Assembly: GCA_951406725.2 (NCBI GenBank)
Contig: OX597828.1
Span: forward strand, 6,882,001-6,946,000
DNA length: 64,000 nucleotides
DNA from: Octopus vulgaris
Lineage: Eukaryota
Direction: 5' to 3'
Made by a program: the position numbers and the translations under genes. The first letter of the stretch is position 1; each line of letters begins with the position of its first letter. Below the pieces are notes generated by a model. It worked only from the letters and a program-made list of their open reading frames with translations. It did no database searches and was not told the DNA's origin. Below are positions 1 through 64,000 of the stretch, piece after piece.

Positions 1-778
1 GGCGTGAAAATTATAAAGAAAATTCCTGCACAAGAACAAAATCTAAACACACCGATGATTCCTCTTGAAAATATTAGATTAAAGACGTGAATAAGCAAAA
101 CGATGTATAGGTCATTGTTAATAACTGGTTCTAAACTGGTTGGTGTATGAAAGTTAATGAAAAATGTCTCGGTAGGTTTTTGCTTCTTTTCTTTTTTAAA
201 CAGAGAGGCAAGCAAAGATTACAAATGAATCTGTGAGGATGCGAGCGCTTCCTTTTGTGTATGTGTGTGTGTATTTGTGTGTATGCGTATGCATTTGTGT
301 GTGTGTGTGTGTGTGTGTGTGTTTGTGGGTGATTGAGGAAACGGGAGAGAGAGTGAGAACGAGAGAGTTGAATGGATAATAATCAATATTTTAGTGAGAT
401 AAATTGCGTAAACAACGAAGTACTTATATTTTCTTTATATGACTATGCATATGTGTGTGTATGTGTATGTATACATGGTGAATGTGCTTGTATATATACC
501 ATTATGTCTTTATATATGTGTGTGTATGTGCGTTCGCGTGTGTGTATGCATGTATTTAGGTATCTATGTTTCAATGTATTTATATGTATGTATATGTTAA
601 GTGCGCTCAAAAATTTCATTGAAGCGGGAACTAAGTATTTTATTTATAACAATTTTACAAGAACTCAAGGAGCAATAGCATCAAGATCGGTCTTGATACT
701 TCGCCAAAGAGGGTGCCATAATATGATTTACTCATCCGTTTAAAAACAATCACAAACAAGCAAATTAAATATAGTTCG

Positions 779-1005
779 CCGGGTTCTGAGTTCAGTCTCA
801 CTGCGTGGCACCTTGGGGAAGTGTCTTCTAATATAAGCTCGTAAGTGAATTTGGTTGACGGAAACTGAAAGAAGACTGTCGTATGCATATGTATGCATAT
901 GTGTGTGACTTTGTGTCTTTGTGTCTGTGTTTGTTCCCTCATCACTGCTTGATAACCAGTGTTGGTGTGTTTACGTCCTCGTAAATTAGCGGTTCGGCAG
1001 AATAG
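779..1005 (+). mobile_element. SINE-A partial copy (tRNA/CORE-type SINE)
   Basis: gttcagtctcactgcgtggcaccttggggaagtgtcttc...ggaaactgaaagaag...aaattagcggttcggca matches the fuller copies at 16524 and 63381. Confidence 0.8.
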
Positions 1006-1240
1006 TTGTGAAAGACATGGCTGGACCTCAGGTAGAAAGAAGGATAAAAGATACGAGTATTCTCAGATACCATATTTGGCCTAACTGTTTGCAATACAGT
1101 AGACTCTATCGATAGGTAATCATTTGCCCTGTGGTAATCTTTTAATAAGCGATAGATTAAGCCATGGCTACGACTTCTTTGATTATAAATTTGTTCAGAC
1201 ATCGTACAAATCAACAATAACAAGTTCTCTGTAGGGTGAA

Positions 1241-1449
1241 TTGTGTGGTAAGAAATTTGCTTTCCAGCCAACTGGTTCCTGGTTCAGTCTCACTGTGTGG
1301 CAACTTAGGCAGGTGTCTTCTGCCATAGCCTTAGACCGACCAAAGCCTTGCGAGTGGATTTGGTAGGAGGAAACTGTGGTGTACATATGTGTGTGTGTGG
1401 TGTGTGTGTACTGTGAGTGTATGTGGTGCGTGCGTGTGTGAGTGTGTAT

Positions 1450-1483
<34 letters not shown>

Positions 1484-1857
1484 ATATAAACGGCAGTTTG
1501 TCTGTGCGTGTTTCTGTGTGTCTGTTTGCTTGTACCCTCACCCTGACCACGGCTTTCAACCGATTCTGATGAAACTTGACACACACATAGCCCAATGTCA
1601 TAATTCAAAACTAACACAGCGAAAATTTTGAAAAGTTCCCCCAGTTCTGAAAAAAATCGATAAATTCGACATGGGGTCGAGAATCAGAAACACAAACCGC
1701 AAACTGTCTAGGGGACGCAACTCCACCTTTTTTTACTCTCAAACAAAATTTACCATCATTTTTTTCCATTTTTTTGCTATTTTTTGGCTATAACTCTCTA
1801 AAAATGCTTTATAGTTATTTCCCTTACAAACCTGAGCAACGCCGGGCAATACTGCTA

Positions 1858-1915
<58 letters not shown>

Positions 1916-2560
1916 GTATATATGTATATATATATTTATATATATCATTGCTATTATATTTAACTGTCGTATTTCCAAATTTGCCCAAATGCGTTTTTTT
2001 TTTAGTATCTAATTTTACTTGCAATAGCCGGTTCTTTTGGTCAAACTATCGTAACTCCAGCTGCTTCAGATGAAAATTGTCAAAGTATAATACAACGGTT
2101 TAGCATTTTTCAAAAGTGTAGTAAACCTCACATACGACAGCTTTGCTAAAATATTTCGGATAAAAAATATCATACATGCGTGGAGTTACGATTTTATGCA
2201 CCCAACAAAGTATCATTGTTAAGCTGAAACTTGTTGCTAACGTAAAAAAGAAATCGAATGGTGAAACCATATTTTCGTTTTCTGAAGAAGCAACGTTTTG
2301 GACTTACGACACTTTTGCATAATGGCAACGATAGATATATATTTGTTTGTGCCTGTGTATGTCTCTGACTACTGTTCAACAACCGTTGTTGTTGTGCTTA
2401 CGTCACCGCAACTTAGCGGTTCAGCAAAAAGATGCCGATAAGTTAAGTGCCACATTTAAAATATGGATCGGAGTCGCTTCGTTCGATTAAACTTTTTCGA
2501 AGCAGTGCTCCAGTATGGTCGCAGTGAGATAGCTGAAATAAGTATAAGATAAAAGATAGA
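1241..2560 (+). mobile_element. SINE-A copy split at its internal microsatellite (5' half ~1241-1380, probable 3' half ~2341-2560)
   Basis: 5' part tgtgtggtaagaaatttgc...ggttcagtctcactg...ggatttggtag; 3' part acttagcggttcagcaaaaag...gtgctccagtatgg...aagataaaagat. The Helitron lies in the TA tract between them. Confidence 0.65.
1481..1858 (+). mobile_element. Non-autonomous Helitron
   Basis: Starts TC (1481) after A and ends CTAG (1855-1858) before T. Subterminal GC hairpin cctgagcaacgccggg and internal accgattctgatgaaacttg motif typical of Helitron-derived repeats. No TSD; inserted in (TA)n. Confidence 0.8.
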
Positions 2561-3370
2561 TGAGATATCGAGGCCTTCACATGCTTACCCTCTCGTTTAA
2601 AGAACTGGTAGCTAATAATTAGTTAACGGCTTGTACAAAGAAGGAAGGCCTGATCTCATAATACTTTTCAGTGCTTTTGTTGGTGGGGAAAAGAATAGAA
2701 CTTACTTTTAGATTCGAGACCCTGTCAAAATGTAGGCAACAGAGTAGTCTCCATTAAAGGCACCTAGCTGCTAGTTAAGGAATGATCGACCACCCGATGG
2801 GTTAAGTCATAACTGGAAACTTTTAATCATAGATTGTTTTTTCAATCAGTGTTGATGTAGAATTAAACAATATTAGTTAAAATATTCGCCGTAGACAAGC
2901 GCAGCTGAGAAAGACAACCTGAAATGTCTGGAGTTTCATTTGTGGAAGCATCTCCTAGGAGTTTTTTTTTATCTAGGACTATATATTCTTTCAGCTGCTG
3001 AAAGTATCCGACTGTGAAATTTACCAGCCGATCGATATTGACCGTCAATAATCAAAAATCAAAACGAAATATACACCTCAAAGAGACCTGAGGACCAGGT
3101 GATAGTATTGAACCGGGTGACGGGATAAGTCACGTGCACACACATACATACACACATACATACATATATAGGTTACATGGGAAAATGCTCTGAAGTATTT
3201 GAACGATTCGTGGCTATAACAGAAGACACTTGTCCAAGGTGCAATGAGATCAAACACGAAACCTTACAGTTATGAAACGAACTTCTTAATTATACTGCCA
3301 TGCCAGCACCCATGTACACTAAACAGACAGGCAAAGACAGACAAACAGACGCGTAGACAGACAAACAGAC

Positions 3371-3446
<76 letters not shown>

Positions 3447-3466
3447 GGATGGATGGACGGACGGAC

Positions 3467-3534
<68 letters not shown>

Positions 3535-3535
<1 letters not shown>

Positions 3536-4646
3536 TGTTTCTTTATTAGCCACACAGGGCTGCACACAGACGGGACAGATTACAAAGTAGAGCTTTTCTT
3601 TTTGGGGGGTAAAAAAAGTGGGGTAGGTTTTCGATCAAAAGGGATCGTAAAAGGAAAAGAAGAAGAAAAAGAGAAAAAGGAAAAAAAACAAAAGAAAATA
3701 AAAAAGAAGAAAAGAGGAAAAAAGGGAAAAAACGATCAATAGGGATCGTGTATCACAGTGTCATGATGTAAGGTGTAAATGGGGAGGCAGATAAGGTTTA
3801 TCCGTGGGAAGAAAAGCCTACGGAATAGACCACGGTAACCTCGGTCAATAATGTTACATGTTACCACATTTGTTTGCAAGTGGATAACCCTCTGTTTTAA
3901 ATTTCTGGGTTCATAGGATTATGCTCAAGGTGGCTTCGTCATTCATACGTGCCATCCTTGCTACATTCACCCATCTTTTTTTTGAAACATTCGCTAGACA
4001 AAACTTGCCTCTCTACTCTCACTTTCCTTTTCAAGTGATACTTGAAGAAGTTGGTGAGAGATTGACCAGAGAAGAAAGTATTTGTCTCCAATCCTTTCAG
4101 ATGCGTCCACCAGATACATTCTTTCGCCATGGAATGGGTGGAAGCACTCCGTCGGTTACGACGACGAGGGTTCCGGTTGATCCGATCAAGGGAACAGCCT
4201 GCGCGTGAAATTAACGTGTAAGTGGCTGAGCACTCCACAGACACGTGTACCCTTAACATAGTTCTCGGGAATATTCAGCATGACACAGAGAGTGACAAGG
4301 CCGGCCCTTTGAAATACAGGAACAACAGAAGCAGGGAGTAAGAGTGAGAGAAAGTTGTGGTGAAAGAGTACAGCAGGGATCACCACCATCCCCTGCCGGA
4401 GCCTCGTGGAGCTTTAGGTGTTTTCGCTCAATAAACACTCACAACGCCCGGTTTGGGAATCGAAACCGCGATCCTACGACCGCGAGTCTGCTGCCCTAAC
4501 CACTGGGCCATTGCGTCTCCACTTTCTTTCGCCATAGCCACAAGTATGACAAAAATAGCTCTTCCTTCCCGTTTGAAGGAAGGAGGCGTGACAATATTGA
4601 CGATAGACTCGGCTGATAAACCGACTCGTCCTATACGAGACAGCAG
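3535..4646 (-). mobile_element. Tx1/L1-clade LINE 3' fragment, copy 1 (interrupted by SINE-C)
   Basis: Encodes ...MAKECIWWTHLKGLETNTFFSGQSLTNFFKYHLKRKVRVERQ..., near-identical to the copy at 11268-12097. The 3' UTR ends gcagccctgtgtggctaataaagaaacat + (ATCT)n. Confidence 0.8.
4131..4523 (-). mobile_element. SINE-C, full length, tRNA(Arg)-like head (resembles octopus OR-type SINEs)
   Basis: Minus-strand head gacgcaatggcccagtggttagggcagcagactcgcggtcgtaggatcgcggtttcgattccc with A and B boxes. 12-bp TSD ttctttcgccat at 4119-4130 and 4524-4535; the empty site is visible in the paralog at ~11849. Confidence 0.9.
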
Positions 4647-5421
4647 ATATATAGATAAGCAATTATAATCAAGATGTCTACAAGAATGTATATTCTTAGA
4701 GGACTGTTCCAGTCGACTGCACTGAAGTCAGCGTATTACTGGTATTTATTACATTGAAAACGGAGGGACGAAAGTAAATCTCTTATTGTTTTTGCTGATG
4801 ATTTCGTTGATGCTTCACCAACCCTTTAATCAAACCTGACTGAGCGGATATATGATGAGACGCATTCTACACCAGATTTATTTGATCTTTTAGGCACAAT
4901 GTATCTAACGCTACGATATTCAATATGTCTCTCTTTTTATAAAACAGTGAGTGGTAGGGAAGTAGCATGAAAATTTAGCCGCTGTTTCTAGCAGATCGAG
5001 ACACAGACCTCCTTGTTAGCTCTGGAAAAGTAGGACATTCTAATTAATCTGTCGCAGAAGTGAATGAACAGAGCTGGTCTCTTAAGATTAGAAATGTAAT
5101 AAATAGAGGTGTAATTAGATAAATACATAATTAAACAGATACACGTGTGTATAGTGATAGGTCGTCGTCGTTGTCGTCGTTGTTGTTGACTGCGCTGACC
5201 TATGATCAATAATTATGACTATCCGATCACTCTCTCGCGCATTGAACATCAACGAATATATTGTTCAATGTATCACAATTTTTAAGACAGTATCTCGTCA
5301 GAGATTTTGCTGCTATTTCTAGTTTTTTGTAGTTTGGATCTTATTAAGCAGTATCACTATGAATCAAGCAAGATAATTTCTCCTTAATTCAAACCCTTTG
5401 TTTACAATTGCCATTAGCCTG

Positions 5422-5765
5422 TTACTCTTTACTCTTTTACTTGTTTCAGTCATTTGACTGCGGCCATGCTGGAGCACCGCCTTTAGTCGAGGAAATCGAC
5501 CCCCAGGACTTAGTTAAGTTACACACCAGCATAGGTTGTCAAGTTATATTGAGGGGACAAACACAGACACACAATCACACACACATATATATACATATAT
5601 ACGACGGGCTTCTTTCATGTTCCGTCTACCAAATCCACTCACAAGGCTTTGGTCGGCCAGCGGCTATAGTAGAAGACACTTGCCCAAGGTGCTATGCAGT
5701 GGGACTGAACCCGGAGCCGTGTGGTTGGTAAGCAAGCTACTTACCACACAGCCACTCCTGCGCCT
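5422..5765 (-). mobile_element. SINE-A copy (internally deleted)
   Basis: Head aggcgcaggagtggctgtgtggtaagtagcttgcttaccaacc (minus) through the (aaaagagt)n tail. Confidence 0.9.
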
Positions 5766-5849
5766 ATGTTGTTCATTAAAATTACATATATATACACGTA
5801 GTAAGTGGACAAACGAAACAAGGGCACGCAAGCAATTTATTAGGAGTTA

Positions 5850-7020
5850 CATGTATGGATCAAAACAGTTTGATTCAAATTCGTTGGTACACTTGAGTTT
5901 GAAGTGCGATGCTAGTCGTCAGCCATTTTGAATTTGAATGACAGAAGTTGATTCTTATTACCGTAAGGTGGGCTGCGATTGGTCGAGGAAAGTCACGCTG
6001 TGACTATTACCAACAGAGCGACACCATATTCACCCGGCGCCCCCCCCCCCCCCCCGCTGTCAGCTCTGCCTCTGCAAAACCTTTCAACCCTCCAACAACC
6101 TGTAGTATCCATCAACAAGAAATATTATCTATGGTATTGCTGTCACCAAATGGTATGCCCTTCTGGCAAATTTTAGGCGTCTGACTGCCAACAACCCGGA
6201 TATACCAACTTAGCAATAGCTGCTACGTTGCGCCGCCTGCACCGAGGTCACCGCTACCAACCAACTCCATGAGCAGGACCGCCATTTACCAATCCCCAAC
6301 GTTTACCAACTCCCCAACGCATACCGACCCCAAAGACTTACCAATTCCAAACGCTCACCAATACCCAACGCTTGTTTTGCGCGTGTATACTTGCGCACGC
6401 ACGTGTGCGAGTGAACATTTGAACGCGTGTGCGTGTGTATGCGCACACTGGTATGCATGCGTGCATGCGAATATATATATGTACATAAGAATGTATACGT
6501 ATGAGTGTATGTATGCCTGCATGTATGTGCATGTGTACGTACGTGTGTATGTGTATTCATGTACGCGCGTGCGTGTTCATCTAAGCGTTTGTGTGTGTGT
6601 GTGTATATGTTTGCATGCGTTGTGTGCATACGTGTACGTGCGCGTCCATGCACACATGCGCACACTCGCATCAATATACACATGCACGCAAAACTATATG
6701 AGCGCGTCCCCACACCCACATATGGAACTGTATACTTGCGCATGCCGCCCCTTCCTACTTGCCCCTAACTTCCTGACCGACTTCTAGTCTCTTTCTTGTC
6801 TTCCACGTGCTCAATTTCCTGTCCGCTATGCAGTATTTTCCAGCTAACAGCTACCCATATACCAACATCAAACAACGACACCGTGAGACCTTCCTTGACC
6901 AATCGCAGCCCACCTTACGGTAATAAGGTCAGCTTCGAACCAGCTACGAATTCAAAATGGCTGACTAGCATCGCGCTTGAAACGAATTTCAATCGAACTG
7001 TTTTGATTCATACATACATG
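5850..7020. mobile_element. Putative long-TIR non-autonomous DNA element, with a third arm copy at ~7067-7200
   Basis: ~150-bp arm at 5850-6002 (…ttaccgtaaggtgggctgcgattggtcgaggaa…) is the reverse complement of ~6881-7020 (…ttgaccaatcgcagcccaccttacggtaa…). The same arm recurs forward at 7067-7200. Confidence 0.6.
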
Positions 7021-7027
7021 TGTGTGT

Positions 7028-7058
<31 letters not shown>

Positions 7059-7202
7059 CGCGTGCGAATCAAAGCAGGTTGATTCAAATTCGTTGGTACT
7101 CTTGAGTTTCAAGCGCGATGCTAATCGTCTTTGAATTTGAATGACAGAAGTTGATTGTTATTACCATAAAGTGGGCTGCGATCGGTCGATGAATGTCACG
7201 CG

Positions 7203-7702
7203 GCTGTGTGTCGCTTAAAAAGTATACTGTGAGCAAGGTCACGTGGCAGCCATCTCTAGCCAGCGATTTTCCTGTATCGAGGAAAAGAATGTAGTAACAT
7301 CATCCTGCGTAGGACTGCCACATTGTATTGGCAAACAGAATTTTACTGTATGGTACTGTTGCTACATATTTCCCGCTCATAGATTTAAAACTAGTTGCGC
7401 TTCTCATTACGAGATCAGCGACTGTGTGTCGCTTTAAAATTATATACTCTGAGCAAGATCAAGTGGCTGCCATCTGTAGCCGGCGATTGTCCTATACCGA
7501 GGAAAGGATATAAGCCACAAACCATTGGTCTACAGGTATCGCTAAGGCTAGAGAGGGAGCAATAAACTCCCTTGCTCACAGTATGCAGACACAGACCATA
7601 TGTCGGTAGCCAACTGGAAAAATGTTTTGCTGAGACTAAAAACTAGTAACATCATCCTATGTAGGATTTCCACATTGTGTTGGCAAATAAACTTTACTAT
7701 AT
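7203..7702. repeat. Diverged direct repeat
   Basis: ctgtgtgtcgctt…gagcaag…gaggaaa at ~7204 and ~7422; tagtaacatcatcct…cacattgt…ggcaaa at ~7292 and ~7644. Confidence 0.65.
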
Positions 7703-7705
7703 ATA

Positions 7706-7943
7706 TTCTTTTATTCTTTTACTTGATTCAGTCATTTGACAGCCGCCATGCTGGAGCACCGCCTTTAGCCAAACAAATCGACCCCAGGATTTATTCTTTG
7801 TAGACCTAATACTTATTCTATCGGCTGTTTTTGCTGAACCGCTAGGTTACGGTGACGTAAACACACCGATATCGGTTATCAAGTGTTGGCGGGGGGACAA
7901 ACACAGACGCACAAGCACATACATGCATACATACATACATACA

Positions 7944-8033
<90 letters not shown>

Positions 8034-8066
8034 ACGGGCTTCTTTCAGTTTCTCTCTACCATGTAC

Positions 8067-8104
<38 letters not shown>

Positions 8105-8228
8105 TCAACGGCTTTAGTCGGCCCGAGGCTATAGTAGAAGACACTTGCTGAAGGTGTCACGCAATAGGACTGAACCCGGGGCCATGTGGCTGGGAAGCAA
8201 GGTTCCTATCATACAGCCCCACCTGCGC
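7706..8228 (-). mobile_element. SINE-A copy with expanded internal (TA)n/(TACA)n
   Basis: Head, core and tail match the SINE-A consensus seen in the other copies. Confidence 0.9.
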
Positions 8229-8258
8229 GATATGTGCGATTATTTACATGTATATATA

Positions 8259-9270
8259 TTGGGTTGGCAACTAAGTTCCCGCCATTTTTTTAATTTTTAA
8301 ATTTTTTAAAAGGTTTAAGAAGAAATAACAACTAATTAATTAATAATGTATTCACCCTTGTTGTTTACAACTTTTTCTCAACATTCAACAAGATTTTCAA
8401 TACCTCGTTGGTAGAAATCACCCGATTTCGACTCGAAAATTTGATCGAACCAAGCTCTCAATTCTGCATCAGTATTGAAAGAAACTCCGCGCATCGCATT
8501 TGAAAGAGATAGAAAGAGGTGGAAATCCACTGGTGCCAAATCAGGAGAGTACGGCGGGTGTGGCAGCACTTCCCAGCCATGCGTTTGAATGGCTTCCTTG
8601 CTCATATTGGCGATATGAAGGCGGGCATTGTCGTGCAGCAGCAGAACACCATGCTGACGATTAGGTCTTTTATCTTGAATAGCCGTGTTGAGCTGTTCCA
8701 TCTGTTGAACATAGAGTTCCGCGTTGACCATTTGGTTCCGTTCAAGCAGTTTTACACGGATGAAGATCGTTGCTTGTTTACCGGGGCTAAGCCATTCCCT
8801 ACGCTGCTTCATATTGATGTACAGGCACCATACAACTGAAGCTTTCCCATCGAGTGAAGATGCTTCTCTATAGCAGTGTGGGAGCATTCTATTTTCACTG
8901 CCAGTTCCCTTGTCTGACGAGAATTTTCGTGCAAAGGTTGGTTTAATCGTTCTTCATCGAACTCAACTGGACGGCCAGAACGAGGTGCGCCATTGAGACA
9001 AAATTTCCACTTTTGAACTTGACATGCCAATCACGAGCGGTTCTTTCAGCTATGGCACCCTCTCCATACACAGCGCAACTGTCGCGAGCAACTTTTGCCG
9101 CCTTAGAACCTTGATTAAAAGCAAAAAGGAGGTGTCGAAAATGCTCGGTTTTCTTAAATTGACGTTACATTTTAATGATCTGAAAATAAACAAAAATTAA
9201 CTAAAATTAACACGAAAAAAAATAGATTCCAAAATTTAAAAAAACGGCGTGAACTTAGTTGCCAACTCAA
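8259..9270 (-). mobile_element. Mariner (DD34D) transposon, internally deleted, transposase pseudogene
   Basis: TIRs ttgggttggcaactaagttcccgcc / ggcgtgaacttagttgccaactcaa flanked by TA. ORF pieces contain PRSGRP, LLHDNARLH and HPPYSPDLAPVDFHLF; the first catalytic D region is missing. Confidence 0.95.
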
Positions 9271-9362
9271 TACACACATATACATACACCCGTATGTACA
9301 TACATACATGAATACATACATATACATACATATATATACATGCATACATGCATATATATATG

Positions 9363-9560
<198 letters not shown>

Positions 9561-9562
9561 AG

Positions 9563-10012
9563 ATATGTTTCTTTATTATCCACACAGGGCTGCACACAGA
9601 CGGGGCAGATTACAAAGTAGAGCTTTTCTTTTTGGGGGGAAAAAAGTGGGGTAGGTTTTCGATCAAAAGGGATCGTAAAAGGGAAAGAAGAAAAAAAAGG
9701 GAAAAGAAAAAAACCGATCAATAGGGATCGTGTATCACAGTGTCATGATGTAAAGTGTAAAGGGGGGAAGCAGATAATGTTTATCCGTGGGAAGAAAAGC
9801 CTACGGAATAGACCACGGTTAGCTCGGTCAATAATGTTACATGTTACCACATTTGTTTGCAAGTAGGTAACCCTCTGTTTTAAATTTTTCGGGTTCATAA
9901 GATTATGCTCAAGGAGGCTTCGTCATTCATACGTGCCATCCTTGCTACATTCACCCATCTTTTTTTGAAACATTCGGTAGACAAAACTTGCCTCTCTACT
10001 CTCACTTTCCTT
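9563..10012 (-). mobile_element. Tx1/L1-clade LINE 3' fragment, copy 2
   Basis: RKVRVERQVLSTECFKKRWVNVARMARMNDEASLSIIL*, with the same 3' UTR ending in aataaagaaacat next to (GATA)n. Confidence 0.8.
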
Positions 10013-10339
10013 CCCAGAAAAGTTACTTCAAACAAATTCATTGTATTCAGTTTTGAGGAATAAATGTATAATGTATTGCAATGTACTTTTATGCTTTCCA
10101 ACAGAAGGAATACTGGTGGAGTACATGAGGCAAAACTTCTACGACGTTTGAATACAACAGCCTTAGCTAAATAGTTTAAATATGAAACAAAAATATTGTA
10201 CTTTTGTAGAGGACAGCTGCTAGAGCGGATGGGAAAATTTTACCTGCAATGAATAAAAAATGCAATATATATATAAAACTTCGAATGGCCCGTCCTTGTT
10301 TTCTTTGTATCGTCTAGATGTTTTGTTATCCCATTTTGT

Positions 10340-10477
<138 letters not shown>

Positions 10478-10683
10478 CGATAGCTTCTATATTCAGAGTA
10501 AATAACAACATTCGGGAAGGAATGTATCATTCAGAAATCATTGATGCATTTCCTTACGCTACTAAATATTTAATAATCTCAAAAGTTGGCCGTGTTTGGA
10601 CAGAAAAAAAAATAAAGATGAAAGAATGTATTTATATATAGGTATTTATATATAGGTATATGCGTATATACATACATACATAT

Positions 10684-10766
<83 letters not shown>

Positions 10767-11008
10767 TAGATGTCTGACTAGCAAGGTGAAGCGGCTGACC
10801 TCCCCTGTTCGAAGGTTTGTAATGGACGCAGGTTCGTGTGTCAAATAGCTAGCTAGAGGCGATGGCCTCTTGGAGCTAATCAGCGACAGCTTTAGTCTTA
10901 TATTTATAGACTGCCATATTAGTATGGCGATAACTATTAATATCCAGTAACGCTGCCGTAATCTCTTTTAGAGAGATATATAGAGAGACTTAGTAATTTT
11001 AATATTTC

Positions 11009-11053
<45 letters not shown>

Positions 11054-11267
11054 TAGATATACACATACATATACATATATACATACGTACATATATGTAT
11101 ATATATATATATTATGTATGCATATATATATGTGTATATATATATATCTATATACACAGATATGTGTATATATATATGTGTATGTATGTATGTATGTATG
11201 TATGTATGTATGTATGTATGTGTGCATGTATGTATATATGTATGTATATATATATAGATAGATAGAT

Positions 11268-12097
11268 ATGTTTCTTTATTAGCCACACAGGGCTGCACAC
11301 AGATAGAACAAATTACAAGGTAGAGCTTTTCTTTTGAAGGTTTAAAAAAAAAAAAAAGGAAGGGGGAGTTTCGATCAAAAGGGATCGTAAAAGGAGAGAA
11401 AGAGGACAAAAAAAAAATTGGGGTTAAAAAAAAGGGGGAGAGGAAAAAAATTGATCAATAGGGATCGTTATCACAGAAATGTCAATATGAAGTGTAAAGG
11501 GGAGGACAGGTGAGGTTTACCCGTGGAAAGAAAAGCCTACGGAAAAGACCACGGTAACCTCGGTCAATGGAGTCACATGTTATATTTCTTTTTTTTTTTT
11601 TTTTGCGAATAAGCAACTCTCTGTTTTCAATTTCTGGGTTCATAGGATCATGCTCAAGGTGGCTTCGTCATTCATACATGCCATTCTTGCTACATTCACC
11701 CATCTTTTTTTAAAACATTCGCTAGACAAAACTTGCCTCTCTACTCTCACTTTCCTTTTCAAGTGGTACTTGAAGAAGTTGATGAGAGATTGACCAGAGA
11801 GGAAAGTGTTTGTCTCCAATCCTTTCAGACGCGTCCACCAGATACATTCTTTCGCCATAGCCACAAGGATGATGAAAATAGCTCTTCCTTCCCGTTTGAA
11901 GGAAGGAGGCGTGACAATATTGACGATAGACTCAGCTGATAAACCGACTCGTCCCACACGTGACAGCAGTTGTTCGACATAAGCCCACAGGTCGGAAATT
12001 GTTGGGCACTGCACGAGTGCGTGCAGAACGGTTTCGTCGCTCTGACCGCATCTCGGGCAGGTCGGCCCCGTGTTTCTCGAGCCGTGTCTGTAGAGCT
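11268..12097 (-). mobile_element. Tx1/L1-clade LINE 3' fragment, copy 3, with ORF2 C-terminal CCHC zinc finger
   Basis: Manual minus-strand translation gives KLYRHGSRNTGPTCPRCGQSDETVLHALVQCPTISDLW…, a zf-RVT-type CX2C-X8-H-X4-C motif of L1/Tx1 ORF2, in frame with ORF 11640-12014. GATA repeats on both sides. Confidence 0.85.
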
Positions 12098-12177
<80 letters not shown>

Positions 12178-12224
12178 GTTCCAATTTACTGAAAAGATAT
12201 TTGAGGGAACAACAAGCAGATGTA

Positions 12225-12355
12225 CTTGTTTGATGCTCGGGAAGAATGGGAAAGTCTCTGCCGTTTCGAGCCTCCGCTTTTCGACAAAAAGAGTTAAAAG
12301 GTATAAAATAGATAGAACGATAAAACAACGGAGAGAGAAAAAACGTGTAGGGTTT
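12225..12355 (-). repeat. Degenerate member of the hammerhead-like repeat family
   Basis: gctcgggaa…gtttcgagcctccgcttttcgaca…ggagagagaaaaaacgtgtag parallels 18575-18680. Confidence 0.55.
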
Positions 12356-13321
12356 AAGCTAAACTTTCGCCGAGGACGACTTTGACTTCCATCATTTCGT
12401 GTCCGTTAAAATGAGTACCAGCAGAATTAGCCGTTATCGAAATGGCCCACGATGGCGCATCGCTTGTTAAACCTATTAAAGTTTTCTTGATAGAAAAAAT
12501 TCAAAAGATTTTTTAAAAGACAGCGGCACACACAAGTATACATATGTACACACAAAAATACACATAGATGAACTGGTAGTACTATTTATTTTTAACAAAA
12601 GTGTAACTCTATCACTAACTGTTTCTTAGACTGATGCAAAACAAGAACTTAAATAAATTTTAATCATAACTGTAGATATATACATAAAGTCTTCATATTT
12701 TAGACAGCTTATTTCTATCTTCTCACAAACATTAAAATCAAAGATGTCAAAACAAGTGATTGTAACTTACCATTTAACTATTCGATTAATATAAATGTGT
12801 TATATTAACTTCTAACTAGAATGGACGAAGTTTTGTTGAAATGACTAAATTAATTACATCACATAAAACAGCATTCAAGGAAAACTTGACATTTAGATGT
12901 CGCTTACGCTCAAAATAATACCATCATTGGTTGCCATCTTTACATATAATATATCACTATGATTTATCATATGTCGCTTGTGCGCATAATAGTTCCACAA
13001 ACTAAGATATATTTGTACATTTTTAAATACATTATTATGATTTAGGATGATAATCAAATGCCGCTTGTGTTCATAATAATATCGCAATCCAAACTAACAT
13101 TATTTATTTATGCTCCTTAACTATGATTTACAAAGACATATAGAAGTATCTTCCGTGTGTAAACAATATCAGTCGAAACTTCTGTGCTACTGTATAATGC
13201 ATTATTGATTTCGTATATGGTCACAAGACATAACATTTAAGAAAGGTGATCTACAATGCAGTGATGTTCATGCCTTTGCAGATGCTTATTATCATTGACA
13301 ATTGAAATCGAATTCAATATA

Positions 13322-13690
13322 CAGGCGTGGCTGTGTAATAGGAAGCTTGCCTCCCAACCACATGATTCTCGGTTCAGTCTCACTGCGTGGCACTTTGATC
13401 AAGTGTTTTCTGCTATAGACTTGGACTGACCAAAACGTTGTGAAACTGAAAATAGCTCGTCGCATGCAACTCTGTGTGTGTGTCTGTCTTTCAGTCTATA
13501 TTTATACCCCCACCACCGCTCGACAACAAGTCTTGCTATGTTTGCATCCCATTAACTTAGCGGTTCGGCAAAGGAGACCGATAGAATAAGTGCTGGGCTT
13601 AAAAATAAATACTGGGGTTGATTCATTCGATTAAAAATCCAAGGTGGTGCCCCAGCATGACCACAGAGAAATGAGTAATAGATAAAAGAT
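13322..13690 (+). mobile_element. SINE-A copy (older variant)
   Basis: caggcgtggctgtg…ggttcagtctcactgcgtggcac…cttagcggttcggc…gtgccccagcatg…gataaaagat. Confidence 0.85.
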
Positions 13691-13980
13691 ACTCTACACT
13701 GTAATATGATCCATTTGTGATTGCTTCCTCTGGGATAAGAATATTATTTTGCTACAAAAGACAGTAAGATGTCCAAAGATTTTACAGCTTATATGATTTG
13801 GCTTCAAACAGTAATCGAGATCGTTTTTAAGTTAACTTTAAATCTAAAGCATTCAATAAGTTTCATAACATTATTAGAATTTATGGGAAATCTGAATGGT
13901 CAAGAAGACTATGAGTGTGTTGTGACATTCATGCCATTCTGTGATTTCCGAGATATATCCCGCCAGATCATCACAGATCC

Positions 13981-14705
13981 TCTAGAAGATAGTACCAACA
14001 TGCTAAAAGGATAGTCAGAAACGACTTAAGACCACAAACCTTCACTAAAACACAAGGCTGAAATCTTTGGAATGGGTATGAGTAACCTTAAGACCCCATA
14101 CAAATGGCAAAAGAAATAGTAAATTGAAAAGCCAGGCATTCTCGTATCGCAGCGATTTTAAACTTTGTAGAAATATCACTTAGTCATCCTCACCGAGTTT
14201 TAATGACCCAGGGTCATTGAGCTTGCCCATTTCAACTAATGTATGCGATGACCGTTTAATGCCGCAGCAAATTCGAAAAGGTGATCGAAGTAAATAAAGA
14301 TTACAAAAAATACAAGGATATTGTTTACAACAACATCAGTGGCTTATCATGCGTAAAAAAAAACATAAATGTAAATAATTATCAATTAATACTAAAGGGT
14401 ACTACAGATAGTACCAGCACGCTAAAATAACAGTCAGAAACGACTTAAGACTATGGGTATATCTGGCTTTTCAATTTACAATTTCTTTCGACATTTGTAT
14501 GAGGTCTTAAGGTTATTTTTGCCCATTCCCCAGATTTCACCTTTGTTTTAGTGAAGATTTGTGGTCTTGGGTCGTTTCTGACTACTATTTTAGCATGCTG
14601 ATACTATCTCTAGTACCCTCTATTATTAATTGATAATTATTTACCATTATGGATTTTTATGCATGCTAAGTCACTGATATAGTTGTAAACAATATCCTCA
14701 TATTT
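13981..14705. repeat. Composite direct + inverted repeat (pLTR-like architecture)
   Basis: 13981-14137 and 14308-14452 are both reverse complements of parts of 14464-14705. gatagtacca…gtcagaaacgacttaagac occurs directly at ~13988 and ~14407. Confidence 0.75.
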
Positions 14706-14915
14706 ATACATATATATATATATATATATATACATATATATATACATGGATAGATAGAGAGATAGATAGATATAAATATATATGCATACATAAATATACT
14801 ATGTATATACATATATGTATATATATATATATATATATGCATACACATACAGAGTATAATATCTATATACATATATACATACATACATACATACATACAT
14901 ACATACATACATACA

Positions 14916-14951
<36 letters not shown>

Positions 14952-16523
14952 TATATATTTTAAATGCGTATATTTTTTTAATCCTAATTGTCCAATGACT
15001 AACAAAATGAAGATTATGAACAGATTGTGAGAGGAAGAGAATGATTTGGTGGTGGAATGGCGACGGATTAATAAGAAACTACAGAGGATTTAGCCTTTTC
15101 AAGTGTTGAGATCAAACTATTTCACACGTCATTCTAAATTAATATGTTAATTTAATGTAATAATCTAATTTGGTCTAATAATAATAATTCAATATACTAA
15201 TATAATATTGTGCAAGGCATCCTCTGTGTTGTTTCGTCTTTGTTGTTTGTGAGTAAACGTCTAGAATAAAGAAGTGTGACATCGTAAATTTTGGGGGAGC
15301 AATGTCTTTCAAGGAATATTTTTTTCTATATTTTATAAACTAAATACTATTTCACTTTTTTTATTATTTTTTAATGAAATAAAATCAAAGCAAATTAATC
15401 CGTGCAAGCTTGGATGAAAATCAGTGTAAATTTCAATAATTCTAATATCTAAAATAAAAATGTATCTCAGGAATTTGAAATTAAATTGAAATCTAAAGAA
15501 CACGAAGCACAGATACTTCAGTCGAACATCGTTAGGATTCTTCAAAGGAATTGAATGAGATCGAGTAAAAGATAGAGAAAAAGAGGATGCGAGATGTAGA
15601 AAATGAATCGAATGAAATACGAAGAAATTTAGAAGCGTGAATTTAAAGAGCGTAAATTGAAAAAGCCATAATTTTTTACAGCAAGTGTACAGCACATAAA
15701 AAGAAAATTATTGCGAATCATTAAATTAATTAACTACCAGCAAATCCATGTCTAACATGAATATAAAATTCCCCTAACGTGTGATATCTTGTTAAATGAA
15801 ATAATGTTAAATGAAACGCTGGCAAAATAATTTTTTATAAAAAAAGTATATATGATTTAGTAATGGAACATTGTTTAAACTAGTGGTTTATTCAACATTT
15901 TTTTAATTCATGACCCACTTCTGAAACAAAGTTACTTCTTTAAGCCCCAACTAAGAATTATTAGCTGAAAAAAAGTGCATTTTATTGCATTTAATGTTAA
16001 TTCATTGCAGTTGTATTATACAAAAACAAAAATAATTGAAGTAGCTTATCAAAAGCAATCCTATTCTATGCAGATAAACGCACGAATATAACCTCACATA
16101 AGGAACACGAAATTTAACTTTAACCATTTGTACTTTGTTTAGAAAATATACTAAAAGCAAATTATTTTGTAGCAAAAATATATTTTTTATTTAAAATCTT
16201 TTCTGTGTAAACCTTGTGATTGATTTAGTTTCGCAAGATTTTAATTTCTGGATGTGGCATCGTTAGTGACAAATAAAGACCACGTGTCCTTTTCCTATCA
16301 AGGCGTACGCTGAGCTTTTGATAATTTGGTAACTCCCAATGCCAGAATCAGCATTTCAAGATCAGAATTGGGAAAGCGATAACAATTTTACTCTCTTCCA
16401 GAACAATGAAAACGTCCTAAAAAAACTTCAATACTTGTCTATTAAGTGCTGGCCATTTTAGAACCAGCTTGAGCAGTTTGGTTACTTTGTAGTGCCTTAT
16501 GTTTTTTCTACAATGTCAACATA

Positions 16524-16990
<467 letters not shown>

Positions 16991-17202
16991 AGTATATGCT
17001 GTATTTGTCCTAATGAATAGCTAACTTGGAATACCTTCCGAAACAGAAATTCCATATCATTGCACAAATGCCTTGACTGATCATGATACATATATTTTCT
17101 CATCTTACAGCGCGATTTGAACCTTAAAACATTCCTCATCTTTAATGTTGTCAGGTTGCCACCCAACTTGTATCAGTACCATTCTCTTAGATCAATAATA
17201 TC

Positions 17203-17434
17203 TGTTTCTTTATTACCCACAAGGGGCTAAACATAGAGCGGACAAAGAAAGACAGACAAGCGGATTAAGTCGATTACATCGACCCCAGTGCGTAACTGGT
17301 ACTTAATTTATCGACCCCGAAAGGATGAAAGGCAAAGTCGACCTCGGCGGTATTTGAACTCAGAACGTAACGGCAGACGAAATACGGCTTCGCATTTCGC
17401 CCGGCGTGCTAACGTTTCTGCTAGCTCGCCGCCT
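17203..17434 (-). mobile_element. SINE-B full-length (tRNA-like head, Nin/Deu-like central domain, Tx1-like tail)
   Basis: Central gtcgactttgcctttcatcctttcggggtcgataaattaagtacc. 16-bp TSD ttagatcaataatatc at 17187-17202 and 17435-17450. Confidence 0.92.
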
Positions 17435-17731
17435 TTAGATCAATAATATCGACGTGAAAGAAATGTGTCTCCCGTCTTCCCGCTATCACTCTCAATAAAA
17501 AAAGGTCAAAACTTCTATTTGCTTTGTAAAATAAAAAAGAAAGGAAAATCACCGTTGATACATTAGTCCTGTTGCTAAAGCTGATGACAAAATCCAATGA
17601 GTAACACGCAACCACCGAATGGTCACCGGTTTGCACATTGGCACAAGAGTTGTTCTAAATCGGGGAGGAGCAAAATAGACCTAGTGGTCGATATTAAAGT
17701 GTTGTTGTTGTTGTTGTTGCTGTTGTTGCTT

Positions 17732-17784
<53 letters not shown>

Positions 17785-17812
17785 GGTGGTGGTGGTGGTG
17801 GTGGTGATGATA

Positions 17813-17857
<45 letters not shown>

Positions 17858-18500
17858 TTCAGGTCGGATCCTACGAAGCATGTGCACGATCGAAGAAGAC
17901 CTTACAATAATGACCATCCCATTTTATTTTTCTATATCGGCAACAACGCTGTCCAGTATTATCCAATGTGTCCTTCCTTTTACTTAAGTGATTTGGGAGT
18001 GATTTGATGTAGATTTGACTGCTATTTATCAGAGAGTGGGACTATATAAAGGCTATAACATGGGTTCTTTATAAAGAAACCTTACTTTTTCTATCAGATT
18101 TAACATGTCATCCTAATTGACCAGTACCTAGTCGAGGTTTGATCGGGTTGCCATGAGCTTCTAAAAACCACGCACATCTGGCGCAAAAATCAAATGCTTT
18201 TATCCAGTTTTTAAAAAAATTTCTGTCATTGTAGCAGGCCATGCTGGAGCACCGCTTTAAAGTGTTTCCTCGATCACATGCTCCCAGTATGTATTTCTAA
18301 GTCGGATATTTATGTTACTTTTAACTATTTGTCGAATTTGCAGTCTATACCAGTTTCAAACTTTGTCGGTGTTAACGTAGACTAGAACATAGACAAACAC
18401 GAACGCACACTTGCATGCGCGGACACATATAGATGTATGTCCTCTTTAACTCGTAACAGCTCGACAGTAGTAGTTATACTAGGATATATATAAATATATA

Positions 18501-19331
18501 GGGAGAGTTTACAAAAAAAACAACAAAAGACGAGGACAGGTGGTGTACAAAACAAACAGATGTATTAGTATAACGCTCAGGAATAGAAAAAGTATTTTAT
18601 GTTTCGAGCTTACGCTCTTCTACAGAAAGGGATACAGAAAAAAAACTAGGAGAGAAACAAGGAGAGAAAAAATGTGTAGTGGCTAACGATCTATCATGGC
18701 GTCTAACTCGGACAGAAGGTCACACCGGAGAAGGAAAGTAGGGGAGATAACAAAGTGAAGAGGACCCCTAACACGAAGGTGCGTGTGTGTATAAGAGTGT
18801 ATGTATGTGCGTGTGAAAGAGGGCTGGTGGTCTGGACGTGTGCGTGTATGTATGTGTAGGTGTGAAAATGCCGGGATGGGTATGTGGGTGATTGTGTGTG
18901 TGGTGTGTTGTGATGTGATGTGTAATGTTGTATGGTGTAGTGTGGTGTGGTGTGACGTTGTTGGGAGGCGGGGGAGGCGAGAGTGGGGAAAGCACGGGTG
19001 GGGTGTGGGTTCGGCTGAGGGTTGGGGTAGAGTTGAGGTTTGTGGGTCGGCAGAGGGTGGGGGTAGAGGTGGGGTATGTGGGGGACGATGTGTGGGATAG
19101 GATGGAGGGATTGGAAGGATAGGGAAGGTGGAGTAGGGATGTGTAGGGGTGGGTGGGCTTATGGTGGGAGGGGAAGGTGGGTGAGTGAGGAGAGAGAGGA
19201 GGAGAGAAGAGAGAAAGAGATTAGGAGAGAAGAGAGAAAGAGAGTAAGAGAGAAGGGGGAAAGAGAGTAGTGGTGAAGAGAAGTAGGAGTGAAGAGAAGT
19301 AGGAGTCGGGGCAAGAGAGGAGAGTTGAGTG
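18501..19331 (-). mobile_element. Hammerhead-like repeat (probably Penelope-derived) with long GT/purine-rich extension
   Basis: Minus strand ctttctgtagaagagcgtaagctcgaaacata. Shares the cgaggac…acgctcaggaa…gtttcgagc organisation with 24573-24785. ggatatatata on both flanks. Confidence 0.5.
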
Positions 19332-19411
19332 GGATATATATATATAAAACGATAGTTATCTACATCCAATTCTCTCTCTCTCTCTCTCACTCTCTCTCAC
19401 TCTCTCTCTCA

Positions 19412-19442
<31 letters not shown>

Positions 19443-20251
19443 TCTCTCCGTCACACACACACACACACACATACACACACACAATGAGAGCCGGTGTAGT
19501 TTCTGTCTGCTATTAAATTTCAATACTCGGTTATTTGGTCAACCCAAAACGATAGTAAAACCGAAGACGAGACCACGTGATTACGAAGCTAGCCTTTTTG
19601 CTACACGCCCATGTCTGCATCAGTGCAGTTTTTTTCCTGTGACAAATATGTACAAAACAGGAAATAGTTTGTTATACAATAACTCTGCAAATAATATTTT
19701 CGTAATTCTCAATTTTTATGTGCATTTATATGAAACATACACCCGCAACTGAGACTACATCTTGGATTGTAATGATAATATAAGCAGAAGTGCTTCAAGA
19801 AGAAACAGCTGGGAATTACCCAAACTACCAAGAGAATATATACTCATATACATATAATGTATATTATGATAGGACAGTTAATTGCTACATTATTTTAGGA
19901 AAGGAACATTACTTTCTTTAGTCCGCTGGTTACAAAATATACGTGCATGAATATCTGTGAAGACGTTTGAGAAAACAAGACACACTGGGTGATTTGTGTG
20001 GGACTCAATCTGTTTCAAGTATTCGGTAAAGTCTCTGGTCTGAAGATAACTTCCTACTAAAATACTATGAAAAAGGTTGGCTAATGGACCCGTCTCTCAC
20101 TAAGCCTTTAAAAAATAACTAATTGTAGGTACACTGCAGCAACACAATCAGTATCACACAACAACAACGACATAACAAAAAAAATCATCTGTAGTAGTGT
20201 TTGTCTTTTGTTTTTTGTTTTTTTTTTGTGATATTATCCTTCTTGTTGCTA

Positions 20252-20800
20252 GAGCGATGAGCTGGCAGAATCGTTAGCACGCCGGGCGAAATGCCCAGCA
20301 GTATTTCGTCCGTCTTTAGGTTCTAAGTTCAAATTCTGTCGAGGTCAACTTTACCTTTCATCCGTTCGGGGTCAATAAATTAAATACCAGTGGAACACTG
20401 GAGTTGATTAAATCGACTGGTCCCCTCCCCCAAAATTTCAGGCCTGTGCCTATAGTAGCAAGGTGTTATTATTTTGTTGCAAGGGCGGTGAGCTGGCAGA
20501 ATCGTTCGCACGCTGGACGAAATGCTACGTGGTATTTCGTCCGACTTTAGGTTCTAAGTTCAAATTCTGTCGAGGTCAACTTTACCTTTCATCCGTTCGG
20601 GGTCAATAAATTAAATACCAGTGGAACACTGGAGTTGATTAAATCGACTGGTCCCCTCCCCCAAAATTTCAGGCCTGTGCCTATAGTAGCAAGGTGTAAT
20701 TATTTTGTTGCAAGGGCGGTGAGCTGGCAGAATCGTTCGCACGCTGGACGAAATGCTACGTGGTATTTCGTCCGTCTTTGGGTTCTAAGTTCAAATTCTG
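20252..20800 (+). mobile_element. Tandem SINE-B array, 231-bp period (2 full units + 1 partial)
   Basis: gagctggcagaatcg starts at 20259, 20490 and 20721. Confidence 0.92.
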
Positions 20801-20849
20801 AATGTCTAAAAAAAAATTATGTTTGTTTTAAAACTTGAGATTACATAGA

Positions 20850-20851
<2 letters not shown>

Positions 20852-20925
<74 letters not shown>

Positions 20926-20938
20926 TTCATTATTATTA

Positions 20939-20988
<50 letters not shown>

Positions 20989-21001
20989 TTCATTATTATT
21001 A

Positions 21002-21042
<41 letters not shown>

Positions 21043-21160
21043 TTCATTATTATTATTATTATCATCAACATTATTATCATCATCATCATCATCATCATCA
21101 TCATTATTATTATTATTATTATTATTAATATTATTATTATTACTATTATTATTATTATTA
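20852..21160. repeat. (ATT)n/(ATC)n microsatellite
   Basis: Direct reading. Confidence 0.98.
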
Positions 21161-21510
21161 TAACGTAGAATTATGATCAAATCTATATTATTACCTCAAC
21201 AGCTGTTACCACTTAACCTTGAAACTAATTTCCCCTTTACTGTTGTAGCTAGTTTCTCGGTCGTTTGCCTTCTTTTTCTCCTTCTTTTCCTTTCTTTTTC
21301 GTAACCGTTTATATTGTTATTTTTTTTTATTAAAAAATGATTTTATTTTGTCGTATTTAGATACATAAGAGCATATGTGGTGAGGGGGCGATGGTGATGG
21401 CGGTGGTTATTTTGTTAATGTTATTATTGCGGAGCTTAATGACAGAACTCGTGAAGAAATAACAGTGAGAGGGGGAAAAAAACAATCATAGCGTTTATTG
21501 TGATACGATT

Positions 21511-21802
21511 GAGAAGAAGAAGAAGAAGAAGAAGAAGAAGAAGAAGAAGAAGAAGGAGGAGGAGGAGGAGGAGGAGGAGAAAGAGGAAGAGGAAGAAGAA
21601 GAAGAAGAAGAAGAAGAACAACAACAACAACAACAACAAGAAAAAGAAGACCAAGAAGAAGAAGAACAACAACAACAATAAAAAGAAGAACAAGAAGAAG
21701 AACAACAACAAGAAGAAAAAGAAGAAGAAGAAGAAGAAGAATAGAAACAACAACAACAACAACAACAACAACCAGACCAGCAACAGCAGCGGCAGTAACA
21801 GT

Positions 21803-21832
<30 letters not shown>
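21511..21832. repeat. Compound (GAA)n/(GGA)n/(CAA)n microsatellite
   Basis: Direct reading. Confidence 0.97.
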
Positions 21833-21833
<1 letters not shown>

Positions 21834-21849
21834 CAAAGAGCGACAACTG

Positions 21850-23150
21850 AACTTATTTGTTCAAACTGTAAGAATATTTAGTAGTGAAATAGATACGACT
21901 TTCAGAATTGAGAAATGTGCTCTCATAGAAATGAAGCGGGAAAAAGCCCATAAAAAGTACTGGAATAGATCAACGCAATGATGAGAATATAAAATCATTA
22001 GACGCAGAAGAAAGATATAAATATATAAATGGGAATACTGAAAGCAAAAATCAAAAGATTAGAAATAAAGGAGACCGTCATTAAAGAAGGATATTAAATC
22101 CAAATTCAATGCAGGAAGTTTCACACAAGCAATCAACCAGAGAGCATTATTTCTTGCAAGATATGAAGCAGGAATTACTGAATGGAAAAAGTATGGGCTG
22201 AAGAACATTGACGGAAAGAATAATGAGGGTACAGCTCACAGTACATAGAAGCACGCGTTGCCAATCTGCTGTGGAGCGATTATACTGGAAAATAGTAGAA
22301 GGAGCAAGAAGGCGTATAGTAGAAGTCTAGAGAAGATCAGTCTAGGTTCCTTTCTAGAACGAAAAGAAATACTCCTTGGGAACTATTTACAAAATGTTTG
22401 ACATCAGAGAAAACGAGAAAATATAGAAAAGATTAAATCAAACAAAGAAGATAAGATTCACTCAGTGTTTTTTTAAGAATACAAAAGTGATACGGGATAA
22501 CGAAGTCAGAATATTATGTCTAAAGAAAGAGGTACTGAAGAAGGAAATTAAGAGAATGATCTTGATAGCAAAGGAACTGGCCCTAAGGGAATGTTGAATA
22601 AAGAGTACGATCGATCAGCAGAACTGTTCACCCGGACGTAATATATTCGATTATTCACATGAGGCTGTTGCACATTTTATCGGAATGTCTCGAGTTCACA
22701 GTAAATACAAAACTAGCCGGAGCGCTAAGATTCCTGAAACAATACACTGAAATGATTGCAACTAATTTTGTTTTGCAAGCTCAGAAACTGTTATAACAAA
22801 CTTGTGAGATCGACATGAAAACCCTGGAAAAGGATGAAGTAAGGTTGTTGTGTGATTTTTCCCATACAAAAATTAAAAGAGAATAGGACACAATTGACCA
22901 ATTATTGTAGACATTTCCAAAATTTGAACCGTTATTATTGGAGCCCTTGGAACAAATTTTGAAAAACTTGAACCTGGGGGCATATGCAGAATTATCTTAA
23001 AAGTTTTCAGTACAATACAAAAACAGATCTGAAGAGAGAAAAATACTTTTCTACAAAAGGCATAAAATATCTTTTATCCTAGACCATGGGTTGTAGATCG
23101 ACAAGAAGCATAATTAAATCTGACAAAATACTAGTTCCATGAGATAATAA
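21850..23150 (+). mobile_element. Heavily decayed R4/Dong LINE 3' part
   Basis: VQTVRIFSSEIDTTFRIEKCA (cf. MEFGIHKCA in the 46-kb copy), downstream …IGALGT-like remnant, and termination in gagataataata. Confidence 0.7.
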
Positions 23151-23156
23151 TACTGA

Positions 23157-23637
23157 TGATTTCAAGTTTTGGCACAATACCAGTTAGTTGGAGGGACAGG
23201 GGAAGTCACATCAACCCCAGTGCGCAACTGGTACATCCCGAAAGGGTGAAAAATGTAGCCAACCTCAGTGGAATTTGAAATCAAAAGGTCTATTTCTATT
23301 TCTTTACTACCCACAAGGGGATGTACTTAATTTATCGACCCCGAAAGGATGAAAGGCAAAGTCGACCTCGGCGGAATTTGAACTCAGAACTCAGACGAAA
23401 TACCTATTTCTTTACTACCCACAAGGGGTTAAACACAGGGGGGACAAACAAGGACAGACAAACGGATTAAGTCGATTACATCGACCCCAGTGCGTAACTG
23501 GTACTTATTTAATCGACCCCGAAAGGATGAAAGGCAAAGTCGACCTCGGCGGAATTTGAACTCAGAACGTACCGGCAGACAAAATACCGCTAAACATTTC
23601 GCCCGGCGTGCTAACGATTCTGCTAGCTCGCCGCCTT
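23157..23637 (-). mobile_element. Cluster of three nested/adjacent SINE-B copies
   Basis: Three occurrences of cccgaaagg.tgaaa…acctc.g.ggaatttgaa. The last copy (~23405-23637) is full length. Confidence 0.88.
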
Positions 23638-24488
23638 AAAAATGTGAGACACTTACAGTACCTAGGTTTCCCAAGCAGTCACCTATCTAAGTACTCACTT
23701 GCTTCACTTAGTTTTGGTGTTGCTGTCGTGTTGGTAATGGTTGTGGCGTTCGCGTATGTGGTAGTGGTAGTGGTGTCGATGACGATGGTAACGAGAACGA
23801 CGGCGACGATGATGATGACAATGTTGATGGCTAAGTAAGGGTAATGACCCTCTTCGGTCATGAAATAACAGTCAAGTTTCCCTCAAACCACACTGTACTG
23901 TCGGCAAAAAGACAATTAACATACGATAATGTATTCCTAGATACATTATTCCAGAAAACAACATGCAATGATTATAGCTGGAATTTCTTTCATCATACGT
24001 CTACAGGATTAGAACTTATCTGGAGCTGAATAACAACAATACCAACAACAACAACAGCAACCACTGAATCATATTTTATCGATCATAGATCAAGGCTTCC
24101 TTGAATTAAATCCATTTATCGATGCCAATTTGGTTGCATTCACCAACTTCAGTGGAACCTCAAAAATTATCTATATTCATCACTTCAAACGCTATTTAAA
24201 AATCTAAGATAGAATCTTTGGATCATATGCCACTCGACCTGCACATTTTCGGATTTTCTATACTTAATTCTTTTGGTTCACGAATATGACACGGAGGCAA
24301 TTTCTTTGAGACGTTACCATGCAGTGCAGAAACTATAATGAAGTAATGCAAAATTGAAGTAAAAGCAGAAATAAGGATATAGCTACACTGAATTGCGTGC
24401 GGATACGTAACTCAATACAGAAATCAATATATACAGATCTATGTCTCAATATCTCTATCTATCTATGTAACTATCTGTCCCCTTCCTC

Positions 24489-24572
<84 letters not shown>

Positions 24573-24576
<4 letters not shown>

Positions 24577-24785
24577 ATCCAAACAAGAAAGCACAAAAAA
24601 ACACAACAACGCGAGGACGTGGAACAAATATAGTATTATTGGACGCTCAGGAAAGAAGGAAAGATGGAGAGTTTAACGTTTCGAGCGGAGCTCTTCGTCG
24701 GAAACATAGGAGAAGGAAAGATCCAGAGAAGGGAAGACAGAGGAAAAAAAATCGCCAACGGTACACACGCGATCACATTTTGAAT
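24573..24785 (-). mobile_element. ~210-bp minimal-hammerhead repeat (PLE pLTR/retrozyme-like)
   Basis: Reverse-complement paralog of 29754-29960. The core at 24671-24705 reads gtttccgacgaagagctccgctcgaaacgttaaac on minus. Adjacent to (TA)n. Confidence 0.75.
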
Positions 24786-24921
24786 ATATATATATATGTA
24801 CACTTACACACATATATACATGTACATACATATTCAATTCCCTCAGGTACCCTTCCACATTTTCCATCTAAGCAGGGATTTAAACTCAATATATTACATG
24901 TTACGATTTATTATTGAGAGC

Positions 24922-25110
24922 AAGGCAGCAAACTGGTTGAATCGTTAGCACACCGGGCGAAATGCTTAGCGGCATTTTCTCCGTTCTAAGTTCAAACTCC
25001 GCCGAGATTGACTTTGCCTTTCATCCTTTCGGAATCGAAAAATTTAAGTACCAGTTGAAATCTGGGGTCGATTGCATCGACTCTCTCGCGAAATTTCCGG
25101 CCTTCGGCCT
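24922..25110 (+). mobile_element. SINE-B copy
   Basis: aaggcagcaaactgg…gactttgcctttcatcctttcgg…ctggggtcgat. Confidence 0.85.
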
Positions 25111-25256
25111 ATAATTGTTTATAGGATTGTTTATTATAGAGAGTTACTGCATCCACTTCGAGACTCATTCTTAGAATGTGTTATATCATATTACAAATAT
25201 ATATACGTGTACGTATACACATATATGAATATATATGCCTATATACACTTATATGT

Positions 25257-25520
25257 GGACGCGCAATGGCCCAGTGATTAGGGCAGCGGACTCGTGGTCA
25301 GAGGATCGTGGTTTCGATTCCCAGACCGGGCGTTGTGTGTGTTTATTGAGCGAAAACACCTAAAGCTCCACGAGGCTCTGGCAGGAGGGGGGGCACCCCT
25401 GTTGTACAGCTTTGCCATTCATCCTTATTGGGTTGATAAAATAAGTACCTGTTAACAACTGGGGTCAAGGCAATCGAGTTATACACTTACCCCGAAGTTA
25501 CTGGCCTGGTGCTAAAATGT
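25257..25520 (+). mobile_element. SINE-C 5' half abutting a SINE-B 3' half
   Basis: ggacgcgcaatggcccagtgattagggcagcggactcg…cctgttgtac followed directly by ctttgccattcatccttattgggttgataaaataagtacc…ctggcctggtgctaaaa. Confidence 0.75.
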
Positions 25521-52564: not shown

Positions 52565-53360
52565 TGTTTTAACTCATGTCATGAAGCACTGGATAATGCT
52601 ATTTATTCTCAACACGGACACTACAGCTATAAATTCTGGAGAAGTCAACAACAAATTTATAAATTCTGGAAGAAATTTTCCAAGGAGACTCATTATCTCC
52701 TTTGTTATTCTGTTTCGCACCGTTTCTCTTAAGTACTCTGCTGGATGAAATAAATAATGGATACAAGATGTACGAAAAAGAAAACCATCAATCTTCTCCT
52801 CTAGATGGATAACTTGAAACTTTTTGTGAAAAACGATCAACAATTGTAAGCGTTCCTTCGCGTAGTCAGACAGATTTAGTAAGTTCATCAAAATGGAATG
52901 TGGGCTTGAGAAATGTGGGAAGGCCACATTTGTCAAGGGGAAAATTATCAAATGCATGCAACATACTGAAATAAAAGAATTAGAACCTCAGAGCAAGTCT
53001 GTGAAGGAGATAGGATTGAAACACTCATAAATGAAAGGATAAGAGAGGAGTGCTATTGTAGAGTAAGACCTATTCGAAAACCGAGTTAAATGCCAGAAAT
53101 AGGTTAGCCCTGCCTGTAATGACACAGAGTTTTATTGTTATTAAGTGGTCCATCTCTGAGATCGACAAAGTTAGTGTCAAAATCCGAAAACTGATGACAA
53201 TGTGTCGTAATCATCTCCCGAAAGTGAACATAAATCAAATATACCTTCCATTGAAAATTGCAGCTATGATAATTTTTGCCTACCAGCAACAAGCAAATGG
53301 CAGGATTTTAAAGTCTATGGTTGAAATTGGGGTGTGGCTTGTACAAGTGAAAGCAAAGGC
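52565..53360 (+). mobile_element. Decayed R4/Dong RT fragment
   Basis: IFQGDSLSPLLFC, MECGLEKCGK, and HLPKVNINQIYLP (cf. HPKADVDRLYLP). Confidence 0.8.
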
Positions 53361-53361
53361 A

Positions 53362-53471
<110 letters not shown>

Positions 53472-53472
53472 C

Positions 53473-53567
<95 letters not shown>

Positions 53568-53606
53568 GGATGATGATGATGATGATGATGATAATAATAA
53601 TAATAA

Positions 53607-55359
<1,753 letters not shown>

Positions 55360-55438
55360 TAATATTAATAATTCTAACTGATAATGATAATATTAATAAT
55401 AAAGAAAAAGAAGTGAGGCAGCAGCAGCAGTAGTAGTT

Positions 55439-55505
<67 letters not shown>

Positions 55506-55506
55506 C

Positions 55507-55559
<53 letters not shown>

Positions 55560-55579
55560 CAGCAGCAACAGCAGGAGGA

Positions 55580-56481
55580 AGCTACAAGAAGCTAGCGGGC
55601 CAACATCTTAAAGAATGGCAGTAACTCATGCCGTGTATGTAAACAACAGGCTGAAACTATCGCTCATATCTCCATGAGCAGCCTTCTTGCGCCTACAGGG
55701 TATCTCAACAGACATCATAGAGTGGCACTACATTTTCACTGGGTAATTTGCAAAAACCTTTACCTGCCCCATGATAAAAACTAGTGGGAACACACACCAC
55801 CTTCAGTGCTTGAAAATTATCACATCTCACTCCTCTGGAACTTCACCATTCAAACTGACAGAAAGATAGATGCGAATAGGCCAGACATTATATTGAAGGT
55901 TTTCAGACAAAAATCATGCCTCCTCATCAATATGACTGTCCCAATCGACATAAATATATCTATCAAGACTTATCAAAAACTGAGCAAGTATAAAGATCTT
56001 GAAATAGAAATTAGCAAAATGTGGAACCTCAAGACTAAAACAATATCTATTGTGACAGGTACCCTAGGAATGATAGTAAAATGGACTGATTGTTACCTAT
56101 CTCAGGTACCAGGAAATCTAAAACTGGAAGAAATTGTTTTAAATAGTGCTCATGGGAACTGCCCATATCCTACGAAAAATATTGTCTATGTAATTTCAAA
56201 ACATTTTAATCTGTAAACATTATCAAAAGTACTTTTAAATGTACATAATAGCAAACACCTTTTACTACCATCTTAACATCATACTATCATCTAACAATCA
56301 AATTACTATTAAAACAAACTTCTAATTTTCTTATGTTCTGATAGACACTCGCTAGAACAATATTCTGTGCAAAACCAAATATATGACACCCGAGTCATAA
56401 TACTAACTTGAGCAGTTAACTTGTATCTTGATGTCTCTGGATGAGACTTGGAGTCAACTTGTACAAAGCAAAAGCCAAAGA
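55580..56481 (+). mobile_element. R4/Dong C-terminal fragment (CCHC remnant + REL endonuclease + 3' UTR)
   Basis: CRVCKQQAETIAHI; LLWNFTIQTDRKIDANRPDIILK…MTVP…KLSKYKDLEIEI; followed by (AAT)n from 56483. Confidence 0.92.
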
Positions 56482-56527
56482 GATAATAATAATAATAATA
56501 ATAATAACCCTTATCAGACGGGTAGTC

Positions 56528-56574
<47 letters not shown>

Positions 56575-57237
56575 CTATCCACTAAGCAACAACAATAACA
56601 ATTAAAACCGTTTCTACAACAAGCACTTGAAGACCTGAAATTTCCGGGGGAGGGATTAACTCGGTTACATCGACCTAAGTGCTCAACTTATTTAATCGAC
56701 TCCGAAAGAATGAAAAGTAAAGTTGAACACTGCGGGGTTTGAACTCATAAAGTGAAGCACCGGCAGAAAATACCACAAAGAATTTTATCCAAAACTCCAA
56801 GAAATCTACTGATCCAGCGCCACATTTTTTTGAGAAATGAATGTGACAGAATATAAAAGTGCATTGCAAACCCCGCAACATCAATAAGACTATTATTAAT
56901 TTTTGACATTTATTCTGGAATTCACGTGAAAATCTGGCAAGTGAAATATGGAATAATAAAGTTAATAAATCACTGAATTTGAGCAGAAACGAAACTTTTG
57001 TAAGAGATTGGGTTAGATTTTTACCTGATAAAATCTAACAGTAAGACTGGTGATAGTAGTGGTGGTAGTGATGCCTGAAATAATCAATCACGAAGTCATT
57101 CCGTGCTTTTCCTCTCAAACAGATGTTTATTTTGCCTGAGTAAAGTGATATACCTTAAATGGAAAACGAATAAAAGTAATTCTTTATTTCTTCAGACACA
57201 ACATTACCATATGAACCGTTGGGTAGAGTATGTACAG

Positions 57238-57648
57238 CGGATCTTGAACGGCAGTTTTTAACATAATTTCTAGGTAACTAAAAAATTTTAAACTTCGTAT
57301 ACTGGTAGAATGTGTTTATAAAACATCTTTTTCTCTTGGCTTTATTGAGAAAATTCTATAGTTTGTAAGATATTTGTTGTTTTTTTTCTTCAATTTCTGC
57401 AATTTCAACCAATCAGTGACGTCTATTGAGGTAAAAAGCATTCTGTGCCGTATGAATATGTCCCTTGTTTAAGAAACAGATTGGGTTTATTTACATTTGT
57501 GAAGAAAAAAAGATACCCTTCCCCCACCCCTAACCCTAACCCTAACAGAGATTGAAGTGCAATAGATCGATTCTAGGGTCATAAGTATGGGTGACAATTT
57601 CATATGACACCGCTGGAAAAAAAACTGCCTTCAAACCGAAAAGATCCG
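57238..57648. mobile_element. MITE-like element
   Basis: Terminal cggatctt/aagatccg, subterminal ttgaacggcagtttt/aaaactgccttcaa inverted repeats, internal (CCTAAC)3. Confidence 0.65.
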
Positions 57649-57859
57649 AAACGTCCATCCATCCATACATACATACATACATGCATACATACATATATGG
57701 ATAGATGGCTGGATGGCTGGCTGGCTGGCTGGATGGATGGGTGCTTATATCTAACTGTATACCGAGAACTATAATCTGATTAAGGTAAGGACAGTCTCCA
57801 GAAGGGTCCTAATTTTCTTCCATTGACTGAAGGCGACATAGCGCATGCCATTCCATCCC

Positions 57860-57907
57860 CACATAACTCCGTAAGATTCATGGGGCCGGTGTCCCGGTTT
57901 CTCTGCC

Positions 57908-57953
<46 letters not shown>

Positions 57954-58130
57954 CTCCCTGAACAGGACGCCGGTCCGTCGCAGTATTGCTCATTTCTACC
58001 AACTCAGTGAACTGAAACAACGTGAAATAAAGTGTTTAGCCCAAGAACATAACACATTACCCAGCCCAAGAATCGAAACCAGTCTTGCAACCAGGAATCC
58101 AGCACCCTATCCACTAATCCATCCGCCTCG
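57860..58130 (-). mobile_element. SINE-D: tRNA-like head, CORE-like and V-like domains
   Basis: Minus strand ggattagtggatagggtgctggatt…ggtttcgattc…gttcttgggctaaacactttatttcac…ctgcgacggaccggcgtcctgttcaggg…agaaaccggg. Confidence 0.65.
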
Positions 58131-58483
58131 ACACCATCCCATCCAATACAATATGAATTCCGACTACAAATTAGCTTGGGCTAGTATTTTTGTTATTGAT
58201 CTCAAAAAGCTAAAAAAAAAAAAAACAGAAAGTAACTTTGACGAGATTTGAACTTACGGTGTGGAGAGTCGAAGCAAACACTGGAAAGCAACTTATAACA
58301 AGTAATAATGAACCTGCAAAATCGACACACACAACTGTACATACTTTTCTGTCTATATGTATGCATACACAAGCGTATTATTGTGTACACCCACAGATTT
58401 TGTGACTCTGTGGTTTGTGTGTGAATGTCAAAGAGAGAGAAATATAGAAAGATAGAAATAGATAAATAGGTAGATACATGGGT

Positions 58484-58530
<47 letters not shown>

Positions 58531-59023
58531 GTGAGTGAGTGAGTGAGTAGGGGAGAGAGATCTTTCGTGTTGTTTCTGAAGATGACGTTCTGTGGTTTAA
58601 AATTTGTTTGAACTACCTTCATTGATATTTGATCGCTAAATCGGTGTAATTATAATCAATCGTCATTATTCATACAAATTATGTAAATACTTTTGTCATT
58701 TTGGTCGGGTAAATGTAAGTCGAGTTTGTTATATTTAACCTCATAATAGTTTTGTACCTACTTGTAGTGAAATTTGAGCGTACGCATCTATTATTAAGTT
58801 AAACACATGCTCGACTACATTTATATACCCCAAAATTAAAAAGAATTTTCCTAATTTGCCTAAATAATACTGAGTCGTTATACCAATTTGGTTTCTGAAT
58901 TTCTAATTTTGCTGGGTAAGAAATGTGCTCTTATGTTCCATCGTAAATCATATTGTTAAGAACACAGTCGACCGGAATGGTAGTGTCTATCATACACCAG
59001 TATTTGGTTAGTTTTCTATATTA

Positions 59024-59180
59024 GTTTCAAATTTTGACACAAGGCCAGCAAGTTTAAAGGAAGTGGCTAGTCGATTACATCAACTCCAGAACACGTACAT
59101 GGTTTATCGACCCCGAGAGGATGAAAGGCGAAGTCGATCTCAGCGAAATTTGAACACAGAACGTAAACATTAACGAAATA
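59024..59180 (-). mobile_element. SINE-B copy lacking its head
   Basis: gtttcaaattttgacacaaggccagc…atcgaccccgagaggatgaaaggcgaagtcga. Confidence 0.8.
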
Positions 59181-59396
59181 CTATATTTTTTATTTTTATT
59201 CTATTTTATTTTTTATTTTACTTATTTCAGTCATTTGACTGAGGCCATGCTGGAGCACCGCCTTTAGTCGAACAAATCGACGCCAGGACTTATTCTTTGT
59301 TAGTCTAGTCCTTATTCTATCGGGTTCTTTTTCCAAACCGCTAAGTTACGGGGACGTAAACACACCAGCATCGGTTTTCAAGTGATGTTCGGAGGA

Positions 59397-59476
<80 letters not shown>

Positions 59477-59657
59477 ATATATATATATATATATTATGTG
59501 AAATAGAAAGATGAATAATCTTGTTGCAGATTAATCAAAAGTTTAACCGATACCTTGGTAGCAAAAATCACAGCAGAAGACAGCACGGTTGGAGGTACAA
59601 CCATATGGTGTTGCAACCGTGCGTTGGTGCGGATAATTGAATTTTAATATTATTAGT

Positions 59658-59974
59658 GAATTGAAGAAATGGAGTTGAACGAAGATTGAACAGAAATCGT
59701 TTTATTTCATTCTACACGTGTTTCGAAAGGCACAATTTACCAAATTCCGATTGAATAATGAGACCATATTGTGTCTTTCTCTTCAGGAAGAAATAGGAAA
59801 TCCGTTCTGTTCTGTTTTTTGTTTTTTCCAACGGATTTCCTATTTCTTCCTGAAGAGAAAGACACAATATGGTCTCATTATTCAATCGGAATTTGGTAAA
59901 TTGTGCCTTTCGAAACACGTGTAGAATGAAATAAAACGATTTCTGTTCAATCTTCGTTCAACTCCATTTCTTCA

Positions 59975-59978
<4 letters not shown>
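59658..59978. repeat. Perfect inverted repeat, 149-bp arms, 23-bp spacer
   Basis: Arms 59658-59806 and 59830-59978 are reverse complements; the mirror-image ORFs in the track agree. Confidence 0.97.
59841..59933 (+). ncRNA. Type I hammerhead ribozyme (mirror copy on minus strand at 59703-59795)
   Basis: Stem I tatttc-ttc / gaa-t-gaaata; CTGAAGA 59850-59856; stem II gaaagacacaat/attgtgcctttc; GAAA 59912-59915; palindromic stem III acacgtgt; GTA cleavage triplet 59921-59923. Confidence 0.85.
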
Positions 59979-60039
<61 letters not shown>

Positions 60040-60184
60040 GACGGGCTTCTTTCAGTTTCCGTCTACCAAATCCACTCACAAAGCTTTAGTCGGTCCGAGG
60101 CAATAGTAGAAGACATTTGCACAAGGTGCTACGCAGTGGGACTGAATCCAGAACCCGGAACCATGTGGTTGGTATGCAAGCTAC

Positions 60185-60900
60185 TTTTATTCATCAAATT
60201 GGCCATGAAAACCAGATAAGTAGCTGCGGGCTGGACAAAGACATTAATGAGATGAGGATGATAATGATGAACAAAAATTAGGGGGAGGGCACCGGCGCCC
60301 GCCGACCGATAACCCCTCGGAATCACTGTTCTTTTATTCAATTTTACTCAAAAAACCACAAAAATTACAAAAGTTTCCTTAATCTTCCTCTTTCTCATCC
60401 GAGCCCCTGCATAATTTCCTTGCCGCCGGCAGGAAAGCCTGCATCAGCAGGTCGGAGCCAGGAAAGAGAAAAGCAAATTCTTTTTTTCCAAAGGCCGCCA
60501 TGACCTCAAAAAGGCCAACTTGGACAGTCAATGCAGACCGAGTCGTAACGTTGTCGGTCGAGAAGACCGTCCAAGAATCCCTCGACAGCCCCTCCCTTGT
60601 GATAGAAAATGACGGGTTCCACCTCTTCCTCACGAGGGGGGGGGGCTCAGCCTGCTCTGTCAGTGGCACAATTCCCACTGACGGTGTCTTTTCTGCCGGT
60701 AGCACACATCCCACCGGCATATCATTGGGATCTGTCGGCGGCACATCAACCTCCACCGGCGGTTTCCCATTTTTCTTTTTCTTCTTATATTTCTCTTCTT
60801 TGGGCTTGCGGTATTCAGGGCCTCTATCGGCTTATCCGTGATGTCTGCCTTCTCTCCCGCAACATGTATGTCTTTTGGTGAGCAACCACACTGTCACTCG
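60185..60900 (-). mobile_element. Retroelement copy B (3' part), related to copy A at 32115-33316
   Basis: Minus-strand 3' end tcggcgggcg…ctcattaatgtctttgtccagcccgcagctact…aataaaa is joined to gtagcttgcataccaaccacatgg. It is preceded by ORF 60379-60756 with a Lys/Pro-rich upstream part (possible ORF1 C-terminus; homology not established). Confidence 0.7.
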
Positions 60901-61137
60901 TACACCTAATATAATGCGGGTTCTTTTTTTTTTTTTGTCGAACGTGCTAACGATTCTGTCAGCTCACCGTTCTCTTTCTATTTTATACTAATGACTCAGA
61001 AGGATAATAAAAAAAAACACATCCAGTTTTGGTGGGACTTGAATTTAGAACCTTGAGACGTTACTAAGCACCGCAAGCAAATTTGTGAGACATTCTGCCT
61101 TTTTTGTCTCATCTACTTCTTGTGTACAAATACAATG

Positions 61138-61544
61138 ATGATTTCAAATTTTGGCACAAGTTCAGCAATTTCGGGGCTGGGAACTAGTCAACTGCTTTGA
61201 CCCCAGTGCTCAACCATTACTTATTTTATCGACTCCGAAAGGATGAAAGACAAAGTCAACCTCGGAGAAAATTGAGCTCGGAACGTAAAGACGGACGAAA
61301 TGCCGCTAAGTATTTTGCCATTATATTAATAATGATTTCAAACTTTGACACAACGCCACCAATTTTGAGGCTGGGGCCGAGTTGATTACATCGACTCCAG
61401 TGCACAACTGGTACTTATTTTATCACCCTTAAAGGATGAAAGGCAAAGTCAACCTCGGAGAAAATTAAACTCAGACCATAAAGATGGACGAAATGCCGCT
61501 AAGCATTTTATACGCTGCGCTAAAGATTCTGCCAGCCTACCGCC
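61138..61544 (-). mobile_element. Two tandem SINE-B copies (~194-bp spacing)
   Basis: atgatttcaaa at 61138 and 61332. Both carry the non-consensus caacctcggagaaaatt, suggesting local duplication. Confidence 0.85.
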
Positions 61545-63380
61545 CTGGTATTGATAAAAATAATACAAAATTTAACAGATAATTTGAGTGGTGCATTACA
61601 CATACCAGAAATACTGTGATCGATTTTGCCATTGTTTTCTAAAGATATATTTTCTCTCTAATGTATGACACACAAGAAGAAAAAGTCGTTTTTTTTTATT
61701 AACTGTTACTTCGGGAAATATATTTTAGTCATAGAAATACTCAAGATATTGCTAGCTGTAACTGTTTAGTGACAGATTGCTTCAACTTAAAAATATTAGC
61801 GTTTAAATCAAATAGGACGCCTATATTTTGTCTTTTTTTATGTTCTTTAACTGTATTTTTTCTTCATTTGATGAAAGTTCTATTAAATCTTTAATAATTT
61901 GGTTAGGATAAAATCTAATTATGAGACATTTAATTCTACATTGGCAACTGGGATGCTGCGTGTAACTGTGGATTTAGGTATGCTGAGCACGTGGACTGTT
62001 TGACAAGCTTGGGTAGAAAGAGAAGTACGTGGGTGTTACAAAATGGACGACGTTTACGCTGCATGACAAAGAAACACGTTTGTCTAAATATGGTGAAACT
62101 GGAAATTATTTATTTTTCTGGTTGTTAACCTTGTCACTAGTGGAGAACATTTATTTAAATATTTACATCCACATGGATCTATGGTTATGTTCCATAACTA
62201 AAAGTTTGGTCAATAATCTGACAGAATGATAATCATTACAAGAATGCTGTCAGATGGATGCTTAATGGTAAAAGATGGGCGTGGAAACGACCAGAGGTTA
62301 AAATAATACTCAGAGCAGCAGCAGTAGCAGCAATTGCTGCTGCTGCTGCTACTGCTGCTATTACTACTACTACTATTGCTACTACTACTACTATTGCTAC
62401 AACTACTACTACTGTTGCGGCTTCTACTGCTGCTGCTACTACTACTACTACTACTTGTATGTGAGTGATATTTTTTTCTTCTGAAGGATTTCATTTACCG
62501 TGATCTTTAATTAATATGAACAGGTTGACAGCTAGGGTTTCCGTGGTTGCAATTTCCACACTAAGAGAGTCCCCATTTTTTTAAAGACGTTTTATGTGTG
62601 CCTTTATGCATGTGCATGCGTATTTTAGTGAATATATAAGGGTTTTTTGTTTGTTTTTTTATTTTGTTTTGTTTTTTCTTTTTTCTTTTTTTTTTTTCGT
62701 CTTCAGGCGTATGATATTTCTTGACCATGCTACAATGAATGTTAGATATATAACAGTAATGAATTACATTGTTAAGGAAAGAACTTGATATATTTAATTC
62801 TTTTGTGGGGTAACTGGATCTCGAAGCGCATACATGCTATAAATAATAGCATGAAAATATTGGATTGAAAAATCTTTTTGTATGGCTGCGATGTTTGCAG
62901 TTCATAGATCGTCATCGAGGCTGTTTCGTATGTATGATTAACGCGCTTATCTTACATCAATTCGAAACATAACGATACCAGAAGAAACAGCATCACTGAA
63001 TTGGCGAGCATTTTGGTAACTCGGGGTGCTAACCCTTAGTGTTTTTCATAAGTATGATAAATATGAGGAAAAAATAATGCTGGTCTCCATACTGTTTCTA
63101 TGCTCAAAATTAATAAATCAAAAGCTACGATTTCTGACCTTGCATAACGCTGGAAAAAGCGTCGATTTGTTTTAATCTTCTGAAAATCACCTTCGTAAAC
63201 GGCCCGATTCACGTAGCTGTGAGCAGGCGACATATATTTGGTTATTTGAGTTCAATATAGATAGCAGAAATTAAAATACTGATAACGAAGCAATGACGAG
63301 AAGAATTATAATGAACAGAAATGGAAATGCAAGAGTTTAGGCCTGTAAACGAAGAACTCCGACACATTGCTGGTGTCTAA

Positions 63381-63585
63381 TACTCTTTAATCTTTTACTT
63401 GTTTCAACCATTTGACTGTGGCCATGCTTGAGCACTGCCTTTAGTCGAGCAAATCGACCCCAGGACTTATTATTTGTAAGCCTAGTACTTATTCTATCGG
63501 TCTCTTTTGCTGAATCGCAAATTTACGGGGACGTAAACACACCAGCATCGGTTGTCAAGCGATGTTGAGGGGGACAAAAACAGAT

Positions 63586-63670
<85 letters not shown>

Positions 63671-64000
63671 CAACCAATAAGGGTGAGAAATTTTTATACT
63701 AATTTAATAGTACATCCATTTAACACCTAGTGGCTTAGAGCATATAAAACCCGGATTTTCATACATTTTATATATAAATATAAGAGAGCGACCACTATAT
63801 GGTCTACTCTGTGGTCGCTCTCTTATATTTATATATATATACGACGGGCCTCTTTCAATTTCCGTCTAACAAATCCACTCACAAAGCTTTGGTCGGCCCG
63901 AGACTATAATAGAAGACACTTGCCCAAGGTGCCACGCAGTGGGACTGAACCCGGAACCATGTGGTTCGTAAGCAAGCTACTTACCACACAGCCACTCCTA
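63381..64000 (-). mobile_element. SINE-A copy with a ~170-bp hairpin-ended insert in its TA tract
   Basis: Tail at 63381; head runs to the window end. Insert ~63669-63837. Confidence 0.92.

Follow-up and report, generated by a model that had tools for sequence, protein, structure and literature searches.

Two decayed retroelement copies, here called A and B, interrupt SINEs of one type in the octopus genome, and this locus raises the question of whether they sit at the same nucleotide because the element selects that site. The stretch of DNA analysed, referred to as the window, comprises 64,000 nt of Octopus vulgaris (contig OX597828.1, positions 6,882,001 to 6,946,000). The reading favored here, with good but incomplete confidence, is that A and B inserted independently of each other, as members of a probably Tx1-like non-LTR family with many copies whose target is a single site in the head of a SINE abundant in octopus.

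The window carries about 10 copies of a tRNA-type SINE that is ~400 bp long and has a microsatellite within it. Copies A and B have an identical 3' junction in this SINE, between GGT and AAG, and the position is exact within 2-3 nt, the letters of TAA or the A-run fitting either side. The SINE resumes at 33315 on the plus strand behind A and at 60186 on the minus strand behind B. The two copies are thus 27 kb apart and opposite in genomic orientation, with the same orientation relative to the SINE. An earlier reading of the sequence alone (the sequence-only reading) had claimed both the common junction and this arrangement, and both were borne out. A 24-nt junction pattern has five matches in the window at up to 3 mismatches, against none in 100 shuffles. 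Three of the five are preceded by a normal SINE head, and those at 33315 and 60186 by an A-rich tail instead. Sequence-pattern scans gave no match in metagenome contigs, none in viral contigs, and 3 chance matches in Streptococcus.

As read from the sequence, the insertion site immediately follows the conserved A-box GG on its 3' side, within the SINE's tRNA-derived head. The A and B boxes of the host SINE were identified by eye; ARAGORN and Rfam made no call and found no tRNA gene in the window. RNA folds of the tail and the head were unremarkable, with z between -1.4 and 0. Both interrupted SINEs are of the GTAGC...TTAC type, which makes up 5 of the 9 aligned copies. The SINE copies at 1242, 8234, 13323, and 29610 have other letters at these positions and are all uninterrupted, numbers too small for a test.

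Copy A is a 1200-bp element (32115..33314, plus strand) made up of about 600 nt of 5' UTR, the front half of ORF1, an internal deletion, and a 3' tail. The head of its host SINE, together with the 5' copy of the target site duplication (TSD), is located at 32077..32114. The front half of ORF1 (32720..33131) starts with MAKK and contains one early frameshift and one stop. The tail (33137..33314) is followed by the 3' TSD copy and the body of the host SINE (33315..33664), whose second half occupies 33484-33664. The TSD is a direct repeat bounding A, perfect over 14 bp (32101-32114 and 33317-33330), or 16 bp with one mismatch. Outside its tail, A has no match to B or to other non-repeat sequence of the window.

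Copy B is a 698-bp element (60187..60884, minus strand), identified from contigs and the junction comparison as a 5'-truncated copy of a multicopy non-LTR family. It consists of a decayed coding remnant (60379..60884), in which a K/P-rich stretch is followed by a short C-terminal part, and a 3' UTR (60187..60378) that is homologous to the tail of A and most conserved at about 60218-60260. The body of its host SINE starts with AAGTAG; the first half (60036..60186, minus) has a 7-nt private insertion before the B box, and the second half (59218..59404, minus) lies behind the internal microsatellite. That microsatellite contains a 160-nt inverted repeat, 97% complementary (59647-59806 and 59830-59989), which is either a fold-back element or an assembly artefact. 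A shorter hairpin occurs at about 63770-63830 in another SINE copy.

The sequence-only reading had noted that no 5' TSD is visible in B. There is indeed no TSD, though the host SINE head, directly upstream at 60907-60885, had been overlooked. This A-box part of the head (60885..60907, minus), which ends in ...GTGTGGT, agrees with the intact SINE copy at 5765 in 18 of 23 letters. Its score was reached by 5 of 5000 shuffles and by 11 of 638 window tiles, the other 10 all falling on SINE copies. Since the head ends in GGT and the body resumes with AAG, nothing was duplicated or lost. The 5' junction of B is blunt, with 1-4 nt of microhomology. Just upstream of B's host, at 60942-60968 (minus), is the short head of another high-copy SINE, with a depth more than 1000 times that of the flank.

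Other family copies in public sequencing contigs stop matching B at 60885-60888, the point where the SINE head ends. Records 6, 13, 22, and 23 are contigs that match B up to this point and then extend for 105-304 letters unlike the window, so B is 5'-truncated; one of the four has a depth 10 times single-copy. The letters TGCTCACC in B were considered as half of a TSD accompanied by an 8-nt deletion, a candidate that is now held less likely because other copies match through 60885-60888 and continue into multicopy sequence. The contigs suggest instead that these letters belong to element B.

The contigs were assembled from 4 of the 19 listed runs containing part of the B stretch, representing 3 organisms and 4 studies, and their depth is not equivalent to copy number. 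With unique-flank depths of 87, 15, 18, and 4 in the four runs, the element exceeded the flank 6-31 times at 60851, 10-51 times at 60568, and, with the peak at 60202-60269, 174-1668 times in the tail block (60238). Such a rise toward the 3' end is the polarity of a non-LTR family, here one made up of several subfamilies. A second sample from organism A (record 15) also carries the B insertion itself, as does organism B, by its 5' junction (record 24). No empty orthologous SINE allele was seen in the contigs from the three organisms.

One additional copy crosses the junction into the SINE, and others probably do. Record 1 is a different copy (185 nt with 18 other letters and 9 gaps) that runs 20 nt into the SINE, to 60166. 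A variant letter located 9 nt from the junction, at 60195, belongs neither to B nor to the SINE head and occurs in 12, 14, 16, and 9 contigs of the four runs. The depth of this variant exceeds the total depth at 60210-60212, so most of the variant contigs are probably anchored in the SINE. The ratio of junction to tail depth is 0.28-0.59 with all contigs and 0.05-0.30 with variant contigs only, in units of depth and not copy number; the junction counts cover copies at the SINE site. A published criterion for target specificity is that more than 20% of flanks fall in one target (PMC4494074, from the accessible part of the text); beside it stand two of two window copies at the site and these rough depth ratios. 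The earlier claim of site specificity from two copies is therefore somewhat strengthened, by one further junction-crossing copy and by the variant contigs.

Kinship between A and B is evident in their 3' ends. The last ~180 nt align with a score of 99, compared with a maximum of 56 in 500 shuffles, and the tails are 70% identical. The sequence-only reading held that short tail motifs were all the two copies had in common, which proved incorrect, as the whole tail aligns. The host SINEs are more alike in their first halves (88% identical between A and B), but all 10 pairs among five copies fall at 88-93%. In the second halves, the A and B hosts are 79% identical, whereas B's host is 86-91% identical to its three closest other copies and 83%, 73%, and 74% identical to three older ones. 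The two hosts have one non-majority letter in common, in the first half, and it also occurs in 2 of 7 other aligned copies. Their 5' junctions are unlike, with a 16-bp TSD in A and a blunt join in B. From these comparisons, A and B are likely independent insertions, as previously proposed; the hosts are no closer than unrelated copies.

This bears on the explanation that a single old composite of SINE head, element, and SINE body was amplified as a unit, or that the SINE body is a captured 3' end, with B arising by internal deletion. Orientation and junction are the same in all copies seen, B has no TSD, and no empty orthologous allele was seen, all of which a composite would accommodate. However, the uneven identity between tails (70%) and host SINEs (88%), together with the lack of a shared diagnostic variant, makes one amplified composite unlikely. 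The sequence-only reading had named shared SINE variants as the sign of such an origin, and the comparison yielded no private one. Host second halves that resemble each other less (79%) than B's resembles other copies (86-91%), and a break in B on the exact nucleotide of the 3' junction, also speak against it. Moreover, a SINE head survives in both copies, with 5' junctions that differ, and a captured tail would leave no such pattern. We consider a composite origin improbable.

Loose preference would make the SINE site merely a frequent hotspot among widespread insertions at TT/AA-like motifs. SINEs account for 11.6% of the O. vulgaris genome according to the accessible text of PMC13282606, the variant-junction depth in one run is only 5% of tail depth, and the counts cover SINE-site copies only. 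Yet both window copies are at the site, where a single random hit, given 5 head sites among 128,000 strand positions, has odds of about 4e-5, and even 5% would represent an approximately thousandfold enrichment; little credence is given to a mere hotspot. A somewhat stronger contender, though still unlikely, is that the family aims primarily at true tRNA genes, in their D loop, and hits the SINE head through its remaining resemblance to them. The site just 3' of the A-box GG in a tRNA-derived head fits this, as does the 30-point divergence of the tails, which suggests that the family may be older than the SINE burst. Precedents exist in non-LTR families that target tRNA genes and in Dada, which inserts near the A box and anticodon (PMC4640811, PMC8869645, each in its accessible part). 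On the other side, the window has no tRNA gene, and all junctions seen run into SINE-specific sequence, a weak objection because the comparison could show SINE junctions only. Selection of the SINE head itself is the preferred reading.

The coding content of A points to an RNA-binding ORF1. Its best protein match, Octopus sinensis LOC115225585 (P0001), shows 65% identity over 135 aa; another fragment from O. sinensis shows 58% over 48 residues. Among representatives of 50% clusters, P0001 has 46 relatives with E up to 0.001, the named ones being Octopus proteins; a search for near relatives returned only P0001 itself among 684 candidates. The predicted structure of P0001, made with 30 relatives aligned, has two RRM domains (mean pLDDT 80.7) and best matches tandem-RRM proteins, including the La RRM, with Z 9.2 and an rmsd of 2.5 across 82 residues. 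A zf-CCHC knuckle after the RRMs is matched in 16 of the 30 aligned relatives, while P0001's own is degenerate (E 0.058). Its Atlas neighbours include ZCCHC3-type RBD clusters (0.89-0.90). Copy A is thereby predicted to encode the front half of a type I ORF1, with two RRMs and a CCHC knuckle. Transposase_22, expected of a HAL1-like type II ORF1, does not appear among the 25 families listed, out of 28 in total, for the 30 relatives. No DDE transposase, as in Dada, was matched in A, B, or P0001, and NCBIfam and PDB sequence searches gave no result.

The remnant in B is less legible. Its ORF of 150 codons stops at 60381-60379, some 190 nt short of the junction, and Pfam detects no RT there. This agrees with the sequence-only reading. 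The ORF itself is probably a mosaic of frames rather than a genuine single one, since frame-shifting indels at 60634 and near 60514 set other copies apart from it. The B ORF has no Pfam family, no homolog among 401 candidates of 264-2000 aa, and a best Atlas score of 0.79. No hit came from two C-terminal profiles built by hand, one of 8 relatives and one of 5, the latter picked by eye after the former failed. The K/P-rich start weakly matches the C-terminus of P0001 (E 0.02-0.08). Taken with the shared tail and with A, this likeness suggests that the B remnant is the rear half of ORF1. In other copies, the ORF end is joined to the 3' UTR (records 3, 17, 25, and 26), so no RT lies between them. 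No ORF2 (EN/RT) linked to the tail of A and B was found. If the B remnant is ORF1, the subfamily would, somewhat more probably than otherwise, be ORF1-only and require ORF2 in trans. Distant ORF1 relatives (P0005/P0048-P0050, P0006, and P0042) are found on contigs of 1.7-2.2 kb, a length that fits ORF1-only elements and may equally reflect contig breaks.

The family probably works like a target-specific Tx1 element, an analogy drawn from its ORF1 type and junctions. Type I ORF1s are present in other clades too. Of the Tx1-type traits, a precise 3' junction, shared by A, B, and a third copy, goes together with a TSD in A and with a blunt 5' junction and 5' truncation in B; a type I ORF1 is predicted for A by way of P0001. 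The accessible portions of the sources describe Tx1 families that target DNA and LTR transposons, U2 genes, and microsatellites (PMC4494074). Examples are Xenopus Tx1L in Tx1D, crocodilian Tx1-Mar in Mariner-N4_AMi, Keno in U2, and Dewa in tRNA-Leu spacers (PMC4494074, PMC3706591). An RRM/CCHC ORF1 in non-mammalian animals is consistent with Tx1 (PMC5203782, accessible part). The octopus family shares the fixed site in a multicopy sequence, the RRM and CCHC ORF1, and the precise 3' and variable 5' junctions. The 16-bp TSD of A is also that of SINEU-3, thought to be mobilised by Tx1-Mar (PMC4494074, same part). It differs in that its target is the head of a tRNA-type SINE rather than a DNA or LTR transposon, snRNA gene, spacer, or microsatellite, its host is a cephalopod, and no ORF2 was seen here.

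Other systems resemble it in part. HAL1 (half-L1) elements are non-autonomous L1 derivatives that encode only ORF1p (PMC5753468, accessible text). Like them, the octopus copies have a coding remnant leading directly into a short 3' UTR, 5' truncation, and presumed trans-mobilisation; unlike them, they have a predicted two-RRM and CCHC ORF1 rather than the mammalian Transposase_22, are site-specific, and would be ORF1-only by reconstruction. Utopia, NeSL-1_TV, LIN15, and LIN25 are RLE-type non-LTR elements in U2 or tRNA genes (PMC4640811, accessible text). They are similar in inserting into small-RNA sequences with precise 3' ends, with TSDs of 0 to 20 bp among families, but are single-ORF RLE elements, whereas the gag-like ORF1 of the octopus family stands apart and an RLE motif was not seen. 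Dada DNA transposons target tRNA genes (PMC3706591, PMC8869645, accessible parts), and the A-box region of tRNA-type sequences is a target common to both. Dada has a DDE transposase and 6-7 bp TSDs, in contrast to the 14-16 bp or absent TSDs, 3' polarity, and predicted RNA-binding ORF1 of the octopus copies.

A 2026 annotation of O. vulgaris lists 80 L1-Tx1 families, and the words target and nested are absent from its accessible text (PMC13282606). The accessible parts of PMC4758252, PMC3747384, and PMC8967140 held nothing relevant on insertion targets. No SINE-targeting LINE was found in the literature searched, a search with Repbase Reports and most subscription papers outside it, so the family may already have a consensus in Repbase Reports.

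Site-selective LINEs occur in the window, as three LINE 3' ends in (TATC)n indicate. The three 3' fragments (11268-12098, 9565-10010, and 3535-4630, all minus) all carry a zf-RVT ORF2 end that runs out into (TATC)n and come from one LINE family, likely a second site-selective one, targeting microsatellites. The likeness between these copies and the A/B tail is not significant (reached by 171-2501 of 3000 shuffles). A different tRNA-type SINE lies within the LINE copy ending at 3535 (about 4120-4525, minus), with a TSD-like repeated flank. The window also contains a Mariner/Tc1-type DDE transposase fragment (8378-8953, minus) and a decayed LINE with an RT fragment (46526-48214, plus; RVT_1, E 6e-4).

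Insertion would begin immediately behind the A box, with an APE-type endonuclease nicking the bottom strand across from GGT^AAG. The A-rich end of the RNA (AATAAA) would prime reverse transcription on the nicked T's, consistent with the fixed 3' junction observed. A top-strand cut about 16 nt downstream would yield the TSD seen in A, and B would have been joined bluntly after 5' truncation by way of 1-4 nt of microhomology. ORF2 would be supplied in trans by a Tx1-like partner. Each insertion would split the A and B boxes of the SINE, silencing that copy and sparing genes; with the boxes 0.7-1.2 kb apart, the interrupted SINE would be expected to lose Pol III transcription.

If this reading is true, SINE heads join the safe-haven targets of site-specific retrotransposons, and a LINE-type element parasitises a SINE, not the other way round. 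The endonuclease of the partner would add a new nickase, one that recognizes a specific sequence and leaves a stagger of 14-16 nt. Because octopus SINEs expanded recently, the system would offer a natural test of target choice against copy number. Genome annotations will wrongly call such copies truncated SINEs or host genes; P0001 (LOC115225585) is annotated as an uncharacterised gene. More tentatively, and leaning toward the doubtful, octopuses may harbor long-lived, multi-subfamily ORF1-only elements with an unseen Tx1 partner. These would be hyperparasites that cut the Pol III promoter of the dominant SINE at one nucleotide, disable that copy, and track the expansion of the SINE.
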